Of a stretch of DNA of 64,000 nucleotides, positions 1 to 64,000 are shown piece by piece (positions within the stretch are counted from its first letter, which is position 1; each line of letters starts with the position of its first letter). Below the pieces are notes generated by a model. The model was given only the letters and a program-made list of their open reading frames with translations. It was not told the DNA's origin and made no database searches. The stretch lies in NCBI GenBank assembly GCA_043228905.1, contig JBHGNT010000001.1, forward strand, positions 34,100,001 through 34,164,000. Direction: 5' to 3'. Made by a program: the position numbers and the translations under genes. Origin of the DNA: Azolla caroliniana (taxonomy: Eukaryota > Plantae > Polypodiophyta).

Positions 1-1245
1 ATGTGATACCATCAAGTTTCACTTTCTCCAACGGTTCACAGCAATCCAGCATGGATTCATCAAACCACCTCCAAGGACCTGCATCAAACCTTACCATCTC
101 AATCCGTTCAAATCCAATTCTGTGTTTTAATCAATGCATATATCTACATTCATGGATCAAACACCATAATTTTGATCTGCATACATCTCCATACAAGGAT
201 AGGTTGATACATGGGTACATGTCCATCATAGTTAAAAAACGTGTATCTTATGTTTAGAATACTCTAAAGTATTATATACATATTCTGCATTTAGAGCTGA
301 CATTTTAAAATGTTTTATGCATTCTAAGTATTTGACATAATTCTATGTATTTAACAAGTATTTGACATTTCCAAAAAATTAAAATAATTAAAATGTTTTT
401 TCCTTTAAATTTTAAGAATTATTTAATCAATGCATATATCTACATTCATGGATCAAACACCATAATTTTGATCTGCATACATCTCCATACAAGGATAGGT
501 TGATACATGGGTACATGTCCATCATAGTTAAAAAACGTGTATCTTATGTTTAGAATACTCTAAAGTATTATATACATATTCTGCATTTAGAGCTGACATT
601 TTAAAATGTTTTATGCATTCTAAGTATTTGACATAATTCTATGTATTTAACAAGTATTTGACATTTCAAAAAAATTAAAATAATTAAAATGTTTTTTCCT
701 TTAAATTTTAAGAATTATTTAATATATTTTCCGCTTATCTAACGTGTTTTATCTGTAGAATACACATTCTAAGTATTTAAAGAAAAAGAGTAGAATACAT
801 AGCATAAGTATTCTATGAATATTATATGCTAAGTATTAGACAACTATGATCTCCATACTAGTCATAGAGATGCATAAGCATACAGGATACATATCCATAC
901 ATGGATTTTGTGGGGTATACCTTTCCATTGGCGTCCAGGATCAATTGAAAGTGCATTCAGAACGACTGTGAGAGAAGAGAGGCCACAAAACGCGGGCTCA
1001 GCTTGCGTTTCGAAAGTTGAAATCAATCTGAAGAATCCATTCATGGTCCCATCTCGGAGAGCTTCTTCAAAAAGAACCTAAAAGACGATGGAAACGCTTA
1101 GATGCAAAAGTACATACATATACATACACATATACATTATACACATACAAAAACATACACATTATACATACACATACGCACACGCATACACATACACAAA
1201 CACAAACACATATGCACATGCACACATATATGTATGTGCATATGC

Positions 1246-1281
<36 letters not shown>

Positions 1282-1414
1282 GCATGTCAATGAATGCATA
1301 TATATTCATATACATACACATACAATATATTCTAACCTTGCCTTGCTGAGATGCGAATTCAATAGCTGGAGGGCAGGGCAATGGGCGCTTGTAAAGGCCA
1401 GGTACTGCCCCCAT
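1..1414 (-). CDS. PCS: Phytochelatin synthase (glutathione gamma-glutamylcysteinyltransferase), 5' part; exons 1414-1337, 1077-921, 78-<1; runs off the window
   Basis: Spliced translation [26 protein letters not shown]|[52 protein letters not shown]|[26 protein letters not shown]. It has the catalytic Cys motif (EPAFCGL) and the [13 protein letters not shown] signature. GT-AG introns have consistent phase. Confidence 0.97.
126..722. repeat. Near-perfect tandem duplication, 2 x ~296 bp, in PCS intron 2
   Basis: TTTAATCAATGCATATATCTACATTCATGG... starts at ~126 and again at ~422; I saw only ~1 difference between copies. Confidence 0.95.
1105..1325. repeat. Compound (CA)/(TACA)n microsatellite in PCS intron 1
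   Basis: Direct inspection; it explains the spurious HIHT/CVCV ORFs. Confidence 0.9.
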
Positions 1415-1444
1415 TGGTCGAATCCTGATATAGCAGAGTTCGCG

Positions 1445-1497
1445 TCTGTCTGTCTGTCTGTCTGTATCTCTCTCTCTCTCTCTCTCTCTGTCTGTCT
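1445..1497. repeat. (TCTG)n(TC)n microsatellite in the PCS 5' leader
   Basis: Direct inspection. Confidence 0.9.
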
Positions 1498-2027
1498 ACC
1501 TGGATCGTGGAAAGAGGCTTAATTTGTACGGTTTTGGATGAGCCGACCAACGACGAGAGTCTACCCCTCCTCTGCTCTCCATTTCATATTGTCTTAATTC
1601 TTTGATACCAATCTATGTGAACCGACACATCGGGCGGATGCCCCTCTGCGAAGAGCATTGACTTTGACTTTCCGTCGCGATCCCCCTTTGCATAAACCAA
1701 TGCCTCTTCATACCTTGTACAGTGTTGACTTTTCGTTCCCATCCTCGGTCTCCACATGCTTCACACGGACCCAATCCTTCAGTGCCATCTCTCTTGCGAA
1801 CACAATCACGCACGATGCTTGCAATCCCATGTTTGTGTGACTTGCTTGATATTTGCCCATCTTGGCAAACCCTTGGTATCATTAATTAGTTATGCTTCCG
1901 ATTTGTCTTGTGGATTGTAACAATTTACTTGTTTTGGCGGGTCTCTTGGTGATTGGTTTGTCGGGAAAAACTCGTATCCATAGTTTACCATCACAACGAG
2001 CATACCCATCTTCATGCGCCCATTTAT

Positions 2028-2217
2028 TTGGTTGTAATCCATGCCAGTTCAAGAGCTTTTAGAGCAAAGTTGTCAAAAAAGATTTTATTCCCACGTTTGG
2101 TAATTCCTTTCAATCTTCCTTGGTTGTAATCCATGCCAGTTCAAGAGTTTTTAGAGCAAAGTTGTCAAAAAAAAAATTATTCCCACGTTTGGTAATTCCT
2201 TTCAATCTTCCTTGGTT
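2028..2217. repeat. Tandem duplication, 2 x ~92 bp, upstream of PCS
   Basis: TTGGTTGTAATCCATGCCAGTTCAAGAG at 2028 and 2120. Confidence 0.9.
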
Positions 2218-4965
2218 CAAAAATTGAAAACCTTTCTATCAAAACAATAGTTGATGATTAACAATATAATGTGAATATTGTACTCAGTGATACATGCCAA
2301 AAATCCATATTCAGCTTGTAAAAAGATGGGGTTTTTTGAACCCAGTGTTATTGAGACAGCTGAAGCTACACGAGTGTTCAATAGTTTTCTAGTTAATTAT
2401 GTTGCAGTTTTATTTTTTTCCAAAACAAAATATCCTTCCATTAGTTTTCAAAAAACCTATCAGGTACAAACTACAAAATAGATGAAAAAAAAGAGAAAAA
2501 AGGACTATCCCAATGGCTAGCCATGGATCCTTCATTTAACTAAGATCAAAGTTAACATCTAATTTGATTTCAATATGACTACCCGTTCTACTATGTTGCC
2601 ACCTACTTTCAACATACCAAAAAATGTCATCATAATAATTAGAGACCTTGCACAGGCATTCAAGGATAGAGTTGTATAGCATCCCCATTCTTATCCTACT
2701 CAATATATCCCAATAACATGGCAAGCCATTGTACCACATCTCCTCTAATCATGTGCGATAAATGGAGACCTTCAACTTGCCTTCATTATAAAAGAATTTG
2801 CAAGTCTTCTTCTAAAAGAATTATGTTGCAATTTTCTTTGTAATAGTGGACTATTTTGTATATTGCCTTGGGCCACTTTATGTTAATACCAATGGAGGAT
2901 ATTTTTATGGGCAAAAAATGTGAATATTGTACTCGATGCAAACATCAAAACAATAACGCAAATTATTATGAGTTTCTATAGTGAACGTGACCATGAAACT
3001 ATCCTACTTGAGACGTAAACACCACACCAATTCCAATTTTGCCATAGGAAACTAGATCAAAGTCTTTGTTGAGAGAGAGGATATAACACATGGTTCTAAC
3101 AAATAAGGGTTATAATAAATCCATGTCGAATGCATTTGTTGCAATGTGTATTGTCAAAGAAAGCGTTACACTATGGAGTTGTGCGTCAACGGTTTCGTAG
3201 ATCAGATCCCACGCCTTGTGAAACCATCCACTTGATTTGAGGGGCATGGAATTTGACCATGCCCACACTCTTTCATGGTGGAGCATTGGGTACAAGGGAA
3301 AGTGAGCCTATTAGTCTTGTGCCAATCTCGAGGTAAAAATTATACAACTTGGTCACGAATGACAATGTATACATGTCAAGATGCCAAGGGATCATCGATT
3401 TGTTGTAGTCATCGAGACAATAAGTCTGCCAATTACAATATTTGATGTTGGCCAAGGTTTCTCAAAGAACATTGGCAAGTTATAAGTGAAGTGCATTTTG
3501 TCAAACCATTGTTGAATTGATGACTTGTTAAGTTCATATGTTGTGTTTAGCAACCACAAATTATTAATATAGCATCCAACGAACAAGGAGATGATTGAAC
3601 ATGAGAGCCTTTCCATGGAAACAATGAGGTATGACACTCACCATTCAAGGGTTTTCTAATGGGTCTTTTTGTATGGTGGTGAGAAAACTCTAGAATCATG
3701 CCCGTACAAAGGGTTGAATGTCACATGTATTGTAAGTGAGTAATGTGTGTTTGTTTGTTTGTGTGTGTGTGTAGTTATACATCATATACGTAAGTTACTT
3801 CAATTAGATGTCCCCACAAATTATTTCTTACCATTTCCTAAATTTCCAAAATGCAAGTACATAAATGGGATGAACTTGTGTACTTTACAACATTAATATG
3901 ACTATAGGCTCAAAATCTAGGCTTGATGTCTACTTGATTCTAAAAAGGTCATAATTTTAGTGTCTGAGGATATACACTAACAATTTGCTAAGTCCTTCGA
4001 ATGATTTTATAGCATTGTTGTTGACATCAACTTTCATAATAGGAGGGAAAACTAAAGCATTGTCATTTTTTGTGGCAAAAGTGATAAACTAACAAGAGTA
4101 CTTCAAAAATGAAAAATAACAAGACGTCTGAAGCACGTTATTCATGAAAGAATGGCCTTTAAAAATCACATAGGAGTCCTTAGGGGAAGTAGAGATCACA
4201 TAAAAAAAAGTGTGTAGATGAAAACATAGTTTATTTGTTTATTGGCATAAATTTCAAATTTGAAATGTACAATTGCAATACAATAATGGCAAATTTTGTG
4301 CTTTTTAAACATTGAGATCATGGGTTCAAGTCTCAACTAATGCATTTGATGTTTAGCTTTTTACAATATGTAACAACAACAATAATGATAATTTTAGCTT
4401 GAGATCAGGAAGAGTAACGATGTCTCCTCAAATAATTGGTTTGTAATATTGACCCAAACATTTTTCCATAGCACAAGGATTAAAAACGATAGCATTTCAC
4501 TTTTAAAAGCAACTTTTATTAATGGGCACAAGCCATCATAGAGGAGCATTTCACTTTCAAAGGCAAACCTTAATGATGAGGGGACGTCATCATAGAGAAG
4601 GAATGTGCTAATAAATGATAGAAGTTGGTACATGGGTAGGGGGTGAAACGTAGAGATAAATCATTGCATGCATATTCAAAAAGAAGATGGAAACGTTTTT
4701 CTTGGTTGTGTAAAACAAGGTGAAACAAAGATTGGCTTAGGATTGAATAGTAAGGGAGTTTGAACATCAGAGGAGAACATATACAAACATGGAGAGAGAG
4801 AGAGGGAGGGAGGGAGAAGTGAGAGTTACCTGCTAAAGCACAATATCATGGATAGAAATATATAACCATGAATATGTGAGGTGAAGTTTTTGTGTTTTTA
4901 TTTTACGTCGGTGTTGCTTTAGCTATAAAATCTCTTCATAATCAAGCAAAGTTACAGTTTTGAGC

Positions 4966-5065
4966 NNNNNNNNNNNNNNNNNNNNNNNNNNNNNNNNNNN
5001 NNNNNNNNNNNNNNNNNNNNNNNNNNNNNNNNNNNNNNNNNNNNNNNNNNNNNNNNNNNNNNNNN
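4966..5065. other. Assembly gap (100 N)
   Basis: Run of 100 N, typical of a scaffolding placeholder of unknown true size. Confidence 0.99.
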
Positions 5066-8000
5066 TTTATAGAATTGATATCAAAAGGATGATATCGTGG
5101 AGCATGCATCTAGAGCCCTTAAGCAACAAAGGGTAGATAAAATATTCTCAAAGTGTGGAAGTTGTGGCGTATACACGAGTCAATGGATCAAAAGTGCTCA
5201 TTATCATCTCAAAATGTTTCACTAGTAAGTGAATGTATTTTGAAGCACCTATCTCAAAGTTGGACAAGACAGATACCAAAACTCAATATCCATGATGTGA
5301 ATTCTACCTTTATGGTTACATTAACTCATGCTTAGTTTTCTTTGAAGTACATATTCAATATAATTCTAAATGCCTAACAAAGGGGTGGGAACTACCTTGC
5401 CATGCTATTATTTGTTTGATAGCAATGTAATGAAATAAATGGTATTGTTTAAAGTTTAAACAAAATAAACATAAGGCTGTTTAAGAATTCGTACACACTT
5501 TGTTGTTCTTGTCCTCCAACTAATACTTCACTCTCTAAAGTGTTGGAATCTACAAAGAACTAGAAAATGGTGCATTGGACGTTGAATCCTAAATAAATAT
5601 GCTAAATTACGACTTTATTCAAGGGGAGAGGCATCGTAATAATAAACAAATGATCACAAGAGAACATAGACTTAATTTTTTTCCAAGGAAACCAAAGAGA
5701 CATCATAAGTACATTCACATGATTTATTCTTGTAGATGCGAAACATACAAATATCCATATATACTCACTTGATTAAGACCAACTCCTATTTTAAAAGCTT
5801 GTGCATGATGGATGCATATTATCAAATCGAATCTTCACAATAGTTTGACCTTTTGATAATATGCATCGTTACCTATCGTTGCAACTACACCGCAAAAGGA
5901 AAAGTTTCGAAGATGTTTATTGCCTTTTTATACCATACTTACGTGCGACTACATATATTACAAATTCACATTATTGGATATAGAAAAAAGGCAACTTAAT
6001 AATCCAAGTATACATAAAGTATTGTAGATAAGTGCTTAATATTGAGGAATGAGTAACATGCCAAGATGAAGAATATATAGGAACATTTAGCAATTGACTG
6101 AGAAGGAGAGCCCAAATCAATGGACATAAAAAAGTTGTGTGTATACACATTGTATGCTCAATGTTCATAAATTGAAATAGGTGGACTTGAACCTATTCTT
6201 ACGAGTAGTTGGCTATCATTGTTTGGTTTTCTGTGAAGAGATAGATGGACATGGCCAAAAGTCTTATATAAAATCATGATATTTTGCCCCTTAAGTACAA
6301 TTTAACAATGCATTGTATGAAACTCGAACTTGAACAATTGTATGTTTGTGGGTGCTAACTTGTCGGGCTACATGGTTGAAGGCCACATGTTTCATCCAAT
6401 AATCCTTAAATTGATGCCATGCATATAGGTGAACAAATTGCATGTGGTTAAAAGCATATAACAACAAAAATGGCATAGCCATACGAGAATAAGAATATCT
6501 TATGCATTTTTTGTCGATAAATGCGCTTCTTTATTTGATGGATGTGTTCTCATTGTTTTAATGTATAGCAATTGGGAAATCATGTTCACATGATTGTGAT
6601 GCACTCCCTCGATGTACTCGGGGGAATCATCATAACTACATTTCTTGCCAAAAATAGATGTCCTTGAGGGAAACTTAGTTACATATTCATGCATGGCAAC
6701 TTGTTAGTTCTCAGAGGCAACAAAGCATCGCTTTCTGACATGTGTGGTACACCAATTAGACAATATAAGTTTCACTTGCAATGAATTGTGGTTGTGAAAA
6801 TGTAATGTTAACAAACATTGTGATATATTTAAGGACATAATAGATGTGATGGACACTACTTCAATGAACATAGAGGATCGGAAAATGCTAAAGACACAAC
6901 AATACATGTGGAAGACATGATCCACTGGTATACATTTGACGCATCATGCAACGTGACAATCCATCGAAGAAACCAACATGATCGCCATGTCATAAACATG
7001 TGTGGGATCCCAACCATGTGTAGAGACCACGTGAATATGATTATTGGCTAGAAAACCTAATGTGAATGGATCCGACTAACCTTGATCTCCTTGACGATTC
7101 TTGTACTGTTGTTGCCACCACCATATATAACCAATTACGAAGAGCAGTTTGTATGTCCATTGTGGGCATGTGCGATTTCACCCTCTGTGGAAGTCAAGAA
7201 TGGCCAACAGATTGGCATGAGTAGGCACACACACACACACAGACGAAGGGGACATAGTAAATTCGGTTGATACACACAGTAGAGTGCAAGAGGTGATTGA
7301 GTGGCCACCAGACTAGGGAGGAGAGGACATGATAGGAGTGGAGTAGAGTGGGGGTCAAAAGGGAAAGATGGGTGGGATGGGTGGTGGAAGGCAATAAGAT
7401 GACAAGTGTTGGAAGTTTCCCGTGAGGACATTAGGGTTTTGAGAGCTCTCAGAACTTAGAAGACGCCGTTAGTTTTGACGGCCACTTCACGGCAACTCTC
7501 ATCGTCTGTCTCCGTCTCTGTCTCTCTGCAGAAGATCCCCCCTTCCTCCCCTTCCTCCTCCTCCTCCTCTTTCTTCTCTGGTTTCTGCTTCGGATCTCCA
7601 CGGATTTATTTGTTTTTCCATGTCATAAAAACTCCATCAACAGGAGAAATCCAAGTCAACAGAACTACCTTCTGCCCTGCTCTGCCTTCTCTGCCTGAAA
7701 ATTGGTTTTCTGTTCGTTCCTGCGTTTCTCTGCACATATTTGATTGTATTTGCAAGCGATTTCTTCAAATTTAGGATTTTTTTATATATAGTAGACAACA
7801 TCGAAAGAGAAGGATAGAGATAGGTAAGCAGGCATGAGATTAGGGTTTTCTATCTCACCCTCCAATCCAGCTACATTTGAGCATGGAGGAAAAATACCTT
7901 GTTTCTTTGATCTCTATCATACTGGTCGCAGACAGTGTACTTGTTTGAAATATCTTCACCATCGCTCGTCATTTGTTCTTTAGAGAAATAAAACAAACAT

Positions 8001-8088
8001 TCATTTCTTCTGCTTCTTCTTCACTGGACGCTCACTGAACGCCAAATATACCCCTAAAATTGCTCATATCTTCTTCTTCGTCATCAAA

Positions 8089-11000
8089 ATGCCGGTTCAC
8101 AAATGTGGTAGCAGTGTTTTGTGTTTACATGAGCTCGGCAGCAGTGGCGGAACAGGTACGAGAGAAGATGATGCCAGTGATTTCGAGTATCTCGAAGTTG
8201 ATCCGAGTGGACGTTATGGACGGGTAATTATTCATCATTATCATCATACATCCTCGTCTTCTTTGTCAGCGTGTTTTTTCAATTATACCAATTAACTTTT
8301 AAGAGGTGGATTTTGTATGCTCATGCATCATGGTCTAACCTTGGAGTCCAATGTAAGCTTTCGCATACAATGATCCAGTTTTAAATTGTTTCGATATGCA
8401 CCTTCTTATTACACAAAATCATCTAACGTATAGTTAATATTTTATAAGCATCATGCTGTAGTGTTCTAAGCTTGAAGCCCAAGGCGATGGTCTCTCAATG
8501 TCTCATGAGACAGTCAATCATCATGTTTTGCAATTGAATATGAGATCTCTAATTGCTTGAAATCACATGCATATATATATCCATGCATGCATGTCTGTAG
8601 GTTATACATACATACATACATAGAGAGAGTTCATTTCAAGTTTAAATGCTCCTTCAATGAATGGCTTTCAAATTTTTAGTCTCTGCCATAAATCCAAAAT
8701 CCAATTCGTTGGTTACCTTATGTTGAAGAGTCATCAAAGATGTCTTCTTTGTTCATTGAATGGAGTTTTTTGATTGTTTATATCTCCAATCATGGTTGTT
8801 TCATTGAATGGAGTTTTTGATTTATCTTTTCCTATAGTAGAAGATATTTTCTTGTTCATTAGTTCTTGCTTTTTCATAGTTTTTCTTTGAATCGTAGAAG
8901 ATATATTCTTGTACATTAAATGGTGTGCTAATTGCTTTTCTTTGATGTTGGTTTGTATAGTACAAAGAAGTGCTGGGCAAAGGAGCCTTCAAGACTGTGT
9001 ATCCTAAAATAAATGTTTTGCATGTTGGGTTCATCCGTCCTATAAAATTTCAGTTATTTCTCCAAATGTTTGTGCCTTGACATGCTACTATAGGTATAGG
9101 GCTTTTGATCAAGAAGATGGAATTGAGGTTGCATGGAATCAAGTTCAAGGTGTCCTTTTACAAACGCCTGAGGACATGGACCGATTGTATTCAGAGGTGC
9201 ATTTACTAAGCACATTAAAGCACAAGAACATCATAAAGCTCTATCACTCGTGGGTAGATAAGACGTCGAATACAGTCAATTTTATTACAGAGATATTCAC
9301 CTCGGGAACACTAAGACAGTATGCTATGTTACCACCTCCCCATTTTTTTGCCAATTTTTCGATCTTGATGTTGTGTTGGTGATATGCCTATCCTCTGGTT
9401 GTCATTTTCATAAGGTATCGGAAAAGGCACAAGCACGTGGACATCAAAGCGGTCAAAAACTGGTCTCGTCAGATTCTTCGGGGTTTGCTTTACTTGCATA
9501 GTCATGACCCTCCCATAATTCATCGAGATTTGAAATGTGACAATATATTCATCAATGGCAATCAAGGGGAGGTCAAAATTGGAGATCTTGGTCTTGCGGC
9601 TATCCTACAACATGCCCATGCTCGAAGTGTCATAGGTGGGACTAATGTTTAGGGAAACTATTTGTCTTTACTAATCAACCAAATTTCCTTTCCATGGCTT
9701 AAAATACCTAAAAACAGATAACAAATCTATAGGAATGTTGGATTGGAATTTGATATAATTTCATCAGATTCTATTCCCACTATACATATCCTCAACAACT
9801 AGAGTTCAATAATTCAACTGAAGTTTTAGTAAATGGGAATACCTTTTTACCCAAACATTGAGTATTATTTGCTGCTCCATCACAAGCTCTTAATCTTTAC
9901 ATCAAAGAATTATAATTCTTTGTGATTGTCCATCCTTGGATGTATGTAGAATAAATTTTATCGTCCTGTTTTTCTCAACCATTTAAATGTTAGCCATTTT
10001 AATGTAATATCACTTGAATAAAGTCCACCACCATTACAATGTTTTCACTTTCTTGTATGTGCATAATTTGTCCAGGGACACCGGAGTTTATGGCACCAGA
10101 GCTCTATGAGGAGGAATACACAGAGTTGGTAGATGTCTATTCATTTGGAATGTGTCTCCTCGAGATGGTCACATCAGAATATCCATATAGCGAGTGCAGT
10201 AATGCTGCCCAAATTTACAAGAAAGTTATGATGGTGCGCGTGAACTATGTCTGAATCCACTAGATTTCAAATGCAGGCAAACATTTTAAGAATGGCTTTT
10301 CTGATCTTTCATCTGACCCTATTCAGAGTGGTTAATCATTTCAGGGGAAAAAACCAGAAGCTCTGAAGCAGATCAAGGATCCTGAATTATGTCAATTTAT
10401 CGAGAAATGTTTGGCTCCAGCCTCAGAGAGGCTTCCAGCGAGAGAGCTTTTGGTGGACCCTTTTCTTCAATGCGAGGGTAGTCGAGTATCATTAGAATCA
10501 TCACCACATTTAGGAAGGCGAATACGCATGGCCAATGGTACAGATGACAAAGCAGTTAGTAATGAGGAGGCACTTGGTGTATCTGCGACGGTGCAGATAA
10601 GTTACGTACTGAAGGAAACATTACCTGCTTATGTGTATGATGGTAGTGATGGATGCACCTGTTCGGCGGCATGTGACTCAAAAGTCAGCCAAACAGAAAG
10701 CACAGAGCCTTTACCGTTTCCTTACTGTAAAGAAGAGAGGGCCAGAAGTGTAGATTTCAGAGTAAATGGAAAATTAAGGGAAGATGACAATGTCTTTCTA
10801 AAATTGCAGATATCAGGATCGGAAGGTAACATGTTATTCTGACACTATTTGCGTTTTTCGCTTGTTTAAAAGAGTCAGTCACATAGAATCCAGTTAACAT
10901 GAAACAAGTTGTCTTGTCGATTCAATCCATTGAAACTAAAGATGTGTGTGTTTTTTAATTAACAAATCACAAAAACCTACAATTACGCTTTGAAGCAATC

Positions 11001-12609
11001 CAGTGTTATAGATGTTTATGTATGTATCCATTATCTGCAGTAGGAAAGCTGTTTTCATAACATAAAACACTCATGCTTAATTCGTGATGTGGGATTTTTA
11101 TCCATAGATATTTCCCCACAAAACTTGTATCTGTAGGTGTATCCTCACAAGACACATCCGTATCTGTATCCTGACTATCTGCTTGAGAGTACAAACAGTC
11201 TAACAAGTTTTGCAGTTGTGAAGTGAAAAATAAAACAATCGCATGCTTTGAATTTCTTCTTTGCCCCATTTTTGTGGCTCTGCAGATATATCAATCAGAT
11301 ATGTTTTAATGCAGGTCAGGTTCGTAACATTCATTTCCCATTTGATGTGGAAATAGACACAGCCATGTGTGTGGCAAGTGAGATGGTTGCTGAGTTGGAT
11401 CTAACAGACCAAGATGTTACTAAAATCGCAGAAATGATTGATGCAGCAATTTTGGCCCTTGTCCCAGAGTGGAAACCAGGTGTGGCTATTGATGAGACTT
11501 GCTGTGATGGTGAAGACGTAGACAATGAAGGCAATGATGGTATGGTTGGTGTCCATGATCCGATGAAAAATGTGCCGTCTGAAGGGACCATAGAAGAAAA
11601 TCCATCCTATTCTGCTAGAGAAGAAACTGTTTCTCCATCGCGAGTTGAGGGTCTCATGTATGGGAGATTTGAAGAAGTTACTTACCAATGTCATAGGTCT
11701 GAGATTCCTGCCCAGGAAGCTGAAGAATGCACTGCATCTAGTGAGGCAAGTGAAGTTTCCCATGATGCCGATTGGAGCTTGACAGATAGCATGAGTTCTC
11801 ATGAGTATCAAATACTATTACCAATGAATAAGCCAGCCTTCGAGGAATGCTCAGGTGTTATTACAAATACGAGGGAATCTACTACCACGGTTGCATTTAC
11901 CGAGCTTGTAGAGTCCAAATGGAAGGCTGGATATGCAAATTTTGTGCACAAGATATGGGAGGATATAGTCCATTTGCATCCTTGTGACAGGGGTGATGAT
12001 GATAATGGTGTGGCTAGAGTCTTCGGGCCATCTCTTCAGCCTGAGTGTTATCGGCAAGAAGGCAATGGTCAAGAACTTATGTCTAAACTTCCTGTCTTGC
12101 AACACGGCCTGAATGGTGATGATGATGATGTATCCCAAGAACTGGCTGAACTTGAAGTTCGTCATCAACAGGAGATGCAAGAGCTTCAGCGCAAGCATGA
12201 GGCAGCACGAACTGAAGTAAAGAACCGATGGCTGCAGAAGAAAAAGGTAAAATATGATGATGACGACCATCCTACATTGAATTGTGAATGTGGCAACAGA
12301 AGTGATATTCTAGAGAGCCTTGAAAATGGGCTCCAAAGTCTAAGGGTAGAAGAGGAAACTCCATGTGGTTTTCAAACGACTTTACCTTGTCATTATGGCT
12401 CTTTCAATAGCTCAATAACAAGTTTTGATGATCTCTCGAGCTTTGAACAAGAAACACCAACAAGTCGTGGAGTCTTCGAAGAATCCACGAATTTACTCTC
12501 GTCAGTTGAAACTGTATATTTCCCCTCAGCTGCCGGAGGCAAGTCAGAGGAGGGTCAGGATGCTATGGAGGTACTTCTATTTCTACAAAATTTTGGTATC
12601 CATAAGTGA
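8089..12609 (+). CDS. WNK: WNK (with-no-lysine) Ser/Thr kinase; exons 8089-8223, 8961-8998, 9094-9318, 9415-9635, 10076-10233, 10345-10825, 11315-12609. The 3' end is uncertain: a possible donor at 12571 would give a stop at ~12664
   Basis: [10 protein letters not shown]|[18 protein letters not shown] (catalytic Lys in subdomain I), VAWNQV (no Lys in subdomain II), [29 protein letters not shown], the post-kinase RNIHFPFD...VASEMVAEL domain, GRFEE motif and a C-terminal coiled coil. All introns are GT-AG and in phase. Confidence 0.96.
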
Positions 12610-15600
12610 TCTTCCATTTTATTAAAGACAATTTGACATCTCTTTCTATTTTCAGGAAATGTAGCTTCGTAACTCTGCTTTTCAGCGGCAACACCGAGTT
12701 GGCTCGAGTCAATCGGGGAGCTGATCAGAAGGCTGTAACTATTTTTGCAAGTTATGGTGGCCAAAAAGAGAACTATGAGATATATGATCTTATTATCCAT
12801 GGTTTTAACCAAAAGGAAGGATCTGGTTTCCAATCAAAGGTTGGAGATGAGGTAGAATTGTGTTTTCGGGATTTGCATTTTTTTAGAATATGGAGGATGT
12901 ACTGGATAAGTACATGTACAGTCAGTTCTAGCATGGGGAGGCATCGAGGTTTTGAATCCAGATTTTTATGTCTATTTTTTCTTTTTCTTTTTTCTTCTTC
13001 TAGTTTTTCACTGTCTCCCAACAAGCTTTGATGATTTGTACACACCGAACTAAGGTCACCAAATAGGTGGTTGTGTTCAAAATATGAGCTAACAAAGGAT
13101 GGATCCATTTTGGAATTCTTTCGAAAGACCTTATTGGGGGGTGGTGGGTGGTGGGTATGTAAATCCAATTATCCGTACTAGTGCTAGGAATGTATTTAAT
13201 TTATAATAGAAATGCTATCATACATTTGAGGTAAATGTAAGCAAAATTCGAACACTTCTCCATTCATTTGAGATTTAGTCTCAAGTCATCTCTATTCACG
13301 AGATGAAGATAGACTTGGAATACTCTTTTTTTTAACTTGAGAATATTCATGAAGTCTCTGGGGAATTTGTACGTTTGCGTGGTAGTATTGTGAACTACAG
13401 TATAATCCCTTTATTGGGGCTCAAGTTTTGAATAAACAAATGTATTGATCGACTTAGTTTTTTATTTATGAGTATATTCCACTGTAAGCATATTGCGAGT
13501 ATTCATAAAAATCTCTCTACCATTTTGTACCTATTTATAGATATTGTGGAATCTAATAAAGCATGATGCAAATTGCATAAATTGTTTGAGAATTAGCATT
13601 GTCATTCCCACAGGCATTTACTATTACTTGTTTAATGCACTGGAGTGTGGGTGTTTGGCTATCCAAGGTCAAGAGGCCATTGCATTAGGTCTAATCTTGG
13701 GAATCAGAGCAATGTATGCATGAAGAACCTTTGAATAAGGTGTCCAAGTGTAATTTTTTTGGATATATGTATGGAATTGGTTAGGTGGTTTGAAGGCAGG
13801 AATGCTGATAAGCTCTGAATTATTGAGCTACTTACTGTTGTCTTTCATGTGGTTGACATTTATGGATATAGGGAGATATTGTTGGATGTATGAATGGTTA
13901 GTTATTATACATTCTAGTTTCCTATAGGAATGTGGGTGGGCCCAATAAGTAAATTTGACAATATTTATAGCTATACCATCCAAGAGTGACACAATGACAC
14001 ATATGTCCTAATGTGGAGAATCACAATGACATACAATTTTATAGTTACATCATCCAAAAGTGACATTTTGTGATTGCTACAATGACCTTAGAACAAGTTC
14101 AAATGATAATAAAACATTGACATACACTAGCTAAAATGATCTCACAACACTAATACCCTTCATTTATTTTGCTATAATGTCTGTGAATGGGCCAAGAACC
14201 ATAAGTTGGTAGGCATTAATCATAAAATGCCAAGCTAATTAGATATTGATAATGACAAAGAAAGAAACTAATATAGGTGAGGGTTTGGGTGAAAACATGG
14301 TGTGAAGAGTTAAAGTCGGGTATGTTGAATGACCAACTTTGTGTACAAAGGTTTAGAAATTATAGATGAAGACAAAGAATATTTGAGCAAATCCAAAACC
14401 GACATTCCAAAAAACTTGATGTAGTAACGTTACATTTGTGGCCTCACCATGACCACCACAATGTCAAATTGGGATGGGGATCTAGTATGTGGGGTCTTAT
14501 GTCTCTTGAAACGAGGCAACTACAATTGAAAGTTAGGTTTTTAAATAAATAAATAAATAAATAAATAACTTGCTTTATTTGAGATGGATATATATACATA
14601 CATAAGACCTCAAGTATGCAAAATCTCCTTATTTAGTTTATGGTATAGTCACAAATATTCTTACATGTATATCTAGTTACTACTACTAATAGTAACTAGT
14701 CACTAAATGTCTCTTATATTAGTTTCACCCCTTTGTTTGTATGAGCATATACTTGCAAGTGTCATGTCTTTATTCGAGATTTAGTATCTTGGCAACTAGA
14801 CTACTAAGGTCCCATTAGCCAATTGGCACCCAAACCTTTTTATAGGAAAAATTATTATAAGAGCTGATACCAATGATGTGATGTGGGATGACCCAAATAA
14901 GCATCAATATTTTGTGGCATCATATGATAGGAGAACCATTGGCTCATCACGTCATTTAATAACTAGTCAAGAGAAGATTAAACCAACAATAAAATCCATA
15001 GAAATAATTCTGGAGTGTGTTGTACCAAAAACTAAAGTTAATGGAGATACTTTCCCACTTATAGCATGTATATGTATATAGGCTAATCTCCTAGATGCTA
15101 GAAAAGTCCATAGTGCAACACTAAGAGGCATTCAAGCGTGCGTAGGAGGTGGTGCAGGCTTTCAATGAGGATACCTTGGGGTATGAATCAACATTCTTAC
15201 AACACGCATGTGTAGTATAAGATTTTCAACCACCAAATCCATCGAACTTCATGGCTCTCAAGCTACCCTAATGGCTAGGCTTCAATGTTGCTATTAAGTC
15301 CATATGGGATTGAATGACCCCAATAGTACCCATATTTTGTCATGAACGAGGAACAAGTTCAAAAAATTTCTTGGTACCAACACTAGTAATCACCAAAAAA
15401 AATATCAATGCGAAATTCAAGTGATCTCATGAGCTTCAAAGCTTGATTCGCTAATTACGATCATATATATTTGAAAGTGGGACATTATATGTGATTGTGA
15501 GACTTAGGAGCTTAATGTTCAAAAAACTTCACTTCTATTCGATCAAAGCTTAATTGATTGATTAATCAATGGCATTGAAAAGTAGTGAAAATTGATTGAT

Positions 15601-17536
15601 GATTAGAATGATCAAGTTCGTGTATAATCCTACCTCTATTGATCCTTTAAGCATGACATGTTATTTTTCTTAATTATAGTGAGTAGGCACTTCCACTTTG
15701 ACTAAGCATACCTATATTAGTGCATTGAATTTGACCAAGTATGTATGTATATACAATATTGGAGCCTTGACTTTGGCTAAGCATCTCTAGTTTTTGATGA
15801 GATGCTAAATAGTAAAACTATACCTCAGTGCAATTTTCTTCTTCATATCATTTCAAGTTCTAGGTCCTAATGGTAAAAAATGTCATGCCAACAACGTGTA
15901 TCTGGACGCAAATACTAATACTATGTCATAAGTTGGAATTAAATTCATTCCTCTTTGCACGTTAATGTCATGCATTTCTCCAAACGAGAGCCTTCCAATG
16001 ATCTACACTCACAACTAAACAAAGCAATACCATAAAGAGAACTTCACATCTGAGTGGGGCTCTTAAGTGTTTGATCATCTAAATTCATTGGACGCTATCC
16101 CATCATTATGTGACACAAATATTGAACATGTCACAAATACATCCCAATTTGTTAATATTCAGATTCAATTTAATGGAACGAATGATAAATACTCTTGAAC
16201 ATTTTCTAATAAATAACTTTACTAAAACATTTGAGAAAAAGAAATTCTTAGGGAAAAACCTTGACTTTTTGTTTGCACATCAACAACATAACCTCAATGC
16301 ATTGGGATTCATATATAGAGAGATGTACATGGAATTACATTTTACATATCTTGAGATGTCCAACGCTTGGACTATCTTGACACTAAGAAGCATATGACAA
16401 CTAGGGACAAAAGCCTTATCCTTGATGAAGTAAAAAGTCAATGATTTCAATGGTGAAATTCTTCTACTATATAATTTGTTGATTCATAATAATGCAAGAG
16501 GAAAGCATCCATACATTACTCTTGATGCTCTTATTATGAATAATAGAGAATAATATAAATAAGTTTGAGGATCTAACTTGTATAACTTTTGCGAGATGGG
16601 GGGGTTTTGTGCTATTGGGACACCCCTCATGTGAATGAGATATCGTTGCCCATTAATGGTGTAAGCTATGAAGGTGATTGCATCATTGTTGGACAAGCAC
16701 TCATGAAAGAGCACATAATAAATATGTGGGACGATAGATGAGCTGATGATCGATCACAAAAGATTAGCCTAGAGTCAAGTGACACTAAAGTCGAAGGTCA
16801 ATGGTTGACCCTTCGGATGAAAAGAGACGCGAGAGGTAATTGAGCCAATTGTTATTTTCCGCTAGCTGATTGTCGAGTTGATCAACCTATCAAGAATTGG
16901 GACAATGCATGGAGGATAAGAATGAAGATGAGGGTGAAGGACAAATCAAAAGGAGCAAATAAAGAGTGAGAGAAGACCAATGGGCGTGTAGAAATATAGA
17001 TCTAGATAAAGATAAAATTGACATGTACCCATGGCCTAACAAACACCGCACATGATGACATGTTATATGAGTTGTGGAATCGAGTTCTATACTACAAAGT
17101 TGTTCTAGGCCTTATTTACCCCGTGAGCCATCCATTGGCTAATTTGGTGGTTGAACAGGCAACCTTGAGCTGGACAAAGCCAGATTGTCATCAACAACAT
17201 TTTAAGTTACCAAATCACGGAAACATCATCTATAGAATAGTAGTAGTTACGATTGCGAGGGCGTGATATTACTAGAATCTAGCCACGGGTAATAGTTATA
17301 GTTACTAAAGTGTTGTAACATCATCTACCATGGAACCACTCTTGTGGTAGCAACAACTTCTCTTCCTTAGCAAACTTTGGGAGCTTTGTTTCACCATGAC
17401 CAAGAAGATAGCAATGTGTTCATGGCAAACCAACAATGCAATTCAGGTGCTATCTCTATCTATGTTAGTTATTTCGGTTACTCTCTGTCCAAATCTCACA
17501 TCCCGTGGCTGCCTGTCTGCCAAGTAACTCTGTGCG

Positions 17537-20500
17537 ATGAGCCTTAACTTGAGCCCGACCCATAGCGATGATGATGATGATGATGATGATGAGGACGAAG
17601 ATGGTGAGGTTAATTCCTCTCATGACATAACCCTAAACCTTGAGAATGAACATGATGGTAGTACAACCAACACTCGTCACAGTTCTCTTGAGGCAGAAGC
17701 CAGCCATGTCTCTGGCATGCCCCATCACAGAAGAGAGGTTCGTATGCTCTCCATCAAACAACAAACCTAGCTCTTAATGTATATTTCTATGCTTCTTGTG
17801 TTTATTTTTATCAAAGGAAAAACACTAGTACATGAACATTTCTGGGTTTCTGAATCTATATTCTCTAAGAAAAATGTAGTTTTTTAAGAGATTTGCATTC
17901 AACTATGTTCCTCTATGAAAAGTTCTTCGTAGAATCATTTTATTTTGTAAAACAAACCAAAAACACAATTAATCTCATGGAATTTTGGTATGGACGATGC
18001 ATGTACAGGCTCTCTCGACGTATGTTATTCTTCAATTGGCGTACCAAAGCATTGGAGTTGTATATGGAGACGTGGGTACATCACCATTATATGTATTTGC
18101 AAGCACTTTCCCAGATGGTCTCCACCCGACAAGATACCAAACAGAGATTCTTGGATCTCTGTCTCTTATCATTTATACCCTAACTTTGATTCCTCTCATC
18201 AAATACATATGTGTGGTTCTATGGGCAAACGATAATGGAGATGGTATATACTCTGTTATCTTATGTAAATTTCCTTCACGAGAATTTCATAGTATTAAAG
18301 TTTTTTATGTGATTTCTAGGTGGGACGTTTGCACTATATTCGTTGATATGCCGTAGTGCAAATGTTAGTCTCCTACCGAATCAACAAATAGAAGATAGAG
18401 ACCTTTCGTTTTATAAACTCAAGATGCCTAGTCGGCAGTTGAAGAGAGCCATGAAGTTAAAGAATGCATTGGAGAAAAGCCATGGTGCAAAAACGGGTCT
18501 CCTTTTCATGGCTCTGTTGGGTACATGCATGGTTATTGGTGATGGCGTGCTTACACCGGCAATCTCAGGTTCAAGCTACATATACAAAATTTAATGACTG
18601 TGTTTTTCTACAGTTATAATAATAATAGCAATGCAAACTTATTGCATGTATTCTTAGGGGTTCTCACTAATGCAGGCCTCACAGCTTTCTGCAGTGCTTT
18701 CTGCAGTTTCAGGAATTCAGGCGGCCATATCTAGCCTACATCAAGGTAAGAATTTTGAATAAATTTTGCAAATAAGATGTGTTACCTAGAAGTTGGTTCC
18801 AAACAATTAATTTGGATTTTGCTATTAACACTTACGGTTTTGGATATCTCATCCTGCAGATGTTGTTGTCATAGTATCAATCCTCATCCTCATAGGATTG
18901 TTCTCAGTGCAAAGGTTTGGAACATCCAAAGTGGGAATTGTGTTTGCTCCTGTGGTTCTAACATGGTTCATCGCCATAGGCTCGATAGGTCTTTTTAACA
19001 TCTTCAAATACGACCACACGATATTTAAGGCATTCAACCCGATGTGTATCTATGACTATTTCCAGGGGAACTTGAGGAAGGGGTGGATCTCACTTGGAGG
19101 GATTGTGCTTTGCATAACAGGTCTCTATCAAGTCATCTAACTTTTGCTGGATGTAACTAACCGACACAATAAATTTATAGTAAACTTTTCTTTTCTGAAT
19201 TGTTTTGATGGTTGGTTTTTTGAGTGTAAACATGGGCAGCATATATTTGCATCTCAAAATTTGATGTTTGCTTCATTTTGATTGCAGGTGTAGAAGCCAT
19301 GTTTGCTGATCTTGGTCATTTTTCTGTTCCATCAATACAAGTAATAAAAAGAAAATCAATCTACACAGAAAAGGCCTTTCATTTTTTGGTTTAGGTTGTA
19401 AAAGATTCTTTCTATTGTTTTGTTGAATGCAGATTGCTTTTGGGTTTGTTGTTTACCCTTGTTGTCTTTTAGCTTATCTCGGACAAGCAGCATACCTTAT
19501 GAAGTGTCCTGAAGACGTCACTAATACATTTTACAGGTCCATCCCAGGTGGTTCATCATCATCATCATCATATCTTCACTACATCAATCTGATCTGTTAG
19601 ATGATTTACGAAGCTGGCATTCACACATGATCTTTTTCTTTTCTTTTCTCAGAACCTTTGTATTGGCCGATATTTGCTGTAGCAATAGCGGCTGCGGTTA
19701 TAGCTAGCCAAGCGATGGTGTCGGCCACGTTCTCGATTGTGAAGCAATCGATGGATCTGAGCTGTTTTCCAACAGTAAAAGTTGTTCATACATCAAGTAA
19801 AGTTGTAGGACAAGTGTATGTTCCCGAAGTGAACTGGGTGCTGATGATAGCTGCGATCGTAGTGACAGCAGCGTTCCAATCAACAAATAAGCTAGGGAAT
19901 GCATATGGTATGACATGTTTGCATCTATAGTTATATAATATGTTTGCACGTACCTATATCTGTATGATGCAGTTGCATCTTTTAATGTTAAGTTAAAGAT
20001 GGCATTTTTTGTAAATAGCAGCCGGGAAAATGCTAACTTTCCTCTTATTCAGGTATTGCCGTTGTTGGCGTGATGATTGTTACAACAAGCTTTATCACAC
20101 TGATCATGATCATGATTTGGCAAACCCCGTTGCCAGCGATCCTTGCCTTCTTGATGGTGTTTGGTTTCATAGACATGGTCTACTTCAGCTCCGTCTTGTT
20201 TAAATTTGTCCAGGGTGGATACCTACCATTAGCATTCTCGGTCGGGCTTCTATTCATCATGTATACATGGCACTATGGTGCCACATGGCGGCACAACTAT
20301 GAGTTGCAGCACCAGGTGTCGGAATCCGATGTGCAAGACCTCGTACGATGGACGGCCCGGATTGACGGGATTTCCTTGCTATATACCGAGCTGGCAAGTG
20401 GGATACCGTGCATCTTCTCTCACTCCGTGAAGAACCTCCCTGCCTTACATGCCGTTGTGGTTTTCGTGTGTGTGAAGTTCCTTCCCGTGACGACTGTTAT

Positions 20501-21011
20501 GGACAAGGAGCGGTTTCTCTTCTGTCGTGTTGGTCAAAGGGATATCCACATGTTCCGATGTGTGGCCAGGTATGGATACAAGGAAGTGCGCCAAGATAGT
20601 GATCACTTTGAGCTAGAGCTTCTACAAAATCTCGAAGAGTTTATCACTCAAGAAGTAGAGGAGTCACTAGGCGGACAAAGTGAAATGTGTAGGACAAACA
20701 CTAAGATTGTATTTGACAATGCTAGCCACGACATAATATCAACTTCTTTACATGACATGGGGGATGGTAGCCATATCTTGATGCAAGAATCCATGGAGGA
20801 GATAGCTTTCTTGAGAAGATGCAAGGCTGCAGGTGTTGTCTACTTGCTCGGGAACTCAGAGGTCAAAGCGAGAGAAGGTGCATCCGGTGTGAAGAAGGTG
20901 GTGGTGGACTACGTCTATGACATGTTGAGACGGAATTGTAGGAGACCTAGTGTGGCACTAATAATACCACATGAGAGGTTACTTGAAGTAGGCATGGTTT
21001 ATGATGTCTAA
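17537..21011 (+). CDS. HAK: KUP/HAK/KT potassium transporter, HAK5-like; exons 17537-17737, 18009-18243, 18320-18568, 18695-18745, 18860-19120, 19288-19340, 19433-19547, 19653-19907, 20053-21011
   Basis: [88 protein letters not shown] and the C-terminus [10 protein letters not shown]. The N-terminus carries poly-Asp from a (GAT)n repeat. Confidence 0.97.
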
Positions 21012-22696
21012 TACAAACTTCGTCTCACTCTTGAGTCATCAAGCTCCAAAGTCCTAGCTCATGAAAAATCGATTTGCTTTAAAAAAATTATAAAAAAAAA
21101 GGCATTAAAGTAAATTGCTCAAGAGAGACAGAGTAACAACATGTTTATGGTCAAGAATGTTACTAAACTTGGCTTTCCAAAGATATAGGTTCTTGATCGA
21201 ATGCCTTCACTACCATAGAAGCTAACTTCCATTTCTTGAAAACTATTGATTATAACAACATAATCTAATGTTCCCTCAAATAGGAATAAAAAACAATAAA
21301 AATATATTCGATTTTGATTGAAATAGAGATGCGTAAACATTGGGATCTTGACCCTATGTTGTATTCAACATGGATCTCAACAAGAGATTGTTCTAGCCTT
21401 CTTAGCCCTATACTAGTCCTTGCATAGGCCCGATGATCTTGATCCTACATTCTATTCAACATGGATTTCAACCTTTGCAGCCTTATCTTAATAATACATG
21501 AATGATATTAGGAACTTCTCAAGGGTCGAGATTGTAAATAATTGTAATGGCTCGGTCAAGAATCATGTATCAAACACAAACTAATAACCCTATCTAATGA
21601 AGTCACTCTTGAGTATGCGTCGTTCTACACTCAAGGAAGAGTCTAATGTGGATTTATCACTACTTCATGCAATTATTACTCCTCAAACTTGTACACTTTT
21701 AGAATGGGCAATGTGAATCTTCAATTATCAATACACATTGTCACAACCTCAATGTCATTTGTAACATTGAACCTTTGGCTTCAAAACTCAAGTTCCTAAC
21801 ATGCAAGTGTATGGTATTGAAAAACATGTGTGCATTATCCCACAAGCACTTACATTTTTGTTTCCTAAGAATTCATTGCCATAAATATTTGGACTTATGT
21901 TAATGACTACAAACTTTTTAAATCAAAATAGTCTTGATTCTTGTAGGTTACACTCCAAGACATCCAATGCCCTAGTTATGGTTGATTCTCCAACATGCAA
22001 CCTCTTTAGCATATCATAATGTTACATACTAATGGACATGTATCTTTTTGTATTACGCTTAGTTACACATGGGTTAAGCTAACATGCAAGTTGCATGCCA
22101 AGAGAAGGATAAACTTCAATTCCTTTTCCTCCTCAAGCAACAAGGTGTTGGCTGAGTGAGACACTCATGTGGTTTGGCCCTCCAAATTGACAACATTGAT
22201 TGAACTTGATGAACAAAAAGCGAGTGAAATATTGAAGGATTCATTTTTCTTCCGTTCGCCTTGCATGCAAGACTTGGACGACTATCGACAATGGTGCTAG
22301 GAGTGACTGTGGGACCAACCACTCCATGTCGTCCGTCGTGCATCAACATGAGACTAGTGTCTTGCACGATTAAATGGAAAGGCAACGAGAATGAGGGGAT
22401 GTTGCATTGACAAATGCCAACATAGTTAGGACATATCACACGGAAGTCTTTGTTAGTTTGGAGATGTGGGGGGATCCTAGCGAAGGCGGTGGGTAGAATG
22501 TGGCGAACCAGCGAGAGCACAACAGGGTCAAGCCAAACGTAGGTATCTTGAAAAGGAATAAATATCATCGTTGGAGAACATGTCAGGGCATATGACCATG
22601 TTAGATTCTCTGGGTACCTGGAGACCGATCCCATTTCTCGACAGGCTGCATGAAAAGGACATGCGGGAGCGGGGTTCCGACACATACATGTGGGAA

Positions 22697-22720
22697 GAGA
22701 GAGAGAGAGAGAGAGAGAGA
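22697..22720. repeat. (GA)n microsatellite
   Basis: Direct inspection. Confidence 0.9.
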
Positions 22721-22903
22721 TGGGTTATGGAACACGAGGAATAATAAAAGAAGAAGAAGAAGCTTGACCATGGCAAGCAAAGGAATACCTCATTAGAGGA
22801 GCTTTCACATTTTTCAGCAATTTGCGCCCAGAGGAGGAGCATCCATCCATCCCTGTCTCTGCGCTCGTGTAGTAGAAAGCAAAAACTCCCTTAGGGTTTG
22901 GCT

Positions 22904-23566
22904 ATGGCGCCAGCATCAGAAGAAGCACCTGTGTTCGATCCTCCTCAACCCACCCCTGCCCCTGCCCTTGCCCTTGCTCCTGCGCCAGCTCCAGCCTCAG
23001 ATTCCATTGCTCCTTCTTCTTCCAAGAGGAGATGGAGCCCCTGTACCTGGCGTTATGCCATTGAAGAAGGTCAACCAGAGCTCGGATCCAGACCCCGCAG
23101 TGGTAGCCATAGCCAGCTCTTATACTCAGCTACTGTGTCTTCGACTAGAAAAGGTGATCATGAAAGCTTCAAGGTTAACAAGAAGGTTCATCACAGTCAT
23201 CATCATCATCAACAACAACAACAACATTATCATCGTCATCAGCCTAAAGAAGCTCTCAAAAAGAGGCCTAAACTCGAAGAAGAGGGCACTGATGATGAAT
23301 GTAATGATGAGAAAGAAGGAGGAGAAAGGAATCACCTTTATCGTGAAGACGATGAAGGGGATGACGAAAAGGAAGAAGAGTTATCAAGAGATAGGATTGA
23401 ATATAGCTACGGCAATGAGAATTCTAAGAGAAGAAGACAAACGAGAGAAATGAGTCCTAGCGAGATTTATTTCTGTGAGGTTTGCTCAGCCAAGGCAAAA
23501 GCATCTGCATCGGGACTGAGGCTTAGCAGAAGCAAGAGAAGCCCATCTCATGTACCAGAATCATGA
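22904..23566 (+). CDS. Hypothetical low-complexity, probably nuclear protein (~220 aa)
   Basis: ATG in good context (GCTATGGC) just after a telo-box-like TTAGGGTTT. Pro/Ala-rich N-terminus, His/Gln tract, acidic tract, basic clusters KKRPK and KRRR, and one CxxC (FCEVC). No family recognised; it may be spliced at ~23480. Confidence 0.55.
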   Translation: MAPASEEAPVFDPPQPTPAPALALAPAPAPASDSIAPSSSKRRWSPCTWRYAIEEGQPELGSRPRSGSHSQLLYSATVSSTRKGDHESFKVNKKVHHSHHHHQQQQQHYHRHQPKEALKKRPKLEEEGTDDECNDEKEGGERNHLYREDDEGDDEKEEELSRDRIEYSYGNENSKRRRQTREMSPSEIYFCEVCSAKAKASASGLRLSRSKRSPSHVPES

Positions 23567-24045
23567 AGACCATGGGATCACAACGTCCATGGACTGAAAT
23601 TGAATCATGATTTACTAGATTCAAGGTGTTCCTGGAATCTATCAAATTTGCATTGTCCATGAAGGCTCTCAGATTCTGGAGGTCAGTGGAAGTTATGGGA
23701 TTTACAAGTTCAATGGAATCTATCAGATTTGCGAGTTCTGTAGAGTCAATTGGATTCATGAAGTCTGTGGAGTCCATTAGGTTCACAAAGTCCATGGATT
23801 CTATCAGATTAGCGAGGTTGTGTTGGCTCTTTGACTATTCCAAAATTCTCACATGTAAATCATTTTGCTTCCATTTTGCTGACCGTTTGCTGGCAATCCT
23901 CTAAAGGTCCTGAGTATTTATTGTCAGGGGAAGTTCTGCCCTTAAGATGATTAATGTACAGATTCACTAAGTCCTCAGAATGTACAGGTAGATTACATGA
24001 CGTCCTTGTAATCCACCAGATTCTACAAGTTCAATTCATGATCAC
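23560..24045. repeat. Degenerate 27-bp minisatellite (consensus ~AGATTCACAAAGTCCATGGAATCTATC)
   Basis: 9-residue periodicity in translations of both strands (MESIRFASS/VESIGFMKS/VESIRFTKS; NLMDSTDFM/NPIDSTELA/NLIDSIELV). Further units at ~23960-24040. Confidence 0.75.
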
Positions 24046-25938
24046 CACCTGAAGGTTATGGAGGTTAAATGCATTTTGGCACATCGTTTTTTGGCAATGC
24101 TGCAAAGGTCCCAATGTAATTAAATTCATCTAAGCTCTCAGTCTGCATTTCTGCCTATAAGTGGGTTAACTACATTTTTTGGTCATGTTCTCTCCATATA
24201 TTATTATTATTATTATTATATAGCTATGAATGGACGATATGGTAGATGTAAGGAGTGTATAGCAAGTGTGAATTAGTCATACCCCTGTTTTTCAAATATA
24301 AAACATCACACCCCTTGATGTTAGTGTAAAAGTACTCAACGCTTAAGCCTTCTAGCAATCTTCACCTTAACATATTGTATGAAGAATTTGAAAGGTTCAT
24401 CTCATATTCGTACTACCTATTACTAGCTAGAGCAAAAAAAATCTTTGAAATGTATTTCAAATTTTTGTATGGTGACCCAAAATAAGTCCACATCTAAATG
24501 TTGGGCTGTGATTAGCTCCCGCTCCATTAGACTATCATTTCTAGCCTGTATCTAAAGAATTGATACCTCTTTGTTGGAGTTAATTTGGAAGCATGGATTC
24601 AATTGGCAAAAGTCATTATCTTAACAAAAAGCTCAAACTTGGCAATTTTGAAGGTTCATGGGTGTTATGGTAGGCATCATGAAATGCTTTTTAGCAAATG
24701 GCCTCCTTTCTATGTTCACTAATGTTGATAGGCAAATGCTCTATTATTAAATGGTTTCTTTAGATGTTTTAACAGTTCAATTTCTCCTTGAATATCTTTC
24801 TCAGTATAATTGGTTACAAGGTCAGTGCAGATTGAGAGTACATAAGATCATGGTGGTTGGAATCAAGATCCTTCAAAAGCAACGCCGTTTTGCTTTACTT
24901 GAAGTAAATTCCAAACAAACAATTTTCATGATGCCACCAGCATTTACCTTCTTTTGAATGGTGGAAAAGGTTACACATCAATACCATCTTTCTTCAAAGA
25001 ATGAAACAAACTGCCATTAATGCAAACATATGTAGTTCCATAAGTTGCATTTGACATGCAGATACTAGGATCCATATTGTTGCATTTATGAAATCAATAC
25101 AAAATCTATAAGCATCACAATTTGGGCCCAGTTCAAATTTGCACACCATTGTTGTAAACAAATAAGGCCCTCAATTTCCTGGTATGAAGTACAGAGATGG
25201 AACAAGACAAATCAATAGAGGCAGGTGAAGAAATGGACCGGTTTTATTTATTATTATGAATTGGAGGGATATTTCTTCTTCAAAATTTACCTCTTCATAA
25301 CCTGTTAGATAGCATATGGATTAGTTTTACAAAAAGTATCTTGGGAATGATGAAGAGCCAGATTTCCTCTCCTTTACCAAATAAGATTTCGAGAATCTAA
25401 ATACCTTTCCCTGTGATAAACATTCGAGATAGCTCTACATATTTGTGAGCCTTATCATATAAGTCGAAGTTAACCTATGATTCATTCCAAGGCAATCAAA
25501 CTTTGATCCATATGTCAACAACTAGGATTAACGAAATCAAGGTACTGATTCTTTTATAATAAAACTATATGCCAACTGACCGTTAAGCATAGAAGGGGTA
25601 AAATCAGCACCCACATTGTTCTGTATATTGGAAGAAAAAACTTCTCCAAAGGTCATCACGCTTATGGGCTTTAACTGCAAGGTTCACCAAATTGGTCTAC
25701 CCATACATCCCAAAACGTTGAAGTTTTAGGGATATCTATTCTAGTCTTTCCAATTTGATGCAATATCACAATGTGCTCAACCTTAGAATATACCCTTAGT
25801 ACCAACTTGGACATCCTTTTATTTAAGCTCCCCAGGTTCTTCTCAACATGATCATAGCCTCAGGTGCAATGACTCAGAACCAATAGGTGCAATGCCTCAG
25901 AGGCTGAACAGTTTTACACTTTGAATGAAGATTCTGCA

Positions 25939-28164
25939 TCAGCTCCAACAGGAATAAATGTTTGAGAGAATCACATACGGTGCAGCATTTGTTGGATCTA
26001 TCCCGAACATCTTGTTTGCATAGTTCTCCCCATGTTCTACATCACCTTTGTACCTACATGCTCCAAGAAAAGCCATCAACAACTCACTTGTAGGTTGCAA
26101 TGATAAATTATTCATCAATATGTTGGCCTCATCCAGACAGCCTGCCCTTCCAAGGAGATCGACAATGCATACATAATGGTCTATGGATGGTGTAATATTG
26201 TGCCCATGAACCATACAAAGGAAGAGATACTGGCCTTCATCTATTAGACCAGCGTGGCTACAAGCATAGAGCATACATATGAAGGTCAAATCATCTGGGT
26301 AAATGCCAAGTTGTTGCATTTGATGAAACAACCTAAACACTACTAGACATTCACCATGTTGTGCACAGACTGCAATTATCACAGTCCATGACACCAGACC
26401 TCGATCAGGTAATTTGTAGAACATCGTTTTAGCATCATCCAGTCGTCCACATTTTCCATAGAAGTTAATCAGAGCTGTTCCAGTAACTGAATCAATCTCA
26501 GAGCCACACTCTAGAAATCCATGAAGCTCTTGTTCACCTCGACCTAAATCTAAGCACAATGTGCATGCATCCAATACGCAAAGGAACATGGTCCTATCAG
26601 GTTGTATTGCTTCCCTTTGCATCAACTCATAGAATGCCAAAGCCTTAACACCTTCACCATTCTCTACATAAACACCCATCATGGAAGTCCAAGAGACTAT
26701 ATTTCGTTCAGTCATACCTCGGAAAACTGTCTCTGCATTATGTATGCTACCACTATTCCCATACATACTGATGAGGGCATTCTGAACATTAACGTCCCTC
26801 TCATGGCCACCATTCACAATGCAGGAATGTAATTGTTTGCCCAGGGAAAATGTGGCCTCCTTTCTGCAGGCACCAAAAATGGAAACATATGTTACCTCAT
26901 TTGGAATCATCCCTTCCTGGAACATCTGGTGAAAAATCTGCACACCTTCCTCTACATGCCCATGAGAAGAGTACACCGTAATCATAGCAGTCCAAGATAT
27001 AACATTTTGCTCCAGCATTCTGGTAAACAAATCCAATGAATGCTGCAACTTACCACATTTGCCATACATATTAATCAGAGAACTTCCGATGTCCACATCC
27101 TTTAGAACCGGAGATGCCAAAATATGAACATGGATTTGCATACCTTCTATCAATGACCCATAGCTTGTACATGCATCTAGCACACAAACAAATGTGATTT
27201 TGTTCGGGTCCATTCCTTGTTGCTTCATGTTTTTGAAACTCTTAAGAGCTTCATATCCTTGACCTTCATAACTATATGCTGCAATGACTGCAGTCCATGT
27301 CACAACATCTTTCTCACGCATACTGTCAAAAACTCGAATTGCATCTTTCATACTACCACATTTAGCATACATATGAATGATAGAGTTTCCAATATGTAAT
27401 TCCGAGTGAAGCCCATTCATTATAATCAAGGAATGCAAAATCATTCCATGAATTTGCAATTTGTGCTTCGAACACGCCTCAAGAATAGTGATGAATGTCA
27501 CTGCATCGGGATTGATTCCTTTCTCTTGCATCTGGGAGAAAAGTTGCATTGCCTCATTGCCTTTTCCACACTTAGCATAACCTAAGATCAGCGTCGTCCA
27601 CGAAATCACATTATGATGGATCATCATCACAAACACCCTATGTGCATCCTCTAATGCATTTGATTTTACATACATATTAACCAAAGCATTGTTAACTACC
27701 ATATCAAGGTGACAGTCACTATCTATGATACATACATGCACGAGATGCCCTCTTTCTGGCAATGTTGCATGCCCACATATATCAATGATACTAATGAAGC
27801 TGACCCGGGTTGGCTTCACACAATTATTCTGCATTTGATGGAATAAATTGAAGACCTCTTTCTCTAACCCAAGCTGAGAGAAAACACGCATCATTACATT
27901 CCAGGTAACCACATCACGTTCCGGCATTTCTTCAAACACCCACCTTGCATCCTCCGGATGACCATATTTTCCATACATATTGATGAGGGCAGTCCCTATG
28001 CGAACATCAGTCTTCAAATCATTTTGCATTATGTACGCATGGATCGACATAACATCATGTGAGCATGTTGTCAAAGAAAGCAAGTAAACAAATGAGACAT
28101 TATCATCTCTGAATGCGGAAAATGTTCTTCTAATGCTCCACATTTGATGTTGTACATCTAGCAA
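25939..28164 (-). CDS. PLS-class pentatricopeptide repeat protein ending in E1/partial E2, no DYW domain (candidate organellar RNA-editing specificity factor). Start uncertain: first in-frame ATG ~28143, or a 5' intron
   Basis: Intronless ~740-aa ORF of repeated P-L-S motifs (ALINMYGKCG, DVVTWTAVI, PNKITFVCVLDAC), then LYACSHAGLIDEG, DHYVCIVDLLGRAG, LGACR and APYVILSNIY followed by a stop. Confidence 0.95.
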   Translation of the reverse strand: MLDVQHQMWSIRRTFSAFRDDNVSFVYLLSLTTCSHDVMSIHAYIMQNDLKTDVRIGTALINMYGKYGHPEDARWVFEEMPERDVVTWNVMMRVFSQLGLEKEVFNLFHQMQNNCVKPTRVSFISIIDICGHATLPERGHLVHVCIIDSDCHLDMVVNNALVNMYVKSNALEDAHRVFVMMIHHNVISWTTLILGYAKCGKGNEAMQLFSQMQEKGINPDAVTFITILEACSKHKLQIHGMILHSLIIMNGLHSELHIGNSIIHMYAKCGSMKDAIRVFDSMREKDVVTWTAVIAAYSYEGQGYEALKSFKNMKQQGMDPNKITFVCVLDACTSYGSLIEGMQIHVHILASPVLKDVDIGSSLINMYGKCGKLQHSLDLFTRMLEQNVISWTAMITVYSSHGHVEEGVQIFHQMFQEGMIPNEVTYVSIFGACRKEATFSLGKQLHSCIVNGGHERDVNVQNALISMYGNSGSIHNAETVFRGMTERNIVSWTSMMGVYVENGEGVKALAFYELMQREAIQPDRTMFLCVLDACTLCLDLGRGEQELHGFLECGSEIDSVTGTALINFYGKCGRLDDAKTMFYKLPDRGLVSWTVIIAVCAQHGECLVVFRLFHQMQQLGIYPDDLTFICMLYACSHAGLIDEGQYLFLCMVHGHNITPSIDHYVCIVDLLGRAGCLDEANILMNNLSLQPTSELLMAFLGACRYKGDVEHGENYANKMFGIDPTNAAPYVILSNIYSCWS

Positions 28165-30931
28165 AAAAGCAATATAATATGGTGAATGTAATGTTTTTTG
28201 TTATATTCTTGATGCAGCAACAGAGAAGATAACCATCATGTGTTGCAGGACCCCACTTGAGATATCGACCGAAATCTTTATAATCCAACAGCTCAGAGCT
28301 TATTATCTCTATGATGCAATTGAAGTTGAAGGGCTACATTAGAAAGCTTTGTCAAGACTTGCACTAAAAACTCTGGTGCTCTGGTTTTCTGTGGAACAAA
28401 AACTCTAAAATGCCCCTGAGTTTCTTTTTTTCTCAGTAAATGCCCCTCACGTTTTCCTTTGTCTCCGTAGGCCAATGTGGCCACACTAGAGTTTATCTAC
28501 CGGCAATTCATGGCATTGAGTTGTCTTCCATGGCTTATGGTTCCTATCGTAATTGCCATTACACCAAGACACCAGAGTTTCGATATGTGGTTGCATTAAA
28601 CATATGATTTATTAGGCCTAGTGATGTCACGTGGCACCACAACTAAGAACTTGATGTGTCGGATGTTGACCTCACCAGAAATAGCGATATGAACAAATTG
28701 AGCCTCCCTTGATCGATTTAAGTGCCACATTAAGATAAACCATTTCCCGTTGGAAAAAAAACGTCAAGACTCATCATTTTCTGGTTTCTCTTTATTAGTC
28801 TAGCTTGTTTGCATACTAACATTTTACTTCCCGAATTGGTTGCTAGCAAAAATTTTGAAACAATTAATGCTTTTCAAAAATTTGTCACCACGGTACTTTG
28901 ATCCTTAGACTCAAGTAATGCTTTACAAGCTAGGGGTACACTCAACAACCAGGTGCTTCATAATGATGACATAGAAGTAAAAATAGTGTTATGTTGTGAA
29001 TCCACCTATTTCGGCCCCAATGGAAGAGAGCAACATACATACTTCTAATATTATTATAACTAATGGAGAAGATAGAGTAACTCATGAATAAGGGAATGAT
29101 GGTACATCATGCATTGAATTCTACAACAACTAGTTAGGACCATTTACCATCTTCATGCATCATGTAGTCACCCCTATGTATGCAACCTCAACAAAAACAT
29201 ACATTTACTATCCTCTATCTTTCACTCTAATCACACAACAAGTGCAAGTAAAGTACATGTGCACAATGAAGGTTGGTGATTGTAAATGCATACAACCGCT
29301 AAGGAAACAATAGTTCAAGATCATGTTATGAAATTATGTCAGTAATCGCTTGCGCATCTGATTTGATCGTGACTCACGAGTCTCTGTCATATTTATTTAC
29401 ATTTGTAGTTATAACTCAATATTGATGTCATTCCAAATTTACAGCATTGGTCACAAGAATAAGGCTCTCCCTTTTGTTAATGACTAGAGTTGAGTTGTCC
29501 CTTGGCTGTACTTCGATATCAATAACTCGCCGTCTTTTATGTTTAACCATGGTTAACTCTTTCCCAAAAGTTGGCACTTATTGATTTACCTTTACACCAA
29601 CTCATTAAACCTACCACATGCATACCTACATATTCTCGTTAGTGTGACACCCCACATCCATTTACACCTTGAGTTTATTTTTTGTATTCGATCACATAAT
29701 AAGATTCAAAATATGGAGAATTGAGTATCGTACAGATGGAACTTAAATGAGAATTGACTAAGTATCTTATAATCCATGTGCATTGGGCATATGGATAAGA
29801 AAAAACATGTATATTAGACAAAAGCACTTTACTGAAATGAGTCAATGATTTTCATAAGGTCCAAAGTTTTATTAGTTTGGTAAACATAAATTTATCGCAA
29901 ACAACTTTACTTTATATTATGTAATTCATCACACGCAATACCACACACAAGTATTGTTGGGTGTTTCTTTAATTTCAATCAAGCTTTCTTCCTAAAGTAG
30001 TGATGATATTTACATAAAATAAATCCATACGAAGAGGCTCACTTCTTTTTGTCTCAACAATATGATATGGCATAGATAAACTATTTGTTATAAACTTTAT
30101 ACAATCACTTATGAAATGACGCATTCGTCTTTGAGGTGTCACATTGAATATGTTCACTTTGGGGAGTTTCCCTTTAATTGTGGGTGCATGATGTAAAGGA
30201 GTTGATTTCGCTATTCACATGAGGGACGAGGAACCAAAAAAGATGATTTATAGAGAAAAAAGCCATCAGGCGACCCACCCAAAAGAGACAGTATTAGGGT
30301 TCAAACGAGGCTTGATAGCCCACAAGTAACCACGATGAAGAGACAAGAATCTCTAAAAGACCAAGTGGAGAAGCTCTTATGAGAGAATGGAGGAACCACG
30401 ATTTACTGCCAAAAAGGGAGACTAGACTCGAGAAAGCAGGAGAGAGACGAGAGCGATGTTGTAGCCTGTGAAAGTAGTTTCGAAACATCTCTTGAGAGTC
30501 GCAAGCTGGTAATATGAGGTTCGAGAAACCGACGAGTGAAATGAAAGTCAAGAACCCCATGACTAGGAGTATCATAGAACCGGAGGACTCGTGAAAGGGG
30601 AAATCGAGCAAAGAACTGATCCACGAGGATGTACCGGAATGTGGCCTCAGTCAAGAACCCACGAGAGCGGAGCTATGCGAACAACATGGGAATCTTGTGT
30701 TTTACAAGAGTGTAACCACCACATGAGACCAACACAATTCATATGTATATATATGTATAACAGTATGTATATGTATGTATATGTGTATATACATACCTAT
30801 ATTTGTTTCTGTGTGTGTGCAGAGGAAACAGAGGAGTTTGATAAGGTTTGTTATCTTGTACATATTGCTTCCCAGGGGGAAGAGGAAGAGAAAAAGGAAA
30901 GGGAAGGGAAAGCCACTGCTCATAGATAGCC

Positions 30932-31387
30932 ATGGCAGGAGGAGATGGTGAAGGGCAGGCCAAGAGCTTGAAATGGAGGAGCATAGGGGATGTTCCAGCA
31001 GGGCCCATCTCCATGGACGGCCACGATCTTTGCTTCAGGAACGCTGCAGATCTTCTGGAAGCCATGGGCCTCCCTGGTGGTCTCCTCCCCCTCGAGAATG
31101 TCATCGATTGCGGCTTCGACAAGGCATCGGGCGCAATGTGGATACGCCAGAAGAAGAAGACCCAACATTACTTCCGTCGCATCGGCCGCATGGTCAGCTA
31201 TGACACTGAGATACGTGCCCAAATTGGGGACCACCGCCTCCACTCCATCTCAGGTGTGAAAGCCAAGGAGTTCCTTGTTTGGACGCCTATTTTCGATGTG
31301 TCGGCTATCGAAGATAAGATCAAGTTTCGAACCTATGGTGGTATTTTGAGAACCTTCTGTGCAGATGCATTTGCTAGGGGTGAGTGA
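30932..31387 (+). CDS. DUF538-family protein, paralog 1
   Basis: LLEAMGLPGGLLPL, HYFRRIGRMVSYDTEI, SGVKAKEFLVW and RTF..AF match the DUF538 pattern; single exon. Confidence 0.92.
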   Translation: MAGGDGEGQAKSLKWRSIGDVPAGPISMDGHDLCFRNAADLLEAMGLPGGLLPLENVIDCGFDKASGAMWIRQKKKTQHYFRRIGRMVSYDTEIRAQIGDHRLHSISGVKAKEFLVWTPIFDVSAIEDKIKFRTYGGILRTFCADAFARGE

Positions 31388-34223
31388 AGTAGCTTTATAT
31401 GCACATTAGCATGCTTGCTAAATGAATATGAAAATGTTAGATCTGGTGTTAGAACATCAAGGAGGAGGATAAAGAAGAATGCTCAATGTGTGGTTGCATT
31501 AAGAAGGACATATAATATTGCCCTTGTTATGGGAGATAAAAACACTGGGAAGTTGTCAGACATCCCGACTTGAAATGTAGGTGTATGTGGTTTCTTGAAT
31601 TAAATTCAAACATTTGCTATAAGGTATTGTAGTTTTACAGAATTGACCTTTTCTCAAGGCTATGTAACAATGCATTGCATAATGTAAGTTTATATCGAGA
31701 TCATTCAAGTATCATGAACATCTGTTAATGATCAACATGTTTGAAGTGTTGGCTGACATATCTCTCGATAATCTTTTATCATGGGCTTTCCTTAACATGT
31801 AGCATCTGCATCCATATACCTATCTGCACCATGAAGGAGATAACAAAGGCAAAAAAGTTTCGGTTGCATTCAAAATACAAAGATCAAAGGCATGTGTATG
31901 TTTGTATAGGTTAGTTCCACCATGCACTGAAGCTTCAACAAGGGTCATCTCAAGAAGAATTGGGCTGAGACAGAGTGTGGTGACCCCCATGCTCAGGTTG
32001 ATTTGGAGCTCCTCTTCACTATATCTTGAAAAATTCCCTTGAATATTGTTGTTACTGTTTTTTCCTTGTCAATGTTTTGGCATTGCAAGCATCAGAAATG
32101 TGGAATTATAAGGGAGGACTGATATGCATCGATTGATAATCAAAGACATATTGATTTTCTTTGTTTGCATACTAAAGTGTTGCTAAGTGAAAACATGTTG
32201 ATCTGCATACATTTACACTTTTATGAGTATACCTCTTGTTTCTCAATACTCTTGTTCGCCCTTCTCTCAACTGATCCTAACATTAACCATCACCAAATCC
32301 ATCATTGAGCATAGTAAGAAGTAGGTTTAAAAGGTCACTGTTTTATGGGATTGGTCTGTTTTCATGTTTTCACATATCATTCTAATCATCATCATAAATT
32401 TATGGGAATTTTTAATCTTGGTAAGTTCTCATAATGAAGTCTAGTTCAAATTTTATTTACATAATAAAATAAGTTTTATGGGATGAGGGTAGGGTCATTG
32501 GGAGAAGTTACATTCAACAAGTTGTTGCTTCTAGAAAGTCAAAGTATAGTATTATGACACGTGAGAATCATCAATAAACAAAGTTGAGTGTACAAACCTC
32601 TTCGCTAATGAAGCCCAAAATTTGTTGTTAAACATGGTTCAATTTGTAAAGCTAATGTAGTGTCCTAAATCATGGTCGAAAGAACAAATTGTTTGCAATT
32701 GATTAGCTCATGTAAGAGCGTCTTCATAACGTACTAATGTAAGATCATCAATGATATTTCGTGTATCTCTTCATACACCTCATGCTTGTTCATTTGCATA
32801 CACAAATTCAAGCAATCAACAAATTTACAAGGTTGTACATTGATAATCGATACTTGATGAGTATCTCTTTAGGAACTCTACACAATAAATCTATGCACCT
32901 CACGTGTTATCAAAGATGGAAATGGAGGATTGTGGAGCTAAAGAGACCTCAAAACTATGCAAGTTTGGTCATGGTAAAGCAAGAATGCTTTTCTCATGCT
33001 AAGAACCAAGATAGTGTTGTTTGGGAAACTTTACTTGCAAATGCACAACAAAAAGATCTAGATAAAATGGTCGCCTTAGTGTTTGGACCATAAATAACAG
33101 AAAATTGATTGATTGCTTATTGTTATGAGTTTTTATAAGGTTATTTCATCTAACTGATCTCTTTTGTTCTCGTTATATCTATGTTTATGTATAATGTACA
33201 CTTAATAGGTATATACATGTAATGGATATCCTTTTGTTTATGTGTAATTTTTTATGCATAAAGTTACTTTATTTGTGTTGAATTTTTTTATCTTTTCTAA
33301 TTTGTTGTTCTTTTTCAATCATTTTATGTGTAAGGTTATAGTTATTTTCTTCAACATTTGGACTGAAAATGTTTTCGATTTATTTAAATGTTTAAGGTCA
33401 TTCTATTTTACTATTTTTTCTTCGTCTTGTTTTCATGTGTGTTTTATGAGAAACATGTGATTTAGACTTAAGTTACTTAATTTTCATTATTAGAACTTGT
33501 TAATTGTCTTATCGTCATGTTGATTTTATAGAATTTATGAATTTGATGATATGTTTAATTTTTAAATTTTTGTTGTTTTATATTGTAAACCTAATTCTTT
33601 ATTAATTATGATATAAATTATTTTATGTGAGTCACAAATAAATGATCCAATCATTCAGTGAGGTTTGCTTTTGCATTCACAAAGTACTAAATCTTCCTCA
33701 AACATGAATGGTCTGTCCGACTCCGTTCTATAGCCAAGGATTTGAAGAGCATGGCCTATTTATTTCACAATTTACTATAGAACGTTGTGATGCATTCATG
33801 ATTTCTTCCCTTCCATCAATGCAAATTTGCAAATAAGAACTAGACTGCCTTGTGAATGCAACCACATATAATATGTAATACATGATTATATGGTGATTGA
33901 TACGTCAATATTATCATTGATCAATTGCAAGCATGTGTAGGAATAACGGTAGAACCCACCTTGCTTAAGGTGGAATTTGTCATTTGAAAATTGATAGGCC
34001 CAAACATTTATAAAGGGAACCTTATTTGAGAGAAATATAGCACATAAAGTTTCCTTGAATACTATATGAACGCGTTTTAGGACAAAAATGAGTGTCATTT
34101 TATGAGGTCAGTATGAAGATATGTTTTGGCTACGGGTATAATGACAAGTAATAATTATTGTTCCAACCACCACATACCCACTCTTGGTTACTAATGTGAA
34201 AACGACCCTTAAGTGTTCATGGG

Positions 34224-34231
34224 TATAAATA
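34224..34231 (+). promoter_or_regulatory. Candidate TATA box of DUF538 paralog 2
   Basis: TATAAATA about 60 bp upstream of the ATG at 34292. Confidence 0.5.
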
Positions 34232-34291
34232 CCATGTGCCTACTCTTGTTTAGTAAACATCTACCGATACATATATTTAGAGGAAGAAAGA

Positions 34292-34738
34292 ATGGCTCTA
34301 GAGGAATGTGAGTTTGAGCTTGGAGGAGAACTTAAACCCAAAACATTTATGGGCAAAGACTATAGTCATGATTTCTCGTTCGACAATGCTGTTGATCTTC
34401 TCGAATCAATGGGCCTTCCTGGCGGCCTCCTAGCGATGGAGGATGTGCTTGATTGTAGCTTCAACAAGGAGTCAGGCATATTGTGGATACGACAAAAGGA
34501 GAAGACCCAACATTACTTCCGTCGCATTGGACGCATGGTGAGCTTTGACACTGAGATACATGTGCGTGTCGCACATCGTCGTCTTCATGGGCTCTCGGGT
34601 GTGAAAGCGAAGGAGCTCTTCTTGTGGGCACCCGTTAGTGATGTCTTGGTCTTGGACGATGGGGAGCGGCTCAAGTTTAGGAGCTATGGTGGCATCACAA
34701 AGACCTTCCCCACAAAAGCTTTTGCTAGGGGGGAGTGA
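34292..34738 (+). CDS. DUF538-family protein, paralog 2
   Basis: LLESMGLPGGLL, HYFRRIGRMVSFDTEI, SGVKAKELFLW; same AFARGE* ending as paralog 1. Confidence 0.92.
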   Translation: MALEECEFELGGELKPKTFMGKDYSHDFSFDNAVDLLESMGLPGGLLAMEDVLDCSFNKESGILWIRQKEKTQHYFRRIGRMVSFDTEIHVRVAHRRLHGLSGVKAKELFLWAPVSDVLVLDDGERLKFRSYGGITKTFPTKAFARGE

Positions 34739-37179
34739 ACATGATTGACTATTGATCATGTTCTTCGTGATAAAAATATGTGCATTCATCATTTAATTTC
34801 TCAAGTATATACATATTAATTGTAGTGTGCCTTGATTGCATCATGTTTATGCTAAGCAAACTTTCTCCCCAAATTGGAATGCCCCATAAGTTTGAAGGCA
34901 TATTTAGAACAACTCGAAATGTATTTTGTTTATTAAACCTCTCTGAAAAACTCTCTTAACTTTAGAGAAACCTACACTTAATATCCTTGATTACGTGAAT
35001 TTGGTTACAAAAGGTTATTCATTCTCCACCATATTTGTATTGCATAGTAAGCAATATCTTTCATTTATCACTACAAATATCCATTTTCGTTTCTCAATGT
35101 GTAGTTTGTGAGAGCTTTTGTAAAAATAAGTGTTGTGACATGTATGTGTCATGGTATCATCACTGATCAGTATATGTTGGCAAGATGGTAACTCAACCTA
35201 CAACGGATGCAGAATGTGCGTCGATGTTTCCTCTTTTTAAGGGAGCCTAATAATACTCAAACAACATGTTGTGTATTTTTAGAGATTATATCTATTGATC
35301 AACATTTTCAAGATGGTGACTAATAATGTATTCGTCTTCGTTTGTGTCAACATATTCACGTAAGGGCTTCAATATTTCCTTTACTATGCCCATGATGAGT
35401 TTATGGTAGCACATGTGTTTAATAAGAACCGACATTTGACCATACGTGAAGGACACGTGCTGTTAATGTTTGCATTTAAATACGTTTGTGATATGTAATT
35501 AGCTTTACGTTAAGTGTTTATGTAGGAATCACACTCTTTGCCTTGCAACAACAATTTATTGTTTATGTCTTTTTGAGGATATGTCAAGGATCCATGTCAT
35601 AAATGTGATAAGTGGTCCTAAATTGGAAGTGTTTGAGTAAGAATAATGTGTACAACACATAATGTGAAAATCTCAATTATACAATCCTTCAACCAAATGT
35701 AAATCTTTTTTCTAGTTTCTCTGATGTTGTTTGTCTTTAATATTTTCAACAAAGTGTTATTTAGCTTCCAATATTTCCTTTTCGTTATTTTTTTCTAGCC
35801 AACCTTCCCAAAAGACTCTAAAGAAGCTCTATTCGATGAACAAGAGTTGGTATCAAGTTCAAAAGAAAGGCTAAGATCTTGTGTATATATCATTGTTTTC
35901 TTATGCTTTTGCATAATTCATCAATAAAGGGATTGTTCTGAGGATTTGAGTAAAATCAACAAACTTGGTTTACTAACATGATCGAAGATAGGTAAAGCCT
36001 TATTGGTTTGGAACATCATAAGATCAGTCTCATTGTGTGGTTGTAAAGTTTGTAGATTAGGGATATTAACAATTTTCTCTAAAACAAATGGCATTCCAAA
36101 ATTGAGGTTGACATTTATAAAAGGGTTTAGAACAATAACATTGTCTCTTAAAGATAATGGCGGCAAAAATAATTAAGGTAGAGGAGCCTAACCCATATTT
36201 CTACAAGAAAATAGAGAATTATCTAAATCAATAAACTCAACATAAGAGTTCAACGGAAAGGGGTTCCATAAATACACAATAAGACCAAATTGTTAGCATA
36301 ACACATCATTTTATCACCAAAGTAACTACAAAGGTCTCTTTCATCAAGCTTTCCCACTTGGCTATAGGAATCATTGCAAAATTGATGAAGTATGAATAAA
36401 ACAAATTTATTTATTTATTTATTCACTCATCGAGAGCTATAGGCAAAGTTGCTAGGAAGATATCCTCATTATATGTACTCCTAAAAGAATACCTATTCAC
36501 AAAAGAATTTTAGCAAATACAATAATTCTTTGAGGTGATTGACAAGGCCTCTTCATCATTCATGTCTACTTCTTGTACAAAACATTGGAAATCTTGGTGA
36601 AATGGTGTTGAACCACTTTGAAAGTTGTTGAAGATTTTCATATCAAATTTATGATGAGCTATTATATTTTACAAACATGGATAGTTAAAGTTTATCTATT
36701 CATTATGAACTGAGTTATATAAAGTTACAAATACCAAATAGGTATGATTTAATGCAAGAGTTGGTGTGCAACTTTGAGCCTCTCGAAGTGGAGACCTCCA
36801 ACGTGTTGGACTAGCATAATAACTTCAACAAGTTATAAGAGCTTTGAGTTTGAAAGGTACTTATTGCAAAGGCTAAATTTACTATTTTGAGAACTATTGT
36901 TCCTTTTCTAGGCTTCATTTTTCATCGAGTGGGTGAATAGCATGAAAACTTATCATAACCATTGTTGTAACTATAAGCTCTCGAACTTCATAATTCATCA
37001 GTACAGTAGACAAAATATAGGAAATAATGCATCACACGTACATTGTAGGCAATGCCTTTGTCTTTACTAAAAATAACTCAAGGTTTTATTGTGGCATTCT
37101 CTTATAAAATATAATGGTCATGATACAAAATAAAAAACATTATTAGTACTAAGGTTTATATGTGTGAACATAATTCATC

Positions 37180-39245
37180 AAAACATTCGCAAATAAAAAT
37201 ATTCATCAAAACATAATTCATCTAATGGCCACTATCTGCTGCATGCTGGATAATCGTGCCCAAGTTGATGAAATTGATAAAAAGGATTATCAGAAATTTC
37301 TTATGGGGGGGCACATAGGAAAAACAAGCTTGTGCAAAGGTTGCTTGGACCGCGCTTATAAAAAGGAAAAGTGCAAGGGGGGTGGGATTGATAGATCCGT
37401 GGTGCAAACGAAGGCATTGCTAGGCAAACTAGTGGTCAGGAGCCTACAACCTCTTGAGGCACCTTGGAAAGTTCTATGGCGACGTAGATGGAAGATGTGG
37501 TTGCCAAGACAAGGAGGACGTTGGCCAAGCAACCCATTTTGGGGCTTTGTGCCAAAAATGAGACCCAAATATTGGGGAAGTATGCAGAGTCTTTGTGCTA
37601 TTGGAATTATGAAAGCATGGCAAGAAATCAGAAAGGGGATCACATGTAGGTGGAGAAATGATGCATATGGGCGGATGTACATGCCAATTGTGTGGAACCC
37701 ATTGATTAGAGATGTGGATGGGCTGATGATAGGACAAAAAGCCGGTTTCAAATGGGTTGAGTTAATCAATGCCCAAGGGAATGCATTAGTGGAATGGGAG
37801 AGGTTTTTGTCCAATGAGGTGGGCACTCAAAAGGCTAGAATATGGAGAATAAGCAGGGGTAAAGGCATGCTCAAGAGAATTACATATGTCATTGCATGCT
37901 ACAGGAATACTTTGGAAAAGGAAGAAGTAACAACCTCTGAAATTGCGTGGACAGGTCTTATAGATATTGAAAATTGTTTAATTGGCATTAAGGGAATGAA
38001 AGTAGAATCAAATGAGGTATGCTACTACAAACTAGAGCACGGAATGGTAAGAGTTGAGCAACCAACCTTTCAAAGAGAAAGGCCGATTAGGCCAATCGCA
38101 AAAAATGGCAAGAATATGATTATTGACCCTAAGCCAAGGGAGATCACACTGGCGACCGTGTGTTGGCCTATAGAAGGGCATTTGGATCTACTATCATGGG
38201 ACCCAACGATGTATTTTTGGAGAACTCAAGGACAAACTGATGGGGAAAAGCTTGTTCAAATTTTCAGGTATAACACGAAGATTGGGAGGCAAATTATTCT
38301 AGAACAAGAACACGACAAGATTGCGGCAAAGAAATTTTGGATACTGGAGGGCATTAGTGAAATGAGACTAGATAAATTTTGGAAAATGATATGGCATGAC
38401 AGATATGACTGCAAGATAATGATGTGCTTATGGCTTATTGCACATAGAGCCTTGTCGGTAGGGATGTGGGGTAAAGGCCCCAATGTAGACCCTAGATGTA
38501 TTGCATGTGGACAGATAGAAAGAATTTCCCATTGTCTATGGGAATGTCGCGAGGTAGTGGCTATATGGGGAAGGACACTACGTTTGCTTTGCCTTGCCTC
38601 TAGTTCGTTCACCCTCTGTACGATAGAACATGCGATGCTCAGTACAGAGGAGAGAATGGCATTGTTCGGTTGATCACTGACAACAGGGTACCTACATCTT
38701 GTGCACAGAATCAAAAACTTGGAGATTTTTGGATGTTGCTTGCCCCCATTACTATATGGTGTATATGGACAACAAGGTGTATCAGGGTATTTTCAGCACA
38801 CAAACACCCTCCAGCTGAATCGATTAAGCTAATCTGACACACATTAATAACTACACTTAGAGCTCAATATGTGCGGATTGATGGTATTGATGATGCTGCT
38901 GAACTAATGAGGCTGAATTTTCGAAAGTGATGGCGTACTACACCGATGGCCACAACAAATGGAATGGATATACTATGGAAGTATGAAGTACCCAGATGGT
39001 TTTCCCCCTCCCATTCGTTGAACGAGGGGCGTGAAAGACATGGCATGTGGGATAGTGAATGTAGGTGAAGTGTATGAAAGGATGGTTAGAGACATATGTG
39101 AAAGTGTAAGATAAATCAACGAGATCTCTTATGTAGGATAGGATAGTCTTGGCACGGCCTACCCGAGAAAGGGATCGAGTTTGTGTATATTTTAACTAAT
39201 GGAGTATATTCTTTTTTGGAAAAAAAAAAAAACATTCGCAAATAA
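37180..39245 (+). mobile_element. 5'-truncated, degenerate L1-type LINE (post-RT region and zf-RVT) with poly(A) tail and 17-bp TSD
   Basis: Frameshifted RNFLWGG..AKVAW..K..GG..TKALLGK motif. zf-RVT-like FWKMIW..KIMMCLWLIAHRAL..CIACGQIERISHCLWEC..W. A-tail at 39220-39232. TSD AAAACATTCGCAAATAA at 37180-37196 and 39229-39245. Confidence 0.92.
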
Positions 39246-39653
39246 GAGGCAACGCACCACCCCCACAATGTCTTGCTATTTACTTACATGGGCAAACCTA
39301 GAGATATGATTAAATGTACTTGTATATAAGTAAATATTGGTTGATTTTAGGATCTACACAAAATGCAACTTCATTTTGGTTATAAAAAATGTATGTAGCT
39401 CTTCTACTTCAAAGAGATCTACATCATCATGAAGTGGGACCTTCAATCTCAATCATTTCCATATGTATATATGGCTTCCTACTTCTCAATTGCTCAATAT
39501 TATGAAGAGTTGGGCATTGTAACATGTGCAATATTCAATACTATGCAACTATGGCTCTTTTTGGCCTACCAAAAAGCGCGCGAGGTATGTCAACTTAGGG
39601 TCATCGTGACCTTCCTCATATTGTCACGCACCATCTTCTTACAATTCAATCAA

Positions 39654-39842
39654 TTCAATCTCGACAATGATAATTAACAATCATTTTAGAGCAACATATT
39701 ATGTCCACATGGCACACTTGAATCTTGATAGTGATAATTAACAATAATTTTAGAGCAACATATTATGCCCACATGGCACACTTCAATCTTGACAGCGATA
39801 ATTAACAATCATTTTAGAGCAACATATTATACCCACATGGCA
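39654..39842. repeat. Tandem repeat, ~3 x 64 bp
   Basis: TT(C/G)AATCT.GA.A..GATAATTAACAAT.ATTTTAGAGCAACATATTAT..CCACATGGCA at 39654, 39718 and 39782. Confidence 0.92.
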
Positions 39843-40878
39843 TGATTAATAAAACATGTGTCCGCATTTACATAAAGACAACACGTCAATGCTCAAGAGC
39901 TAGTTGCAGCCAAACACGTCGTAGGACAAAGCCAAAATTGTATCACACAAGTCAATGAATCACTTGGCACCGTGGGGTCTAAATTTGTAATTTTACAAAT
40001 GAAGGGAACTTGACTCATTATCTCTAACCATCAAGTGAGAATGTCATATGTTATTCTAGGCTATGGGCTAGCAATGCCACGTTTGTCATAGTCATCCTAA
40101 CAATGTAAGGATCAAATCATCAATGCATCTATTGAACTAATTAATCACAATTGAAAAATGATTATTAAACTATTGAGGCAAAGAGAGGCCAAAACATATG
40201 ATCATGGACAAGACTTTGTGGGTTTCTAGATTTGGGGATTACAAGTCTCATGAGTATTTAAGCTAATGATTTTGTTGGGACTACATGTAACTTAATGATG
40301 TCGCGTGCATGCACAAAAGTATACGAGTGGTATACATATCAAAGCCTTAGTTTTGGTATGATCCAACCGGCCCCGACAAAGGCAGGCACAACGACCATAT
40401 CCTCATATCTAGTAATTGTAAGTGGTTGAAGGGCCGTGTGGCGTGGCGGACCCTCAAGAAGAAGAAGAAGATTAATGATAGTAACAGGAAAGGAAGGCAT
40501 TGAACCCTTATCCTCCATCCAAAAAGGAGAGGCCTCTTGACATCAAAGAAAAATCAATATTGTTTATCTTTTGCTCAAAAGCCTGGTAATGGAAATAAGT
40601 TAATAATATACATAAAATAAAAAACAGAGAGCAACAATGGATATGGATAGGATAACACAAACCGAAGTTGGCCCTCATTTTGATCACCGATTGGATATTT
40701 TAATATCCGAGCTCAATCTGGCTATGGTGGATCATCCGACCTCATTTCAGCACAGGGCTTAGCTAACACCGGATATGATGATTCTCTCAGATTTCATCTC
40801 TACATTCATCTTATTACCTCTTTATATTTGAACATTCTCAGCTCCACAGTATAGATCATAGCATCATTGGCGCACATA

Positions 40879-43800
40879 ATGGAAACTGTGATGAATCATG
40901 GGCAGTTGTTATATTCACTTGGCCAGCCATGGACCACATTCACACATACTAACCACCCATTGGGAAGGAAAAGGATTCATCTCCGGAGACGATCTAGATT
41001 ACACTGGGCATTTCAACCACAAACAAGAGGTAGATAAAACAAAATGTCATCCCAATTCACACATTTACGCACTTGGGATGTCATTACACAATGTCTATGT
41101 TTATGTTTATTCAAGTACATGCATTTGCATTTCTATATGTATAAAGATACACACTATAATTTCACTTGGTCTTTCTACCACGCCAGGTATAGGTATAGGT
41201 ATAGGTATAGGTATATCTATAGCTATAGGCGTACGTGTACATGTACATGTGTGTATGCATATGCGAATGTGTGTAACGTATGCATGTGTGAATGTGTATG
41301 TGTATGTGTATGCATATTAAAGGAATAGCATGACTTGGATCATGTAGTTTTTGCAAGAGATGCATTGAAGGTTGCAGAGGAAGAAGATGAATCAGAAGCA
41401 CAACCTGAGGGGCCAATAAAGAAGTTTGTTAAGTTCCCAGGAACTAACAAGTTGAAAGTCACAAGCCAGCCTCCAAAAGTCAACAAAATAGTCTTTGTGG
41501 CAGGAGCGACTGGAAAGGTTGGCTCAAGAACTGTAAGGTAAGTGAAGTATGTAGGAATGTTGATATTATTTTGTGACTTTTCACCGGCATTGAGGTTTTC
41601 CCATCAGTAATATAAAATACTATATCACTAGAAAAATATTTGTTTTTGGGCATGTCTTACTAGCACAACAAAGTGGTTTTGATCAACAATTCACATCTCA
41701 TTCAGAGAACTCCTGAAGTTAGGCTTCCAAGTCCGTGCAAGTGCAAGGAATGTAGAGAAAGCTGAGACTTTGTTTCAGGTTAGTATGCACTCCAAATTTT
41801 TAAAACACTCCAGTACTTCACTTGAACATAAACAGGCCATTTGCAAATAACCTCATCTCTGTCTTTTATTTAGGATGTTTTGGAGAACACCACTATAGAA
41901 GCACAACCAGAAGAAACAAACTCTTTCACTCTCTTTTCGGTAATTTATTCTTATTCGATGTATTTTGAATCTTTGCAGCAAATTTATTTCAATGGAAGCG
42001 TAAAATCAATACCATTCCATGCTGTAATATAAATGCAGCCAGCAAAGCTTTTTGCTTTTCTTAAGCCCAAATCTGTGAAGCCACAGTTGGATTTAGTGGA
42101 ATGTGATTTGGAGGTGGTTGAAAGCATTGCACCTGCTTTAGGAAATGCTGGTGTTGTAGTGTGTTGTATTGGTGCAAGTGAGAAAGAGATACTTGATGTT
42201 ACCGGTCCTTACCGTATTGACTACAAAGCTACAGAGAATTTGATAAATGCTGGTAATCATGAAACATGATTTTCCCCTATAACGCATGTCGAATTAGGAT
42301 TCATTTATTTTGTTGGCTTTTATTGTCTTAACATATCCTTCACATGTGTATTCTAATTCCTTTTTAAGGTCTACAAGTTTTCTTTGTACAGCTTCTGCAG
42401 CTGAAGTAAATCATTTTGTGCTATTGACTTCTTTGGGAACCCAAAAATTTGGCTTTCCAGCAGCGGTGTTGAAGTTAGTCCATTTTGAACTTTAACCCAA
42501 AATGTTCAATTTCACTCAATAAATATCTGGTGTTTTTAACCCATTGAAAAACTGATTTGTGGTGCAGCCTTTTTTGGGGAGTTCTTCTATGGAAAGCCAA
42601 GGCTGAAAAGGCTCTGGTTGAAAGTGGACTTCCATACACAGTGAGTAATCTGCATTGTAATGTGCTCTCTCAATCAACATTGTACACATACCTTGAAATC
42701 TCAACTCAAAATACCAAAATTGTACATCCAGATTGTTCGGCCAGGTGGCATGGAGCGACCCACTGATTCATATAAAGAGACTCACAACCTCACTCTTGCA
42801 GAGGCTGATAAGCTGTTTGGTGGTCAAGTATCTAATCTACAGGTTCTTGACTTTGAACTCCAAACCACGATGAACAAATCAGAATTAATGTTCCTCATGC
42901 TCATGCTCCAATTGATAATTGAATCATGTGGCTGCGCTTAGCAAGCATAAACAAATCAGAATTAATGTTTCTCATACTCATGCTCCCATTGATAATTGAA
43001 TCAGGTGGCTGAGCTTATAGCAAGCATTGTTGAGAATCCAGATATCTCAAGAGACAAGATTGTTGAAGTCGTTGCTGAGACAACAGCTCCATTGAGACCC
43101 ATCAGAGAGTTACTAGAAGAAATTCCAACTTATGGTGCACAAACAGTTCCAATTTCTCAAAGCAAAAAGCCTCGTCCCACCATATCCAGAAATAGAAAAG
43201 AGGTAAAAATTAAAGTGTCACTCATTTAGATGTTCCTATGTCAAAAACATCACACACATGAATGAGGATAAAAAATGCTTCCTAATTTGTAATTCAGGAA
43301 AGTAAGAGGCTGAACAATGTGAATGAAGACGAAAAGCTTGAGTTGAAGGCATTACGGGAAAGATATGAGGTTGAGATTGAAGCCGCAAAAGAAAGGGAGA
43401 ATGAGGCAAAAGCTGCACTTGCAGAGAAAGCTGAATTGGAAGATAAAGCAGCAGATATCCGAGCAAAGGCAGAAGCTGCTGCTTTGGCTGCAAAGCAAGC
43501 TAAGGCTCTTGAGGCGGCCATTCTAGCAGCAGCTAGAAAAGGCAATGTGTGAGTTCATTAAGGCTAATATTTCCCATTCATATTTATGCGTCATGCATGC
43601 ACCCATAAGATTGTTTGGTCACAATATTACTTTCATTGCCTCTCAATGCAGACTTTCAGATGAGGAAAAGCAAAAGATACTGGAATCAGTGAAAATTGAA
43701 AGTCTGCAAAATGTTTCAAGTAGTAAAGAGTTGAAAGAAGAATCTAAAAATATATTCTCCTTCTTCAAGCTGCCAACACTAGGCACTGAAACCGTTGCTG

Positions 43801-46800
43801 ATGACGGTGGATCAAATGATTCACAACCATCAGCAATCGAAACTGAGGAACAAGTTGAAAAACTAGCAGTGGCAAAGATTGTAGAGAAGAAACAAGCAGA
43901 GGAAACAAAGAAGCAAGATGCAGCAAAACTTGCCAGGCTGGAAACTGGGAAAAAGGAAGAACTAGATAAGTCAGAAATTGAAGCAAGGGATTTGAAGGAG
44001 CAAAATGCTAAGAGGGAGGAAGAAGAGCAAAAAGCAGCAGATCAGAAAAAGAAAGATGAGGAAGTGGAGAAGAAGGCTACACTCACAGCAGAAAAGGCAG
44101 CAGAAGCTGCTAAGGTAGAGAAAGATAACCAAACAAAGAAGCAATCTTATGCAGTACTATCACCATATATTGGGTAATCTCTACTTCATGCGTCTAAATC
44201 ATTTATATTGACTTGAATAATAGGTATTAATGATTTCTCTGAATAGGTTTGAAACAATAGTATTCTTCTTTGAGATGCCAAGTGTTCTGTCGTTTATGTT
44301 CGCAAAAGATAGTATGCAATACAATTTGTTCAAAATAAACCAAGGAATCCATCTTAGATTTGTTGATGTATACATATTCATATTCATCATATTCTTGCAT
44401 GATGCATGTAAGTTGCCTGGGCTCAAGCCATACAGGAGACGAATTGCAAGCAAGAAAAAAACCTGGCAGAAATGGTGAGAGTTTAGCATTGTATAATCTT
44501 CAATTTTCCTGGCTTGTTTGTATAGTAACTTGTAGTGCGAAGAAAAATTCTATTAAGGGCATACCTTGCAATCGAAGTCACTTCTAAATCACAATCATTA
44601 TCATTGAGCTCTACCATTTTAATGGGAGCCAGCAAGGACATAAAGTTTTCAGATCCTAGATTGACATGCATAGAGTTTCAGCTCTACCGTCATTATGGGA
44701 GTCTGCAATGTCATCCTCTATACCTCTAGTACTCTCTTTCTACATGTTTTAGATTAAATTCTTCATCTACATATATCCTCATTATGAAAAATCAGAATTT
44801 CATTTTCATGTCTCATCCATCAAAATTTTCTCATTCGGTTAATGATTTTCAAGATGTTTACTGAAAGAATGAATTCTCTGTTAAATCGAATGAATTCTCT
44901 CATTTGGTTTCCCAAGATGTTTACTGAAAGAAAATTACTCTTACACAGGTTTCCTGGACTGAAGCCACCCCGTCCTCCAACACCAAGCCCCCCTGCATCA
45001 AAAAGTGAACAGGTGACTGAGCCAAAAGTCATAGAACAAACTGAACAAAAGGATGAATCCATATCACCAGTTAAGAACACCAAGGAAGATAAGGAGATCA
45101 TAACAGGATCAATAGAAGACATAGAAGCAAGGAAATTGTTGACACAAGAGATTGCAACAAGGGAAGAAGAAGCGTTGGCAAAGGCACTGGAAGCAACTTC
45201 GTTTGTTTGGCCTTGGCAGAAACCTAAACCTCTTGAGGAAGAAAAAGAAGAAGTCGCACCTTCGCCGTCAGCTTCACCTTCGGAAAATGTGACTGATATA
45301 CTTCCATCCTGGTCAAGGCCCCTTTCACCTTACACACAGTATGTATTATCCTCGGAAAACAATTTTTTTACATAGCTGGAAAAGAAGATTGTCAATGCAT
45401 GTCTATGTAACTTGGCCTTCTTTTTTTCCATTGAAGAGCAATTAAGAATTCTCAGCTTGTTTGAAATGGTTGTTCCTAGGTTTCCAGATCTCAAGCCACC
45501 AAGTTCACCATCTCCAGCTGTACAGGTAGTGGAAGCACTGCCAAGATTATCATCATCTACTTCTCTGTCTCCATATGCAGGGTATGTTTTAATCCTTACA
45601 GAATTTATTTATTTTTCTCATGGATTGTATATAGCTCATGTCTACATTGTTACTGATAGAAAGCAATGAAAGCAATGAAAACTATTTCTTTCCATTGCAG
45701 ATTCCTAATCCAAACGCACCCACACCTCCACCCCCTTCAAAGAGCATCTCATGTTAGAATACATACCCATGTCATCATATTGAGCATTTTTTTGATGTGG
45801 TGGAAGCCTTCCAGTCCAGTCCATGTCCTGTTTTTATATGTAATGTACTACTGTCAATTGGCGAGGCATCCTGAGCACCACTTTGCATACTCATGAAAGC
45901 CAAAACAAATTCCCACACTCTAATGACCATAATACAAATGCCAACTGTCTCAATAACCTAATTTGAACTATTTGTGGCAAAGAGAAGCCTCTAATGCCAT
46001 AATCTCGTGGCATAGTATCCTTTCTGTGTATCGTCCAAGAAATCATTGTCATAAAGGACTCTAATATTCCAGCTCTACCAAATCGTCAACACCTTTACAT
46101 CCTCTCTTTATTTCCTCCACTTCAATGTTCAAATTCCAATGCACCACATCGCATTCTGCATACCATATTAGGATGAAGAGCCATAAACCAGACACCTGTA
46201 TATTAGTTACTGATAACTGCCCCTGATTTTGCATATCCATGATTTAATCCATCTTCCGCATCTACATAGAAATCTTGTCTAAGAATGGCTAATCCGGGTG
46301 TTTGTAATCTTCATTTAGCCAGACTTCTTTGTAAGATAACTTGTAGCACGAACAAAAACTCTATAAGTTAGAACTATCTCTAACTCCATAGGTAGATACT
46401 TATTGTTATAGATTTAACATTAGAATGGTAACGTATGTCATTAGGGATATACGGATTTGAACCATAGACATTCTCAGTCATTCAGAGAACATACCTTCCA
46501 ATCAGAGTCACATCTAGATCAAAATCATCATACTTGAGCTCTATCTTTTTTATGGGAGCTGGCAGGGCGATAAAGTTTTCAAATCCTAGATTGACATGTA
46601 TAAAGTTTCATTATCATTCAACTCTACCTTTTTTATGGGAGTCCGCAATTTTATCCTCAACACCTCTAGTACTCTCTGTTTCTGTGTGATTAAGACTAAA
46701 ATCTTCATCTACACACATCTACATTATGAAAAATAAAGGTAGATTATAAGAGTTTCATTTCCATGTCTCATCCATCTAAATTCTCTCATTCGGTTAATGA

Positions 46801-47672
46801 TTTTTGGAATGGTTTCCGAAGACGTTTACTGAAAGAAAATTACTCTTACACAGGTTTCCTGGACTGAAGCCACCCCGTCCTCCAACACCAAGCCCCCCTG
46901 CATCAAAAAGTGAACAGGTGTATGAGCCAAAAGTCATAGAACAAACTGAACAGAAGGATGAATTCATATCACCAGTTAAGAACACCAAGGAAGATAAGGA
47001 GAGCATACCAGGATCAATAGAAGACCTAGAAGCAAGGAAATTGTTGATAAAAGAGGTTGCAGCGAGGGAAGAAGAAGCGCTGGCAAAGGCAATGGCAGCA
47101 ACTTCTTTTGTTTGGCCTTGGCAGAAACCTAAACCTCTCGAGGAAGAAAAAGAAGAAGACGCACCTTCACCTGCACCTTCACCTTCGGAAAATGTGACTG
47201 ATATACTTCCATCATGTTCAAGGCCTCTTTCACCTTACACGCAGTACGTAGAATCCACAGAAAACAATTATTTTTAGATTGCTGAAAGGGAATTCACGTT
47301 TACATGCTCTTTTTTCTTCTTGTTTTCCATTGAAGGGCGATTAAGAAATTCCCAACTTTTTTGAAATGGTTGTGCTTAGGTTTCCCGATCTCAAGCCCCC
47401 AAGTTCACCAAGATCTTCTCCACCTGCCAAGCAAGAGCTTGAAAAAATGGTAGTGGAAGCACTGCCAAGCTCATCATCATCTACTCCTCTGTCCCCCTAT
47501 GCAGGGTAAGTTTCAGGATTTGAAGCCTTTCTTGTTTTTCTCCTGTATTGTATAGCTGATGTAGCAACAATATTGTTGATAGAAAGCAATGAGAACTCTT
47601 ATTTTGTTTTGCAGATTTCCTGATCTGAAGCCACCCATACCTCCTACCCCTTCAAAGTGTTTGTCATCTTAA
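40879..47672 (+). CDS. TIC62: TIC62 (chloroplast NAD(P)-binding Rossmann/SDR protein with FNR-binding repeats). Exons 40879-41029, 41348-41537, 41706-41778, 41874-41939, 42039-42252, 42392-42473, 42568-42640, 42732-42842, 43005-43202, 43298-43548, 43652-44173, 44949-45338, 45480-45581, [frameshifted 45701-~45757], 46854-47243, 47380-47505, 47615-47672
   Basis: Transit-peptide-like exon 1. Core motifs VFVAGATGKVGSRTVRELLKLGF, CCIGASEKEILDVTGPYRIDY, LNLFWGVL, IVRPGGMERPTDSYKETHN and FGGQVSNLQVAEL. C-terminal LSPYxx-FPxLKPPxxPxP repeats. Confidence 0.94.
41185..41316. repeat. (GGTATA)n and (TG/TA) microsatellite in TIC62 intron 1
   Basis: Direct inspection. Confidence 0.85.
44490..47672 (+). 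repeat. Intragenic tandem duplication of the TIC62 3' module (copy 1 ~44490-45757, copy 2 ~46303-47672)
   Basis: The 390-bp exons 44949-45338 and 46854-47243 are highly similar. Flanking introns and the following two exons also align. Confidence 0.95.
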
Positions 47673-49483
47673 GGTGATTACAATTATCATGACATGAGAT
47701 GAGTATTTTGTAGGCTCTGCTCTAAGGTGTGCCATGGCAAATGAGTCATAGGAAGACACCTATTGTTTGACATGTAAAACTCTAAATTCTTCCTCTTCTA
47801 TTCTAGGCTTGTGCTGTGCTGAATGAAGAGTGTCTGATTTAATCTATTGGTGTTCTTGCAATAAGCATGATGCTATCTGAAGATTGTATACCATTTGTCT
47901 CAACATTCTTCGCAAGCTTCACTGTCTGTTTTCTTATGTGGATTTTCGTTAACAAATTGGTATTTGGAGATCAATAACTAGTTCCACCTTTGGGCTGCGA
48001 AGGCTGCACAAAATTGATTGCAAATGCAACAAAAATCAGCACCATATATTTGTGTTTAGTCCCTCGATTTCGGTATTCTGATCAATCAAAATCAAATTTG
48101 CTGCAGGTAATCAATCCAGCAATCAAAATATCTGTGTGTAATCAAATTCATGTCATATATCATTCATAACCTGATGATGTGTGAATCTGAAAAAAAGGAG
48201 AACATTCATAACGTACAAAATGTGGGATCCTAGACATGTCCTTCGAATTTCTATGATCTCATCCATCGGACAATAAATAGAACATATACGAGAGAACCTA
48301 CCTACGGATCCATTAAGAGCTTTGGGTGACAAATCGTCGCCTTTTTGTTTGGTGATTCCTTTTGTTTCCCACTCCGGCCAATACGTTATCAACCATAGTT
48401 TTTCCCTACATTGAATCTGGTTTTAGAGAGTTTTTCCCTACATTGAAATAAATATAGCAAATTTTGAGCTTTACCAAGTAGACTATCATGGCAATCATTT
48501 GCAAATTTTGATTCGTTGGAGTCTATGATATGATGTATAAAGGTGTTGTTTTCACTTTGTACTTTAGGATGTATTTCCTCTGAGGGATAATGGGCAAGCC
48601 TAGATCTTTGATGAGTATTGTAATCACTGCAATAACAATTGGTGTTGTTAGTTTGCAAGAAAACTATTTATCCAACATCAAATTTCCTTGGTCCTAACAA
48701 TTATCTAACACGTTTCAATCAAGTGGATGACTATTACTGCCTCAATTGTCCATAGTATGAGACAAGCACAAAATTACGCGTAATTGTGAAAGCATCGGAA
48801 AACAAAGACTTGTATACATCTCGTCAACCCAAGAAATGGACGGAGAAAGATCTTCTCTCTCCATTGATGAAATAGGACTTGAACGAATTGTCAACATTAA
48901 ATGTGTGCGTGTTGGGATTGGCTTTTTCGACTCTATCATCTTGCATTCTAGAGTTACAAATCTCTTTTTTGCACAATAATAAGGCAAATGAGTCTCTACA
49001 TCTTTTACAAACTCAATCAAGCAAGGGACTATGTACAATCAACCTGGTTGTTGATGGATAAAACGCTTGGATCTCCTCACACATGAACACAACACAATGA
49101 ATGCATGCATACGTACAAATCATGGTATTGGTACTACCAACAAGTCTCTACATGTTTTACAGACTTGATGAGGTAGGATCGATGAGGTGTGACCAACGTG
49201 GTTGCTAATGGATAGAGGCATTTGGATCGACCCTCTCATTTGGAATGACAGCAACATAACCCCATGAGTGCATACAATGCATAGCATAACATGATGAAAA
49301 TTATTATGTCTTGTGTGTTAATATGTAGACACGCTATTGATCGGGATATCAAAGGGTACTGATTTATGCGCCTTTTGAAAGCCCCCTGACACTTCTATCA
49401 AATGGATCTTCGCCCATGAGTGAGTGAATTCTCCACGCTGGTTCATTCTTTCGCAGACACAACTACTACGGAATTTACTGCAA

Positions 49484-52380
49484 ATGGATCCCCTCAAATA
49501 TAATGCTATTTCAACGTTAATCCTCTCCCTGATCCTTATTCATGCACCCATTAACGTGGCCTCAGGTTCTTCATTCTAACTAGTAACTACCATGGTCATC
49601 GATTCAAATCGTGGTTAATGCTTCCTAATTAATGGTTATTTCTGTTGCATTAAAGTGAGAATCGCACCGAGATTAATGTTGGGTCTGTAATCATTACTAT
49701 CTAATTGACAGAGTTTCTGTCAATAATAATCAACCCTAATGCTGGATTTGAATTTATGACAACAAAATTAATGTGGGTTTGTATTGATTACAAGATAATT
49801 GAAGGGGAACTAAGATGAGGTTAATATTGTCCAACTGTACTACATAACATTTCAATTACAGAAGATTGCAATCACATTCACATTGCTTTAATCTAATACG
49901 TGATATTAACTAACCACCATGTGGGATCAATGCTAATAGCTTGTCAACATACTATGATTTATATTCTAATCATGATTCATTAGTGCTAATCACTTGTTAA
50001 TTTACCATGATTTTGAATTGATCAAGGCACACCAAGGTTCGAGTGTGAAGATCTAGAAGCTGAGAAGTGTGCATTTGCAGTCACAAGCAATGGAACTCGA
50101 TGCATTTTGGAGAAGACTGTGAGGCGAGATGGCGCATCTGATTACAAATGCCAGGTGAATTAAACGAGAAATCAGTTGATAAAAAACCTATCATTGGAAC
50201 TAATTATGGTTCATTATCCATAATTCGTGTTAATTATTGGCTAACCATGCTAGTCATTATTTAATCATTACAATGCATGTCAATAACTCATCAATCATAT
50301 CACTTGTTAGCAAACTGCCTTAACTAGGCATGAATTAATTCCACTTGTTAATGTTTATGGCGTAAAAAGACATGCCAAGGATATGGTCAACTCACAAATT
50401 ACAGAGTGAAAACCGTTCACTTTACTGGTTGAAAAACCATTCATTGATATCAATATGATGGGTGTTCCATCAATGGCACCACCAATCAATTGACAATCAA
50501 TGATATTGATTTACTTACCTATCAATACTTAGTCATGTGGATTAATTATGCTAACAAACAATAATGTTTGATAACCCTTAACAATTAAAATAGTAGCAAT
50601 CATGCAAACAATTAAGCTCACAATCAATGAGTTAATCAAGATATCATTAGTGAAATAGATTACAAAATTATTTATTTGTGAAATCAAGTAAGAATAACGA
50701 GTGGTGAATGATTAATACATTATTAGTGAGCTCGACAACACAATTAGCAAAGTAATTATGTTGAACAATTGATTTTAGTATGATGCAGACATCAATGGTG
50801 GCCGCAGAGAAGCGAAGGCAGTGGATCGAGAGCAACATGTGTATAAAGGTATGCGGATTGCAGAGACTGAGCGTGGGCTTCTCCACTGACGCTCTACATG
50901 AGCACGAGTTCACAATGAAGCTTTGCCTCTCTGACTGCCTCAAGCGATGCCCTAACATCAATGATCTCTACACCAAGCTAGCAGAAGGAGAAGGTTATTG
51001 ATCCTCATCCATCAATTTAGAATAGTTAATTTATTAGGCCTTCCATTTGCACCCTAATATTGACTTCTCCATTACAAAATAGAGGATCGACTCTAGCTTG
51101 ATCACTTATGATGTTCATAATTGTTCTCCAATAATCAACCCCAGCCTCCAAATGATCAATGAGTCTCAATAAACCAATTAATCAATTAATTTTCTACAGC
51201 ACTAAGAAGTTGCCCAGTCGAGATTATGACCCGTATCATTGGCAAAGTCTTCAGACTTATTTGATTAGCCAACTTTATTATGCAACTTAATAAATTCTAA
51301 TTTATGTCCTGCAATGCCAAATTCATTACACCCATAACTATGCTATGATCACAAATAATTTCCAAGACACAAATAACCGCATTATTATGCCTTTCCCTAC
51401 GACCTAATCACATCATGAACAGTTTTTTCAATCATACTCATTTGCAGGGAATCAGATTAAGCACTTTATTATGGGCCATTAACATGACACGCCATGAAAC
51501 TATCAGTTAGCTACACCCAATCACATCTCAGTCAAAATAACCAATTAACTGCATTATTATGCCCTTATCAATGCTCAACCCACTACTATGCACTAATTAC
51601 AACTCATTTCCAGGTAATCAATTTACCACATTACTTTTGTCCTTTCACTATGAATGCCTTTGTCACTTCGTTAACAACGAATCGCTTTATTATGACCATA
51701 GGATTAGGCCTTAATCACGTCATTAACCACTTCATTATGCAACCCTAAACCCATTTCAAAACAAGTATCGACCACAGGATTGATTAGCAAAGAAACTAGA
51801 TTGATAATATGTACTTAATGAGGCATGCTTATTCACTCGTCTGAAATTTTTTGATTCTTCAGGTATCAAGTTGGAGGATCTCTGTGATTCTGTAAAGAGG
51901 AGGATGCACAGACTGATGATAGCAAGGCAGCAAAAGAAACAGCAAGAGCAAGACCTACGTCGCAACATTGAGAAAAAACAACAGTCTCAACAATCACCAC
52001 AAAATGATACTGCTGACCCTCCGCCCAGCCGCCCAATATCCTTAGCCCCCGCTCCTGCCCCCATTACACAGCCCCTGATATGGGGGGTGGCACCTCCACC
52101 CTCTTCTTCCGGACGTAACAGAGGAGCATATATACCCCGTGCACAACCACCCTCTCAGGTACCTGTCACTACCATTGACAAATTCCCTGCTCTGGCACCT
52201 ACAAGCCCCAGTAACGATTTTGATGACTGGTTCAGCTCACCTGCTCCCTCCTCAGAGTATTACCCCATTCAGCCCCCTGTCCTCCCACCAACACCCCCCA
52301 TTGCCTTGCCTCTGCCTCGCCATCATTTTCCTTTCCCCTTCCCTCATTTTGGAAACTATCCTCCTGCTCTCGGCACCTAA
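49484..52380 (+). CDS. PAR1 (photoassimilate-responsive)-family secreted Cys-rich protein with Gln- and Pro-rich C-terminal extension; exons 49484-49565, 50027-50154, 50789-50993, 51863-52380
   Basis: Signal peptide MDPLKYNAISTLILSLILIHAPINVASG, then FECEDLEAEKCAFAVTSNGTRCILEK..YKCQTS..WIESNMCIKVCGLQRLSVGFSTDAL..FTMKLC..CLKRCPNINDLYTKLAEGEGIKLEDLC, which is the PAR1 Cys pattern. Splice phases are consistent. Confidence 0.9.
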
Positions 52381-52642
52381 AAAAACCTCACAAAAATAGT
52401 GTAATTTTGAGCATTTCTCACAATACCCACGGATATTGTCTTCATTCTTTTGACACGCAAATCCTTAAGGTGTTTATTGCATATTTAATATGTAGAATGC
52501 TCTTGAAAATCCTAATTTCTTTACATTGTTGTGGAGGATATAAAAGTATTCCTTAAATTAGGACTAATCTTCTAATACGTTCATGGACTTCACAAAATAT
52601 GTAACATATGGCATTTTACGCCCTTACCAACTCATGGAAAAA

Positions 52643-52769
52643 CCACAGGCACAGAATTTTTCAAAAAGGCCTACTATAAATGTGAATAACTAAACACATG
52701 TGCGGAATAGAGGACACAGGTACAGATTTTTTCAAAAAGGTCTATTATAAATCGGAACAACTAAACACA
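52643..52769. repeat. Imperfect direct repeat, 2 x ~55 bp, between the convergent PAR1 and GPX 3' ends
   Basis: CACAGG.ACAGA.TTTTTCAAAAAGG.CTA.TATAAAT...AACTAAACACA occurs twice. Confidence 0.75.
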
Positions 52770-52940
52770 ACTTGTTTGGAACAGAGACAGGAAGCTAACC
52801 TCCAGCACGAAATTATTTTGAGTTATTCATTTTGCAACAAGGAATTATTTTGAGTTATAATACAAAGGCATCATCATTTTATAACATTGTCAGATCTTTG
52901 CCTTCAAGTTTGGAAAGTGTTCCCTTCCCAATGGAGCAGT

Positions 52941-55635
52941 TCACAAGTACTTTATAATATCCTTCTGCAATTGAGTAAATAATAGATCATGGACCTGTTT
53001 ATAACATTGAATTATAATCAGAAATTAAAATATGAACATTAATTTATACCTCGATTGTGGATGGAGATACAGTTGGTGCATATCGCTCAATAACTTCCCC
53101 ATCTCTATTCACCAAAAATTTGGCAAAATTCCACTTGATAGCATCACCAAATATACTTCCACCCTTCGCATTCTTCAAAAACTTATATAGGGGAGATGCA
53201 TTGGTTCCATTTACGTCGATCTATCATGAAAAACAAAATGCTGTTTATCAGAAAACCCGGAGACAATGCTTTTATATCAAAATCCTGAACCCTAAATCCA
53301 GTGCATTCATATCAAAAGCCCTAAATCCAATGTTTTGATATCAAAAACCCTAACCCCTATGCTTTTACATCAAAAACACTGCATACAATGCTTTTACATT
53401 AGAAACCTGAAACCTATATATCAAAATCCTAGACTCAAGGGTGCCAATAAGTCCATGAAACTACCTTATCAAATATTGGATACTCAGCTTTGAACCTAGT
53501 GCACACAAAATTTTGGATGTCCTCATTTGACCCAGGCTCCTGCCCACCAAATTGATTGCACGGAAATCCAAGGATCTCCAATCCTGTATGCATTGCTAAA
53601 GACATGATCAGAAGAAAAATGCAAAAAAAAAAAAAAAAAATACTTGATGTTCATGTAGTTCATCTTCTTAGAGACTGAACAACCTTCATTTCTATACTTG
53701 TTGTAGACTTCTGTAAGCTCAGTGTAGTTGGATGTAGTCAAACCACTGAAACAAAAGACCCTCATCAATAACATGTCATTAGAAAATCCACAGTTATGAT
53801 ACGACCATGTCAATGAAAACATGCTTGTCAATCAGCCACAATCTGGATGGCCATACCCTGAACATTAACATAGGGTTAACAGGTATTCCATAGAGATAGC
53901 TACTCTATAGTACACATGAATCCCAGGACAGCTGCAGTATGTATATAGACCAAGCCTTAATTTGTTTGCATATAAAACAGCTAGCTTGACCTATTGTGGA
54001 TTATGGTAATGGTTTGAAAAATAGACCAAGCACTACCTGATATATAAAGGATTAGCTACTTTAATGTACATTTCATTCTGGATGCCATTGTTCGAACATC
54101 TACCTAGGACTAATTGGTACTATATAAAGGCCAAAGTGCCAGTTACATATAAAATGTTGACTATTTGCAATCTTATCAATGCTAGACGTAGTATGTATGG
54201 ATATATAAGAACCAAAAGCTAAGTATACACAACCCATGTTAAGATGGGATTTTATACAAAGAATAGTGTTGAAGCTGACATTTTTCATTCAATGTGATGT
54301 TTTTCATGTAGATCGCATGTGCACGCATGCACATATCCTGGATACTTTGGCATCTGACCACACAGGTGTTGGGACTAAAGACATTGGCAAGGTAGCCATG
54401 TGCAATTTATTCCTCTGTTCAGTCATAGGTTCAAACAGCTCCATACAAATGATTGGAAAAAAGCCTCTTTAGTCTCAAAAACATATGTTAATTTAGTCTC
54501 AGGGGAAAACTCCAACATATTCAGTTTCTCTATCTCTCAAATGCCCCTTAATTGTTGTCGTTTCTGCCCAACACTCTTTTCAAGCAAATAAAAAGATCCA
54601 AAAGACACATAAAAGCAGAATTTTGTGTTCCAATAGGATTAAGAGCACGCATAAAATCATTGCTTACATATGACTTAGCTCACACTCACTACGATGTAGG
54701 AAGGGGTGTTGGGGCAAAGAGTAGTCGATTATGCACATTTTTCCCTAAACAAGTTCAGGAGTCTAAGTATCACATTTTGATATAATGCTTTGCCTTTGAT
54801 CACATTCAACTTATGTTTCCCTCACATCTTCCACCAAACCCAATCCTTGAACAAATTTCTCTCGCAGTCACAATGTGTACTCTCAATTGCAACATTCAAA
54901 GTTCTTGAACATTGAGATCTGCAACTCCCTTTCACATATATTATGTAAAAATGTAATATATTTGGTCTCATAGGTCATATTTGCCCTCTGAAGACAATAA
55001 TAAAATGTATCTATCTTTCAAACCCCAAAAGAACATTGATATTTGCCATTTTAAAAACAACTTGTCGATTTATTCTGTTTCTCTCACTAACAAGGGCGTA
55101 TAAACAAAACCTTTGGAATTTGCTCCCTTTCACGAAACAAACATGGATATTGCAACTATTATTCTATCCCATCACAACGCACCAACAAATGGAGCTTACA
55201 TAAATCAGGGTTTCGTGGGATCATTTTACATAAATTGAGGTTTCATAACATTATGTTAAGCGAATTAGGGTTTTATGGCATTATTTGACGTGGAATTAGG
55301 GTTTCGGGCGCTTACCATTGAGAAGCTACATTGACAATAAGCAGCACTTTGCCTCTGTAAATGCCGAGATTCACATCGTTTCCTCGAGCATCCTAACATA
55401 GCATTAATTAGAACAGGTTAACCCAACCCCGGTTGCAACAGGTTAATCCAACTATTCCGAGAACACCCACTTGAATCTTCCTTCGATTTATACAGAGAAC
55501 AACAAGCATTCCCTCATAATAATGAAAACAACAAAGAAACAGCAAAAACGAAAAACAAAAAAACACAGATCTGCACAGGTTTGTTCTTACTTTTACGGTG
55601 ATGTCATAGATGCTAGAGGGCAAGGAAGAAGCCAT
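52941..55635 (-). CDS. GPX: Glutathione peroxidase (plant thioredoxin-dependent Cys type), 165 aa; exons 55635-55591, 55392-55316, 53745-53684, 53583-53465, 53220-53050, 52964-52941
   Basis: [14 protein letters not shown] (peroxidatic Cys encoded by TG|T, not Sec), [14 protein letters not shown] and [10 protein letters not shown]. Canonical 6-exon plant GPX structure; no transit peptide. Confidence 0.97.
53268..53432. repeat. Degenerate ~28-bp tandem repeat containing telomere-like CCCTAAA, GPX intron 4
   Basis: Repeated TGC.TTTA.ATCAAAA.CCCTAAA.CC.A units. Confidence 0.65.
55198..55305. repeat. Degenerate ~30-bp tandem repeat containing TTAGGGTTT, GPX intron 2
   Basis: About four AATTAGGGTTT-like units. 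Confidence 0.6.
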
Positions 55636-55832
55636 GGAATGGGAAAGGAAGAAGGGGTTGAAATTTTGATAGAATTATGGGTAGATATTAGACGCAAGGA
55701 AACTAAGAGGACGAAGAGTGAATATTGAATGATACATATACATATGTATATGTATATACATACATATATATACATTATTACATATATATAGGAATGTTGC
55801 TAGCAATGCATAGATATATCTACATACATACG

Positions 55833-56336
55833 TGTTAGGATGCCTGAATTGATGATATGTGTTGGGTGTCTATACTTGATGATATTAAGGTTGGACCTCA
55901 TATGTATAGGCTTCAATATCCATAGAGTATGGATAATCTTAGATTGGGGATAGGATTGCATATATTCATGGTGTGGGGTGTTGTTGGACCTAGATGTGGG
56001 TTAGGTTGCATGTGATCATGCGGGACCTGGGTGGTGTTGGACCTCGGTTTGGCTACAGTTGATTACTCGGGTGTTTGTAGTTGGGCCTTATGTGGGCGGG
56101 CACTAGGTAATGTTGGACTTGGGCTTGGCTACACATATTGATTATGTGGGTGATGTTGGATCTAGTTTTGGCTATATTGGTTGTGGGTGTAGTTGGACTA
56201 ACCGCTTGTCAATATCATACATACATAGGTATGTTATGTATGTATTTTTACATTTGTGTGCCCCTCGGGCCTCAATGCAATAAATAAAATGGTTTTTACA
56301 ATGCAAAGAATGAATTATTATATATTGTTCCTAACA
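55833..56336. mobile_element. Solo-LTR-like element (~504 bp) immediately upstream of GPX
   Basis: 5'-TGTTAGGA...TCCTAACA-3' 8-bp terminal inverted repeat with TG..CA ends, internal TGTTGGAC(C/T)T repeats and AATAAA. No clean TSD. Confidence 0.45.
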
Positions 56337-57929
56337 TAACACGTTTTCAGTTCTTTGCTTTTTAGATAGGCTTTTGTCGAGACTTGAGGTGAGGTAGGAG
56401 AAAGAAATAGGTATGGGAAGACGAGAGGAATGCACGGTTGATGGAAATGAGCAACTAATACCACATTATCAAGGTAGATGGTTCGTTGGGAAGAAATAAT
56501 AACTTGGAAACTTGTGTTGAAGATTAGAGCGAGAGGATTGTGATTGATTTATAGAGTACAAAAATAATCCGTTGAAGCGAGTGGAAGACACATGAGTCCT
56601 TTTTGCATTGATATAAACAAACTTGACTCGTGGAAGACAAATTTGACCACATTGTTCGTCTCGTTCGATTTGAACCATCTAGTTTAGGTGTGGTTGTATA
56701 GTAATAATATGAAACATCTAGTTTTTGTATTGTTTCCAACTCTCTGACAGTCTCTTGGAGCCCTCAAAAAACCTTGAAATTCTTTTTCACTTCCTTGTGT
56801 ACCACATAAACCACCTTAACCAAACATTGTCACAAACAATTCTAATTTCACTTCTTCAAGAAGTATATTGAATGTAGATTTTTACTTTCTATTTGGCAAA
56901 CAAATTATTGACTATTTATTATGCTTCAATTTGTTTTTTGAATCCAAGGTGAATCAATCTTTTTCGAGTGGAGGGACATTGACATGGTATTGTATCACTT
57001 TTTGTTTGTATGTGATGGAAAAAAGAAAAATGTCACGGCCTTCTTGGCCTTGATTGAGCACCTTAGGTTTTCAATTGGCAAGGTAACATATGCAAATTCT
57101 CCACCTTTATTTATTATTCCACTTTGTATCGACATGCATAATAATAGTTCAATTTTCTAGTAACACGTAACCAAGAGGACAACCAACAACACTAACTGAG
57201 ATTTGCAACAGAATACATTTGATAAGTTTTTGGGGGTACATGTGAATAAATCGTGCTTGGTTAGGTTACCCTAAAATGGACACCCTAATGCTCATATATA
57301 ATCAAACCTCAAGGTGGTCTTACATCACCACGCCTTTGTCTCCCTTGCTCTTGAGATCCCTTTCATCTAAGCTTCCACGACTATAGTCCTCCCCATTCAT
57401 ATGATATTATAACTCAATCTTAAGTTGGTGAGTCTTCTCTTGATTTATCCTAGTATCATTTGTGGAGTAGATAACATTGTTGTCTACCTATCATTGACAT
57501 TGAAATTTTCCATTAAAGCTTGGACATAGAACTAGAACGAGAATATTGGTTAGAACAAGAACCTCACAACATGAATGAAGGTGGCCTTCTCAACTATGGC
57601 AACTTGAGAACTTTTTTTTTTATGCCGCGGTTTGAGTATGAAGCTTCAACTTAAATAAATAGATCGAGTATTCCACAAGCTTGGTAGCTGAGAGAACTGC
57701 TCAATGGTGGCAACTTAATAACATTTTATCACTTTTGCCATAGGTTGAGCTAGGCAGTTCACTTGCATAACATATAAGAATGATAAACATTAAATGTCAT
57801 AGAGTGTATCTTGAGAGAAGAAATTTCATACATTGTGGCATCTTAACAATTCGATAATTTAAAGCCATTGCTTGAGCTAGGAAGCTCCCACTCAAGTAAA
57901 ACACAAACACAAAACTTATCAACTAATAC

Positions 57930-57971
57930 ATGTGTGTGTGTGTGTTTGGGGGGGGGGGGGGGGGGGGGGGG
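57930..57971. repeat. (TG)n followed by a poly-G run
   Basis: Direct inspection. Confidence 0.9.
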
Positions 57972-58653
57972 TGTAGGTGTGTCAAATTCAAAAAATATAG
58001 AGATATCACATAGGGCAAGACTAGAATATTGGAGTGTTGAAATTTATAGCATGATGGTTTGGGAACTAGTGGAGAAGCAAAGTTTGATTCTCACTTTCCT
58101 TAAGAGGGTTTCCCTTTAGTGTTTTTCTCCTTTAGCATGCGCTCTCGTGGGAGACTATGCTTCTTTGACATCGTCATAGGGAAACGAGATATTTTACAAC
58201 AATGGATTTGAATAAGAAAATTTTGTGTTAGGTCTTATTCATCAAACATATATAGCCTTATCTATGCTATAGTGTTTGCAAGGCCAAACATTGCATTCCA
58301 AATGGAACATGTTAGAAAATTCAAGGGAAGTCCTAGTATAAGGCATTGGGAGATAATGAGCCATATCACGAGACATCTCACGGGTACAAAGTACTTGAGT
58401 ATGTGTAAATCCAATATTGAGGTACACAAATTATAACTTTGTAGGGACGATGAGAGGCTCACACATAACTATTATTGTTGTGCATCTACAAAGACCATGA
58501 GTGAAAGCAATCCACCACATCTCACGAGCACATGAAATCGCAGCCAAGATGATAAGCAAGTTAGTGTGGTGGCCATAATTTCTTCACAAACACTCAAAAG
58601 AAAGGGTGTGAGCTTGAAGTGGGATCCTGAGTTGTAAACAATCGAGTAGTGAT

Positions 58654-58831
58654 TATTCTAAGGGATTGATTGAAGAAGCCAACTTTCCTTTACTGAGGAC
58701 CGTCAAATGGTCCAAAGCGCACATCCATTTTAGATTGAGATATTCTAAGGGATTGATTGAAGAAGCCAACTTTTCTTTACCGAGGACCGTCAAATGGTCC
58801 AAAATGCACATCCATTTTAGATTGAGATATT
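58654..58831. repeat. Tandem duplication, 2 x 87 bp
   Basis: TATTCTAAGGGATTGATTGAAGAAGCCAAC... at 58654 and 58741. Confidence 0.93.
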
Positions 58832-58900
58832 TCAATCCACATTCATGGCTTTGCTTGCATTGTTGCTAGATTATGATATTAAGTTAAACTATTGGTTATC

Positions 58901-59321
58901 AATCTACATGATTACATACCCGTGATGTGTTGGTGTAATGGTAATGGGGGGACACTCCAACCCCTAGGTTGGAGGTTCGAGTCTCCCCGCACCAACATAC
59001 ATGTGGTACCTAAAAAGGGCGGTTTGTGCCTGTAAGTGACGGTGACAACAATGACGGTTTCGACGATGAAGAAGGTAAAATGTAGCCTGTCTACAAGTTG
59101 CATGATGGAACGTGGTGCAAGTCTCATCATATCTCCTAGAGGTCAACCTTGAGTGCATGTATCTCACTCGTACCATTTGGTACACCCCCCTGATGGACTA
59201 TGTACTGCTAATAAAACATGACTTCGTGTGAGTTGTAGCCTTCGGGTGAGCCAAAGTTAAAAAAATACTAAAGTAGTATCTCTGAATGGAAAAAAAAATA
59301 AAAAAAATCTACATGATTACA
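58901..59321 (+). mobile_element. tRNA-derived SINE (~390 bp) with A-rich tail and 16-bp TSD
   Basis: TSD AATCTACATGATTACA at 58901-58916 and 59306-59321. Pol III A-box TGGTGTAATGG (58931-58941) and B-box GGTTCGAGTCT (58974-58984) within a GGAG/CTCC T-arm stem. A-tail at 59290-59305. Confidence 0.9.
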
Positions 59322-62300
59322 AGAAGCAACTATGAGTCAAACAAGTACTTAGAAAGATTAGTAAGTTGATAATTTTATATTAGTCATACTTGCAAGTAAA
59401 ATTTGTGTGTTATGGAAGATAAGTGAGATTTATAGTGAAAAAAGTCAATATACTTAATTGCAACTACAATTCGAAGTTGTGTTCAAGTTGCATGATTGTT
59501 GTGTTTGAAATTGGAATAGGTAGTCTAAAATGCAAGGGGCATGATTCTCACATGCAACATTAGTAGTTCATGGGTTGAAGGGCACAATTATGTACATGCT
59601 ACATGAGGCTCAACCCTAGGGAAACGTGTATGTCTCATGATCGAGTATAGACCCATATGGAGGTAGCATGGCCTTGGGTCATAGTCCCAAATAAGAGTGT
59701 AATTTTGAAAGCTTACCGACATTAGAAAAGAGCTTGCCACTGGCTCACCTAAAGATATCACCCACTAGCATGATACTTGAAAGTTCATAAATGGCCAATT
59801 TTTATACACATGTTCATTACTATAATATCATGATTCATATCCCTAAAACTATTTCTTCCACTTTAATATTAGAATTTTGGGAGCTTTAAGTTATGTATAT
59901 CTAATTGAGCAACATTGATGTATTTTCTCATTGCCTTGATATATAATGGCATTATATCTTTGATCATTCAGACATAATACAAAACATTTCCAATTTTCCA
60001 CGTCCATAAGTACATAGTTACACCCATTATTATTGTATGTTATGCGTCCCTTTGTTAGTTTCTCAATGGAAGGTTTGTGATAATGCTCTCTCTAATGGAC
60101 ATGCCATTATTCTATTATGTGACAACATATTCAAAGATCCTACGATCAAATGCAATGTCTATGTGTGTGTGTTTATTGAAATTAGAAAGAACATGGTTTT
60201 AGAATACATTTCTATTGCACTTTCAATGAAAATATTATACAAAGGTATTCTGGTGCTCAATAATGTATTTTTTATTTCCTTATGGTACCCACTTTATGCT
60301 TTTTCATTACCTCTTTAGGAATTAGGATCATTAGTTGGGCATATGTCTATCGTGTGAATAATATCCAGGAGAATATGCCCTCCCGTTGTAATTAATAGAA
60401 ATGATCTATGGGAATATGCATTTCGTAGTTCAAAGCTATAAAACTATGTTTTCGATGCAACAATCATACGATTTCCATTGAATTGCATTGTATGGATATA
60501 AGCTTAAAAGCACAAACTTTAAGTTATATATTAATTGGATATACTCTAATAGCTTGATGTCCCCCGTGAAAAATATGTTGCTTTATTGTATCGAGACTCA
60601 ATACTAAGGAGCATATACAATAGTAAAAAGGGTTTAAATTTTTATACGACTGCTTCTTACCTTTTGTATTTGAATATGATGGTCCATACATTTCACACCT
60701 TTGTGATGTTGACATTGAGAAGAAGAAGACAATTGTTTTCCAACTTTTTCTTAAGGACGGTACAAAGCTCGTGCAAAGAAAAAGAGAAACCAATGCATCT
60801 CATCATCCAAGACGACACACAAAGGACTTTATTGGATATTGATATGTACTATTCTCTATGGTCCTCTCTTTCTCATATCTCTTCTACACATTCTTCTTCC
60901 CGTGTCTCATCTACCCCTTCTCTCCCAAGTCCCTCCTCATATCTATAGACTAACTTTGTGTCAATAACCAGCTTGCTATCATATCAAACTCAGAGAGTCT
61001 ACACATAAAGATCACAAAAATATAAAGCTTCGCATGTTACATTTAGTTACAGTTATGACAAGCTAGTATTGGATCCATACAACAAATCAAAGAAGGATAC
61101 ATGATTAAAAAAGTTGGAGCACCATATTACATAATGCAACAATGAAAAAACTTTCTCCTATTAGGTAAAACATGAAAACAATGTGTAGTAAACCTACATA
61201 ATTAGAATTTAATATACATTGCGACAATAAAAAAAAGGTTTGTGTTGTGGTACAATTTTTTGTTTTGTTTAGCTTTTTTGATGCTGAAATACTGTATAAG
61301 GTGATTTAGTTGGTGGGGAATTCCGACTAGTATTAGATACCCCTATTTTTATGCTTCCTTATCGCACATTTATATGGCAATGCCATTTTCTGCTTGTTTT
61401 TTATGATCTTTTGGATCTACTTGTAGTTATTATAAGGGCATGAATTTATTACAACATTGAAAGCAAGTTTTGCATGCTAATAATTGTTTCATCAAGGTAG
61501 ATCCTGAAGTAACCATGTTATCATGAATTGAAAACATTTTGGATAATCAACAAAGAGTCACAAGGCACATTAAGATGTAGAATGTTAACACAACATTTTA
61601 ATGTGTGGAAGTTGTAACAAAAAATATTTACACTAAGGCAATTTTCTTTTTTTCATGGCAATTTGATTAACGCTATGTCGTTTGATCCAACAAGTCTTAC
61701 CCTAGAAGGAACACTTGGGTAGCAATAATCCAACGTGTTATATACTATTGGCATGCTTCCACGCTACCCAATTTGTGTTCTTCCATTTTAATATAGAAAA
61801 GTCATGTTTATATGAGCTCAAAATTTCTTTAGATTGCTAGTGGTTTTCGTCTTCATAGTACAACTCTTTGAGACAATTGTTGTTTTACACAAATTGGAAA
61901 CATTCCACCGATGTAGTAAAATTCAAATTACATAATGTATACATACTACATATGCTTGTTAAGATAATACAAACAAATACGTATTTGCCCCAATACACAT
62001 AGGTGAGAGAGACTTAATGTCTTGTTGGCAAACTATGGACAATTGGATTGTTCTAGAATAGACATTACCATCCATAACTCCCTTTTCTAGGTAGGCATAT
62101 GCCTTTTGGCCATAAACAAACAAGTGTTAACATAAACTCCAAATCGAAGATTGCAACGTTAATTGTCAATGGATTTCAACACGGTAAACAAACATCCCAT
62201 GTCATGGTGATGTAAGACCAACCCATGCACATCCATCAACGCCAGAGTGTAAGTGGCACTCCTTTTAACCTTTTCTTGTGAGGACACAAAAATGTATATG

Positions 62301-63475
62301 CATGACACCGTCGTGCGTATGTAGTGGACTTAGGTTAGAACATACACCATGCTCAAGAGAAAATATAACGTTGATGCTCATTGGGGCTTGCATGGGTGAT
62401 GATGAATGCATAGGAGCATGTTATATATTAGATGGTTGGGAGGCTAAAACATAACATATATCACCCTCGACTATGTATGAGGTACAAAGGTAGCCACATT
62501 GGATCCCATTGTAACCATTTAAGGATTCAAACATTGTACCCAAGTTTATCATAAGTGTACATGAACTCACAAACTCAATAGTACTTAGGTTTGAAATCAA
62601 GAAAGATGTTACTCGTGTTGTGCATCTATACAATGGGTTGAATTAGTCACACATTTGATGGATATTTGAATTATGCTTGAGACTTTGATTCAAAACACTA
62701 ACTTCTAACAATAGTCGGAATTACACAAAATCCAATGTTTCTTTCTCTAAAATTGTCCTTAGAATCCTTCACATATACACAAGTTTGTTTTCTAGTGATG
62801 TGTTTGAAGCACAAGTGGTCATGTGCAATATATATTAATGCTATATTCACAATAGGATACTTAAATTCCCACCTCATACATTAGGAAAATCACTTGATAT
62901 CTTGCGAACGTAGATCATGCATGAGTGGCCCACAATCAGCATCCATTGGATGTGGTTGCCAATGGCCATACCCCATGTATGATATATATAGCTAAGGTTA
63001 AGGGCACTAATGTTCTAGGTAGGAATATTTGAAAGGAAAACAACGAGCACAATTGTGGAACTATGTGAACACACAATTGAGATGAAAATCTCCACAAGAA
63101 TGGAAGAGAGTGTGGTGTAGATAGTTGGACGTTTTTATTCAAGCTATCTGACCCTTTGCTCATAGGTGTATCAATACCCTTCTCAAAGAATTTGTACGTG
63201 ACACTCCCATGCCAATGTAGTTTCATTGCAAAAATACTGAGTCTCTTTGTCTCTAGCTACTAGAGTGTTTAGGTCTGCAAATTCGAAAATTATCGTTCTC
63301 TCTCTCGTGTTTAGGTGGTTGGGTTGGAAGCACATGCATGTATGTTATGGATGCACGAGACCCTCTCAAACTAGATATTGGGGATGAAACACACCGATCC
63401 ACATATAATCCTATCCGTTTGAGCATTAGGCAACAACCCTATCTACTAAACTTGGCATACAGGGCACAACACCAG

Positions 63476-63543
63476 GAAAAAGAAAAAAGAAAAAAGGAAA
63501 AAGAAAAAAGGAAAAGAAAAAAGAAAAAAGAAAAAAGAAAAAA
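63476..63543. repeat. (GAAAAA)n purine-rich tract
   Basis: Direct inspection; it explains the K/E/R-rich spurious ORF 63338-63661. Confidence 0.85.
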
Positions 63544-63775
63544 TCAACAAGGACCAAGAGTGACTGCCAGCTGCCGGTCATCATTTTTTTCTAGCATCCC
63601 AAGAAATCAGGGCCACTTGTTTTTGTTGTTTTTCCCGCCAAAAACAGGAGGCGACAGATAATGCGGAGCATTATTACCTTTTTACCTTATCCAGCTATTT
63701 TTGTTATAAAAAAAAAAACAAAAGAAACCTAAAAACACCTTTCCCGCCAAAACCTAAGCCCACATCAGCGTGGAG

Positions 63776-63924
63776 GCCACGTCGGCTGCGGTATCCCACG
63801 TGGCGTCCACGTCACCCGGCGTCCCTGCCCCATCTTGCCCCATAGAAAGGAACCCTGTCTCCACTCCTTCGCCAGAGCCTCCTCCCCTCTCTTGCCTGAC
63901 CGACCTTCCGAACCCTAACCCTAA
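63776..63924 (+). promoter_or_regulatory. Proximal promoter/leader with three ACGT-core elements and a telo-box
   Basis: GCCACGTC (~63776), G-box CACGTG(GC) at 63797-63802, CCACGTCA (~63807) and AACCCTAACCCTAA at 63911, in a GC-rich patch just before the ATG at 63951. Confidence 0.6.
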
Positions 63925-63950
63925 GTTCCGCGAGGGAGATTACCAGAGCC

Positions 63951-64000
63951 ATGACTATTCTTTCCGAGCTTCTTACCCAGATCCTCATCCCTGCCGCTGC
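63951..64000 (+). CDS. Start of a probable type I vacuolar H+-pyrophosphatase (AVP1/VHP1-like), truncated by the window end
   Basis: GCCATG context. MTILSELLTQILIPAA resembles the N-termini of plant V-PPases (MAIL.EL.T.ILIP..A). Only 16 codons are visible. Confidence 0.65.
   Translation, partial: MTILSELLTQILIPAA

Follow-up and report, generated by a model that had tools for sequence, protein, structure and literature searches.

The window (the whole 64,000-nucleotide stretch of Azolla caroliniana DNA analyzed here) holds a 16-exon gene on the forward strand, modeled from an ATG at 40879 to a TAA at 47670-47672 with the frame open throughout (Table 1). By sequence, the gene is a group I TIC62 of a leptosporangiate fern; that it encodes TIC62 was already proposed in the preliminary description and is borne out by single-exon protein matches and by comparison of its Rossmann domain with that of Adiantum. 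Its low-complexity tail carries five motifs, which are candidate FNR-docking sites.

Gene model and repeat tail

A single Rossmann exon matched PF13460 (E=0.00095, a match too weak for the curated cut-off), and its best protein matches were TIC62 proteins with PF13460, headed by Adiantum capillus-veneris. The Rossmann domain (with GATGKVG encoded in exon 2, where an alternative acceptor at 41360 fits too) was 80% identical to that of Adiantum over 262 columns and stood next to Adiantum and Ceratopteris in a Rossmann-domain tree (support 94/89, below the tool's starred level). Four of its exons (73, 82, 73, and 111 nt) have the same sizes in Marchantia and Capsella. About 95 residues, a putative transit peptide region, lie upstream of the domain. 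The group I signature (E-R-P/A-T-D-x-Ar-K/G-E-T-H) is present as ERPTDSYKETH; the Rossmann domain and this signature are shared with the group I proteins of Balsera et al. 2007 (PMC1847441), among them Arabidopsis At3g18890 and the pea Tic62 whose peptide is in PDB 3MHP, and the fern protein has recognizable C-terminal Ser/Pro repeats that depart from the group consensus (below). It also has a long charged linker and is 998 aa long, against about 640 aa for those proteins.

Table 1. Exons and duplicated units of the TIC62 gene in the window
Feature	Position	Strand	Evidence
Exon 1 (start codon, putative transit peptide)	40879..41029	+	open model
Exons 2-9, NAD(P)-binding Rossmann domain	41348..43202	+	model, domain and protein matches
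Exons 2-5 of the Rossmann domain	41348-41537, 41706-41778, 41874-41939, 42039-42252	+	
Exons 6-9 of the Rossmann domain	42392-42473, 42568-42640, 42732-42842, 43005-43202	+	
Exon 10, charged Ala-rich helical linker	43298..43548	+	model; both junctions in 4 RNA runs
Exon 11 (E0), 522 nt, symmetric phase 2-2; first half of motif 1 at its end	43652..44173	+	
Exon A1, 390 nt, phase 2-2; completes motif 1 (second half), holds FVWPWQ, and opens motif 2 (first half)	44949..45338	+	A1-specific RNA contig, 0 differences; A1>B1 joint in X2
Exon B1, 102 nt, phase 2-2	45480..45581	+	B1>A joint in RNA
T1, dead terminal-exon copy; 1-nt deletion, 14/57 mismatches to T2	45701..45757	+	no RNA contig
Exon A2, 390 nt, phase 2-2; 93% identical to A1	46854..47243	+	A2-specific RNA contig, 0 differences; A2>B2 joint in X2
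Exon B2, 126 nt, phase 2-2	47380..47505	+	borders and RNA
Terminal exon T2; coding to TAA 47670-47672, 3' UTR transcribed at least to 47834	47615..47834	+	borders and RNA
Copy 1 of the duplicated unit, from the intron before A1 through A1, B1, and T1 with the introns between them	44490..45790 (borders approximate)	+	
Duplicated unit, copy 2	46300..47710 (borders approximate)	+	
Spacer, about 500 nt, without detectable similarity to either flank	45790..46300	.	conserved in L008

The borders of A1, B1, A2, B2, T1, and T2 are all AG/GT. E0 ends in phase 2 and the lengths of A1, B1, A2, and B2 are all divisible by three, so that every motif has its intron at one common position and phase, and the internal tail exons are frame-neutral with equal flanking phases; this holds for E0 as well, which had not been among the exons listed earlier. 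The exon borders and the open model thus agree with the sizes and the phase-2 split first reported, and the T1-T2 alignment with the loss of one T from T1 and the proper end of T2. Computed from the model, the path E0-A1-B1-A2-B2-T2 gives 998 aa with five motifs and two FVWPWQ segments, paths using a single module give 826-834 aa with three motifs, and splicing into T1 gives 872 aa, in which two motifs are whole and the tail is unrelated. Relative to the TIC62 group I consensus (S-P-Y-x2-Y-x-D/E-L-K-P-P-S/T/A-S/T-P-S/T-P), the five recognizable repeats have one to four departures each, always including Tyr to Phe; Phe stands in 5/5 motifs where angiosperm-type motifs have Tyr (93/93).

Splicing path in RNA contigs

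RNA from four runs (X1, X2, X3, and X19, from four studies) was compared over 43150-48100 as assembled contigs, which are filtered, drop rare forms, and do not separate E0>A1 from E0>A2, because the first 67 nt of A1 and A2 are identical. That the runs are RNA is the tool's guess; the joints nonetheless sit at GT..AG introns. Joints were found for E0>A, A1>B1, B1>A, A2>B2, and B2>T2. In X2, a run nearly identical to the window, A1- and A2-specific contigs were both present with 0 differences, the A1>B1 and A2>B2 joints had 60-nt sides covering diagnostic bases, and B2>T2 was also present. The B1>A joint (region 45581->46854) was listed in X1, X19, and X3, and in X2 bin depth arithmetic (8.18 computed, 8.19 seen) implies that the B1 contig continues into the start of A. 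No RNA contig in any of the four runs covered T1 or the spacer, and the B1>T1 junction (45581->45701) was absent from their contigs. From the A1- and A2-specific contigs, the paired joints, and the silence over T1, it follows that both copies are used and that T1 is skipped on the main path, so that the contigs support the five-motif product expected from skipping of the dead exon.

Three further candidates were rejected. A relic exon at 44411-44473 (LPGLKPY, phase 2-2, acceptor AA) had no RNA contig and in L007, one of two metagenome contigs described below, has a 5-nt deletion and no GT. Acceptors at 45664 and 45673 near T1 would restore its old frame but had no RNA. Three A copies in relatives, suggested by the contig depth of X1, are explained by 3' bias, depth being unreliable. 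Separately, the high depth of X2 on B2 (63.5) agrees with a short variant branch and not with additional copies.

Extent and age of the duplication

Self-comparison found one duplication (44560-45756 against 46490-47671, 78% identical, E=0.0), with a spacing between copies of 1899-1955 and an onset of homology near 44490/46300. The flanking introns were duplicated together with the exons, which matches the three-exon module plus introns, repeated about 1.9 kb apart, of the preliminary description. A similarity search for the origin of the spacer gave no match above shuffles. The match to copy 2 weakens within about 35 nt of the T1 stop (not significant by itself), and a simple scan of the spacer after T1 found no poly(A)-like hexamer or donor-like site. 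Given this fading, the real 3' UTR reaching at least 47834, and the lack of such signals, the skipping of T1 probably reflects the lack of both a donor downstream of it and a poly(A) signal, although its acceptor still looks canonical.

Two ENA metagenome contigs, L007 and L008 (about 1.5x coverage, possibly chimeric within A), served for comparison. L008 corresponds to copy 1 in the genome of a relative, with B1, the spacer, and a T1 that has the same missing T and a further 1-nt insertion. In the introns downstream of A, copies 1 and 2 of the window differed at 65/241 positions (27%), against 7/253 (3%) between copy 1 of the window and L008 (P=1e-15), an approximately 12-fold difference after correction. 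The duplication is therefore much older than the split from L008, and with T1 already broken in that relative, the earlier view of repeat expansion caught in progress is not supported. T1 and T2 differ at 14/57 positions against 11/102 for B1 and B2 (P=0.04), and T1 and its intron differ from copy 2 by the same 25%; judged by these comparisons, T1 has decayed like intron DNA.

The A exons depart from this pattern, with 26/390 differences between paralogues and 20/390 between orthologues (L008, low coverage; P=0.45). At synonymous sites of A, paralogues differ at 10/89 against 65/241 in introns (P=0.002), and orthologues at 9/90 against 7/253 in introns (P=0.016). A1 and A2 were probably kept alike by gene conversion, an argument weakened by the low coverage and possible chimerism within A of L007 and L008.

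Family-wide exon layout and origin of the five-motif tail

Proteins were mapped exactly onto their own genes in Closterium, Marchantia, Diphasiastrum, Capsella, and Buddleja. The same phase-2 intron lies inside the motifs of Marchantia (3/3), Diphasiastrum (3/3), Buddleja (5/5), and Capsella (4/4, with intron positions as in the fern gene); the alga Closterium has three tandem motifs with this intron and a fourth motif-like stretch, in the last exon, without it. The layout of motifs split by a phase-2 intron is thus general in TIC62, its range including both a freshwater alga and flowering plants; the preliminary description had itself named such generality as a finding that would refute its proposal. 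Among the long TIC62 proteins compared, the number of motifs ranges from 2 to 6, and the exon layout explains this variation in repeat number between plants. Balsera et al. 2007 (PMC1847441) reported three repeats, four in Arabidopsis, and mentioned neither introns nor splicing; no description of the TIC62 exon layout was found in the literature searched, where coverage of subscription papers was poor.

The repeat motif is present in Marchantia and, matching the consensus perfectly, in Calypogeia, Sphagnum, and Closterium. On sequence grounds it occurs beyond vascular plants, to which it has been stated to be restricted (PMC1847441; 2017 review, PMC5296341), and Physcomitrella, where it is absent, appears to have lost it. 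Outside flowering plants, most motifs sit 20 to 60 residues after an F-x-WPW segment, of which FVWPWQ is the form here; this segment was found in 0/28 angiosperm-type proteins (some of the 28 unnamed).

Adiantum and one Ceratopteris richardii form have three motifs in the order A (long, with WPW), B (about 40 aa), T, intron positions in these other ferns being taken from protein units only. The five-motif state is therefore derived, in keeping with the three motifs proposed for the gene before duplication. Some motifs of both ferns have the Phe variant, as here, and the C-terminal WPW of other ferns is missing from the Azolla gene. In Ceratopteris a separate duplication affected the B exon, whereas here A, B, and T were duplicated together, leaving a dead terminal exon.

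We consider it probable that an old A-B-T duplication produced a fixed five-motif TIC62 in which T1 is skipped, rather than a dial set by splicing. On the family-wide layout, the phase-2 intron within the motif makes the tail a chain of frame-neutral exons. In an ancestor of the lineage, the last three exons were tandemly duplicated; T1, passed over on the main RNA path, has decayed, and gene conversion may have held the A exons together. The main mRNA (A1-B1-A2-B2-T2) encodes five motifs and two FVWPWQ segments in place of three and one. Extrapolating from angiosperm work (PMC7108012, PMC7984839), this would probably let each TIC62 tether a larger, fixed number of FNR molecules at the membrane, provided that the Phe-bearing motifs bind the enzyme.

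Module number may instead be polymorphic in DNA, with unequal crossing-over between near-identical A regions giving relatives or alleles with three or five motifs; we hold this as a tentative possibility, compatible where relatives are concerned with an old, fixed duplication in this genome. L007 has a single module (E0-A-B2-T2), running from E0 and a copy-1-like intron through A to copy-2-like B, T, and introns, so that its 5' part resembles copy 1 and its 3' part copy 2. The A exons of both window copies, L007, and L008 are mosaic, with all pairs 5-7% apart, and in three runs an A2-like end was joined to B1. However, the ENA proteins P0143 and P0197 each combine parts of A1 and A2 as found in the window, one complementing the other, and A1-like and A2-like interiors are both present in the cluster of L007, which points to low-coverage assembly chimeras; L007 itself could reflect either true contraction or chimeric assembly.

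A broader reading holds that an exon-encoded FNR tether is older than land plants (with its intron in the motif from Closterium to Brassicaceae and its F-x-WPW partner outside flowering plants) and that the number of FNR sites is set by regulated skipping and exon duplication, this fern included. Its first part agrees with the ancient, general layout seen in five genomes, and regulated skipping is its hypothetical part; as a whole we think it unlikely.

Regulated skipping at this locus, by which symmetric exons would yield three-, four-, and five-motif isoforms tuning FNR valency, appears rather improbable. All internal exons are frame-neutral, an E0>A2 joint is compatible with the RNA contigs, and forms differing by whole repeat exons or units are deposited for other plants: Ceratopteris KP509_1Z144700 is annotated with three- and four-motif forms, isoform X1 of potato has three repeat exons that are missing from M1AEX8, and a single 142-aa unit separates i1 from i2 of the Psilotum Trinity assembly. 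On these annotations, splice variation of valency is plausible elsewhere in the family, but regulation is not part of them. At this locus, no B1>T2, E0>B, or diagnostic A1>B2 (45338->47380) joint was present in the contigs of any of the four runs (contigs that drop rare forms), and no diagnostic skip junction was seen for the isoforms proposed in the preliminary description. The one A1>B2 row (X19; 24-nt side, contig with 7 differences and 6 gap letters) is from another gene version. By their 60-nt diagnostic sides, the joints of X2 link A1 to B1 and A2 to B2. Depth, a weak measure, is similar there on A1-specific (29.3) and A2-specific (28.2) sequence.

It is very unlikely that T1 acts as a poison exon, with B1>T1 splicing at a real rate and nonsense-mediated decay of the product controlling the level of TIC62. 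The T1 acceptor is intact, 119 nt away, and kept in L008, and use of T1 would bring a frameshift and early stop; against this, no contig of the four runs lies on T1, and its 25% divergence from copy 2, equal to that of its intron, gives no sign of constraint. Two objections raised beforehand, an artefactual duplication (from assembly or from alleles) and the splicing-in of only one copy, are extremely unlikely and already largely refuted: two gene versions in sampled relatives make haplotype stacking conceivable, but the introns of the copies differ by 25-28%, far above allelic level, an independent DNA contig has copy 1 with T1 and the spacer, and the four RNA studies carry the duplication, B1>A joints and both A-specific sequences being present in RNA.

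The duplication is real and expressed, but taken alone it is an ordinary, old event specific to this lineage, built on an exon layout found across the family. FNR tethering by Tic62 and TROL has been tied to cyclic electron flow at the dark-to-light transition (PMC7984839), and the genes compared offer a natural series for asking whether site number matters (three versus five here, three versus four in Ceratopteris). The more useful by-product is the motif beyond vascular plants, with its older origin, and the family-wide exon layout.

TROL (At4g01050) carries the same FNR membrane-recruitment motif (PMC7108012); it is an integral membrane rhodanese-like protein with one motif, whereas the gene here has a Rossmann domain. 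Symmetric exons for disordered modules, with low-complexity motif regions arising by internal tandem duplication, have been described for human genes (Schad et al. 2013, PMC3632108), and the literature searched gave no such case for TIC62. Grass CENP-C (Talbert et al. 2004, PMC549713) shows repeated tandem duplication and loss of an exon pair, with possible gene conversion, in a poorly conserved region; it is a different protein, and the fern gene differs in that its terminal exon was part of what was duplicated and its tail introns each interrupt a candidate binding motif.

The FNR-binding motif and an accompanying segment

The FNR-binding motif is present in the liverworts Marchantia and Calypogeia, in Sphagnum, and in the alga Closterium (proteins P0006, P0016, P0122, P0187, and P0085; sequences L001 and L005), which contradicts its published restriction to vascular plants only (PMC1847441, PMC5296341). 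Wherever intron positions were mapped among these lineages, a phase-2 intron was found inside the motif. Physcomitrella is without the motif, which looks like a loss. Outside flowering plants, an F-x-WPW segment, possibly a membrane contact, stands 20 to 60 residues ahead of most FNR-binding motifs (P0001, P0003, P0006, P0016, P0085, and P0122) and often forms the C-terminal end of the protein; it was found in 0 of 28 angiosperm-type proteins. The window protein carries the segment in two exons and has lost the terminal one.

Repeat-module number and gene versions

A low-coverage metagenome contig of a related genome (L007, positions 1-1733) reads exon E0, a single A exon, B2, and the terminal exon T2, a one-module, three-motif version that is either a true contraction via unequal crossing-over or an assembly chimera. 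Ceratopteris (P0118, P0171-P0177) has its own duplication of the B exon, with annotated forms of 3 or 4 motifs and further forms that end directly after a motif half. The Marchantia annotations P0126 and P0006 (1393 versus 1143 amino acids [aa]) differ by an exactly repeated tail block, reflecting either strain variation or an assembly error of older date.

Over window 43748-43895 (148 nt), three RNA runs (X1, X19, and X3) contained two gene versions of similar depth, one with 0 differences and the other with 11. This pattern suggests hybrid or polyploid samples in which this genome is combined with a relative.

Other features of the TIC62 gene and the window

Within the intron that follows E0, a 63-nt stretch can be read as half a motif (LPGLKPY). 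It has a phase-2 GT, whereas AA occupies the acceptor position; no RNA was found on this stretch, and its counterpart in L007 is disrupted. The exon 9 acceptor region is duplicated in tandem (77 nt), copy 1 having AT for AG and copy 2 carrying the acceptor of the gene model (43005). A symmetric phase 0 exon lies within the Rossmann insertion; the exon at this position is phase 0-0 and of different length in Marchantia, Diphasiastrum, and Closterium, and phase 0-1 in Capsella and Buddleja.

Elsewhere, the window holds near-identical short tandem duplications (302 nt [99.7% identity], 98 nt, and 91 nt) and a gap, some of which may be assembly features.

Coordinates of features in the window
Feature	Position	Strand	Remark
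Short tandem duplications	126-723, 2028-2217, 58654-58831
Gap	4966-5065		100 N
Putative WNK-like kinase exons	9077-12609	+	by eye
Putative KUP/HAK potassium transporter exons	17985-21011	+	by eye
Putative PPR ORF	25939-28164	-	741 aa; by eye
Related single-exon gene pair	30932-31387, 34292-34738	+	71% identity; second matches PF04398 (DUF538) proteins
ORF upstream of TIC62	37225-38673	+	482 aa; by eye, looks like end of non-LTR retroelement
Tandem copies upstream of TIC62	39651-39842		three of 64 nt
Symmetric exon	41874-41939
Exon 9 acceptor duplication	42870-43027
Motif-half stretch	44411-44473
F-x-WPW, exon A1	44949-45338
F-x-WPW, exon A2	46854-47243
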